Shown here one piece after another: positions 1-64,000 of a DNA stretch of 64,000 nt; positions within the stretch are counted from its first letter, which is position 1; each line of letters begins with the position of its first letter. The notes below the pieces were generated by a model. It was not told where the DNA came from, did not search any database, and saw only the letters and a program-made list of their open reading frames with translations. The stretch is from positions 57,290,001 through 57,354,000 of the forward strand of contig NC_045696.1 of the NCBI RefSeq assembly GCF_009834535.1, in the 5' to 3' direction. Origin of the DNA: Camelus ferus. Its lineage: Eukaryota. A program made the translations under genes and the position numbers.

Positions 1-524
1 ATTATGATAGCACGCATAATATAATGAAAATTTTATTTTTAATACACTCAGAATCCTACATGGAAAGAATTCTTTTATTGTAGGGGGAACTTTACTCTTA
101 CCTGTAGTTCTCATGTTAATAAAATGGCATTAAAGTGACTCATTGGTGTCCTTAAGTGTAATTTTTATTATATATTAGACAATCTTTTGCATACGAATTG
201 GTAAATAAATGCATATCAGGATTCTACCTCATTTCTTACTAAAATGGGACCAATTTAAAGGATCACATCTTCACTGCCCCTTTCTTTGGTGGCATGCAAA
301 TCCTGGGTTATGTCAGTGACAACCCTGACGGCAAGGACTTACAGAGTCTCCTCTCTTGTATCATTTCACGTGCAAGGGCAAAGCAAGAGTGTTTCTCTTG
401 GTTCAATAGTGTCGTGAGTATCTCATTATCTTCCAGACTCAGAACATGTAGGAAAATTTCTAGAGGGTGTGACTTGGATTGGACCAGTTTCTAAGGCAAG
501 AAGACATATAGCTGAAGTGTAGGT

Positions 525-640
525 ATTTTAGTTATTCAGGCTGCTGTAACAAAATACCATAGACTTGGTGACTTATAAACAACAAAATATTTTCTCATAG
601 TTCTGGAGACTGGAAGCCTGAAATGAGGATGTCAGCATGT
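525..640. mobile_element. MLT1-type (MaLR) LTR fragment
   Basis: ggctgctgtaacaaaataccatagact...cagttctggagactggaag matches a recalled MLT1 terminus. Confidence 0.65.
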
Positions 641-2416
641 TTTATGTTTGTTTTTCAGTTTTCTTTTACTTGCCTTCCTACGGATTGCTAGAATATTTTT
701 CAGAATTCTGTTTTAACTTACCTACAATTTTTGAGCACATCTCTTTGCATAGCTTTTTAAACTGATTTCTCCCAGTAATCACTTTATATATGTATATAAA
801 TATATGTATTTATATATATAATCAAAGTCAATGGATCTTGACATTTTGAGTGAATTGTAGACTTGCTTTATATCCATTTACTCTCCCCCATTTATAGCTG
901 TGTTATTGTGTTCAATATTTTCTCTGTATTCATTGAGAACTACACTGAAGTGTATTATAATTTTTGCTTTAACCATCAAACAATTTAGAAAACTCAGGAA
1001 GAGAAAGAAAATGTATTGTATTTACCCATATTTTTATCTTTCTGTGTTCCTTCTTCCTTCTTGTTGTTCCATGGATCCTTCTTTTATTATTTCCTTTCTG
1101 GAAATAGAGAGCTTCCTTTAGCCATTCTTTTAAGGTAGGTCTTTTGGTGACAAATTCTCTTAGTTTTCTTTCATCTGAGAGTGTCATAGATTCCGCTTCA
1201 GATCTGAAAATATTTTCAATAGATACAAAATTCTGGGTTAACTTTTAGCACTTGAAAAATGCTTTGTTACCTTCCTCTACTTTCCTCCTGGTGTCTGATG
1301 AGAAATACACTGTCATTTGGATTGCTTTTTTCCCAATCGGTACCGTGTCATTTCTCGCTGAATGCTATTAAGACTTTGTCTTTAGTTTTCAAAAGACTAT
1401 CATGTGTCTTGATAAGAATTTCTCTAGTTTTAACACATTTGAGGTTTGCTCAGCTTTTTCAATCTGTACGTTGATGATTTTTTTGGCCAAATTTTGGAAA
1501 TTTTTAGTCATTTAAAAAAAACATTTTTCAGCCTTCTCTCTTACTCTCTGCCTCTGGGACTCCAATGACACAAATGTTAGATATTTTTTTGGCCATATGT
1601 CCCTAAGTTTCTGTTCATTTTTTCCCAAGCGTTTTTCCCTTTGTTGTTGAGATTGGGTAGTTTCTACAGTTCAAGTTCACAGATTCTTCCTTCTGTCCTC
1701 TCCATTTTGCTATTGATCCTATCCACTGAGTTCTTTTCTTTTGGTCATCATATTTTTTAGTTCTAAAATTTTTATTTGATTCTTCTTTATATCTTTATTT
1801 CTTTTCTTGAGGCTTCCTATTTCTTTACTGAGCTTTATATTTTTTGTAATTACTTGTTGAAAACATTTTACGGTGGTTGCTTTAAAATTCTTGTCAGACA
1901 ATTTGATATGTGTGTCATCGCTTCCTTGGCATTTGTTAATGGTCTCACTTAGTATGAGATCTCCCTGGTTCTTGGTGTGACAAATGGTTTTCACTGGAAA
2001 CCTGGACATTTTGTACACTGTAAGACTCAGGATCTTATTTAAATCTTGTGTTTTAGCAGTCCTCCTCTGACACCAATCTGATGGATGTGGGGGCACCACC
2101 TTATTAATCTCAGCTTGGGGTGGAAGTTCAGGTTGTACACTCAGCATCCCTTGACATGCTGTGTATGTAGGTGGTGGGGGAGTGGGACAGAAGGTGGAGG
2201 GGAAAAGAGAGGAAGGATCTCATTTCAGCTGGGCGGGGGGTGGAAATTTAGGTTTGCTACTAGACCTCTGTTGATTCCACCCTGGCTGGAAGGCGAGGGA
2301 TACCTCATTATAGCTCTTCACATAGCTTCCACTGACACCTTTTGAGGGGGGTCAGGGGCTTGTTACTACTGAGAAGTCACAAAAGTCCTCACTCTCAACT
2401 AAGCTTCATCTGATAA

Positions 2417-3060
2417 TGTTAGAGCAGGCAGATAGCTAGATATGAGCAGAGAAAGGGGGACACAGACCAAAGGCAGGAATTGGGCAGAAAGGAGGGGCAC
2501 AAGCCAAATGCAGGAAACCACACATCATATAAGCACCAGGGGTCCCTGGTCAGAGAACGAAAAGCAGAAACCTTTGGGCTGATAAGGAATCAGACCTTTG
2601 GGGGTGATGAGTGGCCTGGAGACAAACAAGGAAAGGTGAGAAAAGGCAGGAATTTCCAGTGTCCAAATGTAACCTTTTGCTCATTATGCCCTCATTTCAA
2701 TAAAATTAGCCTTGCAGATCAGAAGTACCCATCATGCACTGACACCATGACACTTCAGATCCAGACTAAATAAAGACAAAAATCCCTCCTCCCTTTGGGA
2801 AGGTGGAGTTGAGATGATAATCAGGGAATACAACTCCAAACCCTTCCTTCCCCAATGAATATTCTGCCCAAACATTTTTACTCCCTATGTAATTAACTTG
2901 CCAAAGAAACACAGGGCAGCTGCTCACCTGAGCCTGCCCGCTCTCCCCTTGAGAGTGTACTATCCATCCTTTGTTAAGTCCTCACTTTACTTTTTTTAAC
3001 CAGCACAACTTGTCTCTGAATCCTTTCTGGGACGGGACAAGAACCTGAAACACTGCAACA
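2417..3060. mobile_element. Solo ERV LTR (644 bp)
   Basis: Inverted termini tgtt...aaca; flanks ataa/atac give a near-perfect 4-bp TSD; inserted into L1 sequence. Confidence 0.75.
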
Positions 3061-3253
3061 ATACTACCCACTAAATGCAGGGGAGAAACACCTCATTATT
3101 CCCAGATGGGATTGGAACTCTAGGCTCCCCACTTGTCTTAACTGACACATGAAAGGGAAGAGGTGCTCATTACCCCCTAGCAAGGATGAAAGTCCTGGCT
3201 CCCCACTCAGCCTTCTATGACACCTCCCAGGTGAAAAGAAGTGGGAGAGAATG

Positions 3254-3730
3254 TGTATAATCAGGCCACCCAAGGTTCTCTCGCTGTCTGAACCCCTTCT
3301 CAACCAGTCCCTGCCTCACCCACACTACTCTCCTGGCTGACCTTCCCTGTTAATCATGGAGCCTAATCAGTGAATGCCTACATACTTGTCCCTGGCCCCA
3401 GCTAATGGTTGTTCTAATCTGTAGATCAGAACTATCTCCACTATGATAGGTTATCAAAGGGGTGGTGAGGGGTGTGCCCCTCTGCTGGTTTCCCTACTGA
3501 CTGATGAGCCAATATGACACCGATTCCCTCTACAACTGGTAACTTCCCTCTCCCCACCAGTAGTGAAGAGTACTGCCATCTGCTGCACACGGGGGGCTGT
3601 GGTTCCAGGGCCTTGCTTTAGAAAGGTAAAAGTCCCCTTCCATTAAACCACTGATGTCTGTGGGCTCTTTTCTTTGGTCTTGAGGCTGGGCTAGCACAGG
3701 GCTTGCAGGCCTGTGAGATGCAGCACAACA
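3254..3730 (+). mobile_element. Solo LTR (477 bp) with 5-bp TSD
   Basis: Starts tgt, ends aca; perfect TSD gaatg at 3249-3253 and 3731-3735; attaaa poly(A)-like signal near 3642. Confidence 0.8.
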
Positions 3731-4324
3731 GAATGCCTCCTTAAGGTGGCAAAGGTGTAAGTTTAGGCTTTTCACTCAGTTTTGCTGGCTGGGGTGGGGG
3801 GTAGTGTTTTTGTAGAGTGCAGATCATCTAAAAGTCTCCTGTCTTGCTTGGCTGCCCCCTTCCTGGTCCTTTGACAGGAATAGCAGGGTTCTCTGGGTGC
3901 TTTTTTTTTTTTTTGTCTCTGCCTATTGGCAATTTCCCAGTTGCTGGCTTTTCTAGTGTCCAGACTGGGATATATAAGGCAAAACAAAACAAAACAACCA
4001 ATAAAGCAAAGTAGGAAACTCACAATAGTGAATTTGCAGGGGTGAAAGGCAGGAGGCAGGTGGTGGTGCACAGATCCTTAGCTGGTCTGCCTTCACTCCA
4101 CCTTTCACAATCTTTCTATGTTTGTTTATATAATATTCACGGCTTTTCTTTGTACTTAGTAAAAGAAATAGGGGAAAGTATATGTATTTCATCTCCCCAG
4201 AATTAGAAATCTCACTGTGCACTCTTTTAATGATCTTTTTTATAAACAGATATTTATAGTGTATACTGTTGATGCCCTGCCCAGATCCCTTTCATTGCAA
4301 TTTTACCCAATTCCCAACTTTTCC

Positions 4325-4444
4325 TTTTTATTTATTTATTTTATTTTTATATCCTTTTTATTTTTGATGGAGGTACTGGGGATTGAGCCTAGGACCTTGT
4401 GCATGCTAAGCATGCACTCCACCACTGAGCTATACCCTCCCCCC
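4325..4444 (-). mobile_element. Camelid tRNA-derived SINE (Vic-1-like)
   Basis: Reverse complement has gggtatagctcagtggtggagtgcatgcttagcatgcacaaggtcctaggctcaatccccagtacctcc (A/B boxes) plus an A-rich tail. Confidence 0.85.
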
Positions 4445-5629
4445 ACCATCCCTAGCTTTTCTAGGAGTTGGCTGATAACTCACAACTGCTCCTTTCTCTG
4501 AGGACTTGCCATGGGGTAAATGGGAGCTATCTAAGTCTTCCCTTAGTTGCCATGACCACCAGTCCTTCCTGCCGGGACCAGGCCTCTGCCAGTACTGCAT
4601 ATCTGTGCTCTAGACCTTCCCCCGGAGATGACTGCCGCTAGTCTGCTGCTGAGACCACACTCTTGATATATTTATGTTGCCTGATTTGTCAGTCTTTTCT
4701 TTTGTGGTTAATGCTGTTTGAGCTTTTGTTATATCCCATCCCCACTTCCCACTACTTTTTCCCTTTGACTATCTCTGATTCTCATCTTTTTTTATTCCTT
4801 CCATTTCTCTAAACTTGTTTTTGTAATGTCAAAGTAAACAGAGCTAGTCCCAACTCACTTCAACTCTGTGAGTTTCAATGATCTCATCAGCAAAGTGGTG
4901 ATAATGTCCCTACCTTACATATCAGTGGAGGTCCCATAAAAGCATGCACTTACAGGCATTGGCACAGGGTTTGAAACCTAATGAGAAGCAATCAGTGGGA
5001 GCAAAATTTATTATCTGTAATTCCTTTGTCCCCGGCTGTTGTGTGTTATTATCCCTATCTACTTTATGTTTTAGGTTTTTCTTTTTTAAAATTATACATC
5101 ACTTTCTCTGTCTAAATACTATTCACAGCACAGCTAGAAATTGCCCACCTGTGGTCCCTCAGCCCCTCCATCTTGTTTCATGTCCCTCTTGGTCTGTTTC
5201 AGGTCAGAGCACATCTCACTCCTTTCAGCTACTCCCTCTGTGTCTTTGGGTGTTCTGTGGCAGAATTGAGATGCTGTATATAGGTGGTGTGTATCTCTTT
5301 TGCCTTAGAGGGGCTAAGGGGTGGAAACTTGGAGCTAGGCCTATAAGCAATTAATTTCAAAATACAGCAAAATTGTTCATATCTGATACATCGGCAAACA
5401 AAGTGGCCTGACAGATTTAATAGAAAGTATGATACAGATTTTGTGGGAAAACACAAACGCGGAGATACACTCCACAGAGATAAGTCGTGGAAAAAATGTA
5501 TGTTGTGTGTTACAAAAAAAAGTATATATACATAGACTTAAAGCAGTTTTCCATTACATGCTAGGAAAGAAGTTTAGTGTCATATACGTGAGTGCATACA
5601 CCAGAGGAACTCATCAGGAAAGGCTTCTA

Positions 5630-6190
5630 TGATGAAGTAACTGAAACCTGAAGGGTTAGTGTAAGTTAATTGTAGGAAATTGGAGGAGAAAGAGCATTCC
5701 AGGCAGAGGACCAGTATGGGTGAAGGACCTGGGTTTTAAAGGACCTTGGAGAATTCTGAAAACTTAAATGAGGCCAACATGCTAGAGTATGGTGGGAGAA
5801 ATTGGTGTAAGGTGACATGAGAGATAGGAAAGGTCCAGATCATGCACAGCATTACAAGCCATAGTGTTTGACTTTTGTTTCTTGGACACCAGAAAACAGC
5901 TGAAGAGTTAGGAAAGAAAAAAAAAAAAAAACATGTATCAACATATGTAAAAAGATGACCCTGGATCTTATGTGAAAAGGAAAAAAAATAAGAAGAAATG
6001 TAAAGGAGCAAAAGCATAAAGAAGGCAATGAGTTATAAGACTATTGCCATCCTCCACTAAATAAATATTGGTGGCTTTTAGTAACAGTAGAAATGGTGAA
6101 AATTATCGAATTGTGCATCTGTATTGAAAGTAGATTGCTTATGGATTCAATGCAGGGTGCAAGAGAAAGAGAGGTCAGGAACGACAAAAA
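5630..6190. mobile_element. LINE-2 fragment
   Basis: Purine-rich degenerate L2 motifs (agcattccaggcagagg..., ggtccagatcatgc...). Confidence 0.55.
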
Positions 6191-7894
6191 AGAAGAAGCT
6201 GGAAGCACTTTAGCATAATTCAGCTAACCAAAGCATTTCAATCTTACCATGTCTCCCCAGCTATTAACATTTTATATTAATTTCTTTACATTTAAACACT
6301 TCTATGCCCACAAGGGCCAAAAAAGTAACATAAAGTGAAATGAGTAGGGACTATGAAAAACTCTTTATAGTCTCCTTCCTTGGAAATTGCATGTGGCAAA
6401 GACCACCAATAGTTGACCCCTAATATCAGCTATTCACATCTTCTTGCATAGTAACAAAATTCCAAAATTTTACCTAGCCGTGTGGCCATCCAAAACACTA
6501 TCAATTAGGGTTTGATCAGGAGGGCTGAACTGTATGAATGATACAGAACAAGAAATCTATTACAAATATTAGTTATAAAGTTGTGGGATCTGGTGAAGAC
6601 TGATTTTTACCTCTGCTTCTGGTGGCAGGTCTGATGTCTGTCCCTGCAAGTCAGCAGAGCCAACAGTTGGGAAGAAAGCATGGATGTGAAATGGGGAAGC
6701 ATGAGGACAAACTGGAACCTGCAAGACAAACTGGAGTCCATAAGTACAAACGAGAAACCTCATTCGTCTCACTGCCTCCTCCTCTCAACGGGAAAAGAAG
6801 CAAAAAATACGTAGCCATCTGTAATCTAACGAACAGACTACATTTCTTTTCCCTTCTTGCAGTCAAGCATAGCATGTGACTAAGAAATAGCCAATGAGCA
6901 TTTTGCTGTTAATGATGTTTCTAGATGAGGATTTTGGTTTGTTTGTTTGTTTAACTTTTGGGATTTAACAGGCTCCCAGAATCTAAGTATTGGATTAATC
7001 CATTCTGGAAAATCCTTGGTTATTATATTTAAAATACTGCTCAACTATATTTTCTTTCTCCTCCAGATTTCCAATTAGAAGTATGTTAGACTTTCCCACT
7101 CTGTTTTCCCTGTCCCCTAATGCCTCCCTCCATCCCTCGCTGGAAGAAGGATATTTCCAGCAGCTGGGATGGCACAACAGGATCTTGGAATTTCTTCTTC
7201 CCATAGACTATCTTGTATCCTTTAAGAAAGATTTTCAGGGAATTTTTTAAACTTGAATTTTTTGAGTCATTGTTATGTAAGATCATCTTTAAGCATTGGT
7301 TTAGGGTTTTCCTAAAATGTTTCTCCATCTTCAAAATTTTGGTTGATGGAGACCCACTCATCTCTTTTATAAATAAAAGGGGGGAAAAAAAGAAAAAGAT
7401 TGCATGAATCCATGCAATTATTCAAAAAATCTGCTTTAACAGTGATCTTCTTAGAAATACTTCTAAATATTGCCCAGTGGCTCTGCACTCTCTTTTCCTT
7501 TCCTCTGCTTTATTTCCATTATAACACTTATAACTTTCTGAAATCTATTGTTTGTTCACATGTGTATTCCTCACCGTAATGTAAGGTCCACAAGGGCAGG
7601 AAATGTGTCCTCTTCTCTGTTTTATCTCCAGCACTTGTACAATGTGAGACACATAGTAGACACTCAAAATATTTGTGGAATGGATGAATGACAACTATGT
7701 CAGGCATTTTGCTGGGGTCTGGAACAAAATGATGAAGCAAAGAAACACAGCCTCATCTCTTTTGTATCTTGATTTCAAACCAATTGCCCTCCTTTTCTAA
7801 AAATTTTCAGTTTTGTTATTTGATCTGGAAATTAATCTGAGAAAGTCTTTACTGAGTGTATCGTGTTCTCTGAGATATAAATATTAGCTTCTCA

Positions 7895-8027
7895 GGGTGA
7901 GGGCATAGCTCAGTAGAAGTGTGTGTGCTTAGCATGCACAAGGTCCTGTGTTCAATCGCCAGTACCTCCATTAAAATAAATAAATACACCTAATTACCTC
8001 CCCCACTCCCCAAAACTAAAACTAAAA
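7895..8027 (+). mobile_element. Vic-1-like SINE with 18-bp TSD
   Basis: tRNA-like head, cctaattacctcccc tail motif; TSD ataaatattagcttctca at 7877-7894 and 8028-8045. Confidence 0.9.
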
Positions 8028-10181
8028 ATAAATATTAGCTTCTCATACCAGGCACATCAATTATGAGAATTTGAGAAGGAGTCCTGAACTTTGAATCTCC
8101 TAGAGCTTGATATTTGAGCCTGGATCTCCTCAGACTGATTTGTCCTTTTTCTTCCTTCTGAGGTAAGGGAGGGAATAGCTATGAAAACCTTGAAGGAGGA
8201 GGATTTCACTCATCAAGTGAGAATGGAGCAATCAATCAATAAACAAACATAAACAATTATTTAATTCTTTTAGTGATATTAATTGCTTTAATCTTATAGC
8301 TACCCTGAGACCTTGTGACTTGACCAAGGTCACACATCTATATATAGTGCAGCCTAGATGCACACAGTCTGGCTCCAGAATCCTTTTCTACATTTTCCCA
8401 CTCTCCCTTTCTCTTCTTTTTCTGCCCTTCTCCGTCACCTTGTGGACAATTTTGATTCCTGGAAGAACTGGGAGAACTGCCAAAATTCTTTTCTTACATC
8501 TCTGCCTTCTCTTATTTCTTCATGTTTGATTAGGGACCCTGTCCGGCAAGAGTTAGGGAGGAGTCTTAGATGCCCGCCTAGCCCAAGAAGAGAGGGAGAA
8601 GGAGGAGAGCCACCCTGGGGTTAAGGAGGAAGAATGAGCCAATCAGACCTTCAAAAACAGGAACTGCCCAGGGGATGAGGTGGCGTCCTTCGGGCACCAG
8701 CCACCTAGAATGAATCAATGGATTAACTGGAATGAAGGCATAATGTCCTCAACAACCACAGTCTAAGCCACATAATTGCACAGGGTCTTTCTCCAGGATG
8801 AGAGTGGGATACAACCAACACTGCCCCTTTCAGATAGTTTCCTTCCCTGTCAATACATGCCATGTGCTTCCACCCCTGCCAACAATTTTCTCCTTGCCTG
8901 CTCCTGAGGCTGCGGATCTTTGCCTTCATCCTGGATGGCATCATCACCCAGCACATTCTTTACCCCTCCCGGCTACAGGGCAACTCTACAGCCTTGCCTC
9001 TTCAAAGACTGGCCTCTATCTGCAAAGGAAGAATCTGCATTTCCCACCCAGCCAAGGAAAGGGGTGTCGAAAAGGAAGGAGGAGCTGCCTGAGGGAGAGC
9101 TGGCATGGTCCTGGGCTCTGGATCCTCCCCCTCTGCTAAAACCCAGAGCAGAACCAGGCAGGCTCGAAAATGGCAGAGAGATAGAGAAAGGGTTCAGCAA
9201 ATGAGGTTTTTTTTTAAACCTTCATTTTTTTCTCACTATTGTAAAAAGTGAAAATATAACATAGATAATGAAGAAAGTGAATGTTCAATGGAATCCCAGT
9301 CCCTTAAGATAACTTCTATTGATCAGTTTGCTTCTTTCTCTTTAATTTTTTTCTTTATTGGTATTTTTGTTCATAAGTGTAATATATTTTCTTGTTAAAA
9401 AGAAGTTTCAATGGAATCTGCCCACCAGTACTTATTAACTCATCCATCTATCATCCATCCATGTATTCACTAATAAAAAAAACTGTTTAACTTTGTTCCA
9501 CACCAAGTGCTCGGCTCTGAGGATACAGCAATAAACAAAGTTCTATGTACAAGAGGCTTGCATTCACTTGAAGGAGGTAAGGAAATGTAGATATATTAAT
9601 TTATTATATTTTAAAGTAGATTTTCCAAATTCATTTTTATTGCTATAGAATAATTCATATGATAAATATATCACAACTTATTCTATTGATAGACTTTTAG
9701 ATTTACTCCAAAATTTTGACAATAAAACAAGTATTATAATGAATAGCATTGTATAGTTTTTTTTACAGCATCTTTTACATATTTTTATTAACTTTTAAAT
9801 ATTAAGAATGGGCTAAAAGTTTATATGACATTTTTAAATATATAAAATTTTTAAATATTTAAAATTTTAATGACTGTCACTTAAAATAGTTTCCCCCAAA
9901 ATCAAAGAAATTAACATTCCCCCCAAGTGAGTGAAAATGCCAGTGCTTATCACTGCACCATGAACCCTGAGTTTTATTCATATTTTAAATATAAGGGAGA
10001 AAAAAGGAAAAGGAAAAGTGATTTAATTCCTGGATTAAATGGCATTTCCTTTTAAGTATTTTTTCATATGCTTACTGGCCAATCAGATGGCTAGATAACA
10101 AATTCAGGGCAGAAACATTTTAGTTCTTGCTCATCATTGTGTCCCCATCACTAGCACACTCCACACAGCACAGAACATGAT

Positions 10182-10242
10182 AAATAATGTATAGAAAATA
10201 AATGTTAACCAAATAATGTATAGAAAATAAATGTTAACCAAA
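10182..10242. repeat. Perfect 29-bp tandem duplication
   Basis: aaataatgtatagaaaataaatgttaacc x2. Confidence 0.95.
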
Positions 10243-10829
10243 CTATAGTTCAGTTGAATTTTTAGGTACCAGTTGTCCATAAGGTAAGGAGTACAAGAGA
10301 ATGATAGGAAAAATGGAAATTGGTAGGCATAGATAACCGATACTGAAAAAGGGAATGAGATACTGAGAGGGGATAAGAGAGATCTGGGGATAAATTGTGA
10401 GACTTCTCTGTACTGTGGTCTCTCAGGAACACCTGTCAGTGTCCCATTTCCTGGGTTGATTCTTTAATGCCTAAATCTTTTCTTTCCTATTGTCTATTGC
10501 TTTCTACTTTTGCTTTATTTTGGGTACATTTCTTTTGTCACATGGTGAGTTTCTTTCTTTGGTAGGATGCTGGGTGTGAGTCTAGTCTTTTGTTTCTAGA
10601 TTTATGGCTTAGTCTAAGACCTTAATCTACGCCCTCTGGGCTAGCTGATGGGAGGAGTGGAGAGGGCCAGGGTCACAGTCCCCTCCCCAATCTAGAGAAG
10701 CATAATCCAACAAGCCAATAGTTGCTACTATGATTTGAAGCAGAAGTCAAGTCTATTAAAATCATAATTGACCATCCCCCTACCCAAAGCCAGAATAGTT
10801 TTTGTCACCCAGAAGGCATTCAATAAGTA

Positions 10830-12250
10830 AGAGATGAATAATGTACAGCATATTGCTGGAGTTAATAATACTGTACTGCATATTTGAAACTTGCTAAAAG
10901 AGTACATCCTAAAAGTTCTCACCACAAGAAAAAAAGATTTTGTAACTATGTGTGGTGACGGACGTTAACTAGACTTATGGTGGTGACTGTTTCACAATAT
11001 ATACTAATATTGAATTGTTATGTTATATACTTGAAACTAATGTTATATGTCAATTACACCTCAATTACAAAAAGTAAGTGGTGAGTGAGTGAATGAAAGA
11101 ACAAACAGATGGATAAATGAGTAAGCCTTCAGTCAGTCTGAGGAAGATGATGGCAGGGATGGGTGGGCAAAGCACCACAGAGAAAACAAAATTAAAGGTT
11201 AACAAAAAGCATTAGCCAGAGCAACAAAATATGTAGCATTATGGCTAAACAAGCTGCAGCTCAGAAAGGTAAGGAAATGACAGCAGTTTAAAAAGATTAA
11301 GAATAGAATGAAGATCTAATGGAAATCTAATGGAAATTCCAGAAGAAGCTAGTAGAGATAATGGAAGCAAGACAATATTCAAAGAGATAATCACTCAGAA
11401 ATGTCTATAACTGAAAAAATTCAAGAGTGTTTAGATTGAAGACATATAGTAAGACATGGACAAGATAAATATAAATCTTACACAGACACTCTAGGTAAAA
11501 ATATGGACTGTAGACAAAGCACAAATCTTTTAATAGCAACTAGAGAGTAGAGAAAGGTTACAAAGGAATAAAATTTTGACTATCAGCAGACTTCTCAAAT
11601 AAATGAGCTGTACACTCACCTAACTTATGCCAGGCTGACAATGTAATCAATATATTTTCAGGCAAAGAAAGCTTTAAAATGTTTACAATTAATAGACCAT
11701 CACTAAGAGAACTACTTGATTCTACTCCAGAAAGAATAAAACTGTGCCCAAAAGGAAAACTAAGGATGAAAAAAGCAATGATGATCAAAGAATTTGAAAA
11801 CTTTATGACAAAAAATAATAATGATAACTTTAAGGGGCATGAAAGCAAGTTTGATCTAAAATAGACAAAAATAACAGTAAAGACTGAAGATGGGGAATTC
11901 ACTGTTAAAAATTCAAAGAGCATTTTATTGTTTGGGAGAAGTATAAACAGAATAATGTCAGAATTTTTAAAATCAAGTAGGTACGTGAAAAAATTAATGG
12001 AAACTTTAAATCTTGCATGTAACTTACATACCATTGTGGGAGAGGGGAAGGGAATACAGTGCAAACTTTCCAACAAAAGGCAGAAAAAGTGGGAAAAAAA
12101 AAACCGAAACACAAAGATAAAGAGGTAGAAATCATTATCCTATCAAACATAAATAGATTTAATCCATGTTAAAATTCTCCAATTGGACTGCAATTAAAGA
12201 GACACACCTATAACTTCAAATTATGCAAGTATAAAGGTAAAGAGGTAGTG
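10830..12250 (+). mobile_element. LINE-1 fragments (3' end ~10830-11072, then old ORF1-like segment)
   Basis: L1 3' UTR motifs (cttgaaactaatgttatatgtcaattacacctcaatt); ORF1-like peptide NRPSLRELL at 11679-11864. Confidence 0.65.
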
Positions 12251-12382
12251 GTATCAAGAGGGCACAGGAGTCAGCCTTAAAAGTTGGTCAAAGTTAGGAA
12301 GTTTAAGCATAAAAAGAATAAAAAGTTTATTTCCAGCAACAGTGGTATTAGTCTCTAGGCATACTTTCGTTGAATAAATGAA

Positions 12383-12470
12383 TGATTGAATGAATGAATC
12401 AAGGGTGGGACGTTAGGGGTGTGTCTGGGTGGTGCAAGGGTCTGATGGTATCAAAAATTACATTTAAATA
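12383..12470 (+). promoter_or_regulatory. ARGFX: Putative ARGFX proximal promoter
   Basis: Three GT/CACCC boxes (12403, 12416, 12427), a TATA-like tttaaata at 12463-12470 and a DUX-like tgattgaatga at 12383, just upstream of a strong donor at 12570. Confidence 0.4.
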
Positions 12471-12489
12471 CACCGTGTTTCACCATGAA

Positions 12490-12569
12490 GACACACTAAA
12501 GGAATTGCATCTCCAGAGAAACACATCAAGAAGTCTTGAAAATAGGCAATCCAAGGGGATTTATAACAG
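12490..12569 (+). other. ARGFX: Probable ARGFX non-coding exon 1 (start approximate)
   Basis: Ends aaggggatttataacag|gtaagc (consensus donor); resembles my recollection of the human ARGFX 5' UTR. Confidence 0.55.
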
Positions 12570-13501
12570 GTAAGCAGGGGGAGGGAAGGGAGAGAAAATA
12601 GGGGACCAGAATGTGGGGTCAAAAAGAACTTAAAAGACCAAAGGTGCAAGATTAAAGGATGCAAATCGCTCAGCTCTATCGCTCAGCTCCATCCCAGTTG
12701 GAGGGAGGTGACAGAAGGTTGTAAACTGAGGGCAGAAGGAAGATCAGAAGATCTGACTGTCTCATGAAAGTCAGGGAGTGAATGTGAGACCCTTTGCTAC
12801 TGAAGGTTGATGTCTGCTTTGCAGGACTCCCATACTTTACCAGTCTGTGCTAGCCTGGCCTTTGCAAGTCCTCATTAGACTACTCAGCATCAGAAGCTCC
12901 ATCATAGCAGCAGTTTTCATGTGGCTTGTTTACTGCAGAACCACCAGACCTAGATAAGCACAGCCTATAGAAGGCAGGCGATGGATACTTGCTGAGTTAG
13001 TGTGGTGCCCCCACTGGCAATTCCGTCCTGTGCTATCTGGGGATGATACCCAAGCTCAGCTGAAGCATGCTTCTTGTTCAATATGCCAGTTTAAGATGTA
13101 GGCTATCAAATACCCTTTCTGGGAAAGTGGGCAGGAGTTAGTAAGACCTAATTCATTCCCACTTATGCTACTCTAGCTGCCCAAATGTTAATATCTTACT
13201 TCCCTTCATTTATAAGAGGATGCTAACGACTGTACTTTTCCCCATGCGTTTGCTGAGAATTAAACGAATCCCGTGTATGAAGCACTTAGATGTCGAAAAA
13301 CATCTCCAAATATTATTATTATTAGATTTAACCAGATATTTACCATTTCTGTGGCTCTTCCTTCATTCCTGAAGTTCCAGTTTTCCTTCATATCATTTCC
13401 CTTTAGCCTAAAGAAGTTTCTGGTAACATTTCTGTAGAATAGAACTAATGGCCACAGATCTCACAGTTTCCCTTAATCTGAGAATGTCATCATTTCTGCA
13501 T

Positions 13502-13678
13502 TCTTTTTTTTTTTTTTTACAGATTTTTAAAAATATTTTTGAGTGAGTGAGTGAGTGATTGATGGTGGGGGGGGTGTAATTAGGTTTATTTCTGTATTTT
13601 TAGAGAACGTACTGGGGATTGAACCCAGGACTTTGCGCATGCTAAGCATGTGCTTTACCAATTGAGCCCTCTCCCCTT
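13502..13678 (-). mobile_element. Vic-1-like SINE
   Basis: poly-T, gtaattaggttt, then gtactggggattgaacccaggac...catgctaagcatg. Confidence 0.85.
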
Positions 13679-14196
13679 CTCTATTTTATTTTTTATAACT
13701 GCATGTTATTCTATGATTATCTCACTCCCTCACCTTCTACTCTTGAAGGATATTTTCCTGAATATAGAATTCTGAGTTGGCAGTTCTCTCCTTTAAGCAC
13801 TTGAAAGATTTTGTTCCACTATCTGTCTTCCTTGGTTTCCGATGAGAAATCTAAAGTCATTTGATCTGGTCTAATTGTCTAATTGATTCATCTTTCTGTT
13901 TATAGACTATGTTTCAACAATCTCACTAAAGAAAATATCCCCTACTCCGAGTCACAAAGATATTGACACACATTTTCTCTTAATATTTCCAAAGTTTCAT
14001 TTTTGACTAATACTTCTGGACTATTTTTCTATGGTATAAAATGTAAATCATTTTCCAGCTGTGGTAGAGACGTGGGGGATTAACCTCATTTGTCTGAGAC
14101 CGTTACAGCAAACACAAGCCCCTTGAAAACACTGCTTTCCAGTTAAATGAATGACTTCATCAGTGTCTTCTTTCTCATAAAGGCTTTCTTTGCCAG

Positions 14197-14314
14197 ATGT
14201 CAGCACCCCTGATGAACAAAATGGCCCAAGAGAACCCCCAGCCAGATCCTTTTATCTATGTGGATGATTCCAGCATGAACTCCCAGGATGATTCACAGTT
14301 ACTGGCTGGTCCCA
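14197..14314 (+). CDS. ARGFX: ARGFX first coding exon: (MSAPL)MNKMAQENPQPDPFIYVDDSSMNSQDDSQLLAGP
   Basis: Acceptor ttctttgccag|, donor ccca|gtgagt (phase 1, matches next exon); ENPQPDPFI matches the recalled human ARGFX N-terminus; in-frame ATGs at 14197, 14212, 14221. Confidence 0.85.
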
Positions 14315-14614
14315 GTGAGTATAACTCTCCTCCACTCTTGCCCTCTTTACACGGGGCCCTGTAATTATATTTTGAATTTGTTCTGAAACAGCTTTTTTTT
14401 TCAAAAGTCTATTTTAAAAATATTCCCATCATAAAAGGGGAAGCTATCAATTTCATATCAAGGTCAAGTGCCTTTGGCTCCTGCTTGACCAAATTATGAT
14501 ACATAAGCTAAGAACACAAGATACAGAACAAGTAAGAATGTTTTTCTAGGAGAGAAGGACTGAAGCATAGAGAGATAGAAATACAGAAAGCTCCCTTCCC
14601 AGAGCAGGATACAA

Positions 14615-14855
14615 TCCTGACACCAATTCCAATATGTGGACATTTTCCCCATACAGAGCAATTCTCGTGACACCAGCTGAGTATCCTACAATTCAACTCA
14701 ATTCTCACGCTCCCCAGAAAAAGCATCAGGTCCCACAGGTTAAGGGCTCAGTCCACAAGACTCCTTGCACTTTCGATGCCAATCACAAATCCAGATTGTC
14801 ACCTGTGCTTCTGACCAACTGGCTATAAATCAGAGGTTCTCATGATCCCCTCTTT
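14615..14855. mobile_element. MER21-like LTR fragment
   Basis: cccacaggttaagggctcagtccacaagact...cttctgaccaactggctataaatc matches recalled MER21. Confidence 0.7.
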
Positions 14856-14889
14856 GGCAATAGTTCTTCAGACTTGGCTCAGAGCTATT

Positions 14890-15550
14890 TGGCTTTTTGC
14901 GGGTCTTCCCAGAGGGTGGAGTTTTTCTGTTAATTTGCCACTCTGGGTCACAAGAGATTCATTAATATTTATTTTCTATTTTGCAGAGGATTCTAAGAAT
15001 GCACAATTGTTCCACTGTTTCTTGCTGCATTTTGACCTTGTTCCTTTCCTACCACTCTGTCATGTTCCAAGTCACACTTATCACCAACCAGAATCTCTAG
15101 AACATCATCAGTGTCCTTAACTGTTCTCTGTTTTCCCAGATCTTGTAAATCATTGAATGTGGACTGTGATATGATGGAATAAAATAAAGCAAAGTTTTGT
15201 CGCCCCCTTATCACTGAAATATTGTAGTATCCAATATTTCAGGTGTATACTCTTGTGCATCTACTTCAACTTGCTCTCTGTAAGACTATTCTATCATAGA
15301 ATCACATTTTCAACAAAAATTCCTTGAATAAACTGTACAGTCAGAGCTGATTTTCCAACGCCTCGTGAACCAAGAACCACTAGCTTATACTTACATATGG
15401 TGCAAACTTGTATAAGCTAGTACCTCTCACACTGTCACCTGGTCCCTGCAGCCAGCATTGCCCAGTGCCTCATGCTCCCTTTGGGTCATTCGGCTACTCC
15501 TGCCACCAAGACTGTCCAGCCGCTGCAGCCACTGTGACTGGTTTACAAAT
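14890..15550 (-). pseudogene. RAP1B: RAP1B processed pseudogene (5' UTR plus disrupted CDS, no 3' UTR)
   Basis: Intronless; minus strand gives [53 protein letters not shown]. Start ATG is ATA (15398); frameshifts, stop and loss of switch II. DTDDV and VDAQ favour RAP1B over RAP1A. Confidence 0.9.
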
Positions 15551-15650
15551 CTGACTCTGGTCAAAGTTTGGCCTCTCTTCCCAGTTTTGGACTCAGCTTT
15601 TCAAGCTCAGTAAAAATTTCTGCTGAGATGTCGATTAAGATTAAATTGAA

Positions 15651-15738
15651 GTGGAGGGTGGCTATAGCTCAGTGGTAGAGTGCATGCTTAGCATGCACAA
15701 AATTTGGGTTCAATTCCTAGTACCTTCATTATAAAAAA
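15651..15738 (+). mobile_element. Vic-1-like SINE
   Basis: tatagctcagtggtagagtgcatgcttagcatgcac...ggttcaattcctagtacc plus A tail. Confidence 0.85.
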
Positions 15739-15921
15739 TGGGAAATGGACATTTCTAATGTTCAGATGTTTATTTCAAGAACATAATATACTTCTATATA
15801 TTCAGATCATTTAAGCCCTTTAGTACAATTTTATAGTTTATTTCATATAGTTCCTACATATTTCATTTAGATGCCTTGTTAGGCATTCTATATATTTTGA
15901 TGTTATCGTATATAGGATCCC

Positions 15922-15998
15922 TTTTTTTTTAATGAAGGTCCTGGGGATTGAACCCAAAACTTTGTGCATGATAAGCATGCACTCTACCACTGAATTAT
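15922..15998 (-). mobile_element. Vic-1-like SINE
   Basis: poly-T then ctggggattgaaccca...agcatgcactctaccactga. Confidence 0.8.
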
Positions 15999-16823
15999 GT
16001 TGACATTACATTTTATAGCAACTAATGGTTGCATCTTAATCTTATATTCTTCCAATATGTTTTATAAAATATTACATGTTTATAGTGGATTCTTCAGAGA
16101 GAATTTTATTGTTGTTGCAAATGACACTTTTGCTTCTCCATTATACTACTTATTTCTTACTTATTTTGCCTGGTGCACCAGGACAATGCTGCACAATACC
16201 TATGTTAGAGTGTATTTTTGCCTTTTATTTACTTTAGTTGCAGTGCTATTAATGTTTCTTCATTAAATATTTATTCTTTTTATGCTGAACTCTTTTGGTT
16301 AAGGAAATGCCTTCTATTCATACCTTGTTCAAAGTTTTATCAGAAATGAGTATAGAATTTACAAATTTTTTTGTCATCTTTTGATATGATCATGAAGATG
16401 TATTCCAACTGTTAACGTTAATGTAGTTGATTGTCTTAACATTTTATTCCTTAAAATACAGAAGAGAACAATAAATAATATAACAAGTATCCATAATCTC
16501 ACCACCAAAAAGAAAAAAAACCCTGTTAACATATGAACACATTTTTTTCCAGTTGCTCCTTCCAACTTCATGCTCTAAGTAAATCACACAAGAAATATAT
16601 AGCTTAGTCTCATTTATTAAAAAATAAAATAATAGAAATTAATGAAAGTATTTATTTAATGATCATTCCTACCAGTTCTATGGCACCTCTTTTATTCTCT
16701 GAGGCAGTCACTAAAATAGTTACAATTTTTGTAGTCTACTCTTTATATTTTATACATAAACTATAATTTTTTTAAAGGAAATATATTTCCTATACACATT
16801 ACATAGGAAAATAAGAACTAGTA

Positions 16824-17043
16824 ATTTTTTTTTTTTTTTAGGATTCTTCATTGACCTCTGCTTGGAGGAGGCACTGGGGATCTAACCCTCGACCTCCTGG
16901 GTGCCGAACACACGGTCCACCACCTGAGCCACACCTTTCTCCCAAGCACTAATAATGTGGTTTTTTAAATTTATTGTCTATAAAGCCACACCTTTCCCCC
17001 AAGAACTAGTAATGTGGTTTTTAAAATTTATTGTCTATAAAGC
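16824..17043 (-). mobile_element. Diverged SINE followed by a 57-bp imperfect tandem duplication (16927-17043) of its head and flank
   Basis: poly-T, degenerate tRNA-like body; agccacaccttt...ttgtctataa twice at 57-bp spacing; aagaactagtaat TSD-like at both sides. Confidence 0.65.
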
Positions 17044-17574
17044 TATTAAACTATTTTAAGTGGCAATGTTTTCCTAACTTACACTTGATATGCTGAGGAG
17101 GTTAATAATAAAATACTTATTTGGTGCATATAACATGCCATGCATTATTCTAGTGTTTTGTGTGTATTTATAACTTACATTAATACATTCATGTAATACA
17201 TTACAAACCCTATTATAAAATAGATACTCATAGCATTCCCTTTTTATGCTTAATGAAACTGAAGTGAAGAGTTTAAGCAACCCATTCATGATCACATTCC
17301 TAGAAAAGTACAGTTTATAAGCAAAATTTCTACTGTTACACACAAACAAGTCAGAGATTACTGAATCTCCACTCCAATTCTTCCAGCCACTCACCTTAGC
17401 AAACATAGTTCCTGCCCAAAGCAGTTCCATCTCAGGGTGAACCCCTCTTCTTTTGGAAAAAATAATTGCTGAAGATTGTTTTAAACTTATTTTAACATTT
17501 TATTATACAGAAAATTTCAAATAGAAACAAGAACAGAATAATATACTTACCTTCATGAGTCTATCATTCAATCT

Positions 17575-18060
17575 CAGTAAATACGTATCTCATTTAATAT
17601 AATGTTTTTGAGGTGCATCCATGTTGTAAAATGTATCGGTAATCTGTTCCTTTTATTGCTGAATGGTTTTCCATTGTATGAATATACAACATTTGTATAT
17701 CCTTTCAATAAGGAGATTTGGATTGTTACCAAATTTTGGCAATTACAAGCAATGCTGCTACTAATAGTTGCATATAAATCTTTGCATAGATAAATGTTCT
17801 TATTCTCTTGGGCAGATAGATTCATAGGAAGAAACCGCCGGACAGTTTTTCAAAGTGGCTTTATCATTTTACAGTCTCACCAACAATTTCCAATCACTGT
17901 TTGAGAATTCCAGTTTCTGCACATTCCTTCACATGCCATTTATATATCTTTTTTGGTGAAATGCTTATTCAAATCTTTTAATTAGGATTAAAAGCTTTTT
18001 AATTGGAATGTTGGTCTTCTTATTTTTGAGATAGAAGGTGCAAATCCTTTCAGATACGTG
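17575..18060 (-). mobile_element. LINE-1 ORF2 3' fragment
   Basis: Minus-strand peptide HFTTWMHLKNIILNE is like the L1 ORF2 C-terminus. Confidence 0.7.
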
Positions 18061-19506
18061 ACATTTTCCTGAAGGGTGACCTTTAACATTTCTATAGTGT
18101 AGGTTTACTGGTGATGGATTATTCAACTTCTGTATGTCTGAAGCATCTTTTCACAGATGCTTTTCTGAGGATGGTTTGCCGAAATTTCCAATGTACACCT
18201 GTTGGTGTTTGGGGGGTTCTCCTTGTAACTTAGAACAAAATTCCCAGCGATAGCATTTCATAAACACTTTCCAAAAGTGCTGTATCACAAAAACTTATTT
18301 CAAAGTAAAGATTATGTACCTGATAAAACTACACTGTTTAATTTAAAGAATAGGATCAGAATGTCGATGAAGCTATGGCTGTTTAAAGTCAATGCAAACA
18401 GTTTGAATAGTTTGGTGAAATGTGAGTAGAAAAAATCAGTATTTATAAATGAATATCTTATATATTTGGTTTCAAATACATATATGTGAACTTCAAAAAT
18501 AAATTAGATAGTATAAATTTAGGAATATGTACATTTAAATATGTGATTATATTAAATATATTTTGTTAAAGTTATTTCCATCCATGTACATAAGTGGCAT
18601 TAGTCTTACAGTTTTGTTTATAGTGTTTATTCTTGTCTGGTGTTAGGATTGGTGTTAGGGACTTCAAATACAAGAAGTGAGGCCCAAGTAAAGACTCTTC
18701 TTCCATCTAGTGAAATGGGTGTATAACAGGAGAATTAGCACAGCATTGCCTTGAGTTCTGTAACTTACCTATGTTTTTGTGTGGTTATTAGTCTGCTCAG
18801 TGCCTACAGTCCTTTTTAAGCAAATATTGGTGATCATATTTTCTTAGGAAATTTCCTTCTTCTCTCTATTGTCATTTTTTAAAAATATTTTATAATTTTT
18901 TCAATTGTCTCCACATATTTAGTCATGTCTCATTTCATATGTATCTTTTCCCAGAGGAGTAAATAGAGCTTCAGAAAGCCTGGAAAAGAAAAAAACTCAC
19001 TTGCCAGACAAGATAGACTGGGTTCCTGAATGAATAAATGAAAAGAGGAAACCCATTTTGAAGAGTGTGTTATACTCAGGTGCAGGGGCATGAGGTTTCT
19101 TCCCAGTTTCTAAAAGAAACAGTGTGGAAAAGACAATAAGGGAAGCCCCATCCACTGTCCTGAGGTTAGGCAGGGTAGACAGACCGAGTAAGAGGGAAAA
19201 AGTTTTTTCTGTTTTCAGTGCAGGGAAAACTGAAACACAAGGAAACCAGTTTCCAAAGCAAATAGACTGGGTACATAGAAAATTGAAGAGGTAGAATTTC
19301 CTAGTAGGGAAAAACTAATCTCAGAAAACAGAGGACAGAGCACTGTTACATAGGTCTCAGCCTCCTGGAGTTAAGATCTTTATCTCCTGATTCCAAGCCT
19401 GGGTGGGGGAAGTCATGGGAAATCACAGCTGTGGTTTTCTAGGGGGATTTGAGCCGGAAGTGGACCGTGTTAATGTAACCACCGCCTCTCCATTTCTGCT
19501 CTACAG

Positions 19507-19655
19507 AGAAATGGAAGAAGCATCAAGAACGCACCTCATTTACCCAAACACAGCACAAAGAATTGGAGGCACTGTTTAGCTGCAACATGTTTCCAGATAA
19601 AAATCTCCAGAGAAAACTTGCTTTAAAACTCAACCTACCAGACTCAACAGTAAAG
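19507..19655 (+). CDS. ARGFX: ARGFX homeobox exon (homeodomain residues 1-46)
   Basis: ctctacag|ag...gtaaag|gtctg; KWKKHQERTSFTQTQHKELEALFSCNMFPDKNLQRKLALKLNLPDSTVK, open frame, PRD-class intron between residues 46 and 47. Confidence 0.92.
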
Positions 19656-20426
19656 GTCTGTCTGATCCTCTGAGGTGTACTTTGTACCCTCACCCAAATC
19701 ACATTCTACTGTTCAGCCTGGAAATCCCCTCCATAACACAGCAGTAGTAACACTTCTTTTACTGAGTACCTACTGTGTGCTAGTGCTGAGCTGGGCACAT
19801 TGTATATGTTGCCTTCACTGTCATCCAATTTTGGGAGCAAAGCAACTGGGTCACAGAGATAATATGTAGCGTAATTGGAATTAGAACTCCGGAGGTCTTG
19901 TCCTGCAGAGCTCAAATTAGAGGAAGGGATCTCATCCAGACAGACGCCTCACTTAGGGTCTTCTCAAGCAAAACCCTACAATCTGTTTATTCACGACATT
20001 ACCAACAGACAAATAACTTCCCCCAGCTTCTGAGTCTGCTAAGGCCCCCAGTTTTTGTTAGACTAGTCCTCACTGTACAGGCCTTCTAAAATAAGCATCG
20101 AAAATCCCTCAGTTCAAATTCCTTACCTCTGTCTAGATTTCTGAACTTGCTTCTCTTCTGGAGTTCAGGACACTTTCTCTGAACCCCCAGTATAACCTCT
20201 GAAATGTACCCCCTTTATTTCCTTCTCTTCTCTCTGGGGCCCAGTCCTGATCCCTCACTGTTCCTATTGACTCCATTCATACCTACTTCTGCTCTCTCAG
20301 AACTCAGTATCATGGTGACTTGGAGAGAGGGCATGAAGGTTACAGTTTGGCTTTTTTCACCCAGGAGAAGCCTCAAACTCCTTCTTCAGTAACAGACTAT
20401 AAACTCCTCTCTTCCCCCACTCCCAG

Positions 20427-20834
20427 ATTTGGTTCAGGAATCGGCGGTTCAAAATGAGGAAGCAGCAGCAGCAGCAACAGAAATCACTGAAGCCACCAAA
20501 CCAGATCCTTCCAGCCAAGAACGTGTCAACAGCATCAACAAGTCCTCATTTTTTCCCCCCAACAGTTTCAGATTTCTGTAGCTCCTTCTCACCTCAGCCC
20601 TTAGGCCCTTTCAATTGGGTGGGGGACTCTGTTCTCACTGAGAGTCCTACAAGTGATGTCCAAATCCAAGATCCTCAGTTGGAGAGGCTGGTGGCCTCAG
20701 TTCCTGCTTTGTACTCTGATGCCTATGACATAGCCCAAATCATGGAAATGTACAGTTTTCCTGATGAAGATGAGATAGCCAGCTATTCTTTCCACTCTCT
20801 CTATCAGTATCTCTCACCAACAAGGCCCAGTTAG
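20427..20834 (+). CDS. ARGFX: ARGFX last coding exon: IWFRNRRFKMRKQQQQQQ...LYQYLSPTRPS*
   Basis: Acceptor cactcccag|att; helix 3 WFRNRR has Arg50; ERLVASVPALYSDAYDI matches recalled human ARGFX; total 219 aa from ATG 14212. Confidence 0.92.
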   Translation: MWFRNRRFKMRKQQQQQQKSLKPPNQILPAKNVSTASTSPHFFPPTVSDFCSSFSPQPLGPFNWVGDSVLTESPTSDVQIQDPQLERLVASVPALYSDAYDIAQIMEMYSFPDEDEIASYSFHSLYQYLSPTRPS

Positions 20835-21008
20835 AATAGAGTTCCTCCCTTAGCATCTTTGCAGGTCCAGCTGTAGGTTTACCTCCTGGGCAAACCCGGT
20901 TTAGTACAACAAACTGGAGCTTTGCAGCCTTCATCTTAAGAGAGAGCCTAGAATTCCAGAACCCCTCTAGTAGTGTGGTGGACTTTGGATTTCTCTTATC
21001 AAAGTACT

Positions 21009-21014
21009 AATAAA
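21009..21014 (+). terminator. ARGFX: Candidate ARGFX poly(A) signal
   Basis: aataaa, followed later by T/GT-rich sequence. Confidence 0.45.
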
Positions 21015-21724
21015 TGGCAGATAGCATAGAAAAAGGATCTTGCATCTTGTACATACCTTTTCCTTTTGTCTGCTTCTTAAACCAAACATCTGGTTCAGTG
21101 TAACTTTGATTTCCATGGAAATGTTGTAAAAACTAGTTTTCTCCAAGTATAGCTCAGTAGTACATAACCAGCCCCACAACTCCCCCTGGAAAAGGTCTTT
21201 CTAGTCCCTTAGACAGCCGACGAGGCAACAAAATTCCCTCTTCTCAAAACTATCTTTGACTTTTTAAAAGAAGGCCAGCAGCCTTTCAGGTTCATCCACT
21301 TTTAATGGAAGCAGGTTATAAACTCATATTTTATTTTAAATCTTTAGGTCTAGGATTTTCTAAAGGGTATTTTCGGTCAGAATTTAGGGGGAAATCACCA
21401 TCACTATTAGTTTTAATATAGTATAAGTGCATATGTAGTAAGAAATGTAAGAACTGGCAGAGGAAGAGGAAAAACAGATTTTTTGAAAGAGATGATCGTC
21501 AAGGAAAACCAACAAAATCAACAGTGAAACTTTTAGAATTACAGATAAGCACATTTTCCAGCTACGTAAATAACCTACAAAATTAATAGCATTTCTCAAA
21601 ACCAATCATAAACACGTAATAAAATAAGTACCTCTCAATGAAAAGTATAAAGTATCTACGAATTAACTAAGAAAATTAAGACCTGTACAGAAAACTTTAA
21701 AACTTGAATAAAGTTAGGTTGTTT

Positions 21725-23695
21725 GTTTGCTTTTTAATTGAAGTACAGTTGATTTAAAATGCTGTATTAGTTTCTGGTGTACAGCATGGATGGACTTGGA
21801 GGGCATTATTCGAAGCGAAATAAGTCAGACAGAGAAAAGACAAATATTGTAAGATATCGCATGTGAAATCTAAAAATTACAACAAACTATTGAATATAAC
21901 AGAAAAGAAACAGACTCACAGATGTAGAGACAGAACTAGTGGTTACCAGTGGGGAGAGAGAAGGGGCAACATGAAGGTGGAGGATTAAGAGGTACAAACT
22001 ATCAGGTATAAAATAAGCTACAAGGGGTGGGAAGGGACAGACTGGGAGTTCGAAATTTGTAGATACTGACAGGCATATGCAGAATAGATAAACAAGATTA
22101 TACTGTATAGCACAGGGAAATATATACAAGATCTTGTGGTAGCTCACAGTGAAAAAGAATGTGTATGTTCATGTATAACTGAAAAATTGTGGTCTACACT
22201 GTAAATTGACACAACATTGTAAACTGACTGTAACTCAATAAAAAAAATGTTAAAAATAAAACAAAATAAGCTGCAAGGATGTACTGCACAACATGGGGAA
22301 TATAGCCAATATTTTATAGTAACTATAAATGGAGTATAACCTTTAAAAATTTGTGAATCACTGTATTGTATACCTGTAGCATATAATATACATCACCTAT
22401 ACTTCAATTAAAAAATATATTATAAAATAAATATATAAATAATTTTTTTTAAAAAACATAGGAAATGTTTTGAATAAAAGGCATCTGAAGCCATAAAATA
22501 ATCAACTTAAAAGAGTTAAAATCATATAAAATATGTTCTCCAAACACAATGGAATGAAATTAGAGATCAATAGCAAAAGAAAATTCATGAAACTCACAAA
22601 TGTATGGATATTAAAAACACATTCCTTAAATAACCAATAAGTGAAGAAGAAATCAGAAGGAAAATTAGGAAACATTCCAAGATGAATGGAAACAAAAACA
22701 GAATAAAACAAAACTTATGGGATGATGCAAAATCAGGGCTTATAAGGAAATTTATAGCTGCAAAAGCCTATTTTTAAAGAATAGGATCTCAAACCAACCT
22801 TTTATTAAGCAGGCAGGAAGCTGGCATAGTTATATTAATATCTGTCAAATTAAACTTTAAGGTAAAACAATTTATAGGAAATAAAACTACATTAGACAAG
22901 GATAAAAGGAAACTTAAAAGATACAATAATTCTGAATTTGTATATATTTAACAACATATTCTCAAAATATATAAAGAGAAAATTAACAAAATTCTTAGGG
23001 AAACTTAACAAATACAGGGGGTGAGGGTGTAGCTGAATGGTTAGAGTACATGCTTAGAATGCACAAGGCCCTGGATTCAGTCCCCAGTACCTCCATTAAA
23101 ACAGCTAACTAAATAAATAAACCTAATTACCTACCTCCTGAAAACAAAAACAAAAAACAACTACATAATCATAGTGGATGATTTGAATATAATATTTAAT
23201 AACTGATAGGTCAAATGGATACAAATTTAGTATGGATAGAGATTTAAACTATTCAGTTAATAAGCTTGATTTAATGAAAGTGTGTAGGCTTCTGCATTCA
23301 ACTGGTAGAGAATACACATTCTTCTCAAGCCTATAATGACTACATACTAGACCACAAAGAAAATCTTAACAAACTCAAATAAATCAATAACATACAAACA
23401 GCATTCTTTGATCATAAGGCAATTAGAAGAAACTCCAACCTCTCTATTTAGAAAAGTAAAAAGAACATTTCCAAATAATTAATCAAACATGGAAGAAATT
23501 ATAATGTGAACAATCTGGTAGCACACTTCATATAATAACAATAATTGGATCAACATTCACTGGGGGAAACTAACAGAGATAGTAGCAGTAATGGGTTAGC
23601 ATGTCCTGTTACCCACCACATTCGTGTCATCACAGAGGGATCTTTCAGGGTAGGACTGTGGACCTAGACATGGACCCTTAGGTTGTGATGTTTTC

Positions 23696-23727
<32 letters not shown>

Positions 23728-25290
23728 TAATCACTTGATCTTTTAATAGTCTTTTTTTTTTTAGAGAAGTTTTAAGTTCACAGGAAAACTGAGCAGAAGG
23801 TACAGAGATTTTCCATTTAGCCCCTGCTCCCACATACATTCTGCCTTCCCCACTAACAACCCTAGACCAGATTGGTACATCTGTTATAATTGGTGAACAT
23901 ACAATAATACAGCAGGGGGAAGGGATAAATTAGGAGTTTGAGATTTGCAGATACCAACTAATATATATAAAATAGATAAACAACAAGTTTATACTGTATA
24001 GCACAGAGAACTATATTCAATATCTTGTAGTAACTTATTGTGAAAAAGAACATGAAAACGAATATATGTATGTTCGTGTATGACTGAAGCAGTATGCTGT
24101 ACACCAGAAACTGACACAACATTGTAAACTGACTATACTTCTATATATAAAATAAAGTCTACAAATAACCAATGTTGGTAAGGATGTGGAGAAAAGAGAA
24201 CTCTAGTACACTGTTGGTGGGAATGTAAATTGGTGCAGCCACTGTGAAAAACAGTATGGAGTTTCCTCAAAGAACTAAAAATAGACTTACCATATCTTCC
24301 AGTAATCCCACTCCTGGGTATACATCTGAAAAAAACAAAAACACTAGTTCAAAAAGATACATGCACCCCAGTGTACACAGCAGCACTGTTTACAATAGCC
24401 AAGACATGGAAGCAACCCAAGTGCTTATCTACAGTTGATTGGGTTAAGACTATTTGGTATATATATGCAACAGAATATTACTCAGACATAAAAAATGAAT
24501 TACTGTCATTTGCAGCAATGGACCTAGAGAATATTACTCTTAGTGAAGTGAGTCAGACAGGGTAAGACAAATACTATATGATATCACCTATATGTGGAAT
24601 CTAAAAAATAATACAAATGAATATATATGCAAAACAGAAATAGATTGACAGATATAGAGAACAAACTTGTGTTTACCAAAGGGGAGAGGAAGGTGGGGAG
24701 GGATAAATTAGGGGTATGGGATTAACAGATACAAACTACTATACATATAATAGATAAGTAACAAGGATATACTGTATAGCACAGGGAATTATACCCACTA
24801 TCTTATAACAATCTATGATGAAGTATAATCTGCAAAAATACTGATTCACAACACTGTATACCTGACACTAACACAATATTGTAAATCAACTATACTTCAA
24901 CAAAAAGAAAAGACACTCAACAAACTAGGATAAACTATCAAATCCTTCAACTTGATAAAGGTCATCTACAAAAAGTCCACAGGTAATATCGCACTTAAGG
25001 GTGAAAGACTGAATACTATTCCCCTAAGGTTAGAAACAGGGACCAAGTTTAGGGATGACCGCTCTTACCACTTTCATTCAACATAGTGCTGGAATATCTA
25101 CACAATGCAATAAGGCAAGAAAATGAAATAAAAGGCATCCAAATTCAAAAGGAATAAATAAATATATTTCTATTCACAGAGGGCATGATCTTGTATATAG
25201 AAAATCCTAAGGAATGCACAAGAAAACTATTAGAATTAGTAAACAAGTTCAGCAAAGTTTTAGGATACAAGATCAGTATACAAAATTTTT
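21725..25290 (+). mobile_element. Cluster of nested LINE-1 fragments, with a Vic-1-like SINE at ~23016-23160
   Basis: Multiple L1 3' UTR ends; young L1 tail ~22025-22263 flanked by aaaataagct(a/g)caagg; ORF2 peptide AALFTIAKTWKQPKC at 24371. Confidence 0.8.
23696..23727. repeat. (TGT)n microsatellite
   Basis: about 10 ttg units. Confidence 0.9.
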
Positions 25291-26009
25291 ACAATTTTCA
25301 GCTGCTCATTGCTTACCCCAGATAAATTTTACCTTCACGTGAATATATATGCAGGGAAGAATCCAGAGGAAAGGGGAATTCAGTATCTGTTAATTACAGC
25401 AGAATTTAGCATATATTTTCTAGTCCACACCAGCATTTTGGAGCACTTAGTATGTGCTAGACATATAATAATGGGCTAACTTATTAACACAAAGTCACAC
25501 CAAGTATTATCATTCTCATTTCACAACTGGGAAAATTGAGCTAGAAAGTGGTTAAGTAACTTGGTCAAAGCCACATATATAGAGATTAGCTAACCAGGAT
25601 TACATATTTTCTTTCCTCAGTAAATAGCTGAATGCGTTTCTTTGAAGAGAATGAGATCAAGAAGAGCACCAGCCTGGGAGTTAGAATCACAGCCTTTTCT
25701 CTAGCTCTTCCTCTGGCATGCCGTGTGACCTTGGACAAACACTACTTTCTCTAAATCTCTGTTTCCTCATCTGTAAAAAGAGAGAGTTGGACTAAGTCAT
25801 AGCTAAGCCTCTAAGTCACTCACACTGGACTTAATTTACGCCTGATTTCTGAATTACAAACTCTCCCTTTCCCAACCACCAGGGAAAGAAGAGGGCCTGG
25901 AAAGGACAGCCACTTACTTGTCATGACAAGAAATAGGAGAAACAGAAACAGGACCACATGTCACTTGCACAAGTTGCTTCCTCAGCCAGTGATGGGTTTA
26001 GGTGAAAAG

Positions 26010-26330
26010 CATGGTTATAATTAGAGCAGCAGCCTGTCCTGAGCGCTCCACCATCCACCCTGAGCACAGCTGGATCTGCCAACCAAATGCACAGGAGTCT
26101 AAGAGACTGCTCTGGCCTTGAAAATGATCCTTCTTAAAAGGATTTTCCTTCTTCCTCAAGGGAAAGAAAACCCATTGAGATAACACCCCATTTGCCTTCC
26201 GGCTTCCCCTGCTAACTGCCACTCCAGCAGAGCCCGAGTGTTGATAAATACAGGGGGAAGAAAGAATCGTAAGCCGAGCCTGGTCACATTGCCCCTTGTG
26301 ATATAGTTTTATTTTTAACTTTGAAACACT
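26010..26330 (+). promoter_or_regulatory. FBXO40: Putative muscle-type FBXO40 promoter
   Basis: MEF2 consensus YTAW4TAR at 26015-26024 and 26309-26318, E-box cagctg at 26067, GATA sites near 26178 and 26243; repeat-free and upstream of a donor. Confidence 0.5.
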
Positions 26331-26491
26331 TGAACTATTTCTGTTGAAGTCTTTTTCTCCTTTCCCTACCTCCTAGACAGAACTCTGTCCTCTGCTGCAG
26401 CTGCCTGCACGCCAGCCTCCTCCGGCAATCGGCTTGCTCACAGTCAAGGGACGCAGGTGCAGCAGATGCTGACTCAGCCCGTGCCGTTAAG
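26330..26491 (+). other. FBXO40: Probable FBXO40 non-coding exon 1 (start uncertain)
   Basis: Strong donor taag|gtaagc at 26492; GC-richer unique sequence ~10 kb upstream of the ATG exon. Confidence 0.55.
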
Positions 26492-29400
26492 GTAAGCTTT
26501 TCAATTGCGAGCAGGTTTGTCAAGGGGACATTTGGAGTGGTGAACATGGAGACAGAGGCTGGGCAGGATATCACCTTTTTGCTCCGGGCAAGAGGGTTGT
26601 TAAGCAAATTAGTTACACTTGGGGGAGAAGAGGTTGGTGCTGAGAATGAGCCCTAGCCATTCGTAAACTCCTGCTTTGAACCTAAAACCCTAGAGCAGGA
26701 AGAGATTACCTACTTTTTAACAGCTTAGGTTCTTTCTTCTACAATCAATCATAGTGGTTATGTGATATCTCTAAGGTTACACTGCGGTGATGGGGGGTCA
26801 GGATGGGGGACGGGGCGGGAGGAGGTGGTGAGGAAAGAGGTGGAAGGTCCAGAAACCAGGATTTCTATTTTCTAAAGTCCAAATGTTGTGATCTTTCCCC
26901 AGTCAGCACTTGCTGTTAATTGCAAGTCATTCTCAGGTACTTTGAATTCCATCCCCTATGTTAATATAGCACAATTGTATTTACTGCATATACGATTAAA
27001 TTCTTCCTGCAGAGTTTAAAACCTATTTTCCTCTAACAATATTCCCTAAATATGGTTCTCTCCTCCCCGGCTCTCTTGAATCCAAAATGCATCCACGGAA
27101 TATAAGTGAAAGTATTTTACAAATTGACAAACTTACACAGGCATGCAAACCAAAAATTGCTATAAACTTGGAATTTGCATATCCAGAGGGACGAAAGTAA
27201 AATGATTAATGATACTTGAGGTATCAAATGCTTTAAAATGTAGACAGATTATTTCTAGCTTTTGGAATAACTGCATAGTGTTGCATGTACAAACAAATTG
27301 GCAAGGGATAAGGGAGTAGTGTTTACTTTCCTGTTTTCCTCTGGACCTTGCTTTAGTGTTATATAGTTAAAAGTTCAGCTAAGGACATCCTGGGAAGTGG
27401 CCTGTGCAGCATAAGGGATTCTGTACACTCTGAACTTTGCAGTGTACAGGCTAAAGCTACGATTGCCAAGTGAAAGGAGATCTACCCAGACACCCTAACT
27501 CCTAGTTCCTGCCTGCCTGCCGCTGTAACCTCCAGGTGCATCTCATAACTCTGCTATAGGTATCTGGGTTAAAATTATGCCTGTTTGCTAGGCACAATCA
27601 AATGCACTGTGTATAATTGCCTAACTTCATTTAATTTTGTCAGGGTTTCCATGGCACCAAGGTCTTCAAGGTATATGCTGGGTACTGTTCTAGCATGACT
27701 GGGTCATATTGGCTTGGCAGTAACCAAGCAGCCAGGCTGACTCAGAGCTACCTCTAAATAATCCAATAAAGCACTTTCTTGGCCAATATAAAAGGGTAGT
27801 TTAAATTACTCTTACCAATGATATAAGCACCACATATGAGAATTAACTAGCTAATTAAATATGTAGAAAGTTTAAAGGTAGAGAGATTTCCAGTGTGGTA
27901 GAGAATGCAGGTGGTGAGGTTGAATAGATTTGGGGGAGGATGGTTTTTAGGGTATGTGAAATGGTTTTTAGTGAAAGGGCTGAAATCATAGCCCCAAAGT
28001 CCAGGATTATGGGACCAGATGTGGGAATTATCCTCAACCAACTGGTTGTGTTAAAATCTCAAGGCAAAGGGATTACTTTAATATTTAACTGTATACATTT
28101 TTTTCCCTAGAATTAAAGCAGGGAAACAGATGAACAATGTGTAATTAAAGCAACAGATTAATTGGCTGGTTAATAGGTTAACAGTTAAAGAATCTCTGTC
28201 TTTTAACTTTTGACCTTGTCACTTCCACTGAAGTTAAAGCTCAGGAATAAATAATTATTGCCAGAGCTAGCCACATGAGGAGGCAAAATAGTTCACCGCT
28301 GACATCATGTGAGGGGTGCTGGGAGGGCCCCTTGCCTAAAAATATCTCGCTGACACCAACCCTGATTGCCTACTAACTTTAAAATTATAGTAAAGAATGT
28401 TAGAACAATTATCTGCTAATCCCATTCTCTTCTGCTTGAGTCAGAAACTTAAATATACCTGCTATGTGCCTTCTCGTGACCTTGTCACTTGGTCACCACC
28501 GCTTCCTCATTCTTCCAGGCCCTGTCCAGCTTTGCTCTTGGTACCGTCTAAACTGCACACACACCCTTGGCCATTGTCATGCAGGTAGCTCTGTGTGGGG
28601 CTGTGATTTCTACAGAAATTCTCAATAAACCATCAAGGTGAAGTAGAAAAAAGAAAAGTATGTGATTAGAATCAGAGACTCTGGGAACTTGGGCAAGACA
28701 CATTGCTCCCCTGGGTCCCAGTTTCTTCTATAGCCCCTTTCCTTTGTCCTACCAGATTAGAATCTGCATTTTAAGAAGGTTGCCCAGGTGATTCCTATGC
28801 ACACTGAAGTCTGAGCAGCTCCAGAGCAGAGAATTTCTGGTTATCTGCCTGATCCAGAGTTCTGATTCTACGACTGCAAGGGTTTAGAACAAGTACTGTA
28901 ACCCCCTGAAAACAATTCCAGCAGCATTCAGAGTATCTGTTAAAACTGGAGTCCTCTGAGTCTTTTCCATTCAGTTAAAGCTGCAGTAACCTAATAAAGT
29001 TGAAAACATTTCATTTCCTTCCTATAAAACAAAACCAAAACAACAACAACAACAAAAATCCCAAATACATCAGATATCATTATACTTTCCTCCTAGATCT
29101 GCTTCAAATTGCTCTCACAGCTCTTTCAAAACACTGCCTTCATCAGGGTCCTGTTCAGTTCTATTCACTGCCGTCCTCTTCACTAAAGGCTGACTGAGTG
29201 CTGGGAGCCGTGTTGGCTGTACTCACTCTCAGTCCCTCAGAAACCGGCCCTGCGTCCCTCGAGGAGCGTGCCTGCTCTTGGCTGAAGTTCAGGTCCCCTC
29301 ACAGCCTGCACACACTCCACAGATCACAGCACTTCTGCCCTGTTTATGCCCTTCATCAGGTTCACACCATCACCAGCAACTTCCTTCAGGTTGTACCAAC

Positions 29401-29989
29401 ACCCGCAGCCAATCGCAAGAGTGATGCCAAGTCTAAACTGACACCTTCCTTTTTAAATTAATGAACAGACTAATGTAGGTAAACATTAAACATTCTCAGC
29501 TTGGGCCTATGAAATAAAGATGCCCTCACGTTGCCTTAGTGGCATCTAAAAGGTCCTCCAGGCTGGTTGCTGTACTGTTTGAATTCTTACGTGCTTGAGG
29601 AATGACTGCTTTGTGGTGATTACCAGGGGCCAAAGTGGGGGAAATTAGGGAGATACACATCCTTAAAGGTGTGAAGTAAGTTTTTTTTTTTTTTCAGTGG
29701 GGTTTGAGGATGATTAAGCTGGCAGCATGTGTAAAGTAAATTGAAATGAGAGAGAACTGAAAATTGAAAGGCCAGCCAAGGGCTGTGGGAGTGATGCAAT
29801 GGGAAGAAATAGAGGTCTGGACAAGGGTGTGACCGTGAGAATGACCTTCCTGATAGAGGAAGCACTAACAATTGAGTGACTGTTGTATAGTAGACATGCT
29901 CCTACTTTATCTCATTTGATCCTCACACAATGGATGAATAAATTAGCTTTAGGGAGATTCAATAACTTGTCCAAAAGGACTCAGCAAAA

Positions 29990-30495
29990 CAGGAGAGTGT
30001 TTATTAACTTACTTTAGATTGGGGGTGCCAGGTAAGACATCTTTGTGGAAGTAAGACACAAGCTGAAATCTAAATGGCAAAAAGAGCTCACAATGCAAAT
30101 AAGAAGCAAGGGGAGAGTTCTCCTGGGAGAAAGACCAAGTGCCAAGGCCGTGCACCAAGGCCGAGCAGCAAGGCTGGAGCTACGTGCTCAAGAGGGACGG
30201 GTAAGGCGAAAGAGGCAAGCAGGGGACACTTGTGTAGGGCCTTGTGGGCAAGATAAGGACAGAGATTATTCCTTGTGATGGGATGAAATCCCCTAAAGAT
30301 TTTAAATAGGAGAGTAATGATCTAATGTTAAAAGTGGTTAAAATCACCTTTTCTGCTGGCGAATATAGATTATGGGGCACAAAACGGGAGGAGTGAGACT
30401 GATTATAAGGCTATTGCACCAGACTGGATGAGATCGTGATGGTGCCTGGACCTGGGCAGTGGTGGTGGAGATGGAAAGAAATGGATAGATTTGCC
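29990..30495. mobile_element. LINE-2 fragment
   Basis: Typical L2 motifs (aggctattgcaccagactggatgaga...gatggtgcctggacc...ggtggagatggaaagaaatggatagattt). Confidence 0.6.
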
Positions 30496-33400
30496 AACTG
30501 CCCTTTCAGATCTTTCTCTAAGGCCTTCCTACCTAACTGGGCAGTAGTTTCTTTGTGACTGAAAGCACAATATCCAGCTCTTCTAGCTCTCAAACTTGAG
30601 CTTACAGCAGAATCAGCTGGATTCGGTAGGTCTGATTAAGTAGGTCTGATTTGTAGGGCCCAATAGCGTACATTTCTATCCAGTTCCCAGATAATGCTGA
30701 TGCTATTGGTTTGGGTCCCACATTTTAAGGACCACTGACTTGACTTTGCTCATTAACTTACTCCTTTCTGAGTCATCCACAGAGCACCACAACCTGGATC
30801 AATAAAGTTCTGCTCCCTTGCCAGGTTCTAAACTCTCTCCTGTTTCTTTAAAGAAATGTTCATCCCTAAACTCATGTACCTGGTCCTTCCACCTACTTAT
30901 ATTCCACTTAAGCTGCATCCACTACAACCAGTAAAATCTCATTCTTTGTAGATCTTTCAACTATTTAAGTCTAAATTACATTATTTTGATATAATATAAT
31001 AATTATATTATTTTGATATAATGTAATAAATTACATTATTATTTTATAGGAGTAGGAATGTGTCTCCCCCAAATATGTTTTAAAGTTCCCCTGTCTAGAG
31101 GAGACAGTCACAGTAATATAATTTAGACTTAAACAGTTGAAAGATCTACACAGAATGAGATTTTTCACTCATAGTACTGGATGAAGTTTAAGCGGGGAAA
31201 GCGTTTTGGCCATAGACTTGATGGAAGCTCATGTTTAAGAGGAGGGAAGGTACCTACTGCCTTTTCAGACAAGAAGCAAGAATTTGGAGGTGAACATAGG
31301 GGCACAGAAACTGAAGGGGGAAATGGCACTTGGATAACCATACTCTGTTTCAGGCATTGAATTTTGTCAGGTTTTTTCACAGTGAAGAGTTTTTATAATC
31401 TATGTGCTTTGATTTAATAGGTGTTTCATTTTAAACCTCAGAATCCATATTGTAGTGCAGATTTTTAACCCTGAAAATCTTCCCTGTTGTATCTGTATTC
31501 CCTGAAATGCAAAGGCCTGGGACCTGGATAGTCTTCTTGTTTCCTCCGCTCAGAAGGGCACAGTATGGGATGTGATCCAGAGGAGGATCAAAAATATCAT
31601 CATAGGAATGGAGGTGCTTCCTCATGTGAAGCATCCAGCTCCTCTACAGTTTGGGAAGATTATACATGTAGACACCTTTCTGTGCCCCAAATGGGGGAGA
31701 AGAGGCTCTCTCCTGGTAGAATCTAGCCATGGGCTTGCATTCTTCCCAAATCATGGAGATGGACCACACGTGTCTCTGTGGGTCTCTGATGAACACAGTG
31801 TGATGTAGCAAAGAGTAGAGTTTGAAGCCAAACTTAGGCTACCTTGTGCCTCAGTGTCCTCATCAGTAAACTGGAAATGTTAATACCTACCTCACATGAT
31901 TGGTGTGACAATTAAATGGGAAGTTATGAAAAGCACATTTTAAGCACTAGTATCTTACTTCTCTTCTTCCATAACATCCAAAATTTAGAGAAATCACTCA
32001 ATCTGGGAAAGTCAGACAAACCCCATGGAGGATGAGGATCTAGTCATTGCACTGGAACAGGAATTGGGAGAACAGGGCGTCTCATGTTACAGGACAACCA
32101 ATGATCAATCTAATTTGATTAACTTGGGGCAATACCAGTTGGCTCCAACCTAAGGTGGTTAATCAGCTGTCCAAGTTTACCTGGGACTAAGAGGTTTCCT
32201 GGGAGCTGAGTCTTTCAGTGCTCAAACCAGGACGACTAGTAACCCTGCTTCTCCAGCAATAATTAGACTATTAACAATTTTGGGTCATCCTTTATCTTAG
32301 TAGGAACAATTTCCCCCAGGTACACAACAAAAGGTTCAGGTGTGATTTGTTTTATGCCCTTAGGCTATATTTATCTTCTCCTTTCCTCTACCGTCAAATG
32401 TCTCCAAAGAGGGGTCTCCACCCACTGTCTTTCTCCTCAGTGCATGTCCTCTCTCAAAGTCACTCATCTGGGGTAGCTCCAGAGCCTGGCAGAAGATCTT
32501 TAAATAGCAACATAGAGCAAAACAAAATAGCAACAGCATCTTTGTCGCCTGCTTGCATTGCTTTTCTTTTCTCTTAAAGCGGTATTTTCAAATAACTTCA
32601 AAGAGATGGAGAGCAGTAAGGCTCCACCACAAATGTTTCCAGCTTCAGTAACACTGTTCCTAAGAACCATCTTTACAATGTTGTAGGATAAGGAATGATT
32701 AGGCTAGAGTTCAACACTGCTGTCCCTCCTGCCAACAGGGGCCGAGTTCTCACTACACACATGGAGCGCACGGAACAAACTAGGGCTGCTTTGCCCTCAT
32801 GGGAACTGGGCTCAACTCTTTGACAGAACCAGGCTGGCAAATATGAATTTGGACATTCCTGGTGCTGGTAGCTTTTTTCACATAGCCTTACTCCATTTGT
32901 GATCTGCCTTTTCTTTCCCACCTAAAAGCCAACAGGGGACTCTGAGTCATCCAGACCCCATTCTTATTGATGAATGCTTGTCACATTCTCCAGCGAGGGC
33001 ACAGGCCCTGCCAACATTGGAGTATGTACTTAATAGCTTTCTCCTCCCTTCCGAACAAACATCAGATTTTGAATAGCCAAGGGTCCCACTGCATAGCTGA
33101 AACACATATGCTCTGGCAAGAGCTCTTTGAGGACCTGCCATGAGCAGTGGCATTGTCCTCACTGTTTTTAATTAACCTCATGGCCGCTTTGGAGGCTATC
33201 ACTCCCCCTTTCCTTTCCATCTGGCAACATAGTCCTGACTCTCTTAGCTCTGGTCTCCTCTGGCTCTACATCTTCTTAATGTCCCCAAAGTGGTCATAAT
33301 CAGCCATGTACTTCACGGCTCATATTTCTGTTCTGTGTTCTCACTTCCCCAATTATGGCTTCCTCTCACTTTTAAGTGGATAATTCTCAAGTCTGCATCT

Positions 33401-34215
33401 CTATATGCTAACCCCTCATCTTTCCACCTGTGTGATCTGTCATCACCTAAAGCAACTTGTTGGACCCGTATATCTTCCAAAAACAGTTCCCCCCTTAAAC
33501 CTCTATTTTTCTCAGAATTACACCCAATATTTTTTCTTCTTTCCCCATCTCAACCAGAAACAAAAATGTTAGTTGATTCTCCCTTGAATGTCTCCTATCT
33601 GTCTCATCTTGCCTGTTTCTACTGTCATCAGTCTTACCCATCTAAGCCCCCATCATGTTCTCTACACAGCAGTTTCTAACTCTAGGTTCTTCTGCCCAAT
33701 CCCTCCACCACTGCTAGTTAACACCCCAATTACAATGTTAAATGGTTCCTTATTGAGCACCAAATAATTCCCGATGCTTGAGCCTAACATTTGTGAATTT
33801 CCATAAGTCTGTAATGGCCTTTTTTCCCTAGGAGTGACCTGGAATATGGCAGGAGCCCCTTGAATGTTAAATTGTATGTTAAAGATCCAGAAGCTGAACT
33901 CTTGCATCCAAAAGATGTGCTCTTTGCCTTATCCTATTCTGCTCCATCTCAGTCCAACCCTCACAGCCCTTCCATTCTGCCTAGCTCCCTCTTTAGCTGA
34001 TTTATCTTCTGCTTGGCCCTGAACCTGTTCATGTTCTGGCTTGTACCTTCTCGCCTGCCTCCTGATTCAGGCTATTAGGATATAGAGCCCTCTGGCATGA
34101 CCCTCTTCCACACTCAGTAGTCCTAGTAGATACAAGTCAGATGGAGAATGTGTTAAGAATGTAAATTCCAGGACACACCCTTCACTCAAGTCAGGGGTGC
34201 AGCCAGCATTTACAG

Positions 34216-34422
34216 CAGTGTTGTCCAATTGAATGTTTTATGAAGATGAAAATATTCTCTTCTCTGTTGTCCAACAGAATAGCTACTAAACATATGGGGC
34301 TACTGAACACTTGAAATGTAGCTAGTATGACTTGAGGAGCTGAATTATTAATTCTATTTCATTTTGATTAACTTATATTTAAATAGCCACATGTGACCAG
34401 TGGCTACCATTTTGAACAGTGT
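34216..34422. mobile_element. MER3-like hAT DNA transposon
   Basis: cagtgttgtccaat...gaacacttgaaatgtagctagt...aatagccacatgtg...gctaccattttgaacagtg. Confidence 0.75.
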
Positions 34423-36396
34423 GGATCTATATATTTAATAGGCAGCACAACTGATACTGATGAATGATAATGTTTAAAGCCACTTTAACAAACAGTCCAG
34501 GTGACCCTTATGCTCACTTACTGGCACATAGTAGGTAATCAAAAAAGGTTTGTTGAATGAACAAATGAATACATGAGTGAACTAGCATACAATTTCCTTG
34601 AGATTTAAGGCTGTATCTTCTAAAAATGAAAAGTTGAGGGGGCTTTTCCAGACTAAAAGAGGCTAAAAAGACTTAACAACTAAATGTAATAAATTCACCT
34701 TAAAGGTATTCTGGTTCAAAAAAATTTTTTAAAGTAGAGAAAACATTTTGGGGATAATTGGGGAAGTTCGAATAAGACAACGTGTTACATGATATTAGAA
34801 AATTATTTTTAATTTTCTTAGGTGAAATTATGTTGTTATAGTTACAAAGGAAGATGACTTTATTCTTAAGAAATAATATACCGAAGTACTTACAAATGAG
34901 GTGTCATGATAACAGCAACTTATCTTCAAGTGGCTTGGTAAAAAATGCGTGTGTGTGGGTGTGTCTGTCTGTGTCTGTGTAAAGAGAGTGAGAAAGTGAA
35001 ACTGGCAAAATGTTAATAACCATTGAATCTAGGTAGAGTATATTTAGGTTCATTGCATATATTACTTCACTTTTTATGTATATTTGAATTTTTTTTAGTT
35101 GGAGGAAAATTCTTCCACAATGAATTGGCAAATCCTAGAGCAAAATAAAATGAAATTTAAAAATACTGCATCTTCTGATTTTTGGGGTGCTAACCTCACC
35201 CTTCCCCATTCCATCCCAGACTAACACAGTGCTAAAATTATGCTCTAAATTCTCTAGACCAGATATTACAAACTAGCAACCTACCAATCCTATCTAACCT
35301 GCATTTATGTTCTTCATTGGTCAAAATAGAAAAAAATTAAATTAGTTGCCAACATTTTAAATTCCAAGGATTTTTATCTTGATATATTATATAATAAAAT
35401 ATTTTGTATTACAATGAAATATAAATTACTTGTTTTACAATAGCAAACGTGTATAGATCACTTTCTACAAGGCAAGTACTGTGCTAAGAGTTTCAGGTGT
35501 GTGTGACTCACTCCTCACGACAGCACTGTGAGACAGGTACAACTATTACCCTCCCTTCACAGATGGGGACACTGATGAACAAAGAGGTTAAGTAACGTTC
35601 CCAGTGTCTCACAGTTACTGACTTGTAGTGCCAGGGTTGACGCCAATGCAGTTTGTCCCCTAACCACTGCACTGTATCACCACTCACAAAAGTCTGCGTC
35701 CCTGGTTTCTCTGAAACATAAGAAGATCTGGCAACACATTCCCACATGGGACCAATGGACCAGAGGTGAGGAGATGCAGTCCTCTGAAGTTAGGGCATCA
35801 TCTCCTCTGCTTGCCAGGGTCCCCACACAGCCTGCTTCTGGTGCCTTTAGGGTTAGACTCCTGCTGTAGCCTCAGAACAGCTGAGTACACCAGGGCAAAT
35901 GACACATGATGGATACTTCTACAGACACTCGCATACTGCCCCACTCCAAGCTGGATATCAGGCTGATCTCTAAGTGGACATGAAGCCCCAGTGGGAGAGA
36001 AAGGCTACAGGGGTAACTTGGGCTAGATCGGGGTAAGGGTTGAGATACCAGGGTAAGTGTTGGTGGACAATAGAGAAAAGTTACAGGAAGCAGAAGTTAC
36101 ACATCCCATGGTTGTTAAGATGGCCCATCAGAGGGCAGCATAGAGTATGGGTCAGAATGGCCTTGGTTGGAAACCTGATTCCATCGCTTAGCAGCTGTAT
36201 AACCTTGTACAAGATATTTAACTTCTTTAAGCTTCTGTGTCTTTGACTGTCAAATGGGAGCCATGAAACTTACTTCAAAGGTGGTGGAAGGTATTACATG
36301 AGAGATTATGTGAAGTCTCTTTGGCCCTTGTGAATATAGATAATCAAAATGCTTTTCTTATTAATCGCTCATTCACATTTTTATATTTCCCCCTAG

Positions 36397-36429
36397 AGTT
36401 ACAAAGCAAGCCGAAATTTGGAAGCTATG
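36397..36429 (+). CDS. FBXO40: FBXO40 exon 2: 30 nt UTR plus the initiator ATG only (36427-36429)
   Basis: tttccccctag|agtt...gctATG|gtaagt; phase 0 joins G of the next exon giving MGRARR. Confidence 0.8.
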
Positions 36430-37315
36430 GTAAGTATGAGGTGCTTATAACACCTTCACCTTTCAGAGGTCCAGGTCTCGCTTCATTTAGCCTGTAGCCC
36501 AAGCAGCTGGCAGGTTTGTCTTTTTAGTCTGATAATATATATTGGCTTTTTGCCGGACAAGATGCTAGAGCAGAACCTAGAAGCAACTGACACAGAGTTG
36601 AGGGCAAGCAGAGAGCTGAGAAAGATTTGAGAGCAAAGATTTTTAGTAAAACTTTCCATTTGAAGAAGCAAAAAATCCAGCTATAATCTAAATGGCTAAC
36701 AATTCCTTCATTCAGCAAAGATTATTGAGTACTTACAGTGGTCCAGGCCCTGTGACAGGTGCTGGGGATGCAGATGTGAACAAAACCAGACATGCCTCAT
36801 ATGCTCCCGGCACGCCCCCTGGTGATAGGTAAAGTTGATTAAATGAATGACAGCACACTCACAGCCATTATGAAGAAAGTATGCAAAGAATAATTAATAA
36901 AAGCCCCCAGACATGTCATAATAGCAAGTTAAAGCCAGATGAAAAATTGTATCCATAGTATTAACTATGTCATATAAATCCTCCATAATCCACAGCTCAG
37001 AAATAACTGACAACCTTGTAGTGCATTACATTCAGCTTTGTTTTTTTCTATTCTCAGCACATCTACTACATACATAGAATAAACTATTGGAAATAAAGAG
37101 AAGACTGTTGATAGTTGTTATCTCTGGGTTGTGGGATTATGAGTGATTTTTGCTTTCTTCTCTATGATTGTCTATACTTTCTGAGGTTCCTGCAATAAGC
37201 ATGTAGCATGTATCAGCAGAAAATAAGTCGATTAAAACACGCTCCCAGACACTCACAGAGCTCCTCTTGCAGCAGTCATTTGTTCTCTCCTTCCCCTTGC
37301 CTTCGGTGTCTCCAG

Positions 37316-39229
37316 GGCCGGGCACGCAGGCCTCCCCCAGGGCAGCACAGGCACTGTGAGAGATGCTTCAACCGGCACTGCCATGTTCCTGTGGAGCCCA
37401 CTGTCTCCTGCCCGGTGATAAGCTGCCGCCTGTCCTGTGGCGCTACCTTCCACATGTGCAAAGAGGAAGAGCACGAGCTCCTCTGCCCTTTAGAGCAGGT
37501 TCCGTGCCTCAACTCCGAATACGGCTGCCCCCTTTCCATGTCCCGCCACAAGCTGGCCAAGCACCTGCACGTGTGCCCCGCCAGCGTGGTCTGCTGCTCT
37601 ATGGAGTGGAACCGCTGGCCGAACGTGGACTCCGAAACAGCCCTTCATGAGAACATCATGAAAGAGACCCCCAGTGAGGAGTGTTTGGACACCGCCCTGG
37701 CCCTCCAGGACCAGAAGGCCCTTTTCAGATCTTTGAAAATGGTAGAGCTTTTCCCAGAAACCAGAGAGCCCACTGAGGAGGAGCCTGCGACCAACGGTGA
37801 ATCCAGCTGGGAGGAAATGGGAGGAGCGGTGGGTGGAGCAGATGCCGGTTTGGTAACACACGGCTCCCTGGCAGCCATGAATGGAGAGGTGGCAGAGCCG
37901 AGCCAAGAAGAACGAGAGGTGTTAGCCAAAACCAAAGAAGGGATGGACCTGGCCAAGTTTGACAAGTGGGAAAATATGTTCAGTAAAGAGCACGCGGCCT
38001 CTGCTTTAACAAGCACATCGGCGAGCCTTGAGAGCAAGTGCAGGAACGGCCCAGAGAAAGAACAGGTTTCCAGCGGCAGTAACTCAGGAGAGGAGGGTGC
38101 TGCCAAGGGGAAAGAATTACAGGGAAACCAGAAGCAGCAGGACTTTAATGCAGCCGTGGAAAAGACAGGGCTTGCCCCTTGGCAGGATGGCGTTCTGGAA
38201 AGGCTGAAGACAGCTGTGGATGCAAAGGACTATAATATGTACCTGGTGCACAATGGGAGGATGCTTATTCACTTTGGTCAGATGCCTGCTTGTACACCTA
38301 AAGAGAGAGACTTTGTTTATGGCAAACTTGAGGCTCAGGAAGTGAAGACTGTTTATACCTTCAGGGTTCCTTGGAGTTACTGTGGGAAGCGGGCTCGCCT
38401 CGGAGATGCCATGCTGAGTTGTAGGCCAAGTGAACACAAGGCAGTAGATACTTCTGATTTAGGGATCACTGTGGAGGACCTGCCCAAATCAGATCTCATC
38501 AAGACCACCCTCCTGTGTGCTTTGGAAAGAGAACTCAAAGGCCATGTCATCTCTGAATCCAGAAGCATTGATGGACTGTTCATGGATTTTGCTACACAGA
38601 CATACAGTTTTGAGCCAGAACAGTTTTCCTCTGGCACAGTGCTGGCTGACCTCCTGACCACTGCCAACCTGAACGGTCTCCACGTGGAGCTCCACAGTGA
38701 GTGTGTGACCAGGAGACACAACAAGAGCAGCTCTGCCTTCACTTTCATTTGCAACAAATTCTTCAGGAGGGATGAATTCCCCCTACACTTCAAGAATGTT
38801 CACACAGACATTCAGTCATGTCTCAATGGCTGGTTCCAGCATCGATGCCCCCTTGCCTACTTGGGATGTACCTTTATTCAAAACCATTTCCGTCCCCCAG
38901 GGCAAAAGGCAAAAGTGATCTATAGTCAGGAGCTCAAGACCTTTGCCATCAAGCCGGATGTTGCTTCAGAGCTGAGTGAGGGAAGAAAGAATAACCGTCT
39001 CTCAGGCCGCGAAGGAAAAAGCCAGAATTCTCTAACCAGCCTGCCCCTGGAGATTTTGCAGTACATTGCTGGGTTCTTGGACAGCATCAGTCTGTCCCAG
39101 CTCTCCCAGGTGTCTGTGCTGATGAGGAATATCTGTGCCACTTTGTTACAAGAGAGAGGGATGGTCCTCCTGCAGTGGAAGAAAAAGAGGTATTCCCATG
39201 GAGGAACCTCCTGGAGAGTTCACAGAAAG
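37316..39229 (+). CDS. FBXO40: FBXO40 exon 3 (638 codons; TRAF-type zinc finger, F-box LTSLPLEILQYIAGFLD)
   Basis: Acceptor gtctccag|ggc; long open frame matching recalled FBXO40; donor aag|gcaagt. Confidence 0.97.
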
Positions 39230-39437
39230 GCAAGTAAATAGTCATTCATTCATTCATTCTTCCCTTCAACAAATACTTATTAAAGACCTTCTATGCACCA
39301 TGCACTGTACTAGACACTGAGATTGTACTAGGTCACTGGGAATAAGACACAGTTTGTGAACCCAGGGAGGTCAGCCTGGTAGAGGAGACAGACCCACAAA
39401 AATAAAAATGGCAGTAGAGATGGTAGTGCCTGTTTCT

Positions 39438-39947
39438 ATGTATGTGACCTGGATGTCTTCTGTTTGGTCACATGATCCATTCCCCAACTTTCTCCTTCGT
39501 GGTCTGTCTCCCAGGAGGCTGATCCCTACCGCCTGCCCTAACCAGCTCCCTTGCCCTCAGCTTCCAGAGGGGCTAATCTAATGGGAGTGTATCGGCAGGA
39601 GATGGGTGGGAGGAAGAAGAGTGTGGTTGACATGTCTATTCTGGTTTCCCAGCTGCATGCAGTCTTCCCTCCACGACACTTGGCACTGGCCACGTCCCTC
39701 CACTGAAGGTGGTTATATAGGTGGCTCTCTCTGTGATTACCAATTCTGGGTTCAAATGACCTCTTTCTTCTCCCCTTTCTAGGCCACTCTAGATTGTTAC
39801 TAGCCGGGATATTGCACTCTGTCTTGTGGCTTTCCTGTACCCTGCCCACACATTTACACATTTGTGTATCATTCCTCTTTAAAATTATCTTCTGATTACC
39901 CAGTTTGAGTGTGCCACCTGTTTTCTGCCTGGGCTCTAATTGATACA
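39438..39947. mobile_element. ERVL-type LTR (LTR33-like)
   Basis: tgt start; end ttacccagtttgagtgtgccacctgttttctgcc...tgataca. Confidence 0.6.
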
Positions 39948-41632
39948 ATATGCCAACAAATTCTCAGTCCGTGTCAACTAATTTTGGTTAAAAAGCGTTT
40001 TTGCCCTTGTAAAAGACATTTTGCAATTCTAAAATAATTTGGTCCACTGATTTCCCTGGCTCAAATGCCTATTTAATTTTTTTCAAAAAAACTACTGTAT
40101 AAATCAAAGAAATTTTCCCTTTGGGAAAAAACCTGGTTCCTTGTTCCCAACCAGCTTGCACCATGCAGAAGTGAAGCTTCCAATTCATCATCTCCAGGGT
40201 GCCCTTAGCAACCTTCTCATTTGTAATGTGAACCACAAATTTATGATGCCCATTTAGGTTGATAATTCCATAATCTCACTGTTGAGTTTCTTTCCATTAT
40301 GTGGGTATATGCAAGCTAGCATTGGGGAGTTAGGAGATGTTTACATCTATTTTTATTGACTATGTCCTAAAACATCTTGCATGTGCTCTATTATTTGTTC
40401 CCTAAACAGTCTTCTTCAAAAAATAATTATGAGCCTCTCCCTCATGAATCCATGCCTGCATCCATGTATTAAATAAACACTGATGTCAACTAGCCATTTG
40501 TTAGGAATAAACACAAATGAGACTAAGACCCTGCCTCCAGGAATTGTATAGCCTAGAACTGCCTAATATCTTCCCCTGTAGAATCAAATGTAAATAATTT
40601 AACTTACATACTAGAAATTTCATGATTTTTTTGGCTCACTTTTCCCCCCATTCAATGATTGTGATTGCCAACCACTCTTAAATATTATTTGGGAAAAACT
40701 AATTTCCTTGCAGAAAGGAAGAAAGAGAATTTAGTTGGAATCTAAAGGATGCTCATATTAAAATGGCTGTTTAAAGTAAAAAGGGAAATAGTTCTAAGAT
40801 CACAGGAAACACTTTTCTTACACAGAAGCAATGATAAGAAACTGAGGGTGAAGTGATCAGGTTAAAGGGTATCAGGTTTTGCCTACCCTCATAGACAAAT
40901 TTTAAAACTAGTGACTTCGCCACCACATCCTAGGTGGAAAGGCCAGCAGGGGTTTGAGTATCAGACTCCTAGATTTCTGCTGAGTCTTCTGTTCTAGTGA
41001 GACTCTTGTTAGTTAGCATACTTTTAGTTTCAAGCAATAGAAGACCAACTTAACATAAACAATGAAAGCTATTTATTGACCCATATAACTAAAAAATCCA
41101 ACAGTGATGGCTTCAGGTCAGGCTTGCTCTAGCAGGTCAAAATACCCCCAAATAACCTTTTTACTCTCTATTTCTTATCTCTACTTCCTCACTAGTGGCT
41201 CCACTCTAAGACACAGTTCTCCATGATTCCTGGTGGCTGCCAGCAGCTCCTAAGACTGCAGCTTCCCAGTTTAAACACAGAAAATCTTATTTCCTAACAT
41301 CTCAAATGAAAGTTCTGGAGTAGTCTCATTGACACTAATTGCCCTGATTTGAACCATGTGCCTATTCTAGAACTAATCACTGTTTCTGGGGTAGTCGGGG
41401 GTGCAGGGCAGGTGAATGTTGATAAGCAGACTGGTATTAGTCATTTCCACACAACGTATGGCTTACTGGGAAGATTATCAGTTGGAAGAGGGAACTAGGA
41501 ATTGAATGCTGGAGAAGGAAATAACTAAACACTCTCTGGAAGCTAAGAAAGGCATTTCCTTACACCATTCAAATAAAGCCAGCCTGAGGGTATTGCCCTG
41601 CTGTTCACTTTTGAGCGTGTCTCTCCTCACAG

Positions 41633-41848
41633 ATCTGGCAGTTCAGCAGCCTCTTCTCCAAAATCAAGAGCTGGGAGTTTAATGACGTCGCCTCCATGTC
41701 TGAGCACCTGAAGACCTGTCCTTTCAATGTTGTAGAACACAAGACTGAGCCGATTCTTTTGACCAGCATGTGTCAGCCCCATGAAAAGGCCCGGGAGAGC
41801 TTAGTCACCACCTTTAAAGCCAGACCACGGGGAAGATACACCTACTAA
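41633..41848 (+). CDS. FBXO40: FBXO40 last coding exon IWQFSSLFSKIKSWEF...RPRGRYTY* (protein total 710 aa)
   Basis: Acceptor ctcctcacag|atc, phase 0, taa at 41846-41848. Confidence 0.95.
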   Translation: MWQFSSLFSKIKSWEFNDVASMSEHLKTCPFNVVEHKTEPILLTSMCQPHEKARESLVTTFKARPRGRYTY

Positions 41849-43019
41849 AGACTCAGAACCTCCATTCTTGGTTTCCCACTCCGCATTACTACAAGCACAG
41901 TGTGGTTTGGAGGCCTTCCTTCTGTAAGCTGCAAATGTACTTACCTGGGTGTTTCAGAGCATGCGATGTCCTTCAAAACCTGAACACTTGCACAAGTTCT
42001 AAGAATTTCCTAAGCCATGGCTTGTATAATTGCTGTAGTGCCATACTGATAACATATTTCCTCCCCACCTACCTTTTTTTTTCCCTAAAATTAATCAGTC
42101 TGAGGAGTATATAGGTAACTTGAGGCCATTTGGAAGATGAGCCCAAGCCCTTAGGAGATGAGAGAGTAGTGGTTATGGAATAGCAACACCAGCACAGGCC
42201 TGTGCTTTAGTGGAGAGCTTTTCAGTTGATAAGCACTTTCAGTGATGTGGGGCCAGCAATGTAGGGAAGGGACGGAGGTGCCTCCCAGGGCACCCAGGGT
42301 GACGGCACAGAATGAAGGTTCTGGAGCTGAGGTTGTCTCGACAGCCAAGTCCAGTTCTCCTAGTTGCCCCACTGCCTCTAAGCCTAGACAGTCCCCACAC
42401 AGCCTGATGCCAGAGACCTTGGCTGGGCACAGCAGCCTCGAGGACACCACAGGCCAGCAACGAGAGGCAGAAATGAGGTCATAGAGTTTGCTGTGTAGAA
42501 TCTTGGCAACATAGAGAAGGACAGCCTTGAAAAGTGAAGAAGAATCCGAAGAATATACGTTATTTATGGAGAAAATTAGGACAAAATGTCACAGTCTTAC
42601 TTTTAAACATGTTAATAGCGGCTTAAGAGTCAAGGTTCTTTTCCTCTGAGCATTATATTCTAGGTCTGGATAGGGGAGAGCACAGGCATGGGCCGGCACC
42701 ACCCTGGACTATGTGAAACGATCTCAGGACACGGGGTGGCCCAAGGAGACCGTGCATTTGGACAAGCCCAGGCGAGGCCCGCGGCAGCGCCTGTGCTACC
42801 AGTCGCCGGGCGCTGGACACCACTTGGCTATCCCGTGGGGGATCTTGGGGAGGAAGGCAGCTGAACATAGAGATTCCCTTTAACTGCCCTACTATTGCTG
42901 GTCACGACTCCATTCTGTCAAAAATGTGTGACACTTCCGGCTTTTGATACCAAACAGTCAATACATATAAGAACAAAAGTAAAGTAAAAATACACAGTAG
43001 AAACTAGAATCCCCTAAAG

Positions 43020-43224
43020 CAGGGTTTCTTGGAACTATTGACATTTCGGATCGGATAATTCTGTCATAAGGGACTGTCCTGTACGTTATAGGATGTTTAG
43101 CAATATCCTTGACCTCTGTCCAAAAGATACCAGTACCACCCCCGCAGCTGTAACAGCCAAAAATGTTTCCAGACATTGCCAAATATTCTCTAGGAGCAAA
43201 ATCACTCCTGGTTGAGAACCACTG
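43020..43224. mobile_element. MER20-like hAT DNA transposon in the FBXO40 3' UTR region
   Basis: actattgacattt...ataattct...caaaaatgtttccagacattgccaaat...ggttgagaaccactg. Confidence 0.85.
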
Positions 43225-43744
43225 CCCTGAAGAATAAACTTACTGCCAATGGCAGTAAGTTAGGATAAGCTTTTTAGTACAGCAAAATCTTATCTCACAT
43301 AGTTATCTACAATGTCTTGATTTCATGCAACTCTTCTTTATTTACTAAATAGGTTTTAGACACATGGTGATTTCAAGTTGGGAACCAAATGGAGCTAGTT
43401 TGTTTGCTGTGGCTTCGTGTCCTTGGGTCCACGTGCAAAAGTATATCCTTTCAGCTCTCCAGGTGTAGCTGAAGCCAGGAAGATTGGGCTATATATCTTG
43501 TGTTTATATCCCTCTCACCTTACTTGGTGCCATTTTCCTAGCAGTCCTCAAGCAAGTGAGAAAGAAGGGAAAAGGAGGATGGACATTGTGGGGAAGCAGA
43601 GAACAAAAAGAATTTAGCCAACAACAACAAAAACAGTGCAGTCAGTATGACTGTCCGTTAATGCCTGAGTCTCTCTCTGTACATGGTCCAGAGCTGGTGT
43701 AGATGAAGTAGGTGATACCTCTGAGAGGTCAAGAAGGCATTAGA

Positions 43745-43805
43745 ACTAGAAGCTGATGCAACATTGTAAACTGACTATACTTCAATTGAAAAAAAAAAAA
43801 AAAGA
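43745..43805 (+). mobile_element. Extremely 5'-truncated L1 3' end with TSD
   Basis: caacattgtaaactgactatacttcaat plus poly-A; TSD aaggcattaga at 43734-43744 and 43806-43816. Confidence 0.85.
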
Positions 43806-45005
43806 AAGGCATTAGAGCAAGTCCCAGAGTAGAAAGATGCTACTTTCATTATAATGTGCCACTTGGTACTATTAGGTAATTTAATTCTATTTTTCCTAAT
43901 CCTTATTGTTTGGTTTACACTTCACATTGTATATAAGGCACTGTTTTCTAAAAATATAACTAGAGTGTGAGCTACAATTTTATTCAGTGAAGAAGAGCAA
44001 CTGGAACAACCAAACACTGAAATGGAAAAAGAAGGGAGAGTTCTCCAGGGATCTGTTCCATGTGTTTTGAATCTACTCCTATCTATATGGAGAAAGGAAG
44101 CTCCGAAAGTCCATTCTGGGTTTCTTATTTTAGTAGAAAAAGAGGGAATGGGGAGCTAAATAGTAAAGGAGATGAAAATCCAGGGCTACCATAAGCTGGA
44201 TGAGAATTATAGAGAAAGGAAGAGAGCAGAGAGCTCGTTCTTGACAGTCTGGGCAGCCCAGGGTTCAGGAGGACAATCAGGAGAGTGACCACACTGCTCT
44301 GTGGGCCCCACACTTCTAGTCACACTTTGCTTTCCCAGTTGCTGCCTTCAGTGCAATATTGAGTTGATTAACATCATCAAACACATTTTGGAAGATATCT
44401 AATTGTATATGTTGCAGAAAACCTGGGTAGATCAGGTATCCACTGGTCTACACAAACAAGCACATTTTATGGTGAGAGGGCAGTTAGAACAATAGGGAAG
44501 CCTTTTAGAAAGATGGTAGATTAGACGGAAGATGATCTGCTTAGTGAGACGAGGCTGTAGTGAGCAGCAAGCATTATCTGACAGAGGCAAGAGAGCTAGA
44601 CACAGCTTTGGATTGAGAAGCAGCTGCGGGGAGTGAAAAGAGACTGTGTACCCAAGAATGGAGCCTGGACAGGGAGGTGGCCATGAGCAGAGCCCTTGAA
44701 GGGTATCACTGCCAAGAAAGTCAGTCCAAGTAGAGATCAGCCGAACGTGGAGGGTGAGGTCTGAAGAACTGAGGCAGAAAGGACTTTGTTGCCTTAATAG
44801 TACAGGGATCTGGAAAGGAAACTTTTGTGTTATAATGAAGGGAAAAGTGAAAAGCAAGGTGGAACTTGGAGATATAGTAGTAAAACCACTGCAAAAGTGT
44901 GTTCTATGTGTGATGTCAAATCAAACTGAAGTGAAGAATGAGATTGTGTATACCTAGGGTAACTTACCTCTGTACACTGGGAATACCAATGTCTCTATAA
45001 AAAGA

Positions 45006-45011
45006 AATAAA
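45006..45011 (+). terminator. FBXO40: Candidate distal FBXO40 poly(A) signal
   Basis: aataaa ~3.2 kb after the stop codon, before the HCLS1 3' end. Confidence 0.5.
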
Positions 45012-46177
45012 AGCTGCTTTGCACTCTGACAGGCTAACTGGGTGAATCTTGTAAATGAGGTTTAGAGACAGATGTGTGATTCACTGGCACAGAAGTTGTT
45101 GTGCGTCTTGATGAAAAGCAAAGGGACAAGCCTGAGGTATGAAGAGCTCTAAGCACGTGGGCAGCTCACCAATGAGCTTTTCAGGACATTCACAAAGTCC
45201 TGCAGCAACTATGGGTCTCATCACCCATCTTAGCTCTTCCTTGAGCCCACCCTCTTCTCCATCTTTGAAACCTGGACCCAACTTCATGATCCTGGTATCT
45301 CCCCTGCCAGGTAACAATGGACCCAACTTCAGATAATGGTTATAGCACAGACTTTTCTGTGTTCTACCAAACAAAGATCCCCTATACCAAATCCCTGACT
45401 TTTCTTTGATTTGATTTTGATTTTGCATAGGATCTTCTATCTTGGACTTGCTGAGCCCAGTGGCCTGGAGTTTAGATAAACCCACTCTGTCCTGGCCTCT
45501 CATTCTCCCTCATCCTCATACATGGCTTGATGGTTTGTTTTTTGTCTGTCATTAGATGTCTAAAGGTCCTCACATCTTCTCCTAACAGCCTCAGCCATAA
45601 ACCACACAGAAATTTCATGAGCTTCCTCAACCTACCTTCTTTCCTCACCATCTATTTCAGTCATCCAACTACAAGGAAACTTGGACTTTCTCTAATAGAG
45701 GCCACTGTCTCTGACTCGAAGTCCTTTTAACACCTTGTTGGAACCTGTATTCCCTTAGCTTTAGTCTTTTTCTGTTGGTCAAATCTTTTCCTTGTTCTTT
45801 TCCCATAATTTATGCTTCTGCCTCAAGAATCATCATGTCCTAAAAGAGTGTAGTCATTACTCCCAGGGAGAAGGTGGCTGGCCTCTGACAACTGCTGAAA
45901 CCAATAGAAGGTGAACGGTCTGTGGACACTTCCTGGCCCCCTGTTCCCCTATCTAACTGCCATTCCTCACGGCTATCTGTTTTGGACTGGGTATAATGTC
46001 TAAGGAAAAGGCACAGCTCTTGACATCCAGGGTGCAGAGTGATGGGCAGTGGTTGGAGGGAGTTTTCTGGATATGCCTGAAAGAGGGAAGGAGAATTGGA
46101 ACCATGGGAGTTAGGGCTATTGAGGGCTGCATAAAAAGTATTAATTATCTCAGAATAGAGGTGAGTCATGATCCTAC

Positions 46178-46183
46178 TTTATT
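46178..46183 (-). terminator. HCLS1: Candidate HCLS1 poly(A) signal
   Basis: tttatt on + (AATAAA on -), ~430 nt after the stop. Confidence 0.65.
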
Positions 46184-46614
46184 TCCAATTGAGGACTGAG
46201 CAGAGAGAAGATTCAGAGATATCTCTGCAGAGAAGGAAATTGAACAAATAGCACAACCAGGCAAGTCAAGCAATATAGATATACCTTCCCAGATAAGCAA
46301 CCCAGGAAGCTCAGAGTCTGCAAAGGAAGGAAAAGCTTGGGGGGTTTGAGGTGGCAGTCATGGGGAAGAAGGCAGGACCACAGTATAAACATTCCTGAAT
46401 TCATCCAAGGTAGAGAGGACACTGAGGGGATGGAGACCCGTTTCCTCATATTGTCTCTGCCCCACACCCTAATGGAGAGGGAGAGGGAAGTCTGTCTAGA
46501 ACTTCAGGCAACTCATGACATCCTGTTAGACACTTGCAGCAGGGATGGAGAAGGGGTGGAGGCAGAGCCACTTTGGACATGGAAAGTCACAGTGCAGAAG
46601 ACAGAAGGGGACAG

Positions 46615-46751
46615 TTACTGGAGGAGCTTGACATAATTTGCAGGGAAGAGTCCAAAGTGGCCGTGGCAACGTCCCCGCCACCAGCCCTCATCCACCATCT
46701 CAATGTCAGTGATGATGTCATCTGGATCAAAGGAAATCTCATCACTTCCGT
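46615..46751 (-). CDS. HCLS1: HCLS1 last exon (SH3 C-half [44 protein letters not shown])
   Basis: SH3 WW and GLFPANYV motifs; acceptor ccccag; taa stop. Confidence 0.95.
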
Positions 46752-46949
46752 CTGGGGATAAAATTGACAGGATATTAGGATGGTTGACAGGAATCCCTCC
46801 ACTCCTGTGCCCACTTTAAACCTCAGAGAGGCAAATAGGCTTGTTCTTGATGCCAAGACTGGGTCCCACTCTGACTCCCTGGAGTCCATCCCCCTCTCAT
46901 GTACCAAGGGCCTCCAGGCACCAGAACCCTCAGGCCACTCCCAACCTAC

Positions 46950-47018
46950 CTCCTTGGTAATCATACAGGGCCACAGCTGAGATCCCAGCCCCAGCCCCAG
47001 CCGGGCAGCCTGATGATC
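46950..47018 (-). CDS. HCLS1: HCLS1 exon 13 (SSGCPAGAGAGISAVALYDYQG)
   Basis: SH3 ALYDY motif; ag/gt boundaries, phase 1-1. Confidence 0.93.
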
Positions 47019-47157
47019 CTGCATAATGAGAAATATAAACATGGTTTCAGCAACATGGAGAAGGAAAATAGACAGGTCCCTCCATGTAACAGGGCATTCT
47101 TCTTCCTCTTCCTCTCCCCTAGACTTGACCAAATTCAGGAGCTGCCCCACCACTCAC

Positions 47158-47272
47158 CAGCCAGAGTGGAGGAGAATGAAGGATCCTCAGGCTCGATCAC
47201 AGCCTCATAGTCTCCCTCTGATTCATCATTCTGCTCACATTTGTCCATCTCCCCAACATCTTCATAGTCATT

Positions 47273-47303
<31 letters not shown>

Positions 47304-47413
47304 TCGGGTTCGGGCTCGGGCTCGGGCTCAGGTGCCTCTTCATACACTGGCTCTTCTTCCAGCTGGAAGACTTCTGGAGTCCTGGGGGGCAGAGCTGGGG
47401 GCTTCTCATTGTC
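47158..47413 (-). CDS. HCLS1: HCLS1 exon 12 (Pro/Glu-rich, YEE/YED/YEA tyrosine motifs, (PE)10)
   Basis: DNEKPPALPPR...SSTLA; ag/gtgagt boundaries. Confidence 0.95.
47273..47332 (-). repeat. HCLS1: Coding hexamer repeat encoding (PE)10
   Basis: 10 units of ctcagg/ctcggg/ttcggg on +. Confidence 0.95.
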
Positions 47414-47763
47414 CTGAGAAGAGACAGTGTGAAACATGGTGATTTCCATTCACCAGGAGCTGCCTCTCCAAAACCTCCCACTGGAGGACGGCTAAGACGC
47501 TACCTGTCACCAAGCCACCACTTCTACTTTCCATCCTTGCCTCCTTCTACCGGCCTCTCCTAGGGAACACAGTCAGTCTTTCATCCATCTTCATTCTTCA
47601 ACCTCCTCCTACACCCACCCGCTCAAAATACCTACTAAGAGATGATAGAAGAGTAGTGTAAAAGGTATGAGGAGAGGGAAGTGGGAAGCAAGTCAGATTC
47701 CTTGGAAGACCAGGAAAACACTGAAGCAAAAGCCAAAAAAAACCTTCTTTGGAACACCACAGC

Positions 47764-47875
47764 TCGGATGACTAACTGTCCTAGTCTGCCTTGGACTGGG
47801 TGACTTCTCAGAATGTAAGAATTCCAACACTAAGACCAGGATAGTCCCAGACAAACCAGGATGGGTGATCACCCT
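47764..47875. mobile_element. MER81/MER94-like hAT MITE (a similar copy at ~32152-32245)
   Basis: ggatgactaactgtcc...ggatgggtgatcaccct inverted termini. Confidence 0.55.
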
Positions 47876-47943
47876 CTACTGCCCACCTACTACAACATGA
47901 GGAGATGGGGTAGGGGCTGAGAACCTTTGGGGGCTCTGCTTAC

Positions 47944-48048
47944 CTCTGGGGGGTGCTGCCTCGAAGGCAGGGCAGGCACTGGGTGTTCCCTACTGGTTCT
48001 CACGGGCTCAGGCTCTGACGATGGACAACTCCCTGCTGGAGGCCAGGC
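47944..48048 (-). CDS. HCLS1: HCLS1 exon 11 (AWPPAGSCPSSEPEPVRTSREHPVPALPSRQHPPE)
   Basis: 105 nt, phase 0-0, cag/gtaagc. Confidence 0.92.
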
Positions 48049-48451
48049 CTGCGGAGAATGAAGTATGTCCCCAGTGAGCAAGCAGACTTCTCCCGCGTGC
48101 TGACCTGGAACACCCCTCCTATGTCTGTCAATTCAAATCAATCATCCCTCATGACAGGCTCCAACCTGAGATGACAGCTCCTTCCTCTTGTTCTTGCAAC
48201 AGTAATTGGCTGCACTGGCTGGTGACCTAGCTTCTGTTTTACTATGTAAATCTTGTTTTTTTTTCACCTAACATTCTCATACATGAGGCTCAGTTATATA
48301 GTAAGACTGAAATCTTCCTGCAGCAGCAGCTGTAAACTCTGCCTAACACTGGGGAGGCCTGTGCCTTATTTTCTACTAAGGATTTGCACACCTTAGGCTC
48401 CTGTCTGGGCAAGGAATCCTGGATGTGGATCCCAGAAGGCCAAGCACTTAC

Positions 48452-48663
48452 ATCTGAGGAGATTTTCTTGGGCAATGGGGCTGGTGCCACCGGCTCCTCC
48501 GAAGTGGCCACGGGCTGCTGAGCCATGTGGCTTGTCTTTACCAGGGCCTTTCTCTCCTGTTGCTGCCTGGCCATCTGCCGTGCCTTCTCTTCTTCCTCCT
48601 GCTTCCTCTTTTCCTCAGCCATGGACTCAAATTTTGCCTTCAGCCCCCGGGCACCACTAGAAG
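48452..48663 (-). CDS. HCLS1: HCLS1 exon 10 (coiled coil, GLKAKFESMAEEKRK...KKISSD)
   Basis: 212 nt, phase 1-0, cag/gtaagt. Confidence 0.95.
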
Positions 48664-48863
48664 CTGCAGACACAGGCAAGAAAAACCAGGGTTGTCTTGG
48701 GTTGGAGGTGAGGGAGTGGTGCTTGAAAGAAGAAGATGAGTCAGCTAAATATCCAGGAGAAGGGCAGACAGAGAGGGAGCTCATGGAAAGGGAGGCAAAG
48801 AGGTATCGATGAAGGAACAAGGGGATAATAGAAGGATGATGCAGCCCTGAAGCCTAGATTTTC

Positions 48864-49344
48864 CTTTTTTTTTTCCATTTTTTAGTTTTATTTGGTAGAA
48901 TTATTACAGTTTGAGGGGGAGGGTATATCTCAAGTGGTAGAGCACAAGCCTAGCATGCATGAGGTCCTGGGTTCAATCCCCAGTACCTCCTTCTAAAAAA
49001 ATAAACTAAAAAACCTAATTACCTCCCTGCCCCCCACAAAAAGAATTATTACAGTTTGACTACACATATACATTATATTGCATATACTGCACTTTTTTTT
49101 TAGTTTACATATACATACAGATCATTGTCTCTAGAGCTTTAGCTTTTTAAACTTACATAGGCATCAAAGGAATAAAGCCAAAATTAGAATCAATAGAATG
49201 TGGTGATCCAATCATAAAGGACAGTCAAATATGCTTACACATATTCAAGAAATCAGTCATCTAAGTTATAAATAATAAGTTGTTCATTTGTGTCCTTATT
49301 TTTTTTTTAATTTTTTTAGATTCCACCTATAAGTGATATCATAT
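48864..49344 (-). mobile_element. Poly(A)-tailed retro-insertion with 18-bp TSD, containing a nested SINE (48915-49041, +)
   Basis: Outer TSD cctgaagcctagattttc (48846-48863, 49345-49362); inner TSD agaattattacagtttga (48897-48914, 49042-49059). Confidence 0.85.
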
Positions 49345-49771
49345 CCTGAAGCCTAGATTTTCATACAGCCAGGCCATGTGATCTCAGACTCTTGTCTTTT
49401 CTAAGTCATAAAGCTTGGTCCTTTAACCTGCATCCTTCCCTGTCCACATTTCTTAAATCTTTATGCCCTCTGGCCACTGAACTCCACCCTCCATCCCCCA
49501 CGGAAAGCACCTTTCCCCATGTATTCTTCCTAATTGGTTCCCTCCCTCCCACCTTTCCTGTGTACTCTGCTCAGTTTCTTCCCCAATGTCACTCTCTCTA
49601 TCCACTTAACCTGAGTTTTCTGGGAGAGAGAATCTGGGAATATGAGGGTAGATGTCAAGTCTACGTCAGCTAATCTAGTAGTTAAAGGCACGGAAAAGGT
49701 AGTCTAGGAAGAAGAAAGAATGAGAAGGGAGAGGAGGTTGAGGAGCAGAGAGACGGGGACTTAAGACTCAC

Positions 49772-49841
49772 CAGCCTCTGTGGGTGTTGTCTTCTTATAA
49801 GCTGTGGTTGGGGCCTCCATTTCATTGAAGCCAACAGCACT
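49772..49841 (-). CDS. HCLS1: HCLS1 exon 9 (SAVGFNEMEAPTTAYKKTTPTEA)
   Basis: 70 nt, phase 0-1, cag/gtgagt. Confidence 0.95.
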
Positions 49842-50400
49842 CTGCAGGTAGAAGAGTATATGTAGTGGGGGTGGGGGGACAGGGGAGGGAGTACTAATGA
49901 GCCAGAAGGCAGTACTGGGGATTGGAGCCACTCCAGGAGAACTCCCTAACCATCTGATGCTCATCAGTTGGATAGAGTATTCAGATACTGTTGTTTTGTG
50001 GCAGAGAGAGGGGTAAAGAAGTTTGAAACTGGTGGGATCAGCTCCCCTTTTTAAAAGCACAGTGTTCCTGGAATCTCACATCTCTAAAACCAGTTGCTGG
50101 GATGCAGCAGGGCCTCTGGCCGGAGCATGAAGAGGTGTAAGGGAAGACAGTGAATGGAGTGGGAAGAGATTATAGACTGAGTTAAGCAATGCCAAGCAAT
50201 CAATGAAATTTCAATCATCCTTCCCTGGAGTTTATCTGTCCTCTGTCTCTCTCTGCTTCCCGCCACTCTCCAGGAGAACAGAGCAGGGCATCTAGCTTTT
50301 CCCATCCTTTCCCCAGCTTGGCCCCTCACTCTTCTCCATGCACTTCAGGGAACTCTTCTCAAGACACTGGTGTCCTGGTTTACCTTATCCACTGGTTTAC

Positions 50401-50456
50401 CTTATCCACTCGGTCCTTCTGGATTCCATACTGACCACCAAAGCCCTTGGCATAAT
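50401..50456 (-). CDS. HCLS1: HCLS1 exon 8 (YAKGFGGQYGIQKDRVDK)
   Basis: HS1/cortactin half repeat; 56 nt, phase 1-0; donor gtaaac is duplicated. Confidence 0.93.
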
Positions 50457-51107
50457 CTGCAGGATGGAAAGATCTGAGAGTTATAAGAGGAGTTAAAATG
50501 CTGGAAATGTGTAGGAAGAGGGAGAAGTGGGAAGAAAGACCAGAAGACATGAATAAGGAAAACAGATCGACAGGCTGTGTGGGAATCAGAGGACAGAGAG
50601 AGGCATGGATGGGGAGGAGATAGAAAACAGGGGGAGAAAAACAGGTGGGAGGGAATGGAGGGGAGAAGGATGGGAAGAGGAAAATAAAAAGAAAGAAATG
50701 ACAGAAAAGGGGAAAATATAAAGGGAGGAACAGGAAAAACTAAGGAGAGCCTGCACCCCAGCTATCCCATTGTGTCCCAGGGAAGAAGGGGACCTCTCTC
50801 CGTGAAGCAGCGGGGCCTCTAAGACTCACGGGCAAATCGCTCTCGTGCCGGTCCATCTTCATCCTGTTTCCAATGAGCCCTTCTCTTCAGTCTCCTTCCT
50901 CTGTCCTGGTCCCAATCTTGCTGTTCGCCCTTCTACCCCTGTTAGTCTCCCCCGAACTACCCCCAAATATGTACACTTACTCTTCATCCCACCACTTCCA
51001 CTGCACATCTGCCCCTCTGTATTCTGGGTCCTCCGTGTCAGCTTTCAGGAAGGCAGAAGGAAGGCCCTATGCACTCTGTGACCTCCCTCCCCTCCAACCC
51101 AACTCAC

Positions 51108-51218
51108 CTCTCTGGGATTCATGTTTTTCTGTCTCTCCCTTGTAGTCATATCCCAGAGCGGCCTTGTCTCGTTTATCCTTCTCTATCCCGTATCGGCCAC
51201 CAAAGCCGCGAGAGTAAT
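51108..51218 (-). CDS. HCLS1: HCLS1 exon 7 ([36 protein letters not shown])
   Basis: 37-aa HS1 repeat, 111 nt, cag/gtgagt. Confidence 0.95.
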
Positions 51219-52039
51219 CTGTGTTGGAAGGAGCAGTCATGAGAGCCCACTGTCAGCCCACTGGGAAGTGCTGTGGAAGAGAGGAGTCAGGGGGATGGGT
51301 GCAGGCTGATAGGGACCCGGGAAGAGAGCAGGGCTCGAGCATGGGTGAATAAAAGAGAAATGGTGTACCAAGCCACCTTTTGCAAGCTTTAATTCAACAT
51401 TGTTCACTCTTTTCCTCTCCTCCTTTACTTCCATTCCAAGATGAGAAGATCATTTCAATTTTCTCCCTTCTTCAAGGAAGGAGAAAGTATAGAGAGTGTA
51501 AGAAGAGACTTCCAGGGGGAAAAAGACAGATGCATATGAAACGTGTGCCTTTCCTTACTCCCAAATAAACACTTAGCAATGTCAGCTAAAGTACAAGAAT
51601 CTTTAAAAAAAAAAAAAAAAAGTGAATCTCAAAAGAAAAGAAGAAAAAAGTTCCTGGCTCCAGAAACAGATGAATCAAAATAGTAGATACAATGGTAATT
51701 ATGAGCTGACACAGAAAACCCAAGCCATTTTAAGTTCCAAATTACTGCCTAAGGATTAGGATTCTAGAGTCTGGGGTTCTACTTTCTATACAAGAATAGA
51801 CATAACACAGTGATAAGAAGAGCAGGAATTGAGACTCTGCCCACTCGTGTAAAGTTCTACTCATTTATCCAGGGAAATGCTGAGGAGAATTGCAGTTTGT
51901 TCAGCATGTGGAGAAGGAAATTTTACCTTTGAGGCTTGGTAACTCCACGCCTACACCCAAGTGTGTGGAATACAAAACTCCAATTTCATAATACTTATAT
52001 TATACAGGAATTCTAAGCTAAGAAATTAATTGAATACTG

Positions 52040-55000
52040 ATCTAGGAACATTTATACCACAGAAAAAGTAAGCATCAGAAAGACGGCATGAATATGAGAC
52101 AAAGTGGACCTCAAGACAAAATGCATTATAAGAGGCAGGAGAGACATAACACAATGATAGAGGACAACTCATCATTCATCAGGACTGTATATGCTGGTAG
52201 AAACCTATTAACAGAATTCGTACTTATGAAGCAAAGCAGAAAGGAAAACAGACAAATCTATGTTCATAGTTGAAAATTTTAACACTCTTCTCTCATTAGT
52301 AGAAAATTTGGACAAAAATAATCTAACATTATAGAAAACCCAAACAACATTATCAACAAGACCTAACTGACATTTACAGAATACTGCACCCCAAAACTGC
52401 ACAATACACATTTTTCTATGTAAATAGAACATTTACCAAGATAGACTATATACCTGTCATTCAAAAAGTCTCAAAACATTTCAAAAAATTGAAATATGAA
52501 ATATCATATTCTTTGATCACAATATCACTGTAGATCTTACAGAGGTTAAAACGAAAATAAGGGAATACTATAAATGAATCTAAGCCAATAAATTTGAAAA
52601 CATAGATAACATTGAAAAATAACTGGCTTCAGAAAAAATTGAAAGACCGGGTAGACCTATATCTATTTAAGAAATTGAACTCATAATGGAAAACAAAAAC
52701 CTCAGAGAAAAAAAATGGTCTGTTACTATCAAGATCCCCTAGAACTCAGCCAGAAATTTCTGAGAACTCAGCCAGAAATTTCTGAGAATTCAGCCAGAAT
52801 TCTGAGGCAGAATTTCTCTGATAGGAAACTTTCTCAACCCAGGGCATATAAAACTCCCATAAAACAAACATCCCTTTCCTTTCACTGAAATAAGTTTGTT
52901 AACAAAAGTTTCAAACCATCAAAGAAATAAATAACCATGAGGGAAAAAAGAATAATCAAACAGAAGAATTGGCAGCCCCAAGAACTGCAAATAATATAAT
53001 AATGTGAAAGAAATTATGAAATAAATATTCTTAAAGTAATTAAAGAGTTTAAAGAAAGGGAAAAAATGAAAGCAACAAGGCATTATGGAAAAAGAACCAG
53101 CAGATTTGCCATAAAATCAAAGGGAACTTGTACAAGTGAAAATATCTGAAAGAAAGTTAAAAATTTTTAGTGGACAGCTTAAATGGTAATTAAATATAGC
53201 TGAAGGGAGAATTAGAGAACTTAACAAAGATCCAAGGGAATTACCCAGAATGCAATACAGGGAGATAAAGAGAGAGAAATAGAGAAGAAAGATTAAGAGA
53301 CATCAAGAATGTAACTTATCAAAAGTTCTAGGATGCAGTGAAAGCAGTGCTTAGGCAGAAATTTATAGCATTGAATGCATCTATTAGAAAAGAAAAAAAG
53401 ATCTAAAATCAATCATTTAAGTTCCCACCTTAGGAAACTAGAAAAAAGAAGAGTAAATTAAATCCAAAGTCAGCAGAAGAATTAGAGCAAAAAAAAAAAA
53501 AAAAAAAAAAATCAATGAAATTAAAAACAAGAAGTGAATAGAGAAAAATCAAGGAAACCTAAAGCTTATTCTTTGAAAAAAATCAATAAAATAGATAAAC
53601 CTCTAGTCGGGCTAACTAAGAAAAAGAGAGAGAACATGAATTACTGATATCAGAAGTGAAAGAGGCTGCATCACTACAGAAGCCAATGAAATTAAAAGGA
53701 TAATAAAATGATACTATGAACAATTTTCTGTCCACAAATTTGGTAAAAATGGGCCAAATATCTTTACAAACATCTTACTGGAAGATACATATATGGCTAA
53801 TAAGTGTATAAAAAGATGCTCTACATCATGTATCATCAGCGAAATACAAATTAAAACAGGATGCCACTGTTTTAATTACACACCAATTAGAATGGCCAAA
53901 ATCCAGAACACTCACATCGCCAAGCACTTGTGAGGATGTGGAGCAACAGAAACTTTCATACATTGTTAATGAGAATGCAAAATGGTACAGCCACTTTGGA
54001 AGACAGTTTGGCAACTTCTTATAAAACTTAGTATACTCTTACTGTAGAATCCAACAATTGTACTCCCTGGTATTTACCCAAAGGAGTTGAAAATGTATGT
54101 CCACACACAAACTTGCCACAGATGTTTATAGCAGCTTTATTCATAGTTACCAAAACTTGGAAGCAACCAAGATGTACTTTAGTAGGTGAATGGATAAATA
54201 AATTGTGGTGTACCCAGATGAATAATATTTTGCACTAAAAAGAAGTTAGCTATCGAGCTTTGAAAAGATATGGAGTAAACTTAAATGCATATTACTAAGT
54301 GAAAGAAGCCAGTCTGGAAAACTTATGTGGTATATGATTCCAAACATATAAACTATCAAGACGAAAAAAATCAGTGGTTGCTAAGGGGTAGGGAAAATGA
54401 ACATGCAAGAGGATTTTTAGGGCACTGAAAATACTTTGTATGACATAATGATGGATATATGTCCCTATACTTTTGTTCAAACCCCAAGAACGTACAACAC
54501 CAAGAGTGAACCCTAAAGTAAACTATGGACTTCAGGTGATTTTGATGTGTCAGTGTAGAATTGTCCTTGGTTAAAAAAAAAAAAAAGATTTAAATAAAAA
54601 AAGAGTATCCTTATGGTCAATGATGTTGATAGTGGGGGAGGCTATACATGTAGAGGGGCAGTAGTGTATGGGAAATATCTGTACCTTCCTCTCAACTTTC
54701 TTACAAACCTAAAACTGCTCTACAAATATAAAGTCTCTTTAAAAGAGAGAGATTGAGAAGAGAATGAAAAGTTCAAATACATGTCTAACTTGAGTTTCAA
54801 AAGAAAGAATAAAAGAAGAGAGAGGAGAGGCAGTAGCCAAAGAAAAAATGCCTGATAACTTCCTACATTGAAAGTTATTTCTCAGGTTGAAGAGGAGAAA
54901 TAAGTCTCAGGTAGAATAATAAAAACAAATCCAACACCCAGACATAGCCTGATGATATTTCAGAATATCAGGACAAAAAGAAAACTTTTCATGAAAAAAA

Positions 55001-55900
55001 AAAAAAACAAAAAAAAATGGAGAGACAAGACATGTTACCTACAAAGGAATAATGATCAGACTAACCCAAGACAAATGCCAGAGATGATGGAACAGTATCT
55101 TCAACACGATGATGGGAAAATAACAATGAAGACTGGAGCAAAATATTTTTTTTAGACAAAGCCTGGGAATTCTTTCATAGACTCTCACTGAAATAATTAC
55201 CAAAGGATGTACTTTAGCAAGAAGGAAATAGAAGATTCAAGGAGGAAACAATGAAATACAGTAAACAATGATGAGCTAGGAAGTTGGTAAATATGTCGGT
55301 CAATTTAAATAAGCATTCACCTCATAATCAGAATGATTAATTTTTGTGAGGTTTAAAAACAAACACGTGGAACCAATATACTGGACAACAAATTGGTACA
55401 AAGACTCTATGATGTAGAAGGAATATAATTAAGTTATTCTACATTTTTGCTGTATTAGGAAGAGCTAGTGATTGATTTTAAATTTAAGTCAAAGAGGAAT
55501 ATTAAAACCTAGGGATAACTTCCTAACATAAAGGAGGATAATACCTTATTTTCAATCCATTAGAGGGGAAAGGGGACTAAAGAAAACTTGACCAGTCTCA
55601 TAGAAAATGATAAAAGAGAAAGAAGCAAGTATATGCTTGGATTTAAAGAGAAATAACAGACACTAACTAATATATATATATAAAATAGATAAACAAGTTC
55701 ATACTGTATAGCACAGGGGACTATAGTCAATATCTTATAGTAACTTATGGTGGAAAAGAATATGAAAATGAATATCTGTATGTTCATGTATGACTGAAGC
55801 ATTGTGCTGTCCAGAAATCAACACCACATTGTAAACTGACTGTACTTCAATAAAAATATGTATACAAAAAAAAAACACCAAAAACAAAACAAAACAAAGA
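52040..55900 (+). mobile_element. LINE-1 cluster in HCLS1 intron 6, with a younger L1 3' end at ~55655-55897
   Basis: ORF2-like and 3' UTR L1 motifs (gcagctttattcatagttaccaaaacttggaagcaaccaagatg; cattgtaaactgactgtacttcaataaaaa). Confidence 0.75.
52741..52804. repeat. 22-bp tandem repeat, ~3 copies
   Basis: agaactcagccagaaatttctg x2 plus a degenerate third copy. Confidence 0.9.
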
Positions 55901-56035
55901 GAAAAGAAGATAAAAAGAAATAAAATAGTGGTCAACAGGGTCATGGAACTAAAGGGAGTGGATGACAGCTGCTGGAGTTGAAGTCTGAGCAGTCTGGTCA
56001 GTCACGTTGCTAAGGCTGAAGTGCAGGGTCCTTGC

Positions 56036-56090
56036 CTTTCTGAGATGTGTGTTTCTCCACTTCTCCTTTGTAATCAAAGCCAACTGCTGA
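56036..56090 (-). CDS. HCLS1: HCLS1 exon 6 (SAVGFDYKGEVEKHTSQK)
   Basis: 55 nt, phase 0-1; acceptor ctgtag; donor aag|gcaagg (GC). Confidence 0.92.
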
Positions 56091-57930
56091 CTACAGGGAC
56101 AAGGAGAGAGAATTGGTTAGAGTCAGAGCTGGCCGTTTTTCCCCTCCCTCACTTACCCTTACACTTAGCCCAGTGGTTAGTTACAGGGGCTCAGAGCTGA
56201 GAACGGAGTTTAATACAGAAACAGCAGTACACTGAGAGGCTGTTATAGAGGCAGAATACGCCAGAGCAGTGAACATGGGCTCTGGGCACAGACAGCTCTG
56301 GATCCAAACCCCAGCGCCACCTTCCCTATCTATAGTTGTACAATGTTAGGTAGGTCCTTTAATGTTACTGAGCCTCAGGCTCCTCAAATATGGATTGAAA
56401 ATAGGTATACCTGCCCTATTAACCTCACCTCTGAAATGGGAGAGATGATTCCACTTAATCTGGGACATTGTGAGGACTAAATGTGGCAAGATATTTATGG
56501 TGTGGGTCACCAGTAAATTAATGCTTTTCTTCCTAATTCTCACAAAAGTAGAATGAAATAAGAGCTAGGAAAATGCCTTGTGAACCATAAAGCACTATGC
56601 ACCTGTGAGAGCTATCATGCTGTACTGAATTGATTATACTGTGCTTCTCCTCTTTTTCCACACAGCAGTGGAAACCCAGAGATGTGGGTTTCAATGGGAT
56701 GAGAAGCAACCAGGCAAGTCTGGATCCTAGCTGCTTCAGGACTGGCTACATTGGACAATACCTAACTACCACATAACTGTGCCCCCATCTAGCTGAGTAA
56801 GTATGAGTCTCTAAGCAAGTCTAGATTTTGCATCTTAAGAGCTATTAGTATATACTGTTTCTTGATTTACATGACACACTGATTGTTAAGGTGATTCAGT
56901 TTGTCCCTGGTGAGGCAGGAGATGAAAGAAAACAATGAAAGACTGGACAAAGGCAGGAGGGGGACCAAGATGGAAGGGAAATTTCATCCTGATTAGAGAA
57001 CATTACATGTTCCATATTCCATTTCTGCTTTTAAAAATTACTCTGTGTTTTTCCTTTCTCTCACAGTATGTTTTGAATTTTTCTGTTTTTTTTTTAAATT
57101 CCCTTACAATGCAAATAACACTCTAACACTTAACTTTTAGGATTCAGGCCCACTTATTAATGACTACAGGTGAAAAAAAAAATCTCAGCTAGCTGTGAAG
57201 GAGATGTCCTTTCTGTGTGCAGCTGCAGGGGAAGAGACACTACTCTGTACCATAAAAAAAAAAAAAAAAAAAAAGAGCTCAGAGAATCCGATCTCCTAAG
57301 GTGTGAAAATGAGATCATCAATGAGTTATCAGTGGTACTCTCCTGACCACTGTATCATCCATAATCATGCTGTCCTTTTTTCCTCTCTCTCTTTAAGATA
57401 CTTTTTTGACAAAGGAGTAGAAAACACCTGGACTTCAGGGAGTTGGGGCTAAATCCTGTGAAAAGTAACCTCCACCTTCTAAAAATGTTGTAACCTCAGT
57501 TAGTTGTTTTACTTGATTATTTACTGCCATTGGAATAATAATTAAGCTGACATCTCTGTTTTCCTGAAAGGCATAAATATTTATAAGGTTTTGATGTTTG
57601 ACCAAAGGAGGAGTTTTAGAATTTCCCTTACTCTCTTCATGCATACAGGTATGATAAAACCAATGGCTTAGGGATTCTTTTTTCAAACAGAGTTTGAGAA
57701 TCTTTGTCTTATTTAAATTAACACCTTTCAGTTCAACACATGGCCTCCAATCCTGGTACCAAGGAACTTGCTGAGGGAGGTGTAGGAGCTTTCCTCGTGA
57801 TGGACCCTCCTCAAGTCCACTGCCTGCCTGGTCTTTCCACAGGAGAAGCATAGACCCACATTCAAGGGTGAGGGTTGGTAAGTCCCACTTGATCTGAATT
57901 GGGTGGTGCAGGGACAGAGTTGTCACTTAC

Positions 57931-58041
57931 CTTGTCTGCTCTGTCCTTCTCAACTCCGTATTTGCCCCCAAAGCCTCTGGCAGCATCAGTCTGAGAAGAG
58001 TGCTTCTCTACCTCAGCAACGTATTCATGGCCCAAAGCACT
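57931..58041 (-). CDS. HCLS1: HCLS1 exon 5 (SALGHEYVAEVEKHSSQTDAARGFGGKYGVEKDRADK)
   Basis: 111 nt HS1 repeat, cag/gtaagt. Confidence 0.95.
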
Positions 58042-58933
58042 CTGAGAAAAATCAAGGTCAGAATGAGTAAGGAGATAAAATGACCACACACACACACACA
58101 AAAAAAAATTGATGAAGAGAAGGATGAGATGTGAGAATACAAGAAATTCCATTATGGGTCAGATTGCTAACCTCTGACAGTAGTGCCAAGGAATGTGTGA
58201 TGGGAGGGCAATGTGATTATTTCTGAAGCCTTGCCCATCCTGATTCTTCTTTAATACCACTAGGAACCCATCATTTTGGAAACTCCCATAGGATGGGTTG
58301 AGAACCAGAAGGATAGAGACTAAGTAGACAGATCAGTGTTTAAACCAGAAACAAAAAGGCTTTGTGCATCAAAATGGAAATGAGGGTAGTTATTGTGGAG
58401 GGACCAGATGTAGATGCCATAGCCGGGACTGAGTATTTCACTCACAGAGCCAGGTGCTCTTGTTCTGATCTTTGCTCCTGTATGACCATCAAAGTTCAGA
58501 AGTGCTACCTGAGCCCTGATTAAGAGTGACTGACTCTTTATGCTGAAGGGTGTTGGCGGACAATACTGTGAGTATTCTCAGATGGAATATTACTTAATTC
58601 TTTTCTATTCCCCTCCACTTTTTCCTCCATCTACTATTTTCTACTTAGTTTTCAAAGGTATGACTCAATATTTAGATATGGATACTTTAATAATCATGGA
58701 ATTGAATAATACTTTGAATCAAATAATGATACCTTGTAGGCTCTCAACTAAGAAGAAATCAGAAAGTTTCTTTTTCCTCCTGTATTTCCAATTCTATGTT
58801 GGGATAAATATCAGTACAGATGTTGAGGTGAGGCACTGCCCTATATGAGCTCCTGGGAAGTCATTTTGCAGTATTTTGGGGTCTGTGTAGGTCAATGTTG
58901 CTTGCTAAATTCAAGAATGAATGACTAAGGGTT

Positions 58934-59032
58934 GGGGGAGAGGGTGTAGCTCCATGGTAGGGCATGTGCTTACCATGCATGAGGTCCTGGGTTCAATCCC
59001 CAGTACCCCCATTAAAAACAAAAGTTAAAAAA
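58934..59032 (+). mobile_element. Vic-1-like SINE
   Basis: gggtgtagctccatggtag...gaggtcctgggttcaatccccagtacc plus A tail. Confidence 0.85.
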
Positions 59033-59781
59033 GAAGAGAATGAATGACTGCTTATCTTTTTCACTTTTTCCTAGGAATTCTGCGGGAGAATACAATGCCT
59101 GCACCACACTATACACAATGATAAAACAAAACAAAACTTTAGTTCTTGAGGGTGAACTAAAGGCTTTCACTGAAATTTCTTTCTCCTCGGAAATTAAACA
59201 TTTTTTCTTGTAGAAATAGATATTTATCTCTGAGGTTAGGAAAGTCAGTGGAAAATCTGATTCAATATGCAAGCATCTTTTATCATAATTTTATAGTTTC
59301 TAATGGAGTAAGTTAAAATAATATTCATATTTGAGGGTATCTGGTGGATAAATTCACATCAATATTTTTCATACCTATGTGCAAATCACATAAGCTTTAT
59401 ATAAAATAGGTACAAAAAGAACACTAAATATACAGTGAAGAAAACAATAAGAGAATTTACAGCATAGACAATATGCATATATTTAGGAGCAGTAAATGAT
59501 TTTAAAACATATTTTTCCTTCTCTACTTGTGCTCCCTGTCTCCTTAGTCTAGGAGTTACAATGTGGCGGGACCTACAATAGGCCAGTCCTTCTAAAGTCT
59601 TGGCTCCCATTTTCCCCCATCTATATCTTACGTGTTGTAATCAAGGAAAAAATGATACAAATAATATGTGGACATTCTATTTTAAAACCCAAATGAATAT
59701 TTCACTTTTGAACAGGTTTTAAACCACAAAACCAACAAATGACTCTTCTTATTTTAAGCAAATATCCCCCTTGCAACTCAC

Positions 59782-59911
59782 CTTGTCCATGCGGTCCCTT
59801 TCCACCCCAAACCGACCTCCGTAGCCATGGGATGCTTTGGGCCCTGATTCCATCTCCTTTTTCTTGAGAATATCATGTTCCTCTGACACTTTGTTCCTCA
59901 GTTGGTGGATG
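59782..59911 (-). CDS. HCLS1: HCLS1 exon 4 ([43 protein letters not shown]); earlier exons not found in the window
   Basis: 130 nt, phase 2-0, cag/gtgagt; exon numbering follows recalled human structure. Confidence 0.95.
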
Positions 59912-62034
59912 CTGGAAATAACCACACCACAGAGACTCACTGGCACAGGGAAGTCAAGCCTCCTTCCCAGAAAAATAGAAATATTGAAATGTGTTCTGTT
60001 TATTTTTAGTAATAACCTCCGCACCCAAAGTATACCAGTGCTGGGTCTGGGAGTAAGGGGTCCGTGTGGTCTGCATATAGAACCTGATATAAACTCTCCA
60101 TAAGATAACTGCATTTCTTCTAGTCTATTATTTTGCTCAGTAAATAACCTTCCTGCAATTTAGTCCTATTTTTCATGTTCTTAAATATTAGAGGACAGTG
60201 ATATCTATATTCTAGTAACTGAAAAGTTGTTTTTCTCTCTGAATGGATTTGCTGTCTAGCAAGTAAGTACTCTACCTCAAGAAGCACAAAGATATTCATA
60301 TACTGTTTACCCACACACGCTTGTCCTATAAGTCTGCCCCAAGAAAATAACTTTAAATATGGCAAAGCTTAATGGCTAATGATATACATGAACTACTGTA
60401 TTTAATAGCAAGAAATAAGAAATAATTTATATGGCAGAAAATTGGGTAATAGTTAAGTAAATTGCAATATTACCTTTCAGTGGCACACTAGGAAATCATT
60501 AAAAATGATGATTGTGAAAAATGTAGCATTGGAAAATTTGTCTGTACATTAAGTATTTTGTGTATTTTCTTGTCAAAAATGAATGTCCTTTACCCTACCC
60601 CTAAATCTGATAATTCCTGAGAGAACTAATAAAACTAAAAAAAACTCACTAATAAAATTCACTCTCATCGCTAATTGTTGAAACACTTTAAGGCCCAAGT
60701 AAACTTGATTTGGGAAACCTCTATCCCTAAGAAAATGTAATACCAGAAAGGGGCATTTCCCTTCTTACTTCACTTTCACCTTTACCACACGGGTAGGGAG
60801 CATATCTGTTTGTCCTGAAGGTATGAAGTGACAGCTCAGCACCAACACTAGCACCAGTAATGACAATCAGGACTGATACTGGGCACATACAAGAACAGCC
60901 GGGAATTCTTAGAAATACCTGGGCAAGAAAATCCTACCAAAAAAAAAAAAAAAAAAATCTGGCTTCTGGCAGCAAGAGATGGAGGTTTAGGGAACTGAGA
61001 TAGTGGTATCACTGAGACTTCACTAGCTCAGGAAAACAAGATATATTGGTTATAGCTAGAATGTCCATCTCACAGCAGAAATTCCCCTCTTTCATGGACG
61101 AATAGATCCATCTGGTGGCCTTCTAGTAGGAGCCCAACAAAGGTCTTTTTAAAAAGCCTACTCAGCTTTAGTTAAAGTTAATTTTAGAAAGCTGGCTTTG
61201 AACCAGATGAAATGAAGCTAAGAGCTGGAAGAACCCTCTGTTCCCGTGCCTGCTCTAAACCCTCTGGCAGCAGTGAGGGCAGAGACTCCGTGTTGCTAGT
61301 TTGACTACACTGACCCTTTAGATCTGTCTGTGTCAAAAATTTACTGGTTCCAAGAACAAGTAAATGACCAGTATATCCCAATCAAAGTATTCAGATGAAG
61401 AATAAAGAAGATGGGGCTAAATGTTACTTTCAAATGGGAAAAATCTGTAAAGTTTTAATAAATCCAATGACAGTTACCTGGGTGATAAATATTTTATAGT
61501 TGAAACAAGTTTTTGAAAGGGATAAGAAAATGAGATTCAGGAATAGCCACTTAATAGATGACAGCAAGGCTAGTCAGAGAATCATGCCAGTAGATAATAT
61601 AATATGAATAAAAATGTTGGGGCCAACAAAGACCAACTTCTTATCCAATTATTTGGAATATAGCTGAAGCCACTCTAAATATGTGTTAGTTATATTATTC
61701 CTTTATTAAATAAATATTAATTAAACTTTTGAGTATGAGGTGCTATTAGGCTCTGAGGACACAAAGGTAATTCATGTATGACAACAGTGATCAGGTGGAA
61801 GATATAGAGAGGAAAACAAAAAATCATAATTCAATGCCCTAATTGGCAGTCCTAAGAAAGTTTTGACACATTAACTCTCAGATGCCTATTTTAAGTTTTA
61901 AAATAACTTAGAATTGATAAAGCAATACAGTTTATAGAAACCAAGTGAAATCCAGGAACTTAAAGATGAACTGAGAAAAGGAACGGATTTTTTTTATCAC
62001 AAAAGTACAAGTGCAAAGGTGAGCGACTCAGACT

Positions 62035-63775
62035 GTAAGAGTTTATTCACAGACGAAATGATTGTAGATGTAGAAAATCCTAAAGAATCTACAAAAATGT
62101 ACTATTGGAACTATTAATTACATTTGGCAAGGTCCTAGGAGACAACATCACTATCAAAATTAATTTTATTTCTACATGCTAGCCACAGACATTTGTAAAT
62201 TTAAAGTTAAAAATAAATACCACTTACCATTACATGAAATAACACGAGATATTTTAGCATCAATTTAACAAAATATGTGCAAGACCTGAACACAGAAAAA
62301 CATTTCTGAAAAAATTAAAGAAGACCTAAATAAATGGAGAGATAACCCATATTCATGGATTGGAAAACTCAAGATCATTAAGATATCAGTTCTCTCCAAA
62401 ATGATCTATAAATCTATAAATGATCTATAAACCCCAATAAAATACCAATGGGCATTTTTATAGCGATTGACTAGCTAATTCTAAAATGTATTTGCAAATG
62501 TAAAGTCTTAGAAGAGTAAAAATAAATTTTTTTTCAAATGGAGAGCAAAGTTGAAGTGCAGTATGGTATGGGTCAGAGCAGACATGTAAGTTAATCAAAT
62601 AGTCTAGAAATAGACCCACAAGTATATGGTCAAAGATGTGAGGTCAGTCAATGGGGAAAGAATAGGCTTTTAATGGTGTTGGAATAATGAAATATCCATA
62701 TGCAAAAAAATGAAGCTCAGTCTGTGCCTCATACTCTACACAAAAGCTAATCTGAAATAGATCATAGACTTAAATATAAATGTTGAAACTATAAACCTTT
62801 AGAGTAAAACATAGGAAAAAAACTTCACAATTTTGAAATAGGTAAAATTTTCTTAGACATATACAACACTAACCACAAAAATTTTGATAAAGTAGACTTC
62901 ATTATAATTAATATCTTCTGGTTTCCAAAAGATGCCATTAATAAAATAAAGCCAAGTTATGCTCTGGAAGAAAATATTTGTAAAATAAATATCTCTCAAA
63001 AGACTTGTATCCAGAAAATATAAAAACTCAATATATATATTGAGTTCTTAAAACCCAATAAGAATACAAACCACTCACTTTAAAAGTGAGAAAAGAGTTG
63101 AATAGACACTTCAAAATTAAGATATATGAAGATACATGAATGGCATATAAAAAGATGTTCAATAAAATTAGTCAGCAGAAAATACAAATTAAAACCACCA
63201 CACACTCAGAAGAATGGTTAAAATTAAAAAGAGTAACAATACCAAGTGTAGACAAAGACTTGGAGCAATTGAAACCCAAACATTATTGGTAGGAAAGAAA
63301 AATGGTAAATTCCTTTCAGAAAACAGTTTAGCAGGTTCTTAAAAGGTTATAACACTTATATGACTTGGGAATTCTACTACTCTTAGGTTTTTCCCAAGAG
63401 AAATAAAAGTGTACGTTAATGAAAAGATTTGGACCCAAATGTTCATGATAGCTTTATTTGTAATAGCCCCAAATTGTCAACAACCCAAATGTTCATTAAG
63501 AGAGTAATAAACCAAACTGTAGTTTATCTGTACAATGAGATACTACCTGACAATAAGAAGGAGCAAAGGACTGATACACACAAGACCATGAACAGATCTC
63601 AAAACTACCACGCCGAGTGAAAGAGGACAGACACAAAGGACTACATTCTATATTATTCCATGTATATGAAATTCTAGGACAGGCAAAACTAATCTGTAGT
63701 GACAAGGAGCAGATCAGTGTTTACATCCGGCCAGGTCTGGGGGTGGGGTCTTGACTGTAAAGAGGCACATGAGCA
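62035..63775 (+). mobile_element. Old LINE-1 ORF2/3' UTR fragment
   Basis: aaagaagacctaaataaatggagagataacccatattcatggattggaaaactcaa and other ORF2 motifs, heavily disrupted. Confidence 0.8.
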
Positions 63776-64000
63776 CGAGTAAGAGTGTTGAGAAGAAGAT
63801 GGAGAAAAGGGCAACAGCCCTTGAAAACCAGGCAGTCCCGAAGAAACACTAGGCTGCTTGGAGCTGCCTGGCCCAGGACTCCTCTCTACAATAGATGAGG
63901 GATGGACAGAATCCTTTCAACCAGTCACTGAATTACCAAACCACTCCCCAAACTAAATATGTTTCAGGCAGACCTAAAAAAGAAAGATCGTGGTGTGGGG

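Follow-up and report, generated by a model that had tools for sequence, protein, structure and literature searches.

The window analysed here, that is, the whole stretch of 64,000 nucleotides of Camelus ferus DNA, contains what is very probably a normal camel ARGFX gene with an old short form of the protein, in which two lesions that arose before the camel-ruminant split cut off the former C-terminal tail and left it behind the stop as a neutral relic. In the course of events proposed for this form, one C would have been lost from a run of four before that split, converting ...RPQLE... into ...RPS-stop, and a CAG of the old frame would have become TAG, with the loss of one codon beside this TAG. 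Since then, the old tail would have lain in the 3′UTR, between the new stop and a conserved AATAAA, drifting neutrally, and the homeodomain and a Leutx-like effector block upstream would have stayed under purifying selection. The resulting 238-aa product would be devoid of about 55 C-terminal residues that are still encoded by horse, human, elephant, sloth, and other mammals. Published work is cited below by its PMC or preprint identifier, as represented in the excerpts available of each source.

Gene Model and Identity of the Locus

The coding sequence of ARGFX was found in four exons of the window, given here with the evidence for each in brackets:

11241..11268, + strand: ARGFX coding exon 1, with the ATG at 11241 and donor gtaagg (tblastn of P0001, borders, spliced translation)
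14183..14314, + strand: ARGFX coding exon 2, with acceptor ...ataaag and donor gtgagt (tblastn of P0001, borders)
19507..19655, + strand: ARGFX coding exon 3, encoding homeodomain positions 1-46 (tblastn of P0001; Pfam)
20427..20834, + strand: ARGFX last coding exon, ending in RPS and the TAG at 20832-20834 (100% over 135 aa against P0001)

When spliced at AG/GT borders, the four coding exons gave a frame of 717 nt, encoding 238 aa, with one stop at its end, which bears out the view of the first-pass annotation that the upstream exons are open and have good splice sites. One of the three AG/GT introns splits the homeobox after position 46, and the last exon, which starts at 20427 after ...ccactcccag, resumes the homeodomain from position 47 with IWFRNRR, followed by a Q-rich linker, the conserved PQLERLVASVPALYSDAYDI...YQYLSPT block, and RPS. 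Pfam recognised a homeodomain (PF00046) at aa 61-115 (E 1e-16), in which WFRNRR, encoded from 20430, places an arginine at homeodomain position 50, following the W48-F49-R50-N51 numbering found in the available part of PMC11542365.

The product was identical at 237 of 238 residues to XP_064334088.1, named 'arginine-fifty homeobox [Camelus dromedarius]' by NCBI, and at 234 of 238 to the alpaca protein. The sole difference from XP_064334088.1 lies in codon 56, in which TGG (19512-19514) encodes W, as in alpaca, and the dromedary model presents C. The window would accordingly derive from a different individual, assembly, or species of Camelus. In protein searches that returned 37 and 62 matches, the best match was the dromedary model (100% over the last exon), and most of the matches named by their source were arginine-fifty homeobox proteins. 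The remaining ones comprised homeobox domain-containing or hypothetical proteins and ORFs, the weakest being a fly homeobox protein (E 4e-4). The locus is a normal camel ARGFX, a PRD-class gene with an R50 homeodomain, for which public annotation already gives the short 238-aa protein.

Downstream of ARGFX, a 680-aa ORF (37199-39241, + strand) presented an F-box (E 1e-29) as well as a TRAF-like zinc finger (E 3.5e-40); it is probably the large exon of an FBXO40-like gene, presumably the one that neighbours ARGFX at the human locus. It was also observed that an older dromedary model, P0065 (147 aa), leaves the ARGFX frame in a T/C homopolymer (~20548-20562) after ...STSPHF and then reads SPQQFQISVAPSHLSP, which corresponds to the ORF 20491..20604 of the window, the other frame. 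This frame slip probably reflects an indel in the assembly from which the model was derived.

The Stop and the Stranded Reading Frame

The features found around and beyond the stop were the following:

20826..20828, + strand: C run (ccc), the proposed site of the 1-nt loss that would have turned RPQLE... into RPS-stop (four C in horse, three in cow)
20837..20839, + strand: TAG in the old tail frame (CAG in horse; TAG also in cow)
20840..21010, + strand: putative relic of the old C-terminal tail, now 3′UTR, with 56 open codons and taa
21009..21014, + strand: AATAAA poly(A) signal, the sole AATAAA/ATTAAA in 20835-21400

The main frame (20403..20834, + strand) ends in ...FHSLYQYLSPTRPS (YQYLSPTRPS), with its TAG at 20832-20834. 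The frame offset by one base reads cag tta gaa tag at 20828-20839 and then 56 open codons (SSSLSIFAGPAVGLPPGQTRFSTTNWSFAAFILRESLEFQNPSSSVVDFGFLLSKY), which start with SSSLSIFAGPAVGL and end with SLEFQNPSSSVVDFGFLLSKY, before a taa at 21008-21010. The first-pass annotation had described this arrangement as LSPTRPS-stop in the main frame and QLE-stop followed by 56 open codons (20840-21010) in the shifted one, and it was reproduced exactly at the same coordinates. The shifted frame is no random ORF: its translation matches the C-termini that other mammals encode in frame in ARGFX, with identities of 30/49 for human, 30/44 for manatee, 32/49 for colugo, and 31/47 for sloth. The tail that is found in frame in human, horse, elephant, and sloth (...SLEFQ...GFL) lies in camel out of frame, behind both the TAG at 20832-34 and the TAG at 20837-39. 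Within the relic, GFL ends at 20995, the position of the old stop (20996-20998) is now occupied by tta in camel, and one extra codon relative to cow and human was found by hand comparison among 20969-20980. The human ARGFX transcript is described in the excerpted text of PMC2894831 as polyadenylated ~30 nt past its stop, behind AATAAA.

When the 56-aa tail was searched with phmmer against 1.84 billion representatives, ten matches were obtained at E <= 0.001, five of which were ARGFX-like (P0086, P0087, P0035, P0007, and P0090), with P0086 at 69% (E 8e-8). The other five, namely four proteins (957-7034 aa) matched weakly over many short segments and P0083 (1709 aa), for which no matched stretch was listed, were taken as composition matches. 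No CRX or OTX protein was found among these ten matches, nor in a region search with the manatee tail, which returned three proteins, all of them ARGFX. Pfam placed no family on the tail, nor on human or manatee ARGFX beyond the homeodomain and sub-threshold chance matches. A short motif may escape searches of these kinds. The likeness of the tail to that of CRX, as proposed in the first-pass annotation, concerns its SLEF, which may echo the CRX tail. In the published excerpts, the OTX tail of CRX corresponds to aa 284-296 (PMC10896975), and Maeso et al. described an 'Otx-specific domain' common to Argfx, Leutx, Pargfx, and Otx, in a paper in which ARGFX is counted as an ETCHbox gene and the ETCHbox genes are derived from CRX (PMC4904359).

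Age of the Two Lesions

The lesions were compared at the DNA level with cow and horse by means of Additional file 2 of PMC2894831, a codon alignment written as dots against human, from which the cow row was rebuilt by eye. In the part of this file available, the cow row without its gap signs presents the same 22 letters as positions 20823-20844 of the window, among them the run of three C, the new stop, and the old-frame TAG, whereas the horse row has four C, followed by CAG CTG GAA GAA CAG AGT, with the frame intact. Three changes relative to horse are thereby common to camel and cow: the 1-nt loss, a lost codon, and the change from CAG to TAG. The cow and camel sequences are better read as the outcome of one 1-nt loss plus a nonsense change, common to both. 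The earlier proposal of a 1-nt loss in the C run plus a separate nonsense codon agrees with these rows, with three C and TAG in camel and cow versus four C and CAG in horse. The same bovine end was found in the excerpt of Supplementary Fig. S4 of PMC9117796, in which the wild-type bovine sequence that Lewin et al. expressed ends in ...TCACCGACAAGGCCCAGT, with the linker directly after it, and corresponds to ...YQYLSPTRPS; at the C-run site, this bovine construct ends in ...AGGCCCAGT.

Since the cow carries both lesions, the truncation would predate the camel-ruminant split. Camelids are the first branch among living artiodactyls in the standard phylogeny, and because of this position and of the sharing with cow, the lesions are inferred from these sequences to date to the common ancestor of living Artiodactyla. 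The sharing of the second lesion refers to camel and cow alone, deer, sheep, and whales being known by their protein end. Likewise, the base calls at the lesions rest on other assemblies and species, and that of the TAG at 20837-39 on the cow row alone. Among the 24 sequencing runs listed, 17 hold at least half of the sampled words of 20400-21100, a measure that does not cover the lesion site itself, and the RNA runs X17 and X18 presented word shares of 0.53 and 0.47 over the same interval, which have no bearing on the lesion site or on expression. In the portions available of the ARGFX literature searched, no statement was found on the sharing of the tail loss between camelids and ruminants or on its dating.

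Same Protein End across Cetartiodactyla

Cetartiodactyl protein models from 18 named species were fetched from the annotated proteins among the search matches, and in 11 of these species the protein ends in ...SPT[R/K]PS, namely dromedary, alpaca (two models from two assemblies), white-tailed deer, fallow deer, reindeer, serow, argali, sheep (three isoforms), yak, gray whale, and false killer whale. None of the cetartiodactyl models of the 18 named species reads on in frame through RPQLE without interruption. That the loss is new in the camel genome, as the first-pass annotation implied, is not supported, the ...SPTRPS end being general among cetartiodactyls (cattle, from two papers, besides the 11 named species).

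Other models depart from this end in different ways. The models of two muntjacs (P0003, P0050, P0082) switch after ...RPS to VGLFPGQT..., the fin whale model P0044 jumps from ...FHSL into another frame, the ibex model P0069 splices away after ...LYQ, the humpback model P0081 is flagged LOW QUALITY and frame-adjusted, and the narwhal model stops at ...FHSLY. The goat model P0067 ends in ...YSLYQYL, six residues short of the usual ...SPTRPS end, which may correspond to a further nonsense change or to a model artefact. It was noticed that in P0003, P0050, P0082, P0044, P0081, and P0069 the stop is bridged by frame adjustment or by junctions that fit no canonical camel splice site. Deposited models that bridge the stop in this way suggest, wrongly, that the C-terminus is full-length or novel.

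Outside Cetartiodactyla, the tail was found in frame in human and other primates, colugo, manatee, elephant, sloths, tamandua, armadillo, and black rhino. Because it is lost in camel and 11 named cetartiodactyl species, the tail is not a feature of the ARGFX family throughout. A truncation general across laurasiatherians, named in the first-pass annotation as a finding that would refute it, is largely what was observed: it holds for Cetartiodactyla, with a parallel in bats, but not for horse and rhino, which keep the tail.

In the protein tree, Cetartiodactyla was recovered with a support of 100/97, and camelids were its first branch. Three Logan ORFs (P0007, P0059, and P0046) branch between camelids and the whales plus ruminants. 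P0007 reads ...RPSQNRVPLRIFAGSG..., which implies that the new stop became a sense codon and that a 2-nt loss rejoined the tail frame for ~45 residues. In P0046 and P0059, the recognition helix has NWW instead of NRR and the frame shifts after ...DAYDIDQI, which resembles decay in that lineage. A metagenome scan aimed at host-derived ARGFX DNA from further species yielded 119 pattern matches, none of which was confirmed.

Constraint before and after the Stop

Constraint was assessed from a camel versus cow codon comparison, counted by hand over ~50 codons per part, in which the cow letters came from a PDF-derived alignment. Over the 54 retained codons before the stop, 20 of 162 nt differ, distributed 6:3:11 over codon positions 1:2:3, with nine non-synonymous and 11 synonymous changes, corresponding to a ratio of ~0.26 after a rough 3:1 correction for site numbers. 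Over the 51 aligned codons of the tail, 35 of 153 nt differ, distributed 7:13:15, the residue being changed in 16 codons and the change being silent only in eight. Second positions were changed in 13/51 tail codons versus 3/54 retained codons (Fisher p = 0.006), and the tail rate at positions 1+2 (0.196) is about the retained rate at position 3 (0.204). As judged from these substitutions, this is the pattern of a putatively neutral relic beside a constrained coding block.

An open tail frame persists in camel (56 codons), in cow as far as the old TGA, and in the muntjac and humpback models. A rough neutral simulation gave a chance of 0.10-0.46 per lineage that the tail stays open at 0.08-0.15 substitutions per site. 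Several open lineages together are somewhat unexpected, which constitutes a mild oddity rather than a sign of use, and the open-tail count is biased, because gene models can read the tail only where it is open. The frame-adjusted humpback model implies one more 1-nt indel, with the tail in a third frame, and P0007 implies yet another indel pattern. The openness of the tail was considered as evidence of selection and dropped, given the simulated values and the neutral substitution pattern.

These open frames, whose simulated chance of persistence is just that given above, and a pyrimidine-rich ...tttgcag/g at ~20845-20867 would favour an explanation in which the tail is still made in artiodactyls by a bypass of the stop, either through alternative splicing in the last exon or through ribosomal frameshifting. 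However, such a bypass is very unlikely. The camel-cow substitutions present no coding signature, second positions changing as often as third ones, and a TAG heads the tail frame in both camel and cow. Moreover, camel, a whale model, and an ORF differ by indels over the stretch from the new stop to the tail, the bridging models of muntjac and fin whale depend on non-canonical junctions, and bovine embryo cDNA is described in the accessible text of PMC11542365 as a single ARGFX isoform. A rescue splice (donor tatca/gtatct, acceptor after tttgcag) was sought by eye and rejected, as it removes ~60 nt, has a weak donor, and leads into the wrong frame.

Regions Retained in the Short Protein and Their Probable Function

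A stop in the last exon should escape nonsense-mediated decay, and because the camel stop is placed there, decay of the ARGFX transcript is not expected. Regarding the protein, tiling assays reported in the excerpts of two preprints (bioRxiv 10.64898/2025.12.10.693551; 10.1101/2022.08.26.505496) delimited a single bifunctional effector domain at aa 161-240 of human ARGFX, inside which a 14-aa stretch common to LEUTX was needed for both activities. This human segment ends in ...ELYNLPDEN, and its camel counterpart lies upstream of the stop:

20538..20771, + strand: counterpart of the human ARGFX effector domain, camel aa 141-218 (alignment with human 161-240)

In an alignment of 27 sequences, 12 columns were invariant and 35 nearly invariant, and all of the 12 and most of the 35 were found in the PQLERLVASVPALYSDAYDI...LYQYLSP block. 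A Leutx-shared domain has been described within a conserved C-terminal region with predicted 9aaTAD motifs (PMC6258689, in part), and this domain is taken to be the part retained in camel ARGFX.

ARGFX is active in preimplantation embryos; the bovine cDNA was cloned from embryos as a single isoform (PMC11542365), and the bovine protein was found to be nuclear and to change the expression of hundreds of genes (PMC9117796). According to the former source, as excerpted, bovine ARGFX, unlike the human one, is predicted to have no 9aaTAD motif. In addition, Camelus ferus and cattle ARGFX have been counted as putatively functional (PMC8208926, in part). By analogy with cattle, the short protein is most likely functional, and that of camel would work as a nuclear transcription regulator. 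Of the two outcomes proposed in the first-pass annotation, the functional shortened factor is retained as the most likely one; the alternative of a gene in early decay is not borne out, the frame having remained open from camelids to ruminants and whales, with constraint evident between camel and cow. The locus also differs from what a unitary pseudogene would present, in that the frame is intact through the homeodomain and the effector block and the retained block is constrained.

It could be argued that in artiodactyls the entire locus represents a transcribed pseudogene, the truncation being just one disabling lesion among several. According to Li and Holland (2010), the non-human ARGFX loci are all non-functional, none of them coding for a functional protein (PMC2894831, as excerpted), a 13-bp frameshift (deletion) allele of bovine ARGFX is common and tolerated when homozygous, the homozygotes being viable (PMC9117796, in part), and P0046 and P0059 carry NWW for NRR and the extra frameshift mentioned above. 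Nevertheless, this explanation was considered highly improbable in the face of the frame kept intact in 11 named species and the ratio of ~0.26 (nine non-synonymous versus 11 synonymous changes) in the retained block. It is also opposed by the embryonic expression, nuclear location, and gene regulation reported for bovine ARGFX, and by the treatment of Camelus ferus and cattle ARGFX as putatively functional in later work (PMC8208926).

Origin and Meaning of the Short Form

A recent loss in the camel lineage, representing either early decay or a newly shortened factor, is likewise very improbable. The lesions are real in the window, and ARGFX has been called loss-prone in the available parts of PMC8208926 and PMC2894831; however, the same end is found in alpaca, ruminants, and whales, both lesions are present in the cow DNA row, and the retained frame is intact in those relatives and constrained between camel and cow. 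Finally, a homopolymer assembly or sequencing artefact in a gene that truly reads to ...DFGFL has a negligible probability, for although the first lesion lies in a C run and P0065 shows a frame slip in another homopolymer stretch of the last exon, there are two separate lesions, the NCBI dromedary model, two alpaca assemblies, and nine further named species all have the same end, and the cow DNA agrees in two independent publications (PMC9117796 and PMC2894831, both in part). The argument of the first-pass annotation against a sequencing error was thereby strengthened, the same protein end being found in other assemblies and species.

In this clade, the short tail is nothing unusual but a trait of long standing, probably ancestral in even-toed ungulates and whales, and not a private defect of the camel. 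It has little import for camels themselves, as public annotation already presents the protein with 238 aa and the cattle orthologue, whose end is identical, was cloned and assayed. What is gained, modestly, is a cleaner account of how the ARGFX truncation arose.

Comparison with Other Mammalian ARGFX Genes

Bovine ARGFX resembles that of camel in its retained last-exon block (142/162 nt identical, by hand count), in its ...YQYLSPTRPS end, and in the same two lesions. Nevertheless, the N-terminal exons differ, cattle having an extra 5′ coding exon according to the excerpted text of PMC8208926. The relic tails of the two species are 35/153 nt apart; the old stop is gone from camel, which also has one codon more, whereas the old TGA persists in cow.

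A tail-less ARGFX was also found in bats (Molossus, Phyllostomus, and Glossophaga, and the megabat row in the available part of PMC2894831), in a set comprising four named models, one ORF, and the megabat DNA row (P0013, P0042, P0043, P0051, P0006). The bat stop is placed two residues past the P of ...SPT.P, at apparently the same TAG/TAA as in camel. However, the residue before this P is G or D, and not R as in camel, the megabat DNA having GGC there. Molossus ends in ...SPTDPS, Phyllostomus in ...SPADSS, and Glossophaga in ...SPTDSN; the megabat row continues after ACA with GGC CAC GGC TAA (TGHG-stop), and the same end was found in the ORF P0051. A Hipposideros model, flagged LOW QUALITY, reads on as ...SPTAQLEEQGSS. 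The most economical reading of the bat sequences is that a separate deletion, of an A located a few bases farther upstream, would have led onto the same latent stop, the C run being left unaltered. Among primates, the mouse lemur row of PMC2894831, as excerpted, presents T.. (TAG) at the human CAG column, a nonsense change in apparently the same CAG codon as that altered in camel and cow, and the mouse lemur model ends in ...RSQLGE. Taken at the level of these sequences, the loss of the ARGFX tail is apparently recurrent. It is doubtful, though conceivable, that this loss is convergent and more than tolerated, the tail-less ARGFX having been repeatedly selected as a functional form, for instance one freed of a regulatory or degradation signal carried by the tail.

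Human ARGFX (315 aa, P0014) is like that of camel in its R50 homeodomain, in the position of the homeobox intron, and in the effector block, and the two proteins run parallel to ...YQYLSPT. From this point, the human protein reads on in frame for ~58 residues to ...DSLEFQKTSNMVDLGFL, whereas the corresponding camel stretch is out of frame behind the stop. Since the tail is present in human and missing in bovine ARGFX, functional comparisons of the human and bovine proteins set a tailed against a tail-less protein, and a convergent loss, if true, would contribute to the different target sets of human versus bovine ARGFX.
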